From: Cetorhinus maximus
Lineage: Eukaryota
Length of the DNA stretch: 64,000 bases
Direction of reading: 5' to 3'
NCBI RefSeq assembly: GCF_964194155.1
Contig: NC_135879.1
Location: 192,138,001 to 192,202,000, forward strand
Shown here: one piece after another, positions 1-64,000 of the stretch
Layout of the letters: the number at the start of each line of letters is the position of its first letter
Numbering within the stretch: position 1 is the stretch's first letter
Made by a program: the position numbers and the translations under genes
Notes under the pieces: generated by a model
Seen by the model: only the letters and a program-made list of their open reading frames with translations
What the model was told of the DNA's origin: nothing
The model's database searches: none

Positions 1-63
1 CCGCCCATCGGTGGAATAATGACTCTTAAACCCTCTTGGAGCCAGCCTTTATACCCACTTCAT

Positions 64-617
64 GGGCAGGATTTTGTCCTTGGCGGGGGTGCTCGGTGTG
101 GGTGGGCTGGGGCAGTTGGGAAGCTGACCACCGCTGGCGATCAGCTCCGCATCGCGATTTCATGCTGGCAGGCCAATTAAGGCTGCCTCTGGGAGATGAA
201 GCGCTGTTAAAATTAAGGAAATAAAATTGTCATAAAACTTGACTCTGTCACGTGAGCTGGGACATACTTTTAATACAAAAATAAAATTTTTATTTGATGT
301 TTATTTGCTTTAGGAAACGTCATCCTGCTTGTGGATGAGGTTTCCTAAAAAATGTAAAGGTTGTTTGGTCATTTCGCCTGCCCGCCAACCGTTAGGTTGG
401 ATGGGCGGCGTAAATTTGAATTTAATTAGCTTCTTAATGGTCTTAATAGGCCTTTCAATTGTCAGCGGGTCCATAGTCAACTCTGGAGCGCGCCTGCCAA
501 ACGAAATATTGCAAGACAGCGCGATGATGTCGGGGCACTTGCCAGATGTCACCACGCGTCATTTTATGCTTGGCCATGTCAGGTGCGCACCCGCACGCCG
601 AGCGTAACATTCTGCCC
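64..617. mobile_element. PIF/Harbinger-type non-autonomous element (MITE)
   Basis: Ends GGGCAGGATTTT (64) and ACATTCTGCCC (617); flanks CAT/AAT. Internal hairpin GGAAACGTCATCC..GGATGAGGTTTCC is shared with copies at 8018, 36394 and 61790. Confidence 0.65.
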
Positions 618-1150
618 AATGTTACCCTCAAAGAGTTAAGCAACATAATTAAAATGCTATGTAACATTGATCTTTGTCAGTACTTCCCATCTATTAAAAT
701 TTTTGAGGTTTTCTTGTGAATTTTAATTAACCATCTGTGTTTTACTTTCTGGGTATTATTTAAATGATTCTTCATGCCGTTCCTCAAATGAACATAAATA
801 TTGATGGTATTATTCAATAATATTTCATAATGCAAAATGATAATTGACGCACACGCTACAAGGTGAATAGTGAATGGCGAAGGAAATGGAAGGAGAGTGT
901 TTGGAAAACCTGCTAAGTAATGGCTGTTAAAATTGCTCATCACTCTAATTAATTCAACCATTTAATTCTGATGTAAAATTGTGACATTTTCATCGTGCCA
1001 CAATTAACCAGTTCCTCTGTCTGGTGTGGGACATTTTTAAGTACTTCAAAACTTTCTATTTTACTCCTAGAAGAAAGCAGGTCAGAGCAGGCAAGAGCGC
1101 CAAAATTGATTGCAATTTTTTTGTTCACTGATGAATGAACAAATACAGTG

Positions 1151-1297
1151 GTGGTAATTTTCAACTTCACCGCACGGGCACTAATCCGCAGTGTGATTTG
1201 CTCACCCACTGTCATCATTGAAATCAATGGGGTGAATGAATATTAGATGGTTTCTCTGCTACGTTAGTGCCCATGTGTGAGAGTTGAAAATTACCCC
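1151..1297. mobile_element. Small palindromic MITE (~147 bp)
   Basis: TIRs GGTAATTTTCAACT / AGTTGAAAATTACC plus inner GGGCACTAA / TTAGTGCCC. Confidence 0.7.
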
Positions 1298-1844
1298 TTG
1301 TGAATCCATTCTCATTGATAAATGATTAACTGGGAGGGGAACGTGATTCAAATTTTATAAATAACTGAAAGAAATTGATAAAATGGGTGTAGTGAACTAT
1401 ATCCAAAATAAAATCCTTTTTTTATTGAGGCATTTAAGTGAAGGGCCAATATTTAGAGTACAGGATACCACCAAGGTTGAAAATAAATCGGGGAGAAGAT
1501 AAGATAACTCAGGAAGTATTAATTAGATGACACAAATCTTGGGCATTGAAAGTTTGTTTATTATAAGAGTAAGGGCAGAGTCTGGGACAATTTGAGCTTA
1601 GGTGTTTTGGTTGTGATTCCGATTCCATTTACTGAGTGAGTAAAGTCAGTCAACTCATCTGTTGACACATCATCTGCCCTCTTCTTGGTGGTGTCCTCAG
1701 TGCCGACTTAATCCTTCACTAAATTTCACAATGTCTTTATTTGGAAACTGTTTTGTTCAGTGTATCAGTAAGTTAGTGTCTTCTTCAGTTAGCACCCTCA
1801 ATTATTTGAGAATCAACAAACCATGGTTTATACCATGATTTTTA

Positions 1845-1972
1845 CTGCAGGGCAGGGCAAGGAGGCAGGCCCCAAGCCTGCTTTAGCTGGAATAGGGATC
1901 AAACCCTACGCTGTTGGTGTTACTCTGAACCAGACGCTGGCCGTCTAGCCAACTGAGCTAATCGGCCTCCCT
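1845..1972 (-). mobile_element. tRNA-derived SINE head fragment
   Basis: Minus strand has A-box TAGCTCAGTTGG and B-box-like GGGTTTGATCCC; no tRNA cloverleaf or acceptor stem evident. Confidence 0.55.
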
Positions 1973-2459
1973 AGTGTCCTATACTTCTATTAAAAAACAT
2001 ACTAAGATAACACTTCCCTGTAATGCTAGTGACAACTCACTTATTGAGACCATCTTGTCAATACAGTATAGTTTTTTTTCCCCTTTTTCACTAAATACAA
2101 GTTAGGGGTATAAAGATTATCAATCTTGCTAATTGAGCTGTCAGCATGAAAACTAATCGATTACCCAATTAATCAATTAAGCTATGGCTACATTTGGTTT
2201 GTAACATTAAGTCAGTGCTGCCATTTCTGCTTAATGCAATCACATCCCAAACCAGTCATTTCCAATTCTTGACATGCTTTGTCAAAACCTGCACCGAAAT
2301 GATGTTGAAATATTAAATAACACAAAGTTCAGAACAAATGTAAGTAAACGGATAAACCCTCTGAAAGGTAATAGTCTCTAATTACACTAGAGAGCCTCAC
2401 TGAGGCGCTTGTCATAAGGTTTTGTTTCTACAACAAATAGAATGAGCTGCATTTTATGG

Positions 2460-3045
2460 ATGTGAGAGGGGGTTGTCTGCTTGCATCCCCCCAGAAGTAA
2501 AGTCGGCCTGAAGCCGACTCGCTCCGTGTCAGCCCACCCCGCAATCATAACACGCTGTGGGCAGGCTAAATGTTAGAACAGTGGGACTTCCACCCATCAC
2601 TCAGAAGTCTCACCTTCGGGAGGTGCCAGCCAATCTGATTATCCAGCAGCTCCATCACTCATGGCAGCGCCAGAGCTCAGTAGTGGGCACTGAAGGAGCT
2701 GCAGAAGGAGAGGATAATGGCTGCCCCAAGAAGGTAAGTCCCGGAGCTTCAGGGTGGGAAGGGATCCCAGAACCCCGGGAAGGGAGGGGGTGCGGGTTGG
2801 GGGTACTGGGATCTGTTGGGCAGGTGGCGCAGAAGGAAGGGGAGGTGACATCTTGGTGCCCCCCCTTCTTTCCCACTTTTGTTCATGTAGGCCTTGAAAA
2901 ATGGCCTGCCCCCTGCCAATGCCATATGGCAGGCAGGCTGCTAATTTCCTGCACCTACCCACCTAGCATATTATGGGGGGTGACCTCAGGGGTGGGCAGG
3001 AATTTGGTGGGCTATTTTACTCCCACCCCAACCTCTACAAAGAGG
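2460..3045. mobile_element. Degraded GC-rich non-autonomous DNA-transposon-like repeat
   Basis: Shares GTGGGACTTCC.CCC..GAAGTC, CCAATCTGATT and AGGTAAGT blocks with 5519-6295, 30275-31049 and 33067-33813; ends unclear. Confidence 0.5.
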
Positions 3046-3359
3046 CTCCCATGTATTTGTTTTAGATTTACCTTTGTTCAACAAAAATAATACATTTTAG
3101 TTGTGGGAATATAGCAGCAAGCTGGCAATGTCATTGTCAAGCAAAGCACGGAGCTCCCTTCAATGGTGCTTTACCTTCAACGTCCTACCAATTAACAATG
3201 CTGTCTTTTGCACTGAATGTATTTTGGTGTCACAAATTGGAGTGTTTGTTTTCTTGGCGGGGCTTGTTTGTGAAATCTTCCTGATATTTAATTTTCCACA
3301 TTTCGGTGATTCACAAGGCTCCCATCATCATCTATTACAGATGCAGTGTCCAGCCATTT

Positions 3360-3895
3360 GGTTCATTCCACATGACATATAGAAGTGGCTAAGTGCGCTG
3401 GAAATAGTGAAGGCTATGCATTCCAAAAACATCCCAGCAACTTAATGAGATCAGCCAGATCCATGCCAAGGACAGGCCATTGCCTGAACACTCTGCAATG
3501 ACTGACTCACCTCCTGACTCTTCAAAGCTCCCAAACATCTAAATTCTCAAATTCAGGAGCAAAGTAGAATATTTTCCATTTTCCTGGAGAGGTGTGTTGT
3601 TGCAAAACCATTAAGATGTTCGATATCATCCAGAACATAGCATCAACATCATGCAAGCACAATTACTTTAAATTAGCACTGAAGTTGCACACCATTCTAA
3701 GTTGCACATATATCAAAGTTCTTCATTGTTGCCGGGCTAAAGTCATGGAAATGCCTTTCTGCCACCATAATGAGAGCATCAGCTCCGCAAGGACTGCAGA
3801 AATTCAAAGAGAAGGTCACCACTTTCTCAGAGCAACTCAGGGTGATCAATATATTTGGCCTTGCCAGTGTGGGCCACAGCCCGAGACCAATTAAG
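3360..3895 (+). mobile_element. Degraded CR1/L2-group LINE 3' fragment
   Basis: Same-family sequence as the reverse complement of 21535-22990, ending in the tail CACCACTTTCTCAGAGCAACTCAGGGTGATCAATA. Confidence 0.5.
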
Positions 3896-4229
3896 CAGAT
3901 TGCCTTGATAGGATACAGTTCAGTAACATTTCAACAGCTGGGAATAATACTGTTTTTATTTTCATTTCACCTTTGTACATGTGCACCCATTTGAAATGCT
4001 GCAGCAATAGTCGTCATAAACAATGTGACCAACCTTGGCTATATTGAAAGAAATAAGAATGTAGATTTTGTTAGTGGATCAAGATGGTGACTTTGTTGGC
4101 ACATTTCAACTGTAGTGTGATGCCCAGTTAGACCCAAGTACAAGGAATGAATAATTTGCCTGTAAATTAAACCCACATCAACTGACTTGCACCTGAAGTG
4201 GTTGTAGGTGCAGTTTTTAGAATTTTAAT

Positions 4230-5012
4230 TGGTACCAGAATGTAACCAACTGAAATTGAGCCAGACCAAACGAAAATAAAGAATGGCAAGTGGGGGATTT
4301 TATGGCCTCTCTCATGGCACGCTTGGAGCTGGTGAGGGCATTTAATCAGGCAGGATGGCAGCATGCAAGCATCCCATTTCCTTCCCGCCTCTGCCAAGTT
4401 TAAGTCTGGGGCGGGAAGGCCTGTGGTTGTACTTCTCACCCAGCTGCAAACTGAGGCCCTTCGAAGGCCAGTTAATGACCACTTAAAGGCCGCATCCCAC
4501 CACCTCTGATATGAACCCAGCTGCAGGCCGGCCTGTTGATGAGCGGTATGCAGGACAAGTAAAACTCTCTGGTCTCTTTGGTGGGGTGGGCTGTCCCTTT
4601 TTCAAAGACACTCAGTGCCTGATCAAGGGAACTATCAGAAAGAATGGGGAGGGGAGTGGTTAAAGCCTCCATTACTCTTGCTGCCAACTCCCCTCCCCCC
4701 CACTCCACCGCGACCCCCAAACTGTGAAACTCCACCTGTCGCTCCTCAATCCCCGCCCTCCAGTAGTTGTCATGGCAACAGCCACTGACCCCCTGGTGAT
4801 GCTGGTGAGCAAAAGAACTGCCAGCCTTTGATCTCCCGGCAGCTCTCGGGGGAAGAGGGGGGCAGGATTTCCACCCCAGGGGTCCTTGACCCTAGGGAAG
4901 GGCCACTTAAGTACCGGAGAGGCACTTAATACCAGTGGGCTTTTCCAGTGGAGGCAATGTGGGTCTCTGGCCGGTAGGTGACACCTTTGACGTCTCCATA
5001 AAATTCTCTCCA
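4230..5012. mobile_element. Degraded GC-rich Harbinger-type non-autonomous repeat
   Basis: GC-rich block with motifs of the MITE group (GGCCAGTTAATGACCACTTAAAGGCC, CACTTAAGT); termini degenerate. Confidence 0.4.
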
Positions 5013-5518
5013 GGTTTGCATTTGCCATAATCTTTCCTCACAGTAATTTTTATATCAACAACCCCAGTCTCTTATTCTCTTATTTTCTAACATTTTGATT
5101 ATTTCAATTAGTTCCCTGTTGATTTTACTTAACCGGAGAACAGCATTTTTTCCTATAAGTCCATTCTCATTCCCACTCTTATCCTCAGGATACATTTGCA
5201 TCTTTGGTCGTCACACAATGGACAGGTCTCGCAGCATGACATGTTAATTTTAACAAAGCAGTAATCACTCCAGAAAAACAAGCAGCGACTCAATGATTAC
5301 ACAGAATTTCATTAATAAATCATTTAGTCAAAAATTTCTTGATGGAAAGTCACTGTATAAAAGTGAAAGCCAGCACATCACAGCCTTCATTCACAACCAT
5401 TTTTTCCCAAATTTACCATGTCAAACCCATTCCACTAACTATAAATTGTAAATAACTCATTCTTAATAGATTTGACCCAAATCAATGTCAACAAAAAGCA
5501 AAAGATCGCAGACACTTA

Positions 5519-6295
5519 GGCCTGAATTTTTTGGATGGCGGGGTCCTGCTTCCCACCATCTGAAGAGTCGGTGAGGAACATAACCCCACCGACTCCAAGT
5601 GCCCACAACCATTTCACGCTCAAATGAGCGTTAAGTGGCTACAGGTGGGACTTCCGCCCCTCACTTGGGAGGAAGTCCTGCCTTAGACAGCTGCCGGTCA
5701 AGGCAATCTGATTGGCTGGCAGCTCTCTGGTCCCTACAGCGACAAGATCTACAGTGGACTGAAGAGGAATTGCATGAGGATGCCTGGGTCTAAGTCAGGG
5801 CACCAGAGGCCCAGGTAAGTTCAAGGGGTCCCAGGGCAGGGACGGTAGGGAAGGCCTGGGGGTGGGGAGGTGGGGTGCGCAAAGTAGGTAATCAGGGACT
5901 CGGGGTAGAGGCTGGGTGGGGGAGCGAGGTCTGGAGGCACCTTTACAGGGGTGGGGAGAGTGGCGCCCAAAGCCAGAAAGGGGCTTCTGATGGAAGTGCC
6001 CCCAACCCCCTTCCCGCCCGAGATCGAAATCCGCTGATTTTCGTGCTTCCCCCATGTTAGGTCAATCTCTCGCCAATGGAAAAATTGAGGCTGGGCGGGA
6101 AATAGCCCTTAAGTGGTCAATAATTGGTCACTTAAGGGCCTAAACTGGGGCAAGGATGGGCTTCCCGTCCAAGGCCTTGCCAGCCCCAGTGTAAAATTGC
6201 TGTGTGGTCGAGGGCGGGAACCCAGAGGGAATTCCGTTCCTTCAATTCCATGCTCCCCCCTCCCTAAAAATGTGGGGGAGCGTAAAAATTCTGCC
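5519..6295. mobile_element. PIF/Harbinger-type MITE
   Basis: TIRs GGCCTGAATTTT / AAAATTCTGCC, flanked by TTA on both sides (the classic PIF/Harbinger 3-bp TSD). Confidence 0.75.
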
Positions 6296-6359
6296 TTAAA
6301 ATCTGAAAACACTGGAGATGCTGTTTAGTGTCTCCAAGGTTTTCTGTTTATCTCTCTGA

Positions 6360-7200
6360 TTCAAACCAACCTCATTACAATTGGATCCATCAAATCTAAA
6401 CCAATCATTGATGATCCCAGACTATTCCAGAACCCGCTACACTTATCAACTGTTTCACAACATACCCTGTCAAACACCACCCCACAAGCAAAGTGATCAT
6501 TAATCACCTCCCATCAAAATCCATCATAGCAACCCCTGAAAAACTCTGACTATCAAAACCAGTCCTGTCACAATCCACCCCAATAAGCACCATGTCACAA
6601 TTGTCTTCAATATAAGCAACCCCAGTGAATTTTTCCCCACAGCCATATCCATCATAAGCAACTTCAATAAAACCCAGCCATCACAACTAACCCAGCTCCA
6701 CTGTCCCATCAACACTAATATTGTCACAACTAACTCTGATAAAACCCAGCTGTCACAATTGACTCTGTAGCAATTAAGCCATCATTGCTGACTCCATCAC
6801 AATGAATCTATCATGACTTATACTGTCACAATTGACCCCATCTTAACTTATTCTGTCACAACCAACCTTCCCAAAGTCACATCTGGCCCTATCACAATCA
6901 ATCCATCATAACTGATTCTGTCACGACTAACCCTGACTAAAGCTGATAACCACAACTGATCACCATAAAAACTAGTCCAGCTATTTCATCGCAACCAAAC
7001 CAATACAACTGATCCATCAGAACCAAACTACTACTAATCCTACAACTAACCCCCATCAAAAATCATTCAGAGAGAATCCTCCCATAAACAGCATCTCGCA
7101 GGAGAATCTTGAAACTGATCTGTACCACACTATTCCAAACATAATCATCCCTCACACAACCATCCAATCACCACGCAATTTAGTCACACCTGTACCCCCC
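6360..7200. repeat. Degenerate A/C-rich tandem array
   Basis: Recurrent units like AACCCCATCACAACTGAC / CCTGTCACAA with strong A+C strand skew. Confidence 0.6.
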
Positions 7201-8017
7201 ACCCTAGCTGATTTTGTCAGGTCCCTTTGGAAACTTCCAACTCCTCATCCAACACAGGCATCTCCATCACAAGCCATTCTCTCGCATGCTGCTTATTGTC
7301 AATTTTTCAGCTAACATTGTCACTGCACAACAGGATAACTAGAACTAGAGCGAGAACTCTCAGTGGAAATAAAAATCATTCCTCAAAATCAAACGAACTA
7401 TGTCATGTTAGCTTGTTGCACTAACTAGAAATCAATCACTTACAGATGATAAAGAAAAGCATTTTATTGTCTAAAACATGTAGAGTTTAACCATCCGAGT
7501 ACTGAATTTTCACCAGCTAAAATGCGAACACATTATTTTTCATTGAGTAACATGTATATGAAAAGTATTTAATTGGAAAATACATTGCTTTTTTTGAGTA
7601 AACTTATTTGAAATGGAAATTGACTAAATTACCTTCAGTGCTAGGAATGTATTCATTTGGTTAAAGATCGATCGTTAACTCCTTCCATAAAAACTCCCAG
7701 TGAATTATTCACGAGGTTAAAACGCTGCTTAAAATCTCCTGCCATCAAAAGGTTGTGTAATATATACTGAACATAGGAGATAATTTTTCCACTATTATTA
7801 CAAGTCCCACTGTTTGGGATACCACCAAGTTGAGTAGAGAAGGTTACACAAAGTGAGAAATAAATGATGATATCAAACCTGAGTTTTAAAAGGCAGAAAC
7901 TATAGCAATGTGGATAAGTGCGGAAAAGCAAAGGTTCCAGTTTTGAAGTGTTTGTAAATATTAACTTATAATTGAAGAGAATGCAATGAGCCATGGGGGA
8001 TAATTTCACAAAACCAT

Positions 8018-8634
8018 GGGCAGAATTTTCTGCCTGTTGGGCCCGACCCAATCTCCGGCAGGCAGGGAGCCGATCCCTGCCGGAGAAGCAGGCCCCGCCG
8101 CCATTTTAAGTGGGCGGGCCAATTAAGGCCCGCCCAGCCTGACTCTTTCGCGCATGGGCACAAAAGAGCACACATCTCCCTGAGGCTAAGTGCTGCCTCA
8201 GGGAGATCGCTGAAAGTTGTTCATACATTAAAAATAGAAAAATAAAAAATCCTTAACATGTCCCCCTCATGTGACAATGTCACACCAGATGGGACATGTT
8301 AATAAATCTCACTAAAACTTTTTATTAAAGTTTTTTAAACCCTACATGAAACCTCATCCCACCGGTGGACGAGGTTTCACGTTTTTTCAGAAGCCCGCCG
8401 GGACTCCTGGCCTGCCCACCAACCTTAAGGTTGGACGGGCAGGTCCTTTAATTGTTTTAATCATCCTGTCAATGGCCTCAATTGGCCATTGACAGGTTGG
8501 CAGGCGGACAGCTGATCTCACTGTGCCCCCGCCTTCCTGAAAAGTTAAATGGGTCCCCCTGACATCATCAGGCATCATTTTGCGCATCAGCCAGCAGACC
8601 CCACCCCCTGCTCACTGACGGCAAAATTCAGCCC
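8018..8634. mobile_element. PIF/Harbinger-type MITE (well preserved)
   Basis: TIRs GGGCAGAATTTT / AAAATTCAGCCC, 3-bp TSD CAT/CAT, three internal palindromes (8174-8207, 8253-8302, 8347-8379). Confidence 0.85.
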
Positions 8635-9129
8635 CATGCATCCGGTGGGGAGTATGTTTTGAGAATTTTGATGCACATGGTTTTATAGTTTCTCTTCCTA
8701 AGTGATCAGTAAATTGAGGGGAATGTTAATTTGAACTCTTGAATGCACACCTAAAGTGTGGGGCTTCTTGTTGGGAACAGGATTTTGTCAAATCACCCCG
8801 ATGATTTCAGCACAGAGAGACAGCAGGGAGGAACAAGCAAGTAGGATGGCATTTTTGCAACTTAGCAGGAACAAGAAGTAAGTTAGGAGCAAAAGAGATA
8901 TTCCAAGGAGTTATGACTGCAGTAGTATTCATAAAGAGCAAAGGATATTGTGATGGTGTGACAGAAAGTTTGCGAAAATCTATATATAGGTGTTAGTGGC
9001 AGGATAACTACTGGCAAGAGATGAGAATGATGATAGCTTTTTCTTGCAACTTATCTAGGAGAGTGAGAGGCACAGTAGAATAACATTACCAGGCATGGTA
9101 ACTGTATTCAAGTGCTAATCAAACTTGGA

Positions 9130-10020
9130 ACATAGTAACATAAGAACTAGAAGCAGGAAAAGACCATACAGCCTGTCAAGCTTGCTCCGCTGTTCAATAC
9201 GATCATGGCTGATCTCTGGCTTCAACTCCATTTTCCTGGCTGCTCCCAATATCTCTTAATTTCCTGAGATATCAAAAGTCTATCTCAGCCTTAAATATAT
9301 TCAATGATGGCACATACACAACCCTTTGGGTTAGAGAATACCAAAGATTCACAACCCTTTGACTGAAGAAATTTTTCATCTCAGTCCTAAATGATTGCCC
9401 CCTTATCCTGAAACTGTGCCCGTGTGTTCTATATTGCCCATCCAGGGAAAACTGTCCGTGTCTACCCTGACAAGCCCCTTCATAATCTTGGCCAGGATTT
9501 CAATGAGATCACCTCTCATTCTTCTAAACTGCAGAGAATATAGACTCAATTTACTCAGCCTTTCATCATAGGACAACCCTCTCATCCCAGGGATCAATCT
9601 AGTGAACCTTCACTGCAGAACCTGCAATGCAAGTTTATCTTTCCTTAAATATGGAGATCAAAATTGCACGCAGTATTCCAGTTGTAGTCTCACCAAACCC
9701 CTGTGCAATTGTAGAGAGACTTATTTATTTCTGTCCTCCAATCCCCTTGCAATAAAGGTGAACAATCCATTTGTTAATTGCTTGCTGTACCTGCATGCTA
9801 TTTTTGTGTTCCTTGTATGAGTACACCCAAGTCTCACTGAACATCAATATTTTACAAGGTTCACGCCTTTTAAAATAAATTTTGCTTTTCTATTATTACG
9901 GCCAAGGAAATAACCTCATACGTCTCCACATTATCTACTTCTCCACATTATACTCCATCTGCTGCCTTGTTGCCCACTCACTTAAACTGCTCTTTGCAGC
10001 TTCTTTATGCCCTCCTTTAT
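9130..10020 (-). mobile_element. CR1 LINE 3' fragment
   Basis: Minus ORF MIPGMRGLSYDERLSKLSLYSLQFRRMRGDLIE matches the CR1 ORF2 C-terminus; 3' end has CATAGTAACATAAGAAC repeats. Confidence 0.85.
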
Positions 10021-10261
10021 AGTGAGATGTGGTGTTGAAGGGAAAGACGTATTTGACATAAATAGGGAACTGAGCTACTTAGAGGACATTTTTACGATTG
10101 GAATAGATGTGGGACTTGCATTTGAGATCAGAGGAAATGGTGAGACCAAAAATTCAAATAGATAAAGGAGGACCAAGGGTGGAGCAGTCAAAGTCCAGGA
10201 ATAGCAATTGTTTGTTGGTCTTGTGGGAGACCTGGAATAATAGAAATTGAAGGAATTTTTT

Positions 10262-10615
10262 TATTATTATTCATACATGGGATGTGGGCATCGCTGGCTA
10301 GGCCAGCACTTATTGCCCATCCCTAATTGCTCTTGTTCAGAGTCAACCACATTGCTGTGAGTCTGGATTTACATGTAGGCCAGGCCAGGTAAGGTTAACA
10401 GATTTTCTTCCCTAAAGGACAATAGTGAACCAGGTGGGGTTTTATGACAATCGCAATGGTTTCGTGGTCATCATCAGATTTCTAACTCCAGATTTTTATT
10501 GAATTCAAATTTCACCATCTGCCATGGTAGGATTCAAACTCATGTCCCCAGAGCAATACCCTGAGTCTCTGAAATATTAGTCCAGTGACAATACCACTAT
10601 GCCACCACCTACCCC
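10262..10615 (-). mobile_element. tRNA-derived SINE (full length)
   Basis: Reverse complement of the 63161-63500 SINE; head GGTGGCATAGTGGT..GTTTGAATCC and LINE-like tail. Confidence 0.85.
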
Positions 10616-11034
10616 CATGTTTGTGCCCAAGCACAGAACTATTCGTTATGCTTAAATTTGCTCACAGAATTTCTTTAATACTGCAATTATCAGACAGTAA
10701 ACACAGCAAGGCCCCATAGAAAGGATCTGGGAGCTCTGTTAAGAAGGCAGGCAATGGCATGTCTCTTCAACCAATCAGTTTGAAGAATCCTTATTGAAGC
10801 AAGCAGAATCTAAACCAGGAAGTGTACTTTGGAATACATAATTGAAATCAAATCATGAAATAAAGAGAGGAAAATAAAGATAGGCTTAAGAGAGAGATAA
10901 AATACACAGAAAAAAAAACCAAAATAATGTTTATTTTACTTTTTCTAAGTTTTCAAAATCTCCAAAAATAAATCAAATTTGACAGACTGAGGCTCCACAC
11001 TTGAAAAAGGTGATTTTCAGTGCTCGAGAGAATA

Positions 11035-11363
11035 GATAAAATCTCTTTTGCACAATCATAATGCACTGTTAAAGGGGTGCAGAGAGTCCTCAAAATATTT
11101 ACGTCAAAGTGATATGCAATAAGTTAAAGGAGATAAGAATGTATTTTAACTGTTCAGTTGAGAATTGCAAGTCAATGATTTTGACCCTCATAGATATTAA
11201 AACAGGAAACAGATAGCTTTAATTTCTTTCTTAAGATGATTATGAACAGCAAGTTGTGTGAAGATTCAGAATAAAACAGGGCACATGAAACACTCAGTCT
11301 TCCTATAGGCTTCCCTTTCAGTAGTTATAGTGATTCATTTGAAAATGCACAATAATGAGAGTT
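11035..11363 (+). repeat. ~330-bp direct duplication, copy 1 (partner 12394-12723)
   Basis: Near-identical to 12394-12723 from GATAAAATCTCTTTTGCAC to AATAATGAGAGTT. Confidence 0.9.
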
Positions 11364-12393
11364 TCCTAGTAATCATAACTTATAGTGCTGCTGACAATTA
11401 GCTTACACTTATGTGGATAAGTCCTACATTTTTCTGCCACGTTACCAGGTATCTAGTGGGTATGTACTGCAATTTCATACCCTTCATGAGTTTGAATGCT
11501 AAGTCTCTCAGCCAGATACTTGTGGAGCAAGGCAAATCAGGCAGCAATTTTCTGTTTGTTATGTTGGACTGCACATGTACAGATGTTGGACTTTGAGGTG
11601 TGATTTACTGCTTAAGAATGCTGAGCACTGATAGTCTCACTGTCATTGTTACCACAAAATCCGGGCCAATATTTTATTGCTCATGGAAGGGCATCAAGAT
11701 ATAATGTTTCAGCTATCCCACAAAAGAGGAGTACGCACAGTTTTGCAAGATCTCTGAGTTGATGAAAAAAAGAGTCAGCAGGACAAACCATCAACTCCAG
11801 GACTCATAGAGCAATGTTAGAGGAAGCCAGATAACCATCAAAGTAGCTATGGTGGCAAGCCACGTGATGATGATAATTTGTTTGCAAGTGCCCGTTGATG
11901 TCCGAAGCGACGGCAAATTAATCACCTAAGTGTTCAAGAGCAAAGTTCCAGAGATGCCTGTAATGGATAGTAAATTATTTTTCCATAATCACAATGATGT
12001 ATCCTGCAGTGTGAACACTGTCACCCATCAACAGCATGCAGCGCACTGACAAGCTGCCATCAATATTGGCAGCCTCTGCCAGCACAGAAAATGGATCCAA
12101 CACTTGGTAAGACCACCATTCATAAATGAAGCATTTCTAGTTTATCTTTAAAACAAAGGGGAGTGATTTCAAAACTCTAATCTTAGTATCATAATTTGGA
12201 TGACGGCTCTAAACTTCGATTTATGATGTATTCGAATGTCTCAATTAGATTACAGCCCTGTTATTCATTTCTGGGTAGCTATTATTCTCCCTGTAATTTA
12301 TGGCTTAACATGGTATTTCATTTGTTGCTGCTGCCTTTAATGTGACAGGCAGAATTCTATCCAAGACCTTAGAATTCAGAACACAAGAAAGTG

Positions 12394-12723
12394 GATAAAA
12401 TCTCTTTTGCACAAACATAATGCACTGTTAAAGGGTGCAGACAGCCCTCAAAATATTTACATGTCGAAGTAATATGCAATAAGTTAAAGGAGACAAGAGT
12501 GTATTTTAACTGTTCAGCTGAGAATTGCAAGTCAATGATTTTGACCCTCACAGATATTAAAACAGGAAACAGATAACTTTAATTTCTTTCTCAAGATGAT
12601 TATGAACAGCAAGTTGTGTGAAAATTCAGAGTAAAACAGGGCACATGTAACACTCAATGTTCCTATAGGCTTCCCTTTCAGTAATTATAGTGATTCATTT
12701 GAAAATGCACAATAATGAGAGTT
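12394..12723 (+). repeat. ~330-bp direct duplication, copy 2
   Basis: Near-identical to 11035-11363. Confidence 0.9.
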
Positions 12724-14044
12724 ATTATCATTAGGGCAATGGATTGCTGTGGTGAAATCTGTTAAAATATTCACTACAGCAACTGCTAAAATGATGCATA
12801 TTTAAACATGCCTACAAGATACCAAAATAATAATTGAGCTTAAGAAAAAAAAAACATTATTAGATTTTTTTAATGCAACAATAATCACAAATGATCAGAT
12901 TTGTTAACAGTTTACTTCCTTGCAATCTTACTTATGATTTCCAAATACTTATCACATGCCTGCCAGCAATCTTGACCCCCTTGCCCCTGACAAATTTTCT
13001 GTGGGACCTCTGTCATAGAAAGTTACATTGGTTACTTGAGGCTTTGTGACAGTGTTTATTTAGTTAACTCTGTCTGAGTACACAATGAGAAATTATACCC
13101 TGTGGAACAGAATATAACAAAGTACATTTTCATGAGGAGCCATTGGAACTATAATTATGATCATTATATATATAACTAAAAGTCAATTACAGCATATTCA
13201 GTAACCAACAAACATATGCAAGCTATACCATTGTTTAAACAATTACAAATTTACAAATAACAAGTGGTAATTTTCTGTTATTATTGGCACTGCAACGTTG
13301 TACACTCAGTGTTTGCTTTCTTAATTAGATTCTCAAGATGCACTTTTGACACTTCTATGACAAGCAGCACCCATAAAACCTGGGATCCCATTTGCAGGCT
13401 GGTCCTTCTGTACCTGGGCGAGGTTTAATTCTAGTCGGTCTGATTGATACTGAATTTAGGTTCCGCACAATGCACTCTGTCCAGTAATTTTACTAGGAGA
13501 TAAACATGAACTATTAGCTATGTGTCTAAAGAGAACTTATCCTTTAATCTTCTACTAACTAACAGTTTTCCAATAAGTCTGTTGAAAAGTTCTAATTGAA
13601 AAGTTAATCCTTTTACTTTCAGATGTCAATTGGCCTGTTTTGAATTTTCCCTATTCTCTGATTTTATTCCAATATGATTTCCTGGAATATTTTGTGACAT
13701 TCATGTGGACCCAGGTCACCTGATTCTCCTCCCCACCGCACATTATTACTGCCAATCACAGCGCATTCAGATGGTCTTGATAATCATGTAATATTTAACT
13801 ACATTAATTATATGATAATTTATCTTTGAATATCTGAACTATATCCAATCGCCATACATACAAGGCAGTAAGAGCACTTCTATTCTTAATTGGTCATAAA
13901 ATCACATGTTTCTCAATTCAGTATGGGGTGGTGGGGAGGTGGGGTGTGGGGAGAGGAGTCAAATTAAACAAAACCATAAGCAATCCCTGAAAAAAAGCTT
14001 TATAAAATATGTGCAATGATTCTTATTAACAGTGTACCTACATC

Positions 14045-14165
14045 ACATAGAATGCAGCGGTTCAGGAAAGCAGCTCACTACCACCTTCTCAGGGGCAACT
14101 AGGGATGGGCAAAAAATGCTGGCTTAGCCAGTGAAGCCCACATCCTATGAATGAATAAAAAAGAA
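14045..14165 (+). mobile_element. LINE/SINE 3' tail fragment
   Basis: CAGCTCACTACCACCTTCTCAGGGGCAACTAGGGATGGGC..ATGAATGAATAAAA, the same tail as 18030-18265 and the SINE at 63161. Confidence 0.75.
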
Positions 14166-14184
14166 ACAGTCCTCATGATTTTAA

Positions 14185-15024
14185 CAAAAAGCTAAAAGCT
14201 ACTGCGGATGCTGGAAATCCAAAATAAAAACAGAATTACCTGGAAAAACTCAGCAGGTCCGGCAGCATCGGCGGAGAAGAAATCAGTTAACGTTTCGAGC
14301 CTTCATGGCCCTTCGGCAGAACTGGAGCATAGTTAGAAGAAGGGAGAAATATAAATTGGTTTAAGGTGGGTGGGGGGGGGGGGGGGGTGGGGGGGCGGGG
14401 TGGTGGGGGGGTGGAGAGAAACATTGAGGGTGTGGTGTGGTGATTGTGGAGATGAGCAGATAATCAAAAGATGTCACAGACAAAAGGGTCAAAGAGGTGT
14501 TGAAGGTGATGGTATTTGTCTGAGAAAAGTGCTAATTAAGAATGGAAGACAGGATATTCAAAGTACAGCTCTAGTGGGGGTGGGGTGGAAAGACTAAAGG
14601 TTTTAGTTTTAGATTTAAAAATAATGGAAATAGGTGGGGAAAGAAGAATCTATATAAATTATTGAAAAAAAAGCGGGGGGGGGGGAAGAAACGGGGTGGG
14701 GATGGGGGGAGGGGGAGTTTAAGATCTAAAGTTGTTGAATTCAATATTCAGCCCGGAGGGCTGTAAAGTGCCTAGTCGGAAGATGAGGTGCTGTTCCTCC
14801 AGTTTGCGTTGGGCTTCACTGGAACAATGCAGCAAGCCAAGGACAGACATGTTGGCAAGAGAACAGGGTGGAGTGTTAAAATGGCAAGCGACAGGGAGGT
14901 TTGGGTCTTTCTTGCGGACAGACCGCAGGTGTTCCGCAAAACGGTCGCCCAGTTTGCGTTTGGTCTCTCCAATGTAGAGAAGACCGCATTGGGAGCAACG
15001 AATGCAGTAGACTAAGTTAGGGGA
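14185..15024 (-). repeat. Inverted arm (pseudo-LTR copy) of the Penelope element
   Basis: Reverse complement of 16683-17486 with few substitutions; mirrored ORFs are visible in the ORF track (14732..14977 + vs 16730..16975 -). Confidence 0.95.
14284..14324 (-). ncRNA. Minimal type-I hammerhead ribozyme motif (variant core CUGCCGA)
   Basis: Minus strand reads CAGTT-CTGCCGA-A-GGGCC-ATGAA-GGCTC-GAA-ACGT-T-AACTG: stem I, core, stem II, GAAA and palindromic stem III, as typical for PLE hammerheads. Confidence 0.7.
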
Positions 15025-16988
15025 CCCCTCCCTCTGGATTCTTACCTTCTCTTGATCTTTTCATTGAGAACTGTCGGCGTGACATTAGCCGTCTCAATTT
15101 CTCTGCTCCTCTCACCCATTCTAATCTGTCTCTCTCTGAACTCACTGCACTCCGTTCTCTCAGGTCCAACCCCAACATTGTCATCAAACCCGCTGACAAG
15201 GGTGGTACTGTTGTTGTCTGGCGCATTGACCTCTACCTCGCGGAGGCTGAGCGTCAACTCGCAGACGTTTCCTCCTACCTCTCCCTGGACCATGACCCCA
15301 CCACAGAACATCAAGCCATTGTTTCCAGGACTGTCACTGACCTCATCTCCTCTGGAGATCTTCCTCCCACAGCTTCCAACTTGATAGTCGCCCAACCTCG
15401 GACGGCCCGCTTCTACCTCCTACCCAAAATCCACAAACAGAACTGTCCTGGCAGACCGATCGTGTCAGCCTGTTCCTGCCCCACGGAACTCATTTCTCGT
15501 TATCTTGACTCCCTTCTCTCTCCCCTTGTCCAGTCCCTTCCCACCTACATCCGTGATTCCTCTGACACCTTACGTCACATCAACAATTTCCAGTTCCCTG
15601 GCCCCAACCGCTTCCTCTTCACCATGGATGTCCAATCCCTCTACACCTCCATCCCCCACCAGGATGGTCTGAGGGCCCTTAGCTTCTTCCTTGAACAGAG
15701 ACCCCAACAATCCCCATCCACCACTACTCTCCTCCGTCTGGCTGAACTTGTTCTCACACTGAACAATTTCTCCTTTAACTCCTCTCACTTCCTCCAAATA
15801 AAAGGTGTGGCTATGGGTACCCGCATGGGCCCCAGCTATGCCTGTCTCTTTATGGGGTATGTGGAACATTCCTTGTTCCAGTCCTACTCCGGCCCCCTCC
15901 CACAACTCTTTCTCCGGTACATCGATGATTACTTCGGTGCTGCTTCATGCTCTCGTCGGGACCTGGAAAAAATTATTAATTTTGCTTCCAATCTCCACCC
16001 CTCCATCATCTTCACATGGTCCATCTCTGACACTTCTCTTCCCTTCCTTGACCTCTCTGTCTCAATTTCTGATGATAGACTGTCCACCAATATCCATTAC
16101 AAGCCTACCGACTCCCACAGCTACCTCGACTACAGCTCCTCACACCCCGCTTCCTGTAAAGACTCCATCCCATTCTCTCAGTTCCTTCGCCTCCGTCGCA
16201 TCTGTTCTGATGACGCTACCTTCAAAAACAGCTCCTCTGACATGTCCTCCTTCTTCCTTAACCGAGGTTTTCCATCCACGGTCGTTGACAGGGCCCTCAA
16301 CCGTGTCCGGCCCATATCCCGCGCATCCTCCCTCACGCCTTCTCCTCCTTCCCAGAAACATGATAGGGTCCCCCTTGTCCTCACTTATCACCCCACCAGC
16401 CTCCGCATTCAAAGGATCATCCTCCGCCATTTCCGCCAACTCCAGCATGATGCCACCACCAAACACATCTTCCCTTCACCACCCTTGACGGCATTCCGTA
16501 GGGATCGTTCCCTCCGGGACACCCTGGTCCACTCCTCCATCACCCCCTACTCCTCAACCCCCACTTATGGCACCTCCCCATGCCCACGCAGAAGATGCAA
16601 CACCTGCCCCTTCACTTCCTCTCTCCTCACCGTCCAAGGGCCCAAACACTCCTTTCAAGTGAAGCAGCATTTCACTTGCATTTCCCCTAACTTAGTCTAC
16701 TGCATTTGTTGCTCCCAGTGCGGTCTCCTCTACATTGGAGAGACCAAACGCAAACTGGGCGACCGTTTTGCGGAACACCTGCGGTCTGTCCGCAAGAAAG
16801 ACCCAAACCTCCCTGTCGCTTGCCATTTTAACACTCCACCCTGTTCTCTTGCCCACATGTCTGTCCTTGGCTTGCTGCATTGTTCCAGTGAAGCCCAACG
16901 CAAACTGGAGGAACAGCACCTCATCTTCCGACTAGGCACTTTACAGCCCTCCGGGCTGAATATTGAATTCAACAACTTTAGATCTTAA
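15021..16988 (+). CDS. Penelope-like reverse transcriptase + GIY-YIG endonuclease (5'-truncated; frame open from 15021, no native start)
   Basis: The frame upstream of the listed 15381 start stays open (TPPSGFLPSLDLFIENC..VIKPADKGG). RT motifs FYLLPKIHK, RPIVS, DVQSLYTSI, GVAMG, RYIDD, FLD; Cys-rich linker CPRRRCNTC; endonuclease LVYCICC..LYIGET..RFAEH..EEQHLI..GLN. Confidence 0.93.
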   Translation, partial: GTPPSGFLPSLDLFIENCRRDISRLNFSAPLTHSNLSLSELTALRSLRSNPNIVIKPADKGGTVVVWRIDLYLAEAERQLADVSSYLSLDHDPTTEHQAIVSRTVTDLISSGDLPPTASNLIVAQPRTARFYLLPKIHKQNCPGRPIVSACSCPTELISRYLDSLLSPLVQSLPTYIRDSSDTLRHINNFQFPGPNRFLFTMDVQSLYTSIPHQDGLRALSFFLEQRPQQSPSTTTLLRLAELVLTLNNFSFNSSHFLQIKGVAMGTRMGPSYACLFMGYVEHSLFQSYSGPLPQLFLRYIDDYFGAASCSRRDLEKIINFASNLHPSIIFTWSISDTSLPFLDLSVSISDDRLSTNIHYKPTDSHSYLDYSSSHPASCKDSIPFSQFLRLRRICSDDATFKNSSSDMSSFFLNRGFPSTVVDRALNRVRPISRASSLTPSPPSQKHDRVPLVLTYHPTSLRIQRIILRHFRQLQHDATTKHIFPSPPLTAFRRDRSLRDTLVHSSITPYSSTPTYGTSPCPRRRCNTCPFTSSLLTVQGPKHSFQVKQHFTCISPNLVYCICCSQCGLLYIGETKRKLGDRFAEHLRSVRKKDPNLPVACHFNTPPCSLAHMSVLGLLHCSSEAQRKLEEQHLIFRLGTLQPSGLNIEFNNFRS

Positions 16989-17387
16989 ACTCCCCCTCCC
17001 CCCATCCCCACCCCGTTTCTTTCCCCCCTCCCCCGCTTTTTTTTTCAATAATTTATATAGATTCTTCTTTCCCCACCTATTTCCATTATTTTTAAATCTA
17101 AAACTAAAACCTTTAGTCTTTCCACCCCACCCCCACTAGAGCTGTACTTTGAATATCCTGTCTTCCATTCTTAATTAGCACTTTTCTCAGACAAATACCA
17201 TCACCTTCAACACCTCTTTGACCCTTTTGTCTGTGACATCTTTTGATTATCTGCTCATCTCCACAATCACCACACCACACCCTCAATGTGTCTCTCCACC
17301 CCCCCACCACCAGCCCACCCCCCCCCCCACCCCCACCCCCACCCACCTTAAACCAATTTATATTTCTCCCTTCTTCTAACTACGCTC

Positions 17388-17428
17388 CAGTTCTGCCAAA
17401 GGGCCATGAAGGCTCGAAACGTTAACTG
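17388..17428 (+). ncRNA. Minimal hammerhead ribozyme motif (core CUGCCAA, probably inactive)
   Basis: CAGTT-CTGCCAA-A-GGGCC-ATGAA-GGCTC-GAA-ACGT-T-AACTG; differs from the left-arm copy by G>A at core position 8. Confidence 0.6.
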
Positions 17429-18029
17429 ATTTCTTCTCCACCGATGCTGCCGGACCTGCTGAGTTTTTCCAGGTAATTCTGTTTTTGCTCATGATTTTAA
17501 ACAGTGGCTGGTTAAGGGAAACTATATAAAACACAATTAGCACCTGCAAACTCACATGCATTATTTCTTTTCTCCACTATTTTCTTTCCTCTCTTTTTCA
17601 AGGAAATTGTTTGCTTCCCAATTATGCATCCATTAGCAATAAGGAGGTCTTGCTGGTTAGCATCCCTGCCTCTAGCCAGAAGCACTGAGTTCAAGTCCCG
17701 CTTCAGGACTTGATGGCCAAGGAAGGCCATTTATAACACAGCAGAACAGAATCAACTTGTAAATCTTTCCAACATACACCATAGGCAGTGATAAGAGATT
17801 AATAAGCTGCCTCCTCCAAAGTTGTCTGACTGGATCCTGGGTCAGTATTTATGAGTTCCTGATCCTGATGGGGACCTGGGATCGAAAATCCTGTCTGTGA
17901 ATTCAATGGGATCCCTTGCAGCTGATTGAGAATCTTACACTTTCCCAAGCTGCAGCTGTGGTAGTATTGAGCTTGAGGGGGTGGGAGTGGAAATTTACCA
18001 TTGTGCAACCTATTTGAAACTAACAACCC

Positions 18030-18265
18030 CAACTATTCCAAGTCACTTACCATCCTGGCTTGGAAATTTATCGCCGTTCCTTCAATGTCGCTGGGTCAAA
18101 ATCCTGGAGCTCCTTCCCTAACAGCACGTTGGATGTACCTATGCCACAGGGACTGCAATAGCTCAAGGAGGCAGCTCACCACCACCCTCTCAAGGGCAAT
18201 TAGGGATGGGCAATAACCTATGCCCTAGCCAGGGACACCCACATCCCATGAATGAATTAAAAAAA
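18030..18265 (+). mobile_element. CR1/L2-group LINE 3' end
   Basis: CCAAGTCACTTACCATCCTGGCTTGGAAAT..GGCAATTAGGGATGGGCAATAA..ATGAATGAATT, matching the reverse complement of 21535-21740. Confidence 0.8.
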
Positions 18266-19344
18266 TGTTAATATCCCTCACACATTGGAGTAATCATCTA
18301 TTTCTGACAGCTGCCTTTCTAGATGCTAAAGATGATGAGATGGATTTGGCCGATTAATTCCCAACACTCCTAATATTCATTAATTAGTAATTTAAAAAAT
18401 GAGTAATAATTTATTGACACCCAGAGCCCAGCACTTTAGAAAGGATAAATCCTTCACATTATTTCATTTACTTTGCAAATTTCAGGATGTGCAAATATCT
18501 ACATCACACACATTATCCGTAGAAATAATAATTTTTGTTCATTTTTGTGAATCTTTTATTTGAAATAAGGAACGGCATAGCTAGGGAATTGTACACTTTC
18601 CCATTGCAAACACCCAGTGAAAACATCATGTACTCCCAGGTCAGGTATAGCCCATGCAATGCATATCAGGCCCAACCTCAGTAAAACAATTGCCTTCTGT
18701 ACCATGTGACATTTTCCAGCTCACACACCAACCTTTCTGCTCCTCTCTGAGTAAGATCACCAAGTTGGTAGCAATTAAGGGGTGGTTTTGTGGGAATTGG
18801 TTTGAGATGTGGCAGGCACATTTCACATAAGACTCTTGTGAATAAAGAAAACTATCATTCCATTAATGTGGCCCAGATTTCAAGAGATGAAAAGGATTGA
18901 AATATATAAAGCAGAACTACTAGGAGTATAAAGAAGAAATTAGTAACTTTATATCAGATTTACAATAGGGAACCAATAGATATGGAACTGGGTGGGAAAA
19001 TGGATTTGAGGTATATGATCAGCTATGATCATGTTGAAGGCAGAGCCAGCTTAAGGGATTGTATAGCCTACCCCTGTTCCTATAACTCATGCTTTTTCAA
19101 CAGTAAATTACTGGAAAATGAATATAGTGGTTATGCTGACATATTGGGCTGGATTTACTATAGTCCATCAAAGCAGCAAACATGGTAGCCAGGCCCACTT
19201 AATTGTGGGAGAAGCCACACATCAGTTTCCTGGTGGCTAAGAAAACCTCCCACGATTAAGTTGGAGGCAGGAACAGGCCCATGGGGGAAACTCGCCTACT
19301 TGTGGTAGGTTGTCAATTAGGCTCTTTATTGAGATGCTTATTAA

Positions 19345-19900
19345 GACCTGAGCTGCATTGGGACTGCTCTGCATAGTTCTGTTTTAATACTATAAAAAGG
19401 ACATTAAAAAACTGGAGAAAGTTCAGATATAATTTACAGGGAAGGTGCCTGAACTGGGAGATTACAGACGTTTCAAAAGATTGAACAGATTGGAATTATT
19501 TCTTTAGAAAAGAGAAGGCTTAGAGATGACCTGATGGAGGTCTCCTAAAATTATGAATAGGACAGGGTGGATATGGAAAAACGGTTTCCACTTGCGGAAG
19601 AAACCAAAATAGGGACCATAAGTACAAGATAGTTGTTAATAAATCCAATAGGGAAAGAAGGAGGATTTTTTAATTCAGAGAGTGATTAGAATGCAGGACT
19701 CGCTACCACAGGACGTGGTTGGGACAAACAGTGAAGATACCTTTAGAAGAAGTATATGAGAGAAACGGGAATGAAAAGATTTGCTGAAAGGCTGAGATGA
19801 GGTAGATGGAATGGGAGGAGGTTTATGTTGAGCATAAACATCAGCATAGACTTGTTGGGCTAAATGTCCTTTTTTGCTGCATATTCAAGGTAATTCAATG
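19345..19900 (+). mobile_element. CR1 LINE 3' fragment
   Basis: Degraded coding for KDIKKLEKVQ..FT..LEKRRLRDDL and a CR1-type 3' UTR. Confidence 0.75.
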
Positions 19901-20842
19901 TAATAATATCCTCAACATGTTAACAGTGCTTGTCTACTCATAGCATAGAGATATAAATTCATGACTATTGTGATAATGGGATAAATTATGATTCAACTAA
20001 ACTTCCTCCTGTTATACGATGTGCAGTACAAAAATAATTCACTTTCATTTAACTTAATGTCGTTCAGGCAATATTTATGGAGAACTTTCCCGTAGGAGTC
20101 TAAAATGGGTGTGGTTGGTATTACAACGCCTGTGAAAGGGAATCAGTTTGACAGATTGAGTGGCCTTACTTCAGAGTTTCGATGCTTTTATTGTGTGACA
20201 CAGTTGATGTAGCATGTACATATATCTGTTTAGTTATACAAGCAATTTAACACTAAATTTATACTGATATTTTCATAAATTCTGTATTAACCTGGTAGTA
20301 AAATAGTACAGTAAACTGCTTTTTTTGAAAAATCAGCAGCACTACACGCATCTCTGCTCAGCTCCTGGAAAAGTGCCGAAGTGAATCTGCGCTTCCATTA
20401 TGTCAGCCCCAGAAGAGCATATAATGTCAACACAGCCTCCCAGAAATGACATCATGACACAATTAATCAACTTACTGTTAATAGTATAAATCCACAGATC
20501 GGGATATGCATATCACTAAGTGCCTGCCATTTTGTGATGGAGACCACATGCCCTGTGTACCAGCTCCACCTGAACTTTTGGAGAAAAGCAGGCTGAGCAT
20601 TGGTTCCCTGGACAGGTATAATCTTGCTGGTGCAGTTTAATGTGCCTCACCTGATTGTTGCTAGTGTCCATTGTACAATTGATATAAGTGAACAGCAGCA
20701 TTAAAAAGTCTACAATGCTCATTGTCAATGCCTAGGTACTTTTTTTAAAGACTGACGTGTCCAATTTTAGATTAAAAACCATACATGCAGCCAAAATGGC
20801 AGTTAGGAAAGGGAAGATTAAGCCCAAACTCCACAATTTTGT

Positions 20843-21523
20843 GGGCAGAATTTTACGAGTCAGCGAGCGGGGGCGGGGCCCGCTCGCCGACGCGTAAATT
20901 GATGCGCGGTGATATTGGGGGGGACTCCCAATGTCACCGCGCCCGATTTAAATTTTCAGGAAGATGGGAGCGCAGCAAAATCAGCTATGCGCCCGCCGAC
21001 CTGTCAATGGCCAATTGAGGCCATTGACAGGGTCAAGTAACTAATTAAAGGACCTGCCCGTCCAATCTTAAGGTTGGCGGGCAGGCCAGGTTTCCTGGCG
21101 GGAATGGGTGGGGTGAGGTTTCGTGTAGGCTTTAAAAAATTTTAATAAGGATTTTGTAAAAATTATGGACATGTCCCAACTCATGTGACATTGTCACATG
21201 AGGAGACATGTAAGGGAAATTTTATTCTTCTATTTTTATCTTTTTACACTTAGAGCCGATCTCCCTGAGACAGCACTCAGCCTCAGGGAGATGAATGCGC
21301 TCTTTCATACGCATGCGTGAAAGAGCGCGCTCTCGATATTGGGATTCCACCCCTGCCCGCACAGGAGCGCATAGTGCTTCCCTGCAGACATCATGCTGGG
21401 CGGGCCTTAATTGGCCCGCCCATGTAAAATGGCAGCACGCCTCCGATTGGGGGCGCCGATTGGAAGTGCGCCCATATGCGCCCGCCCATCAACTCCCCCC
21501 CCCGATGGGGGAAAATTCAGCCC
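20843..21523. mobile_element. PIF/Harbinger-type MITE (opposite orientation to the 8018 copy)
   Basis: TIRs GGGCAGAATTTT / AAAATTCAGCCC, TSD TGT/TGT, internal ATCTCCCTGAG..CTCAGGGAGAT and ACATGTCC..TGTGACATTGTCACA..GACATGT hairpins. Confidence 0.85.
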
Positions 21524-21534
21524 TGTAAGTTTAA

Positions 21535-23650
21535 TCACAGGATGTGGCATTGCTGGCCTATCCCTAATTGCCCTTGAGAAGGTGGCGGTGAGCTGCCTTC
21601 TTGAATCACTGCAGTCCATGTGGTGTGGGTATCCCCACAGTGCTATTAGATAGGGAGTCCAAGGATTTTGACTCAATGACGATGAAGGAATGGTGATAAT
21701 TTTCCAAGTCAGAATGGTGTGTGACTTGGAGGGAAACTCGCAGGTGGTCATGTTCCCTTCCGCCTGCTGCCCTTGTTCTTCTAGGTGGTAGCGGTTGCAG
21801 GTATGATAGCTGTCAAAGGAGGCTGCAGTGCATCCTGTGGATGGTACACACTCCTGCCATTGGTGGTAAAGTGATTGAATGTTTAAGATGGTGGATGGGT
21901 GCAAATCAAGTGGGCTGTTTTGTCCTGTATGGTGTTGAGCTTCTTCAGTATTAATGGAGTTGCATTCGTCTAGGCAAGTGGAGAGTCTTCCATTACACTC
22001 CTGATTCATGCCTTTGGACAGGCTTTGGGGAGTTAGCTGGTGATCTACTTGCTACAGAATATCCAGGGGGAATAATTAATTCATGTAGTGCTTCTTCACA
22101 AACTACATTGATGCTCCGGGAGAGGCAATGCCACAAGCTGCCACCCACGCAACTTGTGCAGTGTTCTTCAATGATACCAATAGTGAATGCCATGCAGGTA
22201 GCGGCCTGCGGTGCTGCCTACCCCCAGGGAATCAAAGCAAGTCCGTGTAGCACCGCTTGAAGTGGCAGTACACAAACAAATGTTTCCCTTCAATCTTTGA
22301 CCTGTTCTTGCAGCCAAAGTGTTTATATGGCTTGTCCAGTTGCTTTTCTGGTCAATGGTGACCTCCAGGGTAGTGGGGGATCCAGCAATGGTAATGCCTT
22401 TTAACATCAAGGGGAGATAGTTAGAAACTCTTTTATTCGAGATGGTCATTGCCTGACATTTGTGTGGCATGAACGTTACTTGCCACTTAGCAATCCAAGC
22501 CTAAATGTTGTTCATGTCTTGCTGCATGTGGGCATGGACTGCTTCATTACTGAGAACTTGCAAATGGATCTGAACACTGAGCAGTCATCAGTGAATACCC
22601 CCATTTTTGCCATATGATCGAGAGTAGATTATTAATGAAGCAGCTGAAGGTGCCTTGCCCTGAGGAACTTGTGCAATGATGTCCTAGGGCTGAGATGATT
22701 GCTCCCTAACAACCTCAACCATTTTCATTTGTGCTCGGTATAATTCCAACCACTGCAGAGTTTTCTCTGTAATTCCCATTGATTTTAATTTTGTCAGGGC
22801 CCATTGATGCCACACTCAGTCAAATGCTGCTTTATTATCACCTTACCTCTGGAATTCAGCTCTTTTGCCTATGTTTGGAACAAGGCTGTAATGCGTGGCT
22901 CTGCCAGAACTGAAACTAAGCTTCAGTGAACAGGTTATTGATGAGTAAGTGCTAGTTGATAGTACTGTCAGTGAAACTGTCCATCATCACCTAAGGAAGA
23001 GTATACCTACAGTAGAGGGAGTGCAACAAAGGTTCACTAGACTAGTTCCTGGGATTAGGGCATTGTCCTATAAAGAGAGATTGAGTAGACTAGGCCTATA
23101 TTCCCTGGAGTTTAGAAGAGTGAAAATTCATCTAATTGAAAGTCAAGATTATGAAGGGGCTTGGCAGGGTAGATGCTAAGAAAGTATTCCCTCTGGATGG
23201 GGAATCTAGAACATGGGGTCAACCATCTTAGAATAAGGGGTAGGTATTTAGGAACAAGATGAGGAGAAACCTTTTCATTCAATGGGTTATGAATCTTTGG
23301 AATTCTCTACTCCATGGAGCTGTGGTTGCTCAGATGTTGAGGATATTCAAAACAGAAATCAATAGACTTTTGGTTACTGGGACCTGCTCCAACTTTTTAG
23401 TTTGCTGCTGACTGAGAATAGACAGATGAGGCGGCACATGCTAGATTGAATTGGTCCTAGTTCTTGTTGACAGGACATCCATGGGCAATTTTCCACTTTG
23501 TTGGGGAGATGCCAGTGCTGTAGCTGTGCTGGAACAGTTTGGCGAGAGGTGTTGGAACAAAGGTCTTCAGATTTACAGTCAGGAAATTATTGGAACTTTG
23601 CTGCATCAAGTGGGCTCAGTCATATTTTGATATCTTATGAAGTAAATTGA
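21535..23650 (-). mobile_element. Degraded CR1/L2-group LINE (3' part) with nested insertions
   Basis: Minus ORF PHKCQAMTISNKR..LEVTIDQKSNWTSHINT resembles the post-RT region of CR1/L2-group ORF2; its 3' tail is shared with the SINE family. Confidence 0.7.
22993..23375 (+). mobile_element. CR1 fragment nested in the LINE
   Basis: VEGVQQRFTRLVPGIRALSYKERLSRLGLYSLEFRR (CR1 ORF2 C-terminus). Confidence 0.85.
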
Positions 23651-25869
23651 GTTGTAGAAAAACATATTAGGTTCTCATTATTACCCCAATTTTAGGCAGG
23701 TACAGGTTGCTCCTGAGATGAAAAGTGATATATCCCTATTTCTTATCTGTTCTTACTGCTGATTCCCTCTGGCTCAACTTTGTAAGGAACCATTGGATCT
23801 TCCCCCAGGCCCTTGGTCAGGAGATGTTTTGTTAATGCACATATAGCACTGGCAGCTCGCCGATTTTATCACCAAATCACCATTACTGGTGACTGACTGC
23901 TTCTCCAGGCAACATCAGATGGGCAGGGCAATTATGGCATTCATCTGCCTGATGCGTGTAACAATATATATGGATTTGTGTACAATGCAAATTAACAAAG
24001 ATCATTTGATTTCAAACCACCGATATGGAAAGTTGGTGCAGCATTATTGACAAAATAGTAAACTCCATTTGTACTTGTGGGCAGGGGGTGGGGGAGATAA
24101 CTTATTTTTAGAAGAAAATAATCTAAAAGTCCTTCATTCCAGACATCAGTGAGGCTGAAGTAAATCACAAACTAGCGATTAAGTGATACCAAGCGTGGGT
24201 TTTAAAAGGCCATACATAGTAGGAGGAAAGTAAGACTACACCATATCATAATTAATAATAATTATGTAGACATTTGAAGTAGCATACTGTTAGCATAGCA
24301 ATGTTCTTTTCTACTATAGTTCCTAAAATGCAATATTGGGTTCCTGAAAATTGTGTGCAGGAATCCTGTCTTCAGGGCCCACATTGATAGGAAAACCTTA
24401 TGCAAGCACAGCATTCCAAAATGTGCTCTTGAGCTCTATGAAGCATTTTCAACTTTTGTGACTTAAATAAATTATAACCAAGCTCTGTGACTGGCTATTT
24501 AAATGAAATCACTTTTGAATTTGTAAAGAACTAACCATGGACAGTGAACCTGGGACTTGCTGAAGATTCAGAGGCTGAGAAAATACTGAAAAATAACTGG
24601 GTCAGAGGGGGTTAACTTATCATTGTGGGAGTTACTCATTTAAAATAAGAACACTTTTAAGTGAAAATAATTCACTGTCATTCTCTCAAAGTACTGCCCT
24701 GGCAGATTTCGAACATTAATTCTGTTGCATATTTTAATGACGTTTACCTACCTTTTTATTATTAATATCTCCATTTGATAAAAAATGCTGTTATTTCCAT
24801 GTACAAAAATTGTCATTGTACATAATGGAAATGAAATAGAACTTTTTAATACTGTCAGAATAAAATAATGAATAAATTACCACTGTCTTAATCTTTCATG
24901 TCTTTTAATGGCGATTCCCTATAAGAGAAAGTGGATTATAATTTGCCAGTGAAATGATTAAAGACGAACCATTATTAGAAAGCATATTCCACTAGATTGG
25001 ATATGACTTCCAGATTTATCTGTGGCACAGGCTGGAGAAAACCAATACCTAGAGTCATGGGCTCTTTCATTTTTTTTTTCCCCGGTGACAGGATGGAGAA
25101 TGGACGGTGTCAACTCACTGTCATCGAGGAGCGCTCCATGCCTTGTTTTCTCCTGCATTCATTTAGCCTTTCATTTGAGACTCTACCTATTGTGGCTGTT
25201 TCACACTAGCAGAGATGAGTAATCCGGGCTGCCTGTCACTTCTCCTGCATCACGAAGCTGCCTGCACGCAGTCTAATTGCCATCACAACATTTGAATCGA
25301 CACTTCATTTAGAATATGACATTATTTTGCAACCAGAGGAATATGAATATAGAATTTCTAATAAAACTGTATATAGTGCTAGGCAGCGGGCAGACTTCAT
25401 TTTTTAGAAAAATATTTGATTTTCTAATTTTTTTTTCCCACGGCACCAATGACCTGGTTCACGGGGTTCAGAATCCTTTGTTTAATTGCCTGCTACATAT
25501 CAGTTAAATTGAAAAAAAAATGTAATAAAGTAGTCAGTCAATTGACAAAAAAGTCTTTGAAATAGTATTAGGATTTCTTATTGCATTAGCTTCACAAATT
25601 GTTTTCTTCTTCCTATTGAGAGTATCACACAAAGCAGTTTAATTAGGTTCTACTTCCCTGTTTTCTTCCCTGCTGTCTTTTTTGATTCCTATTTGCTTTC
25701 TGTGATTGTCTTCTATTTTCTGACCTGCTTTATTTTACTTTTTGTTCTCTTTCTTTTGTCCCTCTTTCCCAACGTGTCCTGAAACAATGAAGATTACATT
25801 AAAATGGAAATGATCCAACTGCTTTTGAGATCTTGCATTTCATTGGCAGCCTATAGTTATTAAAAGTAT

Positions 25870-26460
25870 TAAATCGATACAGAGCCTTGGTTATACCACA
25901 TTTGAAATGCTGTGCCCAGCTCTCGTCTCCGTACAACAGAGAGGACAGTGAAGCACTGGAGAATGTATTAAAAAAAAGATTTACCAGGATATTACCATAA
26001 CTGAGAGGATGGAACTACTGTGAAAGGTTGATCAGGATGGGGTTTGTTTCACTGAAAAAGAAAAGGCTAAATGGAGACCTGATAAAGGCCTTTAAAATTA
26101 TGAAGGTTAATAGGGCAGATGCATAAAAAAGAACTGTTTCCACTTGTGGGTGAGGCCAGAACAAGGGGTCATAAATATAAGATAGCTGCTAATACACCAA
26201 ATGAAAAAGTTAGGAATAATTCGCACACAGACAAGTAAGGAGTTGGTACACACTACATTATGGAGTGGTTGAAACACAAATTGTTGATACATTTATGGAG
26301 AGAGTAGATGTGTCCATGAGGGAGAAGAGAATGGATGTGTGGACAAGATAAGGAGAGGTAATTAGAATGGGAGGATGCTCATGTGGAACATAAACATCAG
26401 CATGACCAGTTGGGATAATAACTTGTTTTTATGCTATAGATTCTATGTAATTCAATTTAA
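25870..26460 (+). mobile_element. CR1 LINE 3' fragment
   Basis: Degraded ALVIPHLKC..EALENV..FSLKKKRLNGDLIKAFKIMK and a 3' UTR like 19345-19900. Confidence 0.75.
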
Positions 26461-28044
26461 TGTAATGTAAAATAAATGTAAATATGTATATCAAAAAATA
26501 ATTGATTTATGATTCTTTTCGATTTAGCCTGGAGACTGAAATTGATTAGTCTGGGCAAACAATACTCCACCTACCCCCTATCCAAAATTAGTTTTTCCTT
26601 TCAAACAAATTCTCCTCCATTTCTTCCAAATAATTTCTGTGTTCCGATAGCATGGGGATCATGGTGTCTTGCTAAATTATACACAGAGGTATAGCAAGAG
26701 GTTTTTTTCATGCAGCATTATTTTCATAAAGGGGTAATCTCAATGCTGATGCTGTATTCTTAAGTAGAGCAATGATAAGATTTTGCATAGAGTGCTCTGA
26801 TATGTCAGTTTAAAATGGAGAGAGGGTGTATATAATACCAAAGTTGAATTTTGAAGTTAACATGAGGCACTTGGGAAGAGTCATTTTGAAATACTAGTGG
26901 TAAGAAGGATTAAATTTCCCAATGAGAAAAATCAGCGATGCGCCAAGTTGATCCATGCTTCAGTGAAAGATCAGAGACTGAATTCTAACCCCAGAAATAA
27001 GTCGCAAAGGTTCAATTCTTCCTTTGAAGACCATCATGGCAAGATAGTTTAGTCACTAATGTTCTGGCACTAAAATGTGAGAGAAACTATTTGAAGTTGC
27101 AGTGTTTGATGATGAAGTCAACTTAATATTCGCTTTTGAGTTCCATTCAAATTCTTATCCTGTACTTCAAATAGATGTGGCTTTGGTACTGACCATAATG
27201 TAAATCTAACTTTATACTTTAACTGTACAAGTTCAAACAAAATATGCATTATTAATAATAATAAAGATTTATTATTTTATCCGCATGCATGCAAGGAGTG
27301 CTTGCTCCTTGTCTCTGTATTTCTCTCTGACCACCTACACATCCAGGTTGTCTAATTTATCAAGTGATACACCCTTGTAATGGTGATCCTCAGGATTAGC
27401 ATTGAACTGAAATTTTCTTTCCTCAGTTCTCTCCAATGCTTAGTTTGCAACAATTGGCAGCTATAATTAGGAACAGGGTTGACCAGAGGAAAACAAAAAA
27501 CACAAAACTACCCATAATAGAAAGAAGATCCATATTTTCCCCAAACTAATTGAAACATACTTTTTTTTTGCAAAGGCTTGTCTACAAGTATATTAAAATA
27601 AAATGTAAGTTATTATTTTTCTTAATGCAGATTTTTTTAATGCACAAATGCAATTCTAAGACCTCATTAGGATTCCCAGCTGCTGTCAACTAGTAATTCT
27701 ATCTCTTAAAGTCATCTGTGGACTGTAGTAGTTTTGAAGTTATTAAGGCTGCTCTGTTCCAGATTCATTGCAAGGATAGTGTCAGCTCCAGCTACAGCCG
27801 TGATAAAGTGAACTGACATATTGAACTTCTTGCCAGTGGGGATCATATTATGCTCATGCAAATCAATTCCACACATGACATTTGCTCTCATGGACTGGGG
27901 CTGCTATGCCCATGTGAGCAAAATGGGCAAATATGTCTTTTTATTTTCAGTTGCATGTCACATATATGCCTTTATGTATTTACAATGTCTATTGGTTCTT
28001 TGCAGCTACAAACCAGTCTTTGAGATTGAGCCTTCGTAATGCCA

Positions 28045-28280
28045 GGAACATAAAGAACATCAGAAATAGGAGCTGGAGTAGGCTATTTGGCCTTTCGAGC
28101 CTGCTCCACTAATCAACAAGACCATGGCTGGTCTTCTGCCTCAACTACACTTCCTGTACAACTCCCAATATCCCTTAATTTCCTTAGTACCCAAAAGTCT
28201 ATCAATCTCTCCTGAATACACTCATTGACTGAGCATCCACAGCTCTCTGGAGTAGAGAATTCCAAACATTCATAACCCTT
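28045..28280 (-). mobile_element. CR1 3' UTR fragment
   Basis: AACATCAGAAATAGGAGCTGGAGTAGGCTATTTGGCCTTTCGAGCCTGCTCC, homologous to 9130-9370. Confidence 0.75.
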
Positions 28281-30274
28281 TGGGATTTTTGTATGGAGGC
28301 ATCACAGCCCACTTTAATTTAACCTCACTTTACATCAAGACCTTAGACTTTCCAGCAGAGACCACTGGAGATGAAATTTGGGGCATGAAACCTGGGGGAT
28401 TCTTCCTTTCCCAGGGCCCCGAGGATAATTTCAACGCCCATATGAAGCTGAGATCTGCTAACTCAGCAACAAGAGTGAAAGGAAACTGGGTACATAAGGA
28501 CAGGAGTAGACCATTCAGCCCCTTGAGCCTGTTCTGCAACTCAATTAGGTCATGGATGATCTGTAGCTTAGCTCCATTTGGTACTGTATTAGACTTTATA
28601 GCTTAATTTCATAGTGCACTTATTAACTGATCTAAGTATATTTAAACATCCCAATGACATCATGAGATATTAGAATAGAATTTTTTCTATGTTTTTATTG
28701 TAGTTAATTTTAAACAGTGGTAACAGTCTTTTTATTGCTACACTGACCTTCCTTTTGAATATAAAATGGGCTTTTACCCTCACCCCCCGGGTGCCCGTCT
28801 GCTACCTCATTTTTCAAATATAAAACCACACACTGACTGGCTTCTGAAGGATGCATGGCCCACTGTTCATGTGCCATTTTTTCCATGTCATTAAGCACAC
28901 ATCTGGGGTTTACATACACTGGTGTGCACATATGCAAATACAGTACTACACTTCAAAACCCAGTGACAGCTAACCCAGTCAACTAGTTGAAGACGCCAAT
29001 ATTCAGTGACAGACCTACTTACGCAATAACATAAACAATACCTGGATAGATCCATTCAAAGCACATGTGCATTGTCACAGCAATTTGTTCAAAATTAAAT
29101 TTTAAATACCATGTCAAAAAAAGCTTCCCGGCAGGCTCAAGAATCAATCAATCCATTCTGATATTTATTGATGTAACTATGAAATGTCATTGTGCATCTT
29201 TATTAACTCATTATCTATTCAATATCAAAATATGTGGATCAATATAAGGAGAATAAAATAACTCTGTCTCAAAACTCAATATTTTCATAGTTCCCGGTTT
29301 GCAAATGTGATGACTGTTGAAACACTAACTTTAAAGATTATGATTCTTTTGAATTTGAGTAATGATTTTTTTGTAACTGAGGAACACAACTGTCTAAAGG
29401 TGCTCGCAAATACACTTGATTAAGAAGGCATCTAGACCCGATATGCAGTGCTGGAGCCTTTGGCATTTAAGCATCGCCTACTTTATAGTCATAATGGATT
29501 AAAAAGAGGGCTCACAAGAGTTGCATGAGCAGCAGAATTTCTTTCTCCCAACTCCCTCAAGGCAATGGATCCTCTACATGTCAGAGTCATGTTGCTGGGT
29601 CAAAAGCATTGCTGTTATCTTACAAGCCCACTTGACTGATTAGCTAACAGAGTTTGGGAAACAAAAAAGCTTCATCAGTTTTCTCAATTAATTGTTTCGT
29701 TTTCCACCAAAAATTGTTTAATGGACAGATGTCACATTGCTGTTTGTCTGACCCTTGTTGAGTACATAATGACTGTCAAATTTGTTGGCAATAGTCAATG
29801 CATATAAAAGTAACTCAAAGTACATGAACAACTTTGAAAGGCTTCTAAGAGACAGAGCTATATAAAAAAAAAGTCTTTCTGAAGATACTGACCTTGATAG
29901 GATAGGGCCTCTTGGACATTGGGCATCTGTGGTGATTTGTTAAAGGATGCATTATTCATATGTGAGCCTTTTCTGCGAGCATTGGCAAACCATTCAACTG
30001 TGGGGGTATCACAGAGAAGCTTAAAACTGCTTCATCTAATGGTGATGTTCTCATCCAGCAGCAATCACTGGAGATAAGTATTGGAAAACCTGGTCAATAA
30101 TCCCCTTTATAATCCAGGGACATTGAGGAAAACAGTAGCAACCCCATCATCAGCTTTGACTGAGATTAGCTAAAGTATATGAGATTAAACTGGAGTCTTC
30201 CTAGCCTCTTATAGCTCTACCATCTACTAGCTAATTTGTTATTGGGGAGCTCTGCAAACAACAAAAAAAACCCT

Positions 30275-31049
30275 TGGGTGCAATAACACACCGGGGGGTT
30301 GTAATGGTGGGCGTGCAGACAGCTCCTTGTTTTGGATTTCCAGCATCCGCAGTTTTTTGCTTTTATCCTCCAGAAATCATGTCAGTATGAAGCCAACTGG
30401 CCCTGCAGCCATAAAGCGTTGTGGGGCTCATTTATGAGGGCTGAGTGGGACTTTCGCCACTCACTGGTGTGGAAGTCTCACCCTCTGGAGCAGCCAGCCA
30501 GTCCGACTTAGCCTGCAGCTCCATCAGTTCTGGCAGCGCCAGGAAGGTAGCAGTGGCAGCTGCCGGGACTGCAGGTGAAGAGAAGAGCCCAAGGCCTAGG
30601 ATCCCCAGAACAGGTAAGTCCAGGGTCTCGGGCCAGGAGGAGTCAGGAGTTTTAGGGAGAGGGGCAGTGGTGGGATGCGGGGGTGGGTTTAAGAGAGGGA
30701 GTTAGTAGGAAAGAAAGGGGGTTTCAGTCTAAGTCTAAGCACCACAATCAACAAAGGGCAGCCGCCAAAAAGTGACACCCCACCCCCCCACTTCCTTTAC
30801 CCCCTTCAACTATTTGAGGTTAATAATCGAGTTTCCCACTCTCGTCCTCCTTTCCACACCAAACATGGGCTTGATAACAAGCCTAATTGACCCTTAATTG
30901 GTCATTTTAATATGGCGGGTGGGCTGCCGATTTCAGTGCCCACCTGCCCCCGTTTTATATGGGGGTGAGCTTGGGGGTGGGTGGGAATGTGGTCAGATGC
31001 CTGCCCACCCCATTTTGCTTGCCCGTCAGGGGCACATAAAATTCAACCC
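30275..31049. mobile_element. Harbinger-type non-autonomous element
   Basis: Homologous to 33067-33813 and ends TAAAATTCAACCC; interrupted at ~30328-30366 by a short Penelope tail copy (TTTTGGATTTCCAGCATCCGCAG). Confidence 0.65.
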
Positions 31050-33066
31050 CTCCTTTCTAAGGGTATTGGCTACTCCTGGGGTATGGTTCCATTGTCATCA
31101 GCCACCTCCAGTGCTCTCCAAGTGGCCATTATCCAGTGTGGCCTTTAATTATAGGCATCTGAAAGCTGTTTAACAACAGAGGCATCACTGCAAAATCAAA
31201 TTCTGGCCTCAGAGATACATACACACTTGCCAGAAACCATGAGCAAAATTGTAGCTGATTTAGCCCCCTGCCTCCACCCCACCACAGCATTGGAGCACTG
31301 AGGCCAATTACAGTATCAATGCAAGAGAGGCCAAAAGCTCAGCTTAGAATGGGGTTCACATTTGGGACCTTTCTGTCTGTATGATATTAATCAACTAAAG
31401 TGGAGTAGTTTGTGGGCCTAGCTAACTGAAATGATGTGAGTTTATCCTTGCATCACTGATTGTGTCTGCTGCTACATTTCTGTTCTCTGTACTTAAAAAC
31501 AGCAGAAAAAACTGTTTATCATAAAGCAAAGCATTAAATTGGAAATTAAAACAGAAAATACGAGAAACACTCAGCAAGCCAGGCGGTATCTGTGAAGGCA
31601 GTAAGGTAGCGTTAATGTTTTAGGTTGATAATTTCTCATTGGAATCTAGTGAAAAGTCATTGATATGAAAAACTTCATGTTGCAGCAATATATGACTCAT
31701 TGAAGTAAAAATATTTCCTGTTGGTTAACCCTGTGGTGTTATTGTGAAGTTTGGAGTGTAACCCTTCTCTGCCTTTTGCGGGAATGAAACATTCTTGAAA
31801 TTTCACCAATGAGGTGAAATAAATAGAATGAAAATCAGAAGGATTCTATAAAGGGTGATTGATGTGTCTAAGGAATGAAACCTACCCCACTATCTGAATG
31901 AACAGTTCTTAACAAAAACAATATTAGAAGCATTTGCTTTTTTCACTTGATTCAAATTTGGGATATTTGACACATTACATGAGCTCTCAGTAGAACATTA
32001 GCTACACAATGCTATTTTTTAAATTCAAAACAGAATGGATTATTATTCTAAACTTGAGGTTCACACAGTAATATTTCATTACAAGGATTTGACACTTATG
32101 CGCTAAGTAAACCAGGATGCTTTCAACTTTTTTACAAAAGTAGAGTTTGGTGGTAATAGCTCATCACCACCTTCTTAAGTGCAATTAGGGTTGGCCATGA
32201 ATGAATAAAAAAGTGCTCAGTATAAGATGGTTTCATTGTACTCATATACCAACATACATAAGCCCATACACAGAAGATTTTGGCCACTGAGAGTTCTAAA
32301 AAAGAATGCTGGCTCAGATGGTAAATATAGGGTACTGAACCATAAATACTGGCTTATGTAAAGTCCGGTGTTCTGTCCCTATTCTATGTTGAGTTAAGAA
32401 TACAAATCAACCACTACTAAGTTCTACATAAATTATAACTTTCCTTTGTTTGAGGTTTGCATATAGGTCTTGATAATACAATTGGAACATTTCATTTACT
32501 TCTTAATCTTGATTTTCAAATATATGAAATATTTTAGACCATTTCTAAAATGTTAGTACATAATTCAATTAAACATGAATAATTTATCTCATTCTATGTT
32601 TCCTATTTGATTCAGGGGTGCTGGTCTCGTTTTAAAAATGAATAAGTGAATTATAATAGCACTGGAAAATGAACCGAAATGTATGCATATCTTTGGCATT
32701 AATGGTGATTTCTTGACATATAATGATACTAATCTTTATAATATTGATTACAGTAAACATAAAATGCTGATAATAAATGGCAGTACATTAATTTTATACG
32801 TAAGTCAAAGCTTCACTTCTTTGAACATACATGGGGTGGCACTGTCTTGCTTCAAAGGCAAGAAATGTAACTTGTGAAACTTTGCTGTAATATTCTTATA
32901 ATTCACTGCTCCATCAATAATCATTGTTTTTAACTTTCTTCAGTGAGAAATACTTTGTGGAACACTGAGAACAAGACATAAATAAGTCAACCATGACAGT
33001 AAAGTTTGGAAAACTTTAGTCCATCTTAGGGACCACCTCTTATTCAAAAGGATTTTAAAAATAAGT

Positions 33067-33813
33067 GGCTAAATAATATGGGGGAGCGAATGGGCACGCC
33101 GCCCCTCCCCCTTAGAAACCATGTCGGTATGAAGCCGACCGACTCCACACCAATCAGCCCGGCAGCCATAAAGTGCTAAGAGGCTTATTAACCAGGGCTG
33201 AGTGGGACTTCCACCTCTTGTGAGGCAGAAGTCCCATTCCCTGGAGCTGCCGACCAATCCATTTGGCTGGCAGCTCCCATCAGTCCCAGCAGCACCAGGA
33301 AAGCATCAGTGGCAGCTGCCGGGACTGAGGTGAAGAGTGGAGCCCAAGGCCTAGGATGCTGGAAGAAGGTAAGTCCAGGGTCTTGAACTGGCAGGGTTTG
33401 GGAATGTGAGGAACAGGGGCAGTGGGGGGGGGCAGAGAGTGGGTTGAAGAGAGTGGGCAGGTAGGAAGGGAGCCGGCTGCCCTGTGATCAGCAAAGGGCA
33501 GGCCCCAAAGACCAAACTCCCTTTCCTCCCACCCTTTAACCATTTGAGATTAAAAATCAGGCTTACTGCTCCTGCCCTGCTGTATTATGAGGGTCAATAG
33601 GCTTGATAACAAGCCTAATTGACTCTCAATTAGTAATTTTAATATGGAGCATGGGCTGCCAATTTTGGCACCTGCCCAACACATCCCCCCGTATTATGGG
33701 GATGTGCTTCGGGGTGGGTGGAAAAGTGGTGGGATGGGTGCCCACCCCATTTTACCTGCGCCCCCCCCCCCCCATGTGAAACATGCCCACTGGGGGCATG
33801 TAAAGTTCATCCC
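33067..33813. mobile_element. Harbinger-type non-autonomous element
   Basis: Homologous to 30275-31049 (GGCAGCTGCCGGGACTG, AGGCCTAGGAT, GGCTTGATAACAAGCC); ends TAAAGTTCATCCC. Confidence 0.65.
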
Positions 33814-34775
33814 ATGAAGTTCTAGCAATAAAATTAGAGAATAAGAAGGACCAAGGATGTCAATGCTTACCACAGCTAATCCATACCAAATGTGGAGTGA
33901 CAAGATTATAATCATCTCTTCTGTAAAGCTATCCAAATGAAATCCATTTCACATTAGCACAAGATTAATATTTTTAGGCATCCTGTAGGATGTGACTTTG
34001 TTGTAACCCAGAGATTTGTGTTCTACACTGTGTACAAAATCTAATGAAAGTGTTGTTTTCTCCCTCTGTCTAACTCTGAAACACAAATAGATTATTGCAA
34101 TAGGGCTGGGAAGATTTTGTCAGTGGAAGTTAAAAGGATTTAAAAGATGCTTTTCTATTAGCCTTGTGCTTACTTAAAACTAGTTCAGCATGTAATATTG
34201 AGTCGGTGTTTTTCTAATGTTTCTCTTACATGCACTAAAAAGTGGCATTGTGACAGAGCAGAAATTATCGCATTTTTCTAGGTTAAGAAAAATTGCTAAA
34301 AACAGCAAAATTTTATTAACTCCAACTTCTGTTGCATTTTTAAACAATATACAATTCTGTCATTTCTGGGAACTGTTTTGTTTCAACAAGAATTTAATGT
34401 AACTTAAAAATATTGTTAAGTTGGGAACTATGCTGTGACAAGATTAATTACATATGATTGGCACCGCGTTAGAGATGATCGGCTGTCAATCATCTCTGAT
34501 GCCGAATCTAACCTTAGATGACATTGGTGTGTGGAGAAGAATTAATTATTTGAAGTGTGTTATACAAAAACGTTTTAAATAAAGGACGTTTTTGGAATTA
34601 CAATGTTTTATAATATGCAGGTCTCTTTTTAATTAAACTATTCAGTTTTGTAATAATATTTAATAAGCAATTTTATATTTTTATAATAGACTTCAATCTT
34701 TCAGTAATGATAAGGAGAGTAGAAATACGAACTCGATCCACGGCACTGATTTGTCGTTCTTAACAAGGAATGCCT

Positions 34776-34832
34776 GTTTCTGTCCATGGTGCTGAATGAC
34801 AGACAATGGCTGTCTCTGGCCGTGGTGCTGAA
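34776..34832 (-). promoter_or_regulatory. Two tandem RE1/NRSE (REST-binding) motifs
   Basis: CTGTCCATGGTGCTGAA (34780-34796) and CTGGCCGTGGTGCTGAA (34816-34832) are reverse complements of the TTCAGCACCAYGGACAG consensus with 0 and 1 mismatch. Confidence 0.65.
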
Positions 34833-36393
34833 GCTCAGTATGACAGGCTGTAACTGTCACGGTATGCCGCGATGATCACAGCATGACAGGTAATATCTGG
34901 CTACGTCCAAAGTACAGAATCACAGTACAAAAAGCAAATAACTGTCACTGTCACAGACTGAAACAGCAGCCAAAACAACCAATTCACAACTCTACATAAA
35001 CCAATTATATTTAAAACATAGGCTAATATACAAGAAGGTCTGGACAAGGTGTCTGGCATACAAATGAAGGATCTGGAGATGATAATATATCTGTTTGAAG
35101 AAGTCAGTCTAGGAGCATATGCACAGCACTGCACAGGTAGTGATGAAAACGAGCACAGGGGAATCTTTAAATTTTGAGGAAGCCATAATTCTTTTTGATT
35201 TATGGTGCATCAATGGCATTTTAGAAGAGCTGAGAAATATCCTAGCACAAGCACCTACAGAGGGTTCCAGTACAGACTTGGGATAAAAATAAATGGTAAA
35301 ATATGTGAAAGATTCAAGAAGGATATTCACAGTGGGATGCACATAAATTGGAGTATTTTTGATGTAAAGAGGTGTACTAAAAAGTGACTTAATGTTAATT
35401 TGTATTTGTATTTATAAAGAAATAAAATGCATCTAGCAAGCTGTAATCTTAGTTCCCATAACTACCCTATTTATTTTGAATCTTTTCTTAAATTAAAGAT
35501 GCTCAAGAGTAGTTTTAAGAAAAAAAAACAATGAAAATGCTGACTTTTAAACTAGCATGTTTGCGAGTGTCCAGTAGAGGACATGTGAAGCAAGCATCTA
35601 ATTCAACTGATTAGAGCTTTCAGTGTTCATCTGACTATTCTAAGAACTGAAGATAATGTAATACCTTAAAATTAAGGACAGTTTCCCTAAAGCATTAGTA
35701 AATTATCAATACCAAGAAATTGGGACTAGCATTAGTACAGAACCAATTTGAAGACATTGTATATTCCCTATATCTTCAAGCATCTCTTTTGAAATATGTG
35801 CACAATACTCCTAAAATTGGATTATCAATACTAAAGTTTCAGGGTTAGCTCTTCTAGAAATACTAAACTAATCTGTAACCACACTGGGCTTCAACTGTAG
35901 TCATTGCAAAACAGTTTTTTTTTACTATTAATTGGTTGTACTGTGTAATTAGTACTTCTTTTCATAATAATATTCACAAATAAATTCAAAATTATATTTG
36001 GTTAGCCTCATTATAAAAATATTACCTTGCCATACAGGCCAGATGGTATCATGCTTCAGTTCCAAATTTAAAACATGTGATAAATTCTATGCATGCATTA
36101 GAAATCAAATGCCCAGCCTGCAGCAAATTTTGTCTATTAATCTATTCTATAATTAAAGGCAGGTCTGTGACTTTCTTAATGAGAGTTTAATTATTTAGGG
36201 TGAGACAAAGTGGACTAAGCAGAATGTAAATTATTCAACTTCTTTACAACAGGTTATTCTCCATCTTATAAAAATTGAGTAATAATTAGAAACTATAGTT
36301 TGGTTTCCATAGAGTATGAGCTTCTGTATTTATAAAGCATATGTGTGCATGAACATGCACTCAATATTACTATGCAAACTTGTACATAACTAT

Positions 36394-37090
36394 GGCCAGA
36401 ATTTTATGTCATGCGAGTAGGCACATGCCTGACCCGAATGGCATTAAATTGCGTGAGATGACATTGGGTAGATGTCCTGAAGTCATCGGGCACCTGTGCG
36501 ATATTTCGCTCAGTGGGCGCATGCAAAAGTCGGAAGAGCACCCACCGACAATTAAATGGGCAATTAAGCTCATTAATTGCCCAATTGTAAGTAATTTTTC
36601 GTGGCTCGTCCAACCTTATGGTTGGCGGATGGGCCAATTGGCTAGGCAGGCTTTACGTTTTTAATGAAACCTCATCCAAGGGTGGGATGAAATCTCCGTT
36701 AGGATTTAAAATAAAAAGAAGTACCTGGGGCCTGTTTTTTTTTTAATGAGGTAAGCTCTCAAGTGCTTGATTTTGCTGCCTGGACATTTTTTTGCAGCAT
36801 TTTTGTGCTTTCTTTCAGTATTTGGAGGTCTGCCGCTCCTGAGGCAGCTGGCTGCCTTCAGGGAACTCACTGGAAGCGCTTGCCAGCATCCGCGGTGACG
36901 TCAATGCCCACCCCCCCCACCCCCCACCTGCATCACTGAGCCTTTCTCCAGGCGCATTCTATGTTGGCTGGTCATTAGTTGGTCAGCCAACGTGAAATCG
37001 CTGTTGGAGGCCAATCGCGATGTGAGGCGGTTTCCCGTCGACTCCTGGGCCCGCTGATCACGCACGCCCAACAAGCACAAAATTCAGGCC
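36394..37090. mobile_element. PIF/Harbinger-type MITE
   Basis: TIRs GGCCAGAATTTT / AAAATTCAGGCC, TSD TAT/TAT; homologous to 61790-62466 and to the terminus at 56450-56615. Confidence 0.85.
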
Positions 37091-38055
37091 TATATGTAGT
37101 TATGAAAAAATTACTGTAAGATAATGCAGTGGAAATATGGCCTTAGAAGGAACATAAATACATGATATATTATCACTTGGATGAAAATTAATAAAAGACA
37201 AAAGATTGTCATCAAAATGATTTTTTTGGATCCAACTGCTCAACATTTAATTTTACTAAGGCTCATTCAGAGCCTTCCGCTCATACTCGATTATTGAATA
37301 CATTCATATCCTGAAGCAATAACTGAAATAATTGTCAATTAGAATATGCTTCAGGTTAGCTAGGTTTGATTTTTGAAAGATATCTAAGTTGTGAATTTAA
37401 ATGTCATTAAAGTTACCACACACATGTTCATCTCAGATAAACAGTGAGATTCAAGAAGTTACATTTCACAAAGGAAAACATTATAAACTCAGCTAAACTG
37501 GTGCTTAATCCTAATGTTCTGTTTGCATCCCAATGGAAAAAAATCTGAAATAGATACCGCGTCACCGCTCGAGAAGAAAAAAATGACATAGCTCATTATT
37601 GACCACGTAACCTCTTTTTTCCATAAGATCAAAAATATTTGCCTCCTCACATAGCTTAAGGTGGAACTCAGCTGCAGTTAGAATAAATAAAATGACCATC
37701 AATGACAGAAAGTTGTCCATTGACATTGTGAATGAAGTAATGTTGACTTTTAGAGTGTGTCAACAGTACTCATAACATCCAAACATGACAGGAGGAACTC
37801 ATGCTGATAGACTAACTCAACAAGAATTTCTCATGAAGACAGTGCCTATGGGATGATGTGAAGACTTCAAGATTTATGCCTATTAATAATTCTGCAAGTT
37901 TCAGGAGCAATACCTTTGGAGAGGGTGTTTAACAATCGACAGTATGTATTTTTTGAACTTGGCAAGAATTGTGAGTAAGTCAAAAATATCAGCACGCTTG
38001 AGGAACATAACTGTCAAATTATGAAACAAATAATTATTGTTTGTGAATTTTAATC

Positions 38056-38356
38056 CAGTACTTCCCAAACCTTTTCCCATTGTGACCCTATGAAAGTTGG
38101 TCTGATCCCAGGCTGAGAGTGGGGTGGGGGGAAGGTGAAGGGGACATTTGTTGTCTGGGGTCGGGGGAGTGGAGAGTTGTTGAGTGGGGAATGGGTTAGT
38201 TGTTGAGGGGGCCCAGTGGCTTTGTCCACAACCATTTTGACAGCTCTGATGGGGTCCCACCTGAGGGCCGATCCCAAGTCCCAACTTAACAGTTGCCATT
38301 GCTGCATCAGAGCTTGGGACCCCTTCAGATCATGACCCATGGTTTGAGAACTTCTG
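38056..38356. mobile_element. hAT (Charlie-like) MITE
   Basis: TIRs CAGTACTTCCCAAACC / GGTTTGAGAACTTCTG; 8-bp TSD TTTTAATC / CTTTAATC. Confidence 0.8.
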
Positions 38357-38579
38357 CTTTAATCTGTGACCTGAAGTTGTACATTTGACAGAATTGGTCA
38401 ATTTGTGGGATTAAGGCTACAATGCTTTTTAAAAAAGATTTACTTATTTGGGACTATCCAGGTTGACCATAAACACTTTTAATAGTTTATTTTCATTACT
38501 GAAGGACAAAATTTGCATATTACTAACAGTCCAACATCACAGCATAACAGCAGCAATTACCATTGCTAATGGAAATTCT

Positions 38580-39180
38580 TTTTTTTCATCTGTTCTTGGG
38601 ATATGGGCGATGCTGGTATTTATTAGCCATCCATTGTTATGCTGAGAAGGTGGTGGTAGGATTTCTGCCAAAGCTGCTGTAGTGCTTGCAGTGATGGCAT
38701 TTCCATGATGGTGTTAGGTAGGGTATTCCAGAACACTAACCCAACAATGACAAAGGAACAGCAGTATAAATCCAAGTCAGGATAGAATGTGATCTGGAGG
38801 AAGTGTTTCCATGATGTTGCTTCTCTTGTCCTTATTGGTTTTGCAAGTTGCTGCTGCACATTATACAGACAATATAGCCACAATGGGCAGGTGCTAATTC
38901 CAGTTATAGGGCCATAAATCAAGTGAACTGTGCTGCCTTAGATGGTGTTGAGCTTCTTGAGCCTGGTTACAGTTGCACCTATTCAGACAAGAGGAGAGTA
39001 TTCCATCACACTCCTCAATTGAGCCTTTAGGTGTTGCCATAACATTGTAAAGTCAGAAAATCAGGTGCACCTCATTGTTGTCATGATTCCATAGAGGTGG
39101 ATGGTAATGTTGATTATAGTTCTGTTGAAGGTTGGGGCTGTGGTTGAGCCATTTTTTGTTGGAGGTGGCCATTACTTAGG
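38580..39180 (-). mobile_element. Degraded CR1/L2-group LINE fragment
   Basis: Homologous to 21535-22460 (GAGAAGGTGGTGG.., GATGGTGTTGAGCTTCTTGAG, TTCCATCACACTCCT). Confidence 0.65.
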
Positions 39181-40289
39181 AGTAAACAAGGTGCTGTTAA
39201 ATTTAATGATTATGGAACTGCACGAGCAACCCAGTAATTTTGGGGGACAAACTGGTCTATGTCTGCAGCTCATATTGAATGGCAAAGAAAAAGAAAATTG
39301 AGAGCAGTGTAAAATGGCTGCCAATTTGCTGTGCACCCATTTCATGCTGCTGGTGTACACCGTTTTCAATCCTTGAATTCAAAGTCTATCATGGCAAATT
39401 CTAAAATTGAATTCAATGAATCGGTAATCTGTGGCCTGGTATTTGAAAAAATATGGTGATGAAAGTGCAATTTATTGTAAAAATTGAACTGGTTCATTAA
39501 TGTCTAACCTAAGTGTAGTCTCAGTCTCATATTGTGCGATTGATTCATATTTCTCTCAGGGCAATAAGAAATCGATAATAAATTTTATCTTACACTGTAA
39601 CTCCTTCCAACCAACATGGTGCTGACAGAGCTTCTTGTCAGCGCATGTGCAGGAATCCACCTGAAGTACTTGCAAGTGAGATAGTGTGTGGAGTTGTAAA
39701 CTTCGGCATGCTTAAAAACTAGCAAGGATAAATCAGACAAATTTCAAGTCACTCTAGTCTGTTCCCTTCTGCATTTCTTTTTAACAGGTTTACACTTTCC
39801 CTTTAATCATACTAGAGAAATTCCCAGCAGCAGCTTTGACTTAATTTTTTTGAGTGAGTTCATTTTTACTGTATTATTGGTTTCTTATTGGAAAAACATT
39901 TTCCACATGATTCCAAGTTAAATGGCAATTCAAATAATGGAGTCATGTAAACCACTGATACGCTTTCTGATCTTTAGATATTTAGGTTATTTTATCATCT
40001 GTTTTTTTTTGGCACTGTTGTACCAACCATACCAATGTGCTAGTTTTGGGGTACTGAGTTTTCATATATATTTTGTATTGTCTGTAAGTTGTTTTACAAG
40101 CGCCAGTAACTTGATGCCACCAGCGCTATAATATTTCCAATTCCAGGGCCAGTGATGACCGCGCACGCTCCCTAGTGCACATTGCCCTTATAAAGATGAT
40201 GGCCGCGCATACAACTGAACTCACGCAGTGTTCGCAGCAAATGCAGCCTATATTTTATTGGACTCTATGACATATCAAAGACAAAATGA

Positions 40290-41345
40290 AATAAATGGCA
40301 TGAATGTCATCTTATAGTTGTCAGTTCAAGCTTGGATGTTGTCCATGTCTTGCTATAGGCTGGCATGGGCAGCTCCATTGTCACAGGAGCTGTGAATAGA
40401 AATGAACATTGGAGGAACATCTGTGAGCAGCCCCCCTCCTAACTTTATGGTAGACTGAACATCATTGTGTAAATACCGAAAGATCACTGGGCCAAGGATG
40501 TTGACTTCAGGACCTCCAGCAGTAATGTTCTGCATCTGGGTGACTGACAGCAGATATCCGTGACCCTCTTTCTCCCTATCAGACATGAATCTAGCCACAG
40601 ACCTCAGTTTTCCTAGGATTCCTTTCTGTGATACTCAAGTCAATGCTGACATGAAAGCAGCTACTTGCAGCTCTTCATGTGCACCCAGCACTTTGATCAA
40701 GGTTGTGGTTAGTTCATGCTTACCAGGTGGCAAAGATAGAACTTAAATTGAGCATTGGTGACCAAGTTATTGGTGAGTTGTCAATGCATGGTGCTACTGC
40801 TTATTTCTTCCACCATTTTGCCAATGATGGGGAAGAAGCTGATGGGGAAAAACTGGCTAAGTTAGATTCTTATGTCCTATTCTTTGTACAGGAGATGCAT
40901 CTGGGCAATTTTCCATGCTATCGGGTGTAATAATTGTATTGAAGTAGCTTGACCATAGTGTTCAATAGGGTAGATGTAGAAATGTTTTCACTTATGGGAG
41001 TTTCCAAAACTAGAGAACATAACTATAAGATAATCACTAATAAGTACAATAAGGAATGCACAGTTGAGGCAATAAAGTAGATGTGTTTAAGACAAGCTAG
41101 ATAAGTATAGAGGGAGAAAAGAACAGAAGGATATGTTGATAGGATGAGATGAAGTAAACAGGGTGGGTGGAAGCTCTTGTGGAGCATTAACACTTGCATC
41201 ACTGAATGGCCTGTTTCTGAACAGCAAATTCTATCGATTTATAAATGGCAGCCACAAGTCTCCTGATGGCATTAGTCTTCAGTGGTATAGCTGGGATCTG
41301 TTGTTTTGTTCAGCATATTCAGCCAGGCATTGGCATCTATGATGA
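40290..41345 (-). mobile_element. Degraded CR1/L2-group LINE fragment, host of nested CR1 and RTE insertions
   Basis: Homologous to 22480-22990 and 23380-23600 (GTTGTCCATGTCTTGC, CTGGGCAATTTTCCA). Confidence 0.55.
40958..41235 (+). mobile_element. CR1 3' end (internally deleted)
   Basis: Near-identical over ~190 bp to 45064-45255. Confidence 0.75.
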
Positions 41346-41349
41346 TGGG

Positions 41350-43850
41350 TCAATAATTGTTGCAACTGCTGTGTTGCTCCTGTTCTTGCACAGAGTTACA
41401 ATCTTTGAATCATGCATATCCTAGGGCACTGTCCCCTCCCTCCAAGAGAGACAGAGAAGTTCGTGCAGGTGCTGTAGGAGTGCCGGTTTCCCGTGCTTGA
41501 TGAATTCAGGTAGTATAGCATCAGCACCTGGAGCTTTGTTTGTTTGTCCTTAGAGAAGTTGTTTGTTACACAAAGCGTGTGATGGCAGCTAATCTCAAAT
41601 TCAGCTTTGCTGGTAGCAAGCCAAGAGCTTTGTTAAGCTCCTTCACTGTGGGTTCAATATCCAGTTCTGCCATGACAGGCAGGCTTTCTATGATGGCTAG
41701 AGTTTCCTCGGTGACAGTATTTTCCCTAGAATACAACTCAAGGTAGAACTCCACCAATATCTCTAATTGTTTATTGCAGTCAGCGATGACCACCCTACCT
41801 TTGTTTTCAATGGAGGCGTTTTCTTTGATAATGGACCTGTTGCCTTTTTGATCCCAACGTACATACTCCTAGCATTCCCTGTGTCAAAGGACATCTGGAT
41901 ATTTTGGCAAAGTTGTAACCAGTAGTCATTGGCATGCCACCTAGTAGTCTGTTGGGCTTTACCTCGAGTGGCTCTTAGTGCATTCAGAGCCTTCTTGCTT
42001 GGATCTCTTTTATAATTAATGAGAGTGGACCACTAGGTTTCAATGGCAGGTTCTATCACAATGATATTAGCCTCGAACCAATCAGAAATTTTGCACTTTT
42101 GCTTCCCATATCTTGAAAGTGCAATCTTGTCTTGATGTCTTGAAGTATGTTCCATTTTGCTCCTGCACTCTATGTGGGAATGCCGGAAAGCACCTGTTCA
42201 ATTGAGTTGAGGAACTGTTGGCTTTTTATCTGAGTAGGCAGTATTACTGATGGTGATATGGAGAATCTCTGCTTTGAATTAAAAAATTAAGTGTTGCATC
42301 CTAACCCTCGTGCATACCATGAAGTGATCTCTTTCACAGTCAGCACTGAGGTAGCTGTGTGTGTTGAGGATACTGTTCAGAGGGTCATGTCTGGTGATGA
42401 TCAGACCCAGATGGTGCCAATGTCCTGATCTTATATGCCTCCAGGACATCTTGCGGTTTGTTCTGAAAGGTGTTTGTCACACAAAGCTGATGGGAGCAGC
42501 AAAACTCACATAGTCTCTGTCCATTTTCATTTATCTTCCCCAGACCATGATGTCCGAGGCAGAAGGGTCATGCCTCATGTTCTGTGCCTACTCCTGTATT
42601 GAAATCCCCCAGTAGGTAAAGATGTCTTGATTTAGGTATTCTGCTGATAGCTGTGTCAAACTCCTCATAGGACTGGTCTTTCCCCTCTGCAGTGGAGCAC
42701 AGCATTGGAGCATGAGTTTAACTGGACCTGTTTGAGTTGAGAGGCGGATGGAGAGAACATATTCTGAACCGTTCATGGGGGTTCTATCATCGAGAGTAGT
42801 GAGTTCCTTACAACAAAGCCTACACACTGCTTACTTATTTCCTCTGAACTCTTCCCCTGCCAGGGGAAAGTGCAATGTTTTTCTTTCAGAGATCTCTTGT
42901 AGGGAAGCTGTGTCAATGTTCAGCCTGCCGAGTTCCATGGCGATCGCCGCTGCCTTGCACATGCTATCGACCAGCTGCAAGTTATCTGTCAATCCTGTGC
43001 ACATGGTTCTGATGTTTCAGACTGCCTGTCAAAGAGTTGGCATTTTCTTTTGTTTTGCCTGAGATCCAAGACAAAGGTGCATCAATTCCTCATCAGAAAG
43101 TTGGTCTACACTGATGATGCTGCACATTCCATGAGGGAGAACATCTTCAGTGGCAAATGGACAGACTCTCTGATGCCTTTAAGGAGAGTGTGGAACTGCA
43201 GCAACTTGATTGATGACACCAAACTGTGAGTCTACCAAACTTGCATCCTCAGTGCATTCCTCTACTGTGGTGAGACCTGGACAACACATGCTAGGCAGGA
43301 GAAAAGGCTGAACAGTTTCCATCTTTGCTTTCTCAGCCGAGGATATGCATATCTTGGTAAGACAAGATCACCAACTCAGAGGTCCTGAAGCTGCTAATTC
43401 CATCAGCACGTACTCATTGCAAAGCCCATGATGTCTGCACTGGCTTGGCCTAGTTAATCGGATGGATGATGGCTGTATACTAACCTTCTGTATGGTGAAC
43501 TGGTCACTGGGTCATAATTTCCTAGGCATCCATACCTCCACTACAAGGATACCTGTAAGCAAGATATGAAGATGGCAGACATTGACACTGACAACTGGGA
43601 GGCAGTCACTGATGGTGATCTCTGGAGACTGACTGTTTTGACTGGCATTGGAAGAGGTGGGCAGAAATGAAAACATCAGCTGGCTGAGAAGAGGGTCCAG
43701 AGAAAACAGAGCCCAGTTAATCATGTACCTTCTCAGCCCTCTGTCCTCTCCAGCAAATGCGGCAGAGACTGCCATGCCATGGAATGGGGCTCCTGTTTAA
43801 CACTGAGTTGACTACCCACGTAAACCATCATTTTACGAGACTGAATTATG
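41350..43850. mobile_element. RTE-clade (BovB-like) LINE with inverted 5' part
   Basis: Minus strand 43060>41350 has APE endonuclease (NIRTM..SLQE; SWRH.RSGHWH; SADC..DH) running into early RT (LYSRENTV, PTVKELNKAL, KAPG, IVTL.KN..CNNY). Plus strand from ~43057 has LRSKTKV..LIRKLVYTDDAA and WLG.V.RMDDG..LLYGEL to the 3' end. Confidence 0.8.
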
Positions 43851-44389
43851 TCACAGATTGAAGCAGGATTGATCCTCCTGCTTGGTGAAGACAGGAAAAT
43901 AAATTTCCTCGCCTCCGTTTCAAATGGTCAGCCCCTCATTTCTAAATGAGCCTGGGTACTTAGTGTACAAGCGTTCAGTACAAAACTACCCCTAATTTGG
44001 TATCCTCTATGAATAGCAGATATGGACAATGTTATTGCATTCAAAACTAGGATATATAGCTAGGTAGAAGACAGGTAGCTTTGCTTTGTACCTAACTAAG
44101 CTTTAGCTGAGTTGGGAGTACTTGATGCTGTCACTAATGGCATGAAAAAGAAATATAAGATGTAGAGTAACATTTCTCACCTAGATGAGAACAAAAAAAA
44201 AATACAATGAATCAATAGATGAATGTTTAAAAGAACATTATAATTATAAGAGAACCAGGAAAAATTATAATTTAAATATAATTTAAGAATAAATCACTTT
44301 ACATTTAAGTTTGCTCCCATCTCAATATTTGAGACATTTCTTGCATCAGAGTAGTACTAATGTACTGTGCAAAAATAACACAGGGTTCC

Positions 44390-45225
44390 ACCAATTAATC
44401 ATTAAATGGAGGGAATCATGCATACATTTAAGTGGAAAATGAATTTCAATATATGTAAATGTGACATGGTGTATTTTGGTGGAAAAATAAGGCCACCTAT
44501 TCCTTGGAAAATAAGAATCCAAATGAAGTAGAGGTGAAAAGGGATGTAGGGTACAGTTACAAAAATCATTAAAAGTAGTAACACATGCTATATGCTATAA
44601 AAGATGCAAACAAAGCACTTAGGTTCATTTCTAGAGAAATGGAATTCAAAAACAGAGAAGTTATGTTAAACATATGCAGAACTTTGGTTTGACTACACTT
44701 AGAGTACTGGGACAATTCTGGTCTTCGTGTTAGTAAAAGGATAGAGAAGCACTGGAAAATGTTCAAAAAGATTTACAAGGATGATGCCAGAACTAAGAAT
44801 GTACAACCATCAGGAAGGATTGAACAGTTTGGGGCTTTTTTCCCTAGAAGACTGAGATGAGCTTTCAGAGGTCTTTAGAGTTATGAAAATGTTTAATAGG
44901 ATAGATGAGGAGATGTTTCATTTATGGGCAAGTCCAAAACTAGGGACCATAAATAAAAGATCATCACTAATAAATCCAATAAGGAATTTAGGACAATCTT
45001 TTTTATGCAGAGAGCAGTGAGAATGTGGAAATCTCTACAACATGGAACGGTTGAGGCAATAGCATAGATGTGTTTAAGACAAGCTAGATAAGTATAGAGG
45101 GAGAAAGGAACAGAAGGATATGTTGATAGGATGAGATGAAGTAAACAGAGTGGGTGGAAGCTCATGTGGAGCATTAACACTTGCATCATCGAATGGCCTG
45201 TTCCTGCACAGCAAACTCTATTTAT
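44390..45225 (+). mobile_element. CR1 LINE 3' fragment
   Basis: Degraded KW.MNFN..KC, ANKALRFISREMEFKNREVMLN.CRTLV.LHLEY and a CR1-type 3' UTR. Confidence 0.8.
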
Positions 45226-45430
45226 ATTTGGTGGCCACAAGTCTCCTGACATTAGTTTATTTCAAAGTCCATTGGTTTATGAATCTATAAAAGGTATATT
45301 TACCTTTTTTGAAATAAGTTATTTATTATGTAATAATATATTTTCCATTTACTCTTTTTCTCTACTAAATGCCAAAGATTTTTCTATATTAAATAGCTTT
45401 TGTTCTTAAAAAATTGGGCAGGTTTACTAG

Positions 45431-45643
45431 CAATGTTCCCTCTAATTTCTCTTCGCTGTGCATGACCTGTTTGCTGCACTGCACAAGTCCCTTTAAGATT
45501 GGTGTGTGGCCATGCATGTGTACATCTTAAAGGGAACTTTGGTTGTGCACAGCCTGTTTGCTCCTTGCATTGTATTTTGCCTGGCATGTTCCCTTTAAGG
45601 TTGCTGAATATTTGCACACTCTCAAGGCTCAGAGGAGACATTG
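45431..45643. mobile_element. hAT MITE
   Basis: TIRs CAATGTTCCCTCT / AGAGGAGACATTG; 8-bp TSD TTTACTAG / ATTACTAG; internal TCCCTTTAAG repeats. Confidence 0.8.
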
Positions 45644-47854
45644 ATTACTAGTATATTGACAATTTCTTGATCCCTTTAAAAGGGATTCACAACAACACAA
45701 AAAAATAAACTTCAGTTAATTTGAGAGAATTTTCTTTCTAATATGTCAGGGGAATTAACTTTTAAATATTCTGACATTGAGGGTAAGCAGAATTCAAGTT
45801 GTTAATGTTCTTTGCTTTGGCACTTTGGAGATAAAATAATTTAGAGATATCCTTGGCTGGGTGTGTTGTTAACAAATAGCTCAAAGAGATCAGCTCCCTT
45901 AAAAGGAATTACTGTAGACATTGATATTTCAGAGGTATGTTGCACAACTGTGATCACAACAGAATGAGGAATTGCCCTAAAAGCAGCCTTTGAAATCAGT
46001 CATATGGCTTTTTAAAGTGATGGCAACATCGTGAATGAGATTGCAGTCTGGTGGGAAGTCATTTAAGTATCTAAAAATTGATTTCCCCAAAGTATTTTTG
46101 AGCAGAATGGAATCAAGTTAGAGCTCTCAGTTAGGGATAGCTTGACCTATATTTGCACGACTCACCCCTGACAGAGGATATAAGGGTTTAGGGCTGTGCA
46201 ATAAAGTGGAATTAATTGTCAATATGCCACTAAGTCACAGAGCAGCTGTATAGGTGTGCAGAGTTATCCCTAGAGAAATGAATCCTGGTCAGTATCTCTC
46301 AGTATTTTCCTATCAGATGCTAACAAGCATTGTACTCTGTTGAGGTTTTATTATTTGCTTCAAAGTGCTAGAGTAAAATTAATCTTCCATTTGCAGCACT
46401 CATTTCGTTTATTGTTGGGCAGTGGATACAGATGTCCTAAACAGTAGGCATTTAGTGCTAAAACCATGAAGGCTTAAGTGATTTAGCTGTATTTATTAGG
46501 GTAGCAAAGGCTGCTAGTATCACCATGCGAGTGTGCATTTGTCAGCTCACTGAAACGTATCACTGTATCACTTGCAAATGATGTCATCTTGGATTTGCAT
46601 TGCTGGCAGGCTCGGCATTTTTTAAACCATCCAGCCTAGTTTAGCAGCTACTTACTGTTCAGACAAATAAAAATGTTAACAAATAGCAATTTAAGTGCTC
46701 TAACAGTACAGCCAACAGAATCCAAATCTCATGAGTGTGTGTTCAAATCCCAGCCTTCACTGTTTTTCAAACACTTCTCGGGGTTGACCGATTCTTAATG
46801 GAGTCACAAGGTGAACCTCTTCATTAAGCTACTGGATGGTATCTTAAGAAGCATGAAAGTTGAACAAAACTAGACTGAGCCATCCCACCCATCATAACCA
46901 CACTCCTCTTCAGCAATTATATTTCTTTTCAGGCTTTTATAGCAAAAGCCCTCAGCCTGGATTATCTCATTATCTCAGATGGTGAAAGAAGTGTCATGAT
47001 GGACAGTAAAGGACAAGAAATACAATTTACAGTAAATACGTTTACTTACAAGAGAAGCCAGCTAAAAATCAAGAATAATTATTTAATCAGTTGACATAGA
47101 AAATGTTTCATAAGGTCAGTCAGTAGTTCTGCCATGATACTACAAAACAGCAAAGGTACTGATTCTATTACCGCTTGCAGAGACTGCCTGTGTATTTCTG
47201 GATGACCTTTAGTTAAAGAAATTGCAGGCACTCTTATTTTATTCCTTACTTTGTTTTCTAAAACTTTAACCTATTTGTTGACCAGCAAGATATTAGTTTG
47301 GCATTCATGAATCAATACAAAAGGAATTCTGCTGTTCCTCTCAACACAAAGCAACATTTAATCTGTGAGAACAGTGTGTTTTGGAATGTAACGACAGCCA
47401 TTCCAATAACTTCAACCCAATCTCGTTTATTGACTGGAGCAGAAATTCCTCACTATATCATTGCCGCATCAGTTTTGATTCAGAGCAAACTAAAAATGTT
47501 ACCCATTCCAATTTGAAATTGCACCATAAACAACATGAATATCTGAAGCTTCCCAGTTCATGCAGATTAGATGTGAGTTTATCAGCATGGAAAGACTCGG
47601 ATTTAGGTTACTTGTTAGACAGAATGTATAATGGGCATCAACAGATCATGAAGAAAGTAAAGCAATAAACCTCTTTGTTGTTCTGATATCCTACAAGCGC
47701 TGCTGTCCTGGTGATGAGATGTGACATGATCTGATAGAACCATAGGTGGAAAAAAATTAGACTTTGTGGTGCTAATCTTCTGTGTACAAAATTGGAGAAA
47801 AGGGCACAATTTTACAGAATTATGTCCCACACCCAACGGCGCCAGAAGTATGTT

Positions 47855-49955
47855 ACAGAATCACAGAAGCACAGAATTGTTACGGTGTAGAAGGAGGCCA
47901 TTTGGCCCATCGTGTCTGCAATGACTCTCTGAGCATTTTAACTTAGTGCCAATCTCCTGCTTTTTCCCCGTAACCCTGCACATTGTTTCTATTTAAATAA
48001 TCATCCAATGCCCTCTTGAATGCCTCAATTGAACCTGCCTCCACCACACTTCCAGGCAGTGCATTCCAAACCCTAACTACTCGCTGTGTGAAGAAGTATT
48101 TTCTCACCTTGCATTTGCTTCTTTTGCAAAATACTTTAAAACAGTGCCCTCTGGTTCCTGATCCGTTTATGAGTGGGAACAGCTTCTCCTTTTCTACTCT
48201 GTCCAGACCCCTCATGATTTTGAAAACTTCTATCAAGTCTCCTTCTCCTCTCCAAAGAAAACAGTCCCAGCTTTGCCAATCTTTCCTCATAACTGAAGTG
48301 TCTCATTCCTGGAACCATTCCCGTAATCCTCTTCTGCACTCTCTCTAATGCGTTCACATCCTTCCTATAGTGTGGCGCTTAGAACTGTGCACAATACTCC
48401 AGCTGAGGTCTAACAAGTGTCTTCTATAAGTTCATCATAACCTCCCAGCTCTTGTGCTCTATGCCCCTATTAATGAAGCCTAGAATACTGTATGCTTTAG
48501 AAACAGCTCTTTCTACCTGTCCTGCCACTTTTAATGATTTATGTAGACATGAAACCAGGCCTCTCTGCTCCTGCACACCCTTTAGAATTGTACGCTTTGT
48601 TTTATACTGTCTGTCCATGTTCTTCGTACCAAAGTGTATCACCTCACACTTGTCCACACTGAATTCATCTGCCACCTATCTGCCCACTCCACCAATGTGT
48701 CAATGTTCTTTTGAAATTCTACACTGTCCTCCTCACAGTTTACAATTCTCTCAAGTTTTGTATTGTCTGCAAACTTTGAAATTGTCCCCTGCACGCCAAG
48801 ATCTAGATCATTTTTATATATCAGAAAAGCAAGGGTCTCAATACCAACCCCAGGGAACTCCACTACAAGCCTTCTTATAGCCTGAAAAATATCCATTAAC
48901 CATTACTCTCTGTTTCCTATCTCTCAGCCAATTTTGTACCCACGTTACTGCTGTCCCTTTTATTCCATGACCATTTCCTCAAAGTCTGTTGTATGGCACG
49001 GTATTGAATGCCTTTTAGAAGTCCATATACACCACATCAATGGCCTTGCCCTCATCAACCATCTCTGTTACCTTTTCAAAAAACTCCAACAAGTTAGTTA
49101 GACATGGTTTTCCTTTAATAAATCCATGCTGACTTTTCCGAATCAATCCACATTTTTCCATGTGACTATTAATTCTATCCCGAATAATTGTTTCTAGAAG
49201 TTTCCCCACCATTGAAGTTAAACTGACTGGTCTGTAATTGCAGGGCACATCTTTACAACCTTTTTTGAATAACAGTGTAATATTTGCAATTCTCCAGTCC
49301 TCCGGCACCTCCCCTAAATCCAGGGAACATTGAAAGATAATTGCCAATGCCTCTGCAATTTCCTTCAATTTTCTTGGATGCATCTCACCTGTTCCTGGTA
49401 CCTTATCAACTTTAAGTACCAACAGCTTATCCAATACTTCCTCCTTATCAATTTTAAACCCTTCTAGTGACTGAGTTTCCTCCTCTGTCACCATGGTCTG
49501 GGCAGCATCTGCTTCATAGGTAAAGACAGATGCAAAATTTTCATTTAATATCTCAGCCGTGCCTCTTGCCTTTATGTGTAAATCCCCTTTTTGGTCCCTA
49601 ATCGGCCCTACTCCTTGTACCACTCTTTTACTATTGATGTACTTGTAGAATACTTTTGGATTTCCTATTATGTTAGCTGCCAGTCTTTTATCATAATCCC
49701 TCTTTGCTTCTCATATTTGCTTTTTCACATCCCTTCTGAACCTTCTGTATTCAGCTTTGTATTTGCTACCTGACACCTGTCGTAAGCACGCTTTTTCTTC
49801 TTTAACTTAATTTCTATCTCTTTTGTCATCCTGGGAGCTCTTCCCTTTTGAGGAAACATATCTTGACCAAACCATCTCCTCTTTAAAGATAACCCGTGGT
49901 TCAGCTACTGTTTTTCCCGCCAACCTTTGGTTCCAGTCTATTCGGCTCAGCTCTG
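47855..49955 (-). mobile_element. CR1 LINE, ~2.1-kb 5'-truncated ORF2 pseudogene
   Basis: VPEDWRIANITLLFKKG, NYRPVSLTS, SQHGFIKGKPCLTNLLEFF, DVVYMDF, ISKFADNTKL, FFTQRVVRVWNALP; frameshifted; ACAGAAT repeats at the 3' end. Confidence 0.95.
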
Positions 49956-50489
49956 TTCTGTTCTGACACCATTTTAGGCCAGGCGATATTTAGACATTCC
50001 TGGAGGCCACCTAGAACAGGAATTAGTTCCTTGCAAATGATAATGGAGGCCTAATGCCTGTTTCATGAGCCCGCTCCAAAGTTTGCAACATTGAAAAGAG
50101 TATGCGCTGGCCATGCTTTACTCAGTTTATCTCCTTCTTCTGCAGCCTAAAGGGACCACTAGAGGCCTCCAAGTAACCATTTACATTTTTTGCTTTTAAC
50201 TTACCTGAATGTGGAGCCAGGAGAAGCCCACAGTCAACCCCTTTATTTTCCTCCCACCGCCAACCCCCACTTCTTGACCTAACTGAAGGTTTCTGCCTGT
50301 AACATGGCTAGCTAAAATCCATCTGGAGCACAACAATAATTTGCCTCTGGAAGCCTGATTGGCATCCACAATTCATTAGAATTATGGTGATGAGACCCTA
50401 CACCCAGTGTAGGATGAGCATCAGGTCTCTCTAGCTTCTGGCACCAGTATTGAATGAGTCAAAATAGCTCTTGTGCCCAAAAGGCAACA

Positions 50490-51075
50490 TTTCTCATGCA
50501 TTGAATTTTTCAATGCAAAAGGAGGCCATTTGCCCCATCATACCCATGCCCACTTTCTGGTGGAGCTATCCATTTATTCTCACACTTTTCTCCATTTTGA
50601 AATAGTTATCCACTTACTCTGGACATAGCAACAGTTTAAGACATGAGAAGGTCTTCATTTCATTTAGCTCCCATATTCACTGGATTCACTGCATTTACTG
50701 CTAATAATTCTGAATTCCATTGGTTGACAAGAACCTGGCTAGTTCCTTTTTGAAACTTTTAAAAGGTTGCTTGTCCCATCACCCGTGCTGGTAAACTGTT
50801 CCTCATACTAAGCATCCTTTTAGGAAAAAAGTTCCTCTTACATTTCTTTTATTGTCCTTAAATTTATACATCCTCTTGTACTTAAATTCTCTGTACAGCA
50901 GAAAAACCTACTTGGGTCCAACTTGTTTGAACATTTCTTAATTTTAGTTACTTCTATCATGCTGTCTTTCAGTCTTTTCTTTTCAAGACAGGAAATGCCC
51001 AGGGTAGTCAAGCTTATATTATACGCCTCTTGCTCATGTTCCAAGAATCAGCCCTACTCTGTATCCCTTCCAATA
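50490..51075 (-). mobile_element. Degraded CR1 3' fragment(s)
   Basis: LGISCLEKKRLKDSMIEVTKI and the GGAGGCCATTTGCCCCATC 3' UTR motif. Confidence 0.65.
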
Positions 51076-51639
51076 ACAGTGCCAAGCTGACCAGGAAGTT
51101 TCCAAGTGTACTGCCATCTGCATTGAATTAGCTGATTTCAGTCAGGGTGACACTAGAGATGGTATGATTGGTGTAAAAAATCAGAAAGTAGTTGCACTCC
51201 CAATCACAAACCACTGACCTTGTTGAAACATGCATTAATGTGGAGGAAAAGATCGAGTTTGACTGTGACGCTCTCCATGGTTAAATACCTTGCCAGCACA
51301 CGCTAACCAAGCTCAGATATGAAGAATAGACATGGGTGAAGCACTGGAACAACACCAGCACCTGTAACATTGTACTATTGACCCAGTCAGTGACTTCAGG
51401 TGAGGGTAGGCAAGAAGAAAAGAAAAAAACAATGCAATAAAAAAATCAAAATGCAACCCTCTCTTCCTATGCCTGTACTACAAGCCTCACACTTTGTGCA
51501 TTCCAGGTGCTGTGAAGACCCACAATGAGAATAGATGGACATGAACTCTACAATTTACCTTAGTTTCTAGCTGAGCTTAAGACAGTGGAAGGAAGAAAAC
51601 AAACCCACACCTGTCAATTTTTTCCAAAAGAAAAAGCAA

Positions 51640-52140
51640 AAAGAAAGACTTGCATTTGTATAGTGCTTTTCATAACCACCAGATGCCTCAAAGCACTTTA
51701 CAGCCAACGAAGGACATTTGAAGTGCAGTCACTGAATGTGGAGCCAGGAGAAGCCCATAGTCAACCCCTCGTGTTTGCCTCCCACCGCCAACCGCCACTT
51801 CCTGACCTAACCAGTGCAGTAACTGCAACAACCAATTTGCACACAGCAAACTTCCACAAACAGTAATGTGATAATGACCAGCTAATTTGTTTTTGTGATG
51901 TTGATTGAGGGATAAATATTGGCCAGGAACCATGGATAACAGTCCTGAGTTTCCCCGAAATAGTGCCATGGAATCTTTTACATCCATCTGTGAGGGCAGA
52001 CAGGATCTCAATTTAATATCTCATCCAAAAGATGGCACCTCAGGCAGTGCAGGACTCCCTCAGTACTGCAGTGCAGTGTTAGCTTTGATTTTTGTGTTAA
52101 AGTCCTGGAGTGGGCCTTGAACCCTGAACCTTTTGACTCA
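51640..52140 (-). mobile_element. Deu-domain SINE (SacSINE1/AmnSINE-like)
   Basis: AATAGTGCCATGGAATCTTTTACATCC..TTTAATATCTCATCCAAAAGATGGCACCTC..ACTCCCTCAGTACTGCA resembles the DeuSINE core; tRNA-like head near 52110-52140. Confidence 0.75.
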
Positions 52141-52873
52141 GTTTTTCATAAAACCAAGCAACTTTCTCATTAATAATGTGGGGATAATGTAATATATATA
52201 TATATATCAAATAATGTAATTTACTGTTTCACAATCTAATAGTCCTAACAAATGTCACCATTTCAATTCAAAACAAATAAGAGTCGAGCTGCAAAGCTAC
52301 TTTGGTAGAGCAAAGCTAGATAGATATTTTGTTTTTTATTCCTAATTTTCTTACTAACTTTAATGAATATAAGAATTTTTTATCATAATAAACAATCAAA
52401 TTGTAGCTTTTTATATTCCTTGAGAGGTTATAATCCTTGCTAAAGATATCCCCACACATCCTGAGAACACTTACTTCTATGTGCTTCAGCCACCCTTTTG
52501 GTATCTCAAAATACCCTTCTGTGCATATTTGAACCTTAAAAATTTGAAAGATGTTATATCGTTCAAGAAATGACAAATGTCTAATCCTGGTCTCACTGGA
52601 TATCCACACACAAGCACATTCCAGCACACATTATTGGATAACACCAACGATTTTGCTTTTCAACATCAGTGAACCAGGGAACGTTCATCTAAATCGTCCC
52701 AAACCCACTGCATTAATTATGCATTCCCGGGAAACATGCCGTTTTGATGGCGGGCGAGCTCTTATTCACCTGCCATGCCATCACCTCGCTTCATCACGCC
52801 GAGCGCCATATTTAAAATGCGGCCGCTCACGTTACTTTCAGTGCTTCCAACCCATGACAGCTGCACGGAAGAC

Positions 52874-54090
52874 ATGACCCTGAAAGGCAAAAAGACTGCA
52901 GCCGCCAGGTTTAGTGACAGTGTCCCTTTTAGACATAGTAGAGGCCTGCTGTGATGTCCTCTACTCCCGCTTTGGCCGCAGGATGGGCAGCAACAACACC
53001 AATCTGGCTTGAGAGGCGGTGGCAGTGGTGGTCAGTGCCAATGCCCTGCAAAAGGCAGCTACCCAGTGCCGCAAGAGGATGAATGATCTCCTCTGTTCCG
53101 CCGGGGTAAGTCTTCTCATCACTCTCAACTCACACACATAAACCCATCACACATCCACAGGGATTTCATACCTCAAGGGATAACACCACTAACCCTCACA
53201 CACACCCTCACATCTTCCTCAAACTCATATCCTCTCAAGCTCGTGTCCTCATCCCATCCATGTCTCCACTCAACACACAAACATTCCATTGCAGTGTCAT
53301 TAATTCATGCAGTGCCAAACATTCCATGCAGTGCCACTCTCACACTCCATTTGTTCCCATGCAGGAGGAGCCTGCTCACATCGGCAGGGAGAGGCCCAGA
53401 CCAGGGGTCGAGTGACCTACATTAGGCCCCTCACTCACTTTGATGAGCATGCCATCGCACTGACTGGTGAGGATGTGGACCAAACCTACAGTGAGGTCGG
53501 TGGCGAACACCCTCATGAGGATCCTGCACCACATCATCCCCCTCCTGATGCAAATCTGAGTGCTCCCTCTCCTGCTTTTGACTCTGCAGCCCTGCACTAA
53601 TTATCTCTACTTTGGTTCACAGGAAGCTCTCCCAAGTGACCGACACCCTCAGCCAGCCAGTCCCTCGGCTCCACTCATGTCCTCACCTCCAGCCAAGAGG
53701 ATGCCTCGTCCACTGAAGAGCTGGAAATAAGCAGCCTAGAAGACCCGTCATAGCACTTACCCACACCCTCCACCAGCACAGAGGTACACACCTCGATGGT
53801 ACCTATATCTAGAGCAGGCTTGGGTTCACAATCTGGTGGTCACCGCATGGACACGTGTCCACAGCTGGAGGAGCAGGTTTGGCTGAGCTCCCCGGCACTT
53901 GAAGGGCTGCAGGGAAAGAGGCATCTGTGAAGTCCAAGTCAGATGATGAACCTTAGGATTTGGCTTTCCAACCTGTCATGGAGAGTCAGCAGAAGGCAGG
54001 AGAACATCATGCAAAACTTTAGGAAGCCCTTAACAGAACGGCATGCGAGTTGGAGGAGAGTGTCCGTCTGCTCTCTGATGAAGTGCTGGG
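52874..54090 (+). pseudogene. Harbinger Myb/SANT-like (NAIF1-like) DNA-binding protein pseudogene with introns
   Basis: MTLKGKKTAAARFSD/LLDIVEA..DVLY..A*EAVAVVVSANALQ..TQCRKRMNDLL, GTAAG donor at 53106, acceptor CAG at 53364, then ER/AQTRG..IRPLTHFDEHAIALTG; contains stop and frameshifts. Confidence 0.75.
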
Positions 54091-54893
54091 GGGTGGGCAT
54101 GAGCTGACACCCATCTCTGCCCACCCAGCGATCACACTGCCATGCAGTACCTGAGCTCGTCTATCACAACTCTGGCTTCACTTTCAACTTAGCCAGCATG
54201 GTGATAATACAGTTTTTCTTTCGCTCCCCCATTCTTTCCCCTCCCCAAGTCATCCATTTCCTTTCCCCCTTCACTGTTGACCCCCCTGGCATCAACTTCT
54301 ACCTCCCCTCTGTGACCTACCAGCCACAACCCTTTTCTTTTGGGGATGTCCAGGTGAACGTGCATGTTCCCTTCCTTCTCAAAAATCCCACCCCCATCCA
54401 CATTAACCTCCCCGATCTCCTCCTTCCTACCCCCAGAGTCCGTGTCTGCCTTCAAGTCCCCATCAACCATCCCTTCTACTGTTACTGTCGAACCCTTACT
54501 CTTCCACCCTACTGCCTCACTCTGCCCTCGGTCATTCTCACCATTCCCTCACACCACGCCCACCTTCAGTTCACTCCCCAAGAGGCACAAACGGACTCAT
54601 CAGAGCCCTCCCTTGCACGTTCACCTGGACACCCCCACTCTGGACTCCTTCCCCCCCTTGGAACCTCTTCACCCCCATGGACTCCCTCCACCACTTTGTC
54701 CTTCCCCCCCCCAACCCTGGACTCTCCCCCACCTCTTAGTCCTTCCCCGTTCCTGACTCCTTCAGACACCCTTACTTCTTTCACCACCTTTAGTCCTTCC
54801 CCCTTCCAGGCTCCTTCCTGCAGTCTTACTCCTTCCCCCTTCATGACTTCTTCAGGCATCGTTACACCCTCCCCACTTTAAACTTCTTCCTCC

Positions 54894-55773
54894 TGTCACA
54901 GAAGTATAATAATTCTCATAACATTATTCTGATTTATTGTACAAGTAGGTTAATAGTTGGTGGGGGGGGGGGGGCGGTGGGGGGCGCGGTGTGTGTGTGT
55001 GTTTTAATTGAATTGGAGACAGAAGAAGCTAGGTTTAAAATCCTAAATATGTAAACATGGCTGAAGTCTTAGAATGTGAGTTGAGGAGAATTTGAATTTT
55101 TACATAAATCAGGGTAGTCTGAATTTCAAAGAGACAGTAGGATGTTACACCTAGCCAGAGAAACAGAATGTTTATTTTTCCCAAAGGTTACATGATAATA
55201 TTAGCACCATAAAATGATTTATATTATGAGAAAGGTAAAGTTCCAAAGACATATGGGAACAATGGGATTTATATTAAAAGGGAGAAACACGTATAAAGGA
55301 AAAGGAAAATGGGACTATGTGTTAGGGAAGCCATTGTAAGATCTACCAGAAGTGTGAAAAGCCTCCAGTATTTGTGCACTAAGCCTACTATTCATGGAAA
55401 CCAAAGCTGGGAAAAGCCATTTAGATTTTAACAGATCCAGGCAAACCAACACAATGCCCTGGACAGTAGAATTCATTTTTGTTTACTGCTGCCTTAACGG
55501 GGTGTAACTGGAAGCCAGATTAGTTAGGGGTTTTAGGAGTTATTATAGTAGTAATTTGTAGACCTATGTATGTAGTTGAAATCTTTTCTTTTGTTAATAA
55601 ATGTTTAATTTAGTTTTCTAAAAAATTTCTAAAGTCTTGGTGGACTTATTACTACTGAACTCAGGGCACGCATCTCAACATAAGTACAAATTGCAAAACT
55701 GTTGCGGTAGTGAGATTGAGTTTCCCTCGTGGATTCAATCCGCTTGGCACACATCATCTGCTGCATCATAACA
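54894..55773 (+). mobile_element. Solo LTR (880 bp), Gypsy/ERV-type
   Basis: TGT..ACA termini, 4-bp TSD CTCC/CTCC, TATAAA at ~55292 and AATAAA at ~55596; an AT-rich block that cleanly interrupts C-rich host sequence. Confidence 0.8.
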
Positions 55774-56763
55774 CTCCACCCCTACTTCTTCCTCCACCAT
55801 TACTCCCTCCCCTCCCCACACTCCTTCCTGCCCCTCCAGACTCCTTACACCCACTAGACTCCCTCCCATCGCCACACTCCTTCCTCCCCCTGATCACTTT
55901 CCTCCCCTTCTTCCCCTCTCTGCACTCCTTCCCCACTCTGAACTCCTTCCCTTAGACCAACAGCCCCAGTTGCCATCTTCTCTCCCATTACCCCCTCCTC
56001 CCCCATAGACCCTCCCCCCTCCTAACCTCCCCCTGACACCTTTGTTCCCCTTCTCCCAACCTCATTGTTCCTGACAGCTTCGTTCCCCCACAACCTCACC
56101 ACCTCAACACCTTCATTACCCCTCTCCTGACCTCACCCCCTTGACAGTTCTGTTCCTCCCCTCCCAAACTCACCCCTCCCCCCAACACATCTTCCTCTCC
56201 CGTTCGATCCTAGACCTTCCTCGCCCACCCCCGGCACTTCTTCCTCTCCAACACCCTCGACCATCACCCTCAAAAGTGACTTTCCACCTTCTGTGAGCTG
56301 CTTCATAGCAGAGCCATCTCCATGATAATCCATCCAGCATGCTATGGACATTCCTCCAGGGTCCCAGTGCTTTCGGGCTCCAGCATCTTCTGCTCCTTGG
56401 ATGTCTGCGATGTGTGCAAGGCCCTGGCAGCAAGTCCTGACCTAAATAGGCCTCTTAATTGTCGGCGGGCGCAGTACTGGCTCTCACACGCCCGCCGACT
56501 CAATTATCACGCGTGTGCACGATGACGTTGGGATGCTCAATCAACATCATCACACACTATTTTATGCCCGATCGGGTCGGGTGTGCACCCGCCCATGGGA
56601 TGTAAAGTTCTGCCCATGAACTCTGTTCCTCTCTCCACAGATGCTTCCTGATCTGAGTATTTCCTATGTTAACTTAAACATGATGCAAATTAATTCAATA
56701 GGAAAAGAAAAATATATTGTATGATTCATATGTAATCATATTAGAATAATTGTATTTTTTAGC

Positions 56764-56953
56764 AACTTTGTTGCTGATATCCTGTGCTGACACCTTGGAT
56801 AGATACGGAGTGATGAAGCATAGTTTGCAACAGCTTCTGTATTCATAGTACAAACAAGCATGTCCCGGTTAAATGCTAAGATCTCTTGCAGAGGTGCTCC
56901 ATCAGACATTCGAGAAGATTGACAGCCTATGGGAGTATCCCTGGAATGGAGCA
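56764..56953 (+). repeat. ~190-bp direct repeat, copy 1 (partner 57248-57433)
   Basis: AACTTTGTTGCTGATATC..GATTGACAGCCTATGG..GGAGCA is present twice. Confidence 0.9.
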
Positions 56954-57247
56954 ACAAATACACTTTGCTGTTGTTAGAGGCACCAGCCTTCAGTTTCTTT
57001 TTAAAAAACATTAATGACATGGTAACAGGTACAGTCAGAGACTCCTGTAACAAGAGAAGATTTTTCTTAATCTTGGGAGAACACAGACAGGAGGCAGAGA
57101 ATTTGCACGCTGCTGTCAATGGACCAGCTCTTTTCCAGAGATAAGTGCTCCAACAATCCTGGTTCTTGAGTTTCTGAAAAAGGGGACAACATTTCAGGGG
57201 ATGACACTATCAGGGAAAGAAGTTCACAGTCAGAAGAACTGCAGTGT

Positions 57248-57433
57248 AACTTTGTTGCTGATATCTTGCGCTGACATCTTGGATAGATACAGAATGATGA
57301 AGCATAGTTTGCAACAGCTTCTGTATTCATAGTATGAACAAGCATGACCTGGTTAAATGCTAAGTGCTCTACAGCACAGAATCAGACATTTGAGAAGATT
57401 GACAGCCTATGGAGGTATCCTCAGGATGGAGCA
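57248..57433 (+). repeat. ~190-bp direct repeat, copy 2
   Basis: Homologous to 56764-56953. Confidence 0.9.
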
Positions 57434-57829
57434 GGCCATTCTCATGTCGTCCACTAATGTCATAGCTTAATTCTATGAAGTCCTGAAGGTAGACAAAGAG
57501 TTCCAGGATCCAATGACTGGTCAGAAATAGACTTTGAAATAGCCATTTATGAGAGGGTTGAGCTTTCTGAAGAAACCCTACTCTTCTTCCAGTTACTTTA
57601 GTTACATTTGCCACAGCATTATTTTAGTGCACTTATCAAGCCGTGGAGCTCAGACATTTAAATTCTTCCCCTCCTTTCCTGAAATGCAGTATAGTTTCAA
57701 GGCCACTGACCAGTGAAGGTTCTTTACCAAGTGCTCGCTCTTTTTTTTATTCATCCACGGGATGTGTGCTTCGCTGGCTGGGCCAGCATTTATTGCCCAT
57801 CCCTAGTTGGCCTTGCCCTTGCTCTTTAC

Positions 57830-58200
57830 AAATGTTGCAATTTCAAGTTTAATGCAAGTGATTTCTCCCTCAACATTTTAATGGTCATCCCATGTAGGCA
57901 TCCATTCAACTCAGGAGATGATGGACCGCACCCTAGGTGTATTCCATTTCTGAATTGATGGTCCCTACATTCCAGCTTGTGATGCAGAAAATTGGTGTCT
58001 TTGTTAAGTTTATTTTGCCTGGCACATTGAATATCAACCCACCTATCAAGAAATGACTGGAAACTTCAAGCACCCATTGAAGTAAGCGGCTCATGGCTGG
58101 ACAGCACCTAACTGACTGGAGGCTGCACAGCGTGAAACAGGCTGTAGCTATCCAATGAGATGCCATGATCTTTCCCACCATCAGAAGTAACCCTTAGCAC
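57830..58200 (-). mobile_element. LINE (RTE-like) 5' / endonuclease fragment
   Basis: Minus frame FCITSWNVGTIN resembles the APE N-terminal (T)WNV motif. Confidence 0.45.
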
Positions 58201-58224
58201 TCGTAATCTATGCCAGTCGCTTTT

Positions 58225-58563
58225 TAAAAATTTGTTCATGGGATGTGAGCATCGCTGTCTAGGCCAGCATTTATTGCCCATCCCTAATTGCCCTTATTCA
58301 GAGGGCATTTAAAGGTCAACCACATTGCTGGTGGGTCTAGAGTCACATGTAGGCCAGACCAGGTAAGAACAGCAGATTTCCTCCCCTAAAGGGCATTGGT
58401 GAACCAGATGGGTTTTTAGGACAGTTGACAATGGTTTCATGGTCATTTAATTTTTATTGAATTCAAATTTCACCATCTGCTGTGGTGGGATTTGAACCTA
58501 GTCCCCAGAGTGGGCCTCTGGAATACACGTCCAGTGACAATACTACTATGCCACTGCCTCCCC
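58225..58563 (-). mobile_element. tRNA-derived SINE (full length)
   Basis: Homologous to 10262-10615 and 63161-63500. Confidence 0.85.
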
Positions 58564-59517
58564 TAAGCTTGAGAGTTTATAACTGGTAACTGTTGCTTCC
58601 TGTGTTGTGCCAATGATAAACCATGAAGCTGGAGTGTCCTCTCCAGGATGCAGGCCTGGGAAAATAGTTTGGAGAAATAGTTTGGAGACCCTTCATTGCC
58701 CAAGCATCAGGAACCCCCCACCCCACCTCTCAGCTTTGCTAGTATTGTCCAAAGGAAAAGGATAAAACCAGTACTGTTTGGTGCCAGCTCTGCTGCAAGA
58801 GTTGCTGGAAAGCTGCCTGATAAGTGACAAGTAAACACCTACTACATTTCACTCCAGATTTTCTGTTGGGGTTTGCTCCTTAGCCTTCAACTCCCCCAAG
58901 ACACCCACAAGGCAGTGAGGCTATGTACCCGTAGCGGGGTTTTGATTCATGGTCACCAGGGTGTAACCACACGCTGGTGGGCCTGCATGTCATCTGCCTG
59001 GGGCCAGGCTTCTTCCGAGAACCCTATAGTTTAGCCTGGGATTGTGAGGTGCCTAGTTTACGTATATCGCCACAGGAGGCAATACATAGGGCTTAACTGA
59101 TGGAGAGACTATCTACTAGCATGGAGAGGCTTATGCACTGGGCTTTCTTTTACACTATACTTGTACTGCTGGTTAGCGGTGAGAACTGAAAGCGAGAAAT
59201 GACAAGGAGGCTAACTGCTATGTGCCACACACTACGCTAACACACTTGATTGTTCCCATAGTTACACCTTAAATCTGGAAGCAGCACCTGCCTGGTAATC
59301 TGTCTTTAGCAGAGTTCTGCATCCCCAATAATTATTAATTACCATACATGCAGTAATCTGCTAGCATCCCAATACTCTCCAAATTGGCTGATATTAAGTA
59401 TAAACTGTGTTTGCAGATGAAAGCTACTATTAAATAATGCTAGGTAGCTCAAAAATGCTTAAAATGAAGCATGCCTTTCAATTGAGGAGGATAATGGGTC
59501 AGTTAACCTTTACACAA

Positions 59518-59795
59518 AAGAACAAAGGGACAGGATTCGACCATTTAAACCTTCAAGTTTGTTTTGCCATTCAGTTAGATCATGGTTGACCTGTATCTTG
59601 ACTCCTTTTACCTACTTTTTCTCTATATCCTTTGATACCTCTTACTTCACTAAAATATGTCAATCTCAATCCTGCAAATTTTAATTGAACCAGCAACCAC
59701 AGCCTTTTTAGGGCAGAGAGTTCCAGATTTTCATCGACCGTAATGTGAAAAAGTGCTTCCTGATTTTGCTGCTAAATGGCTAAACTTTAATTATA
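59518..59795 (-). mobile_element. CR1 3' UTR fragment
   Basis: Homologous to 9130-9400 and 28045-28280. Confidence 0.65.
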
Positions 59796-59999
59796 AGATG
59801 TTCAAGTGCTCAACTATGCTGTGTGGATAACCTCTGAAGAGATACAACAATTTCTGATAGCTTGCCAAAAGAAAATTCTGATTTCCAGCACACAAATTCA
59901 GCCGGTTTTGTCTGCTCATTACTGCTTTCAGCAATGTCATATCGTAACATATCAAGCAGAGTAAAAATAGAATCCACATACAAATATTCACAAAGAAAC

Positions 60000-60490
60000 C
60001 TTATTTAAACTATGCAAGAGCAGGAGTTTAAACCATGCAATAGTAGATATTGATTGGGTGTTTAGCGGTGCTTTTTCCCCCCAGAAAGTATTGAGCTTCT
60101 GGAATGTGTTGCCATCTAGCGTGGAGGGTGCTGCCTCCCTGCATGCCTTCAAAAAAGAGTTTAACTGTTTCTTGACTGGAGCAGAGATAGCATCATACAG
60201 AAGGCAAGTGTCATTATAGGTATTGCTTGGTCCATGTGACCTCCTGGATTGGTTTTGATGATCTGAGGGGTGTGCAGAGGAATTTTAAAGAGTATTTTTT
60301 CCCCTTATTCACCTTGTTTTTTTCTCTCTCTTTTTCTTTTGCCTCACTCAGGAGATTATATTGCTGCTGGGGGAGGTGGGTGAGTGGTTTAGTCACGATG
60401 CTCTCGCCAGCACGCGCATCATGACTAGTCACACAAGTAGACTTGATGAGCCAGATGCTCTTTGCCTCTCATTGGTTCCATATGTTTGTA
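60000..60490 (+). mobile_element. CR1-like 3' fragment
   Basis: FFPQKVLSFWNVLPSSV..AFKKE, like the CR1 ORF2 C-terminal motif. Confidence 0.55.
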
Positions 60491-61789
60491 ACTGTTGAAG
60501 CTTCTACTTCTAATCACCAATTCTTTTCACGTATACAATCAACAATGCTACATAGAAATATATGGGTAAGTAACAAGTTTAGATCTATACAGGATTCATG
60601 CTATACACAGAAGAAAACATATTTCTGTCTGTAGAGATCCAAACCAAATAACAAGTCACCATCAATCAGTGAAACAACAGCTGTGCTGACTTCTGATTGG
60701 GCAGGCCCAGCAAAACAACAATAGACAATTCTGTTTGGGAAATTCTGAACACAGCCCCTGACTTTCTGTCCACTTAAAGTAATAGACAACAGATCCGTAT
60801 CTGTGGTTCAGAAATGTTTTGACACTGTTAGTGGTCGACCTCACCTGAGAGTCCCCAGTTACAGAATAGCATATTTTAAAAATTCTTTCATTACAGACAC
60901 AATGAGAAAATCAAGAATTTATGACCATGTGTGAGCCTAGATATTTAACTGTGAAAAAGGACAGTTGAGTCTAATGTCCCTGCACATGCTTTTCTAACGA
61001 GGGTCAATGGGTTAGACTTCTAAATTATAATAATGACACTAGCTGGTGTCTTTCTGTGACAGGAACTGAGATGGAGAAAGAGTAAAATGACACTTTTTTA
61101 ACTTGTGAACAAGTTAAATTGCGTGATTAGACAAGCAAAAGCTTCGCATGAAACTACAATGTTAACAAAAAAGTCTTCTTTTATTAAATCTCACAGTACT
61201 GAAGGAGCATACTGTCAATGAAGCTGACATGTAACATTGTTATTGCAACAATTAAGACACAGTATCCTTTTTGGGGGCCTTCAATAGACTCAACTGAAAA
61301 CTATATAAAATTACAACTGTATTATGTTCCATGTGGACTTTTGTAATTATGTTTATTTGATCATTTTTCATTTGATTATATTTAAATGTAACCCTAGCTC
61401 TCCTGCTCACACCGTTCTCTGAAGCTGTCTCTTAAGTTCACAAGATAAGATACGTGATTTAAGAAACTGGCCCTGAAAGTTAAGTTCCAATTGTAAAAAA
61501 GGAGCACCCTCTTTCAAAGGAAAGAAATACAACATTGCTCAGAAAGAATAGCTGACCTTAAAATGAAAATTATCTCTATAGCTTTAATGGTATCAAACAT
61601 TCATAGGCTGAGAAGCTTAATAGCGTTTAGCATCATCTCCCTTAATTTTACATTTTGATTCATTCCAAAGTGGCTTTACCTTTTGAAAATGTATTATTTA
61701 ATTTTTGCAATGGTTATTTCAAAGACTGGATCCATTACGAGCTTGCATTGGTAAATGCGAATGGTACTCAACAGGTTGGTGAATTCATG

Positions 61790-62466
61790 GGGCAGGAATT
61801 TCGCTTGGCGTGCGGGCGCGTGCCTGACTCGCCTGAGCATAAAATAGCGTGAGATGATGTCGGGCAAGCGTCCCAACGCCATCGCGCACCCACGCGATAT
61901 TTTGGTTGGCCACGTGCGAAAATTGGCAGCCCACCGACAATTAAGTGGTCCATTAAGGCCATTAGTGTATTAATTAATCTGGATTTTTCTCTGCCCGTCC
62001 AACGTTACAGTTGGCTGGCGGGCGAATCGGCCAGGCGGCCTTTGGATTTTTGAGGAGGCCTCATCCAAGGGCGGGATGAGGTTTGCGATATTAATTTTTA
62101 AAAAAAATGTTTCGGCAGAATTTTTATAATCTAAGTGTTTAGGTGAGTGGGTCCAATGTGTGGACTTTTTTTTCCTGCATTTTAAAATCTTTATTTGATG
62201 GTTTTAAATTCGTAGCTCCCTGAGGCAGCTCTCTGCCTTCAGGGAGCTTTCATTGCGCGCTCCTCTGCGCCGGCGCTGGCTTCAGCGCTCGCCCTCCGCC
62301 CGTCCCCACCCCGGCAGCGTTGAGCCTTTCAGCGCACCTTTCATGCTGGCTGGCCATTAACTGGCCGGCCAGCATGAAATCACAGTCGGGGGCCGATTGC
62401 AGACCATTTCCCAGCTGCTCCTGGGCCCACACACCGCGCCCACCAGATGACCTCAAAATTCTGCCC
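61790..62466. mobile_element. PIF/Harbinger-type MITE
   Basis: TIRs GGGCAGGAATTT / AAAATTCTGCCC, TSD ATG/ATG; hairpins CCTCATCC..GGATGAGG and GCTCCCTGAGGCAG..CTGCCTTCAGGGAGC. Confidence 0.85.
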
Positions 62467-63032
62467 ATGTGTTTGGGTGGTTAGGAAGGACATTTAATGG
62501 ACAATTATGGGAGGCCAATCAGTCATATGGGGGAGAGCAAGAATTTTTTTTGTTGAATCCAGTATCGGAATCAAGCACTCCGAGTTGCACAAGTTTGGTG
62601 TAAGGTAAAACTTACTTTTCTGATCTAAGAAAACACTTAACTTCAACTCAGAAATGTGACATTTCTATTTCCCATGCATCCTTCTTGATGGTTTCCCTGA
62701 GTATCACTGCCAATTTCGTATTCTGGGTAGTTTTGTGCTGAAGTCTCATGCACTGGGTTGTGACTAGCAAAACTTATTTTACTTAGGAACCCTGCAGCCA
62801 GCAAATACAGGAGGCTTTTCATTCCCAAAGTCTGGGCTGTATTGAAACCAAGATCTTAGAATTGCTTGGTATCATTTATTTTTGAATACATATGAAGTAT
62901 GAATTTTGATCTTAATAAGTATGCCACCCTTCCTAAGACCTTCAATGGTACACTAGCCATAGCTCTAAAAAGCTCTCTTTTATGAGCGTATAATTGTAGC
63001 TTCTCTGCTACAGTGTTCATTTGTGACTCTTT

Positions 63033-63153
63033 AGCTCTAGAGAAGAGTCATATGGACTCAAAACGTTAACTCTGTTTCTCTCTCCTGCTGAGTTTTACCA
63101 GCATTTTCTGTTTTTATTTCAGATTTCCAGCATCCGCAGTATTTTGCTTTTAT
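63033..63153 (+). mobile_element. Short Penelope pLTR-derived repeat with degenerate hammerhead
   Basis: CTAGAGAAGAGTC-ATATG-GACTCAAAACGTTAACT followed by CTGCTGAGTTTT..ATTTCCAGCATCCGCAG, homologous to the reverse complement of 14185-14324. Confidence 0.8.
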
Positions 63154-63160
63154 CAGTGGT

Positions 63161-63500
63161 AGGGGTGGGCGGTGGCGTAGTGGTATTGGCACTGACTAGT
63201 ATTCCAGAGACCCAGGGTAATGCTCTGGGGGATCTGGGTTTGAATCCCACCACAGCAGATGGTGACATTTGAATTCAATAAAAATCTGGAATTAAAAGTC
63301 TGATGGTGACTGTGAAACCATTGCCGATTGTTGTAAAAACCCATCTGGTTCACTAATGCCCTTTAGGGAAAGAAATCTACAAGTGACTCCAGACTCACAG
63401 CAATGTGGTTGACTCTTAAATGCCCTCTGAACAAGGGCACTTAGGGATGGGCAATAAATGCTGGCCTAGCCAGCAACGCCTGCATCCCATGAATGAATTT
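63161..63500 (+). mobile_element. tRNA-derived SINE (full length)
   Basis: A-box GGTGGCGTAGTGGT, B-box GGGTTTGAATCCC, and tail AGGGATGGGCAATAAATGCTGGCCTAGCC..ATGAATGAAT shared with LINE 3' ends. Confidence 0.88.
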
Positions 63501-64000
63501 TTAAAAGTTGTGGCTAGTTACATTGGTTCTTGCCAAACTTCCACCTAATATTAATAACGCTAGAGTTTCAAATATTAAGCAAAACATTGAAAGCATTCAT
63601 AATCTAGATAAGGTATTTTTAAATAAATGTAAAAAAGTTAGTTAAATATTTTGTTTTGAAACTCTAGTCATGTTAAGGTCCAAAGGATGTTACACGGTGA
63701 CAGAACAATTAATAGTAATTGCACACATTAGGCTCAATTACAAATACATCTGTCCTAAGTGAGATAATACACAATTCGGTTTCCTGGAATATGATCCTAA
63801 ATAGACTTTATGCCATTAGCTTGTTAAAACTGACAAGATCTCACCTTCCATCCTCTCCATATGGTTAGTACAACAAATTACTAGGCAGGGCTCCAATTAC
63901 TTGAAATTGGGTTTTTCATCTATTTGCACACTATTGTTAACAAATACGTATGGCATTCCTTTGTCTACTATTTTAATGGACGTGTTAAATATTTGCTTTC

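Follow-up and report, generated by a model that had tools for sequence, protein, structure and literature searches.

Paired tailed and tail-less 3′ ends in insertions of an abundant Penelope-like element suggest double priming on one RNA

In an abundant Penelope-like element (PLE) family of Cetorhinus maximus, both freed 3′ ends of a cut target probably prime reverse transcription on the same RNA, from two fixed starts about 45 bases apart. The family was studied from one insert in the window (the whole 64,000-nt stretch of contig NC_135879.1 that was analyzed) and from samples of related loci in the 4.0-Gb source genome. Its head-to-head inserts pair a tailed with a tail-less end at fixed positions, are flanked by target site duplications (TSDs) of about 14 bp, and have arms that share a subfamily haplotype and often stop at nearly the same inner position. 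Judged from its sequence, the window insert is a 5′-truncated, double-ended insertion of an apparently Neptune-like Penelope element; it is real but typical, and, with the layout itself already published, the new value lies in the family statistics.

The 13-bp sequence CTCATGATTTTAA is present exactly twice in the window, at 14172 to 14184 and 17488 to 17500 on the plus strand, and does not occur on the minus strand; in 300 pairings of mismatched flanks, no chance repeat exceeded 10 nt. As the preliminary description had it, this exact duplication encloses two opposite 3′ termini, those of an inverted tailed arm (14185 to 15024, minus strand) and a forward tail-less arm (15022 to 17487, plus strand). 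The left arm is the reverse complement of 16683 to 17487 plus the tail. Element positions are given relative to E0, the last T of the pseudo-LTR (pLTR) end (17486 in the window), with positive values in the tail, and were mapped on L061, a natural full-length, partially tandem copy with a unit of about 3.3 kb. On this scale, the left arm runs from E+41 to E-780 and holds the pLTR/3′ UTR and the C-terminal part of the GIY-YIG coding region. The right arm runs from E-2441 to E+1 and holds, on the plus strand, a 5′-truncated open frame of 655 amino acids without stops (15021 to 16988) and a 3′ UTR/pLTR with two poly-C tracts (16989 to 17486). The right arm had been placed to 17486, with about 42 nt of extra tail on the left. 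The tail is indeed confined to the left arm, but the right arm ends at 17487, with a G that is the templated first tail base in L061; the extra tail is therefore 40 nt (14185 to 14224, minus strand, E+2 to E+41 by comparison with L061), and the string quoted for it is 41 nt (14185 to 14225). In full-length tandem copies such as L061, tail sequence runs on into the 5′ leader and the start of the ORF. The last two bases of the left TSD (AA) are complementary to the template running on past the tail, and the element match there reaches E+43 (14183). The left arm begins about 5 nt short of the usual tail end of the family (E+41 here versus E+46 to E+48 in 39 of 63 inserts).

At the head-to-head junction (15022 to 15024), the GGA suspected earlier of being microhomology proved to be so: in the reference context of L061, the templates of both arms read GGA. 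The inner junction has no second duplication, which speaks against the arms being independent insertions with TSDs of their own. Two insertions side by side, a preexisting repeat of the 13-mer, and an assembly artifact are all most improbable. The empty site was not recovered; contigs of three organisms follow the left flank as far as 14088 to 14109 and then break in an adjoining SINE-like repeat, and none reaches the right flank. Against all three readings, one duplication encloses both arms, and the same layout recurs at 63 + 35 loci with narrow duplication lengths. The arms also show 7 differences over 709 unmasked sites, besides changes at E+1 and in the poly-C tracts, so that neither arm is a collapsed duplicate of its partner.

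The window ORF matches RVT_1 at amino acids 144 to 319 (E value of 3.3e-7, above the Pfam cut-off, with a YIDD motif) and GIY-YIG at C-terminal amino acids 558 to 593 (E value of 4.9e-4; 20.8 bits, just under the Pfam cut-off of 22.6). The N-terminal part and start codon, missing from the window ORF, are present in L061, where the full layout is visible as a single ORF with RT plus a GIY-YIG domain at the C terminus, as in EN+ Penelope-like elements. Further features of that class are pLTRs arising from partial tandem or inverted copies, found here in L061 and in 63 of 91 anchored loci, respectively, and a 30- to 40-bp tail at one end, which measures 40 nt in the window insert and is one-sided in 34 of 34 replicate pairs (see below). 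A CX2-5CxxC zinc finger linker between RT and EN marks the Neptune and Nematis clades (PMC8557442). The window ORF has a CX4CxxC linker of this type (CPRRRCNTC, amino acids 521 to 529). A PDB sequence search gave no matches. We take Nematis to be a nematode clade and, on this assumption and the linker, call the element Neptune-like. What we take by eye to be a hammerhead-like motif lies at 17388 to 17428 (plus strand; noncanonical core CTGCCAA), with a left-arm copy at about 14284 to 14324 (minus strand; core CTGCCGA). Rfam gave no match to it at E values up to 1; the fold has a stem-II hairpin but an overall z of 0.52, and the motif, with its deviant core, is putative. Hammerhead cleavage was rejected as the determinant of inner ends: the predicted site is near E-63, but the short arms group around E-70 to E-105.

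In the source genome, a 35-nt tail motif has 10,218 exact matches and a 33-nt pLTR-end motif 35,419, the latter including older subfamilies. The first 100 tail matches by position on one contig, together with the window, gave 101 anchors: 91 terminal ones, 7 internal tandem junctions, and 3 left unparsed. The terminal anchors comprised 63 head-to-head inserts (window included), 25 single-arm copies, and 3 complex or incomplete loci. In none of the 63 was the partner arm tailed; it ended between E-10 and E+15 in 54 and more than 10 nt short of E0 in 9. A tail-blind replicate was drawn from opposite-facing pairs of young-subfamily pLTR ends (35 pairs, selected because both arms matched one 67-mer exactly, a choice that favors similar arms). 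All 34 complete pairs were tailed/tail-less, where equal and independent use of two sites would give half, and one further pair ran past the fetched region. The tailed/tail-less head-to-head layout is thus the family norm, not a rarity. A third sample of 40 regions from the first 100 pLTR-end matches (unpaired or unclear matches plus some pairs) yielded 23 tail-less single-arm copies, two tail-less/tail-less doubles (L191 and L192), and one intermediate (L190). These last three loci, like the nine partners ending short, fit less easily with double priming from two fixed starts on one RNA. Both end types therefore also occur alone, 25 times tailed and 23 times tail-less; a fixed order with the tail first was rejected on these near-equal numbers, which come from two different samples.

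TSD length follows the number of element 3′ ends. Among the 63 head-to-head inserts, TSDs were 14 bp in 27, 13 bp in 16, 15 bp in 11, 16 bp in 3, 11 bp in 3, and 12, 17, and 18 bp in 1 each; that is, 13 to 15 bp in 54 of 63 (median, 14), compared with 8 of 48 single-arm copies (median, 9, values of 5 to 6 being within chance; Mann-Whitney P = 6e-14). Two nominal singles (L040 and L113) bear tiny second stubs, which works against this contrast. In the replicate, all 34 TSDs fell within 13 to 16 bp (14 bp, 19; 15 bp, 7; 13 bp, 6; 16 bp, 2). The rejoined target aligned across the site to an intact repeat elsewhere in 19 of 63 cases, at 70 to 98% identity and in several without gaps at 91 to 98%; those duplications were therefore made by insertion, which also argues against repeats that predate it. 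A duplication of about 14 bp is thus kept in double-ended inserts and mostly lost in single-arm inserts. The preliminary description's remark that PLEs do not always show clean TSDs does not carry over to this family, where they are the rule, and the layout is described as typical of Penelope (PMC3846280).

The preliminary description also took two synonymous differences between the arms, CAA/CAG (14989/16718) and CTT/CTC (14980/16727), as a hint of different pLTR templates. Both differences are real, but the hint is not supported: they are only two of the seven differing sites, and each is a rare allele on one arm, absent from 30 other arms and found in 1 of the 29 nearest loci. Genome-wide, the rare alleles have 75 and 72 matches, counts without a direct denominator; they include 4 and 2 opposite-facing pairs with the rare allele on both arms. 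Four such shared-allele pairs were fetched (L330 to L333), and all are head-to-head inserts. The window arms, moreover, share a T at E-261 that occurs in 0 of the 29 nearest loci and whose 42-mer has three genome matches, two being the window arms themselves. The third carrier, L203, was rejected as the parent: it is a 760-nt single arm with 7 differences from the left arm over 680 sites. At E-609 (14853/16854), the window arms read A and C, alleles that both occur in the closest relatives; this may stem from recurrent mutation or from a second template having supplied a patch, and the latter would fit less well with a single RNA.

Across the sample, discordance at 43 segregating sites was 49/2417 (2.0%) within inserts versus 31% between them, and in the youngest subfamily, it was 0.16% versus 0.63% (replicate set, which favors similar arms). 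Fifty-one alleles occurred on both arms of one insert and in none of the other 101 inserts, alongside 146 private to one arm. The arms of one insert thus share a subfamily haplotype. Such shared alleles point to one source locus, not necessarily to one molecule, and gene conversion between arms could also produce them. An apparent A (tail-less) versus G (tailed) contrast at E+1, seen in 10 of 10 inserts of the youngest subfamily and considered as proof of two pLTR templates, was rejected: genome-wide patterns and the raw loci traced it to an alignment that dropped a 5-nt duplication present on both arms.

Of 57 simple inserts, 34 had inner ends no more than 20 nt apart, against a permutation mean of 7.6 (none of 10,000 permutations reached 34). 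Among long inserts, 11 of 30 had inner ends within 30 nt (permutation mean, 1.3), and the replicate gave 18 of 35 (3.9) overall and 7 of 24 (0.8) among long inserts. Pairs from these sets include -510/-510, -475/-475, -572/-574, and -1168/-1183. The simplest explanation of these coupled stops is run-off at the 5′ end of one RNA; later trimming of a hairpin loop could also leave near-symmetric arms. Offsets exceeded 200 nt in about 15 of 57 inserts, and the window insert, with inner ends 1661 nt apart, is among these uncoupled ones, an observation that sits less well with the same-RNA model.

It is unlikely, though worth serious consideration, that both nicks prime on separate templates, either two RNAs of one locus or, on the pattern of L1 twin priming, two pLTR units within a tandem transcript, in which case the tail-less arm would come from the downstream unit and the tailed arm from the upstream one. 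Tandem copies exist, and separate templates would fit the uncoupled inserts such as that of the window, its A/C at 14853/16854, and the 2% discordance within inserts; strict tailed/tail-less pairing would follow if source transcripts end without a tail. They do not account, however, for arms that end at one and the same base hundreds of nucleotides within the element. Further points against separate templates are that the subfamily sequence of tail-less ends matches that of the internal pLTR-tail junction, that tailed arms reach 3.3 to 3.7 kb (L145 and L303), and that an internal tail can occur within tail-less arms (L151 and L329).

An improbable alternative is one priming event followed by self-priming of a folded-back cDNA, with endonuclease resolution leaving the tail on one side, along lines put forward in PMC3846280 and PMC8557442. 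Fold-back predicts identical arms and near-symmetric centers, both of which are common. In the window insert, however, the tail belongs to the left arm only, and the right arm has 1.66 kb of RT coding sequence that the left does not; each arm holds sequence absent from the other, which excludes simple fold-back copying there and supports the original proposal that a single staggered cut was primed on both strands, from separate positions on the template, and that the two cDNAs were then joined. Tail-less ends also occur alone as ordinary 5′-truncated copies, either arm can be the longer, and fold-back does not account for the greater TSD length of inserts with an element 3′ end on each side; single-arm copies of both types and the TSDs of the doubles likewise favor double-ended priming. 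Junctions in the 57 simple inserts comprised 27 with 1 to 4 nt of microhomology, 6 blunt, and 24 with filler, the last two classes being a further difficulty for fold-back. Such a mix is expected of end-joining. At the tailed end, primer and template pair over 1.9 nt on average, with a control value of 0.38 (57 of 63 inserts scorable); at the tail-less end, the figures are 1.2 nt and 0.67 (48 of 63 scorable). Maximal-repeat calling biases these averages slightly upward. At both nicks, the downstream sequence is similarly A-poor.

In the same-RNA model that we favor, the element protein would cut both target strands about 14 bases apart, presumably as a dimer that makes a 3′-overhang stagger, each subunit taking a different start site. 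One 3′ end would prime at the tail end of the RNA and the other about 45 bases upstream, and the enzyme starting downstream would strip the first cDNA off the RNA. The cDNAs would stop together if both reach the RNA end and apart if one stalls, as may have happened in the window insert, and host end-joining would unite their 3′ ends over 1 to 4 nt of microhomology or short filler. With both overhangs protected when both ends prime, a fixed 3′ stagger of about 14 nt would yield duplications of about 14 bp; when only one end primes, trimming of the idle overhang would give the shorter duplications of single-arm copies.

In L1 twin priming, a second target nick primes a second cDNA, the two meet head to head at a microhomology junction, and one TSD surrounds the insert, features that our model shares. 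L1 inversions start at a variable internal site and copy RNA segments that do not overlap. In the present family, by contrast, one 3′ region is copied into each arm, from two fixed starts, and the arms overlap from E-780 to E+1 in the window insert and likewise in the sampled inserts, unless they derive from different tandem units.

An inverted, 5′-truncated pLTR, a 30- to 40-nt tail at one end, and a flanking TSD are the typical Penelope structure (PMC3846280), drawn also in PMC8557442 (Fig. 2), and Pen2a of Adineta vaga has all three, as does our family. The rotifer TSDs are 8 to 10 bp, unlike the roughly 14 bp found here. In the portions of these two papers available to us, self-priming or endonuclease resolution is invoked, with no counts for tail side, TSD length by architecture, or coupling of arms. 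In support of our model, the Anolis carolinensis Poseidon protein cleaves and extends both strands in vitro and is a predicted dimer; two internal starts flank the tail, and hammerhead cleavage is dispensable (PMC11167929). As in our family, the spacing of the two starts equals the tail. That study saw no strand difference in start site in vitro, which sits less well with our model, and reported no primer homology, whereas ends here nearly always use different sites in vivo, with 1 to 2 nt of primer pairing. Poseidon belongs to a different clade from the element with the CX4CxxC linker, and its starts lie at an AC-rich stem-loop inside the ORF, compared with U-rich GUUUUU-type repeats upstream of the ORF in ours. 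The same source states that later steps of PLE integration are unvalidated. Among openly available main texts, we found no paper giving a single-RNA double-priming model with counts.

Inverted pLTRs with a one-sided tail have so far been explained by self-priming or endonuclease resolution. A broader proposal, which we regard as credible but tentative, is that PLEs read one RNA twice: a dimer with a 14-nt stagger would have its subunits fixed to the tail-end and upstream starts, all double-ended inserts would be duplicates of a single RNA, and near-identical tandem units in one insert would point to a circular or reentered (jumping) template. The family gives four measurable rules, namely, heterotypic ends, a 14-bp TSD only when both ends prime, a shared template, and coupled stops. 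One model of a dimer on one RNA would account for all four, and the existing in vitro system can test them.

Across the family, the inner ends of short arms (the ends at the head-to-head junction) cluster at E-70 to E-105, counted into the element from E0, the last T of the pLTR end; this corresponds to about 17381-17416 in the window. The cluster spans a hammerhead-like motif and lies upstream of the cleavage site predicted near E-63. It may mark a transcript start or a point at which the reverse transcriptase stalls. The hammerhead core is expected to read CTGANGA, and both window arms deviate from it, with CTGCCAA in the right arm (motif at 17388-17428) and CTGCCGA in the left arm (about 14284-14324). 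Many of the youngest family copies carry CTGCTGA. In the youngest subfamilies (sampled loci L204-L263), a 5-nt duplication within E+1 to E+11 lengthens the tail; the tail-less end position still falls inside the same T-rich stretch.

A 130-nt end of a SINE-like repeat occurs twice (14033-14162 and 18134-18263; 78% identical to each other), and the window insertion lies 10 nt behind the first copy. A related pLTR end, with 86% identity, survives as an older 58-nt stub at 63084-63141. Elsewhere, L193 and L187 are separate inserts at overlapping positions of one host repeat motif, with target-site duplications GTAGATAGATTCTT and AGAGGTAGATAGAT, hinting at a target preference. On contig C1, the oppositely oriented tail-less ends of L215 and L216 (about 14.986 and 14.994 Mb) are separated by about 8 kb and have an identical outer flank of 75 nt, which would come from either an inverted duplication on a larger scale or a fold in the assembly.

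Within a single young insert, the tandem units differed from each other at 2 positions in 1844 nt (tandem arms of L151, L303, L145, and L304), the same level of likeness as between the two arms of such an insert. Private alleles, absent from the other inserts compared, were common to all three copies in L151 (E-682) and L303 (E-413). This likeness and these common alleles would fit an RNA template that is circular or is re-entered, or else a tandem source that is very young.
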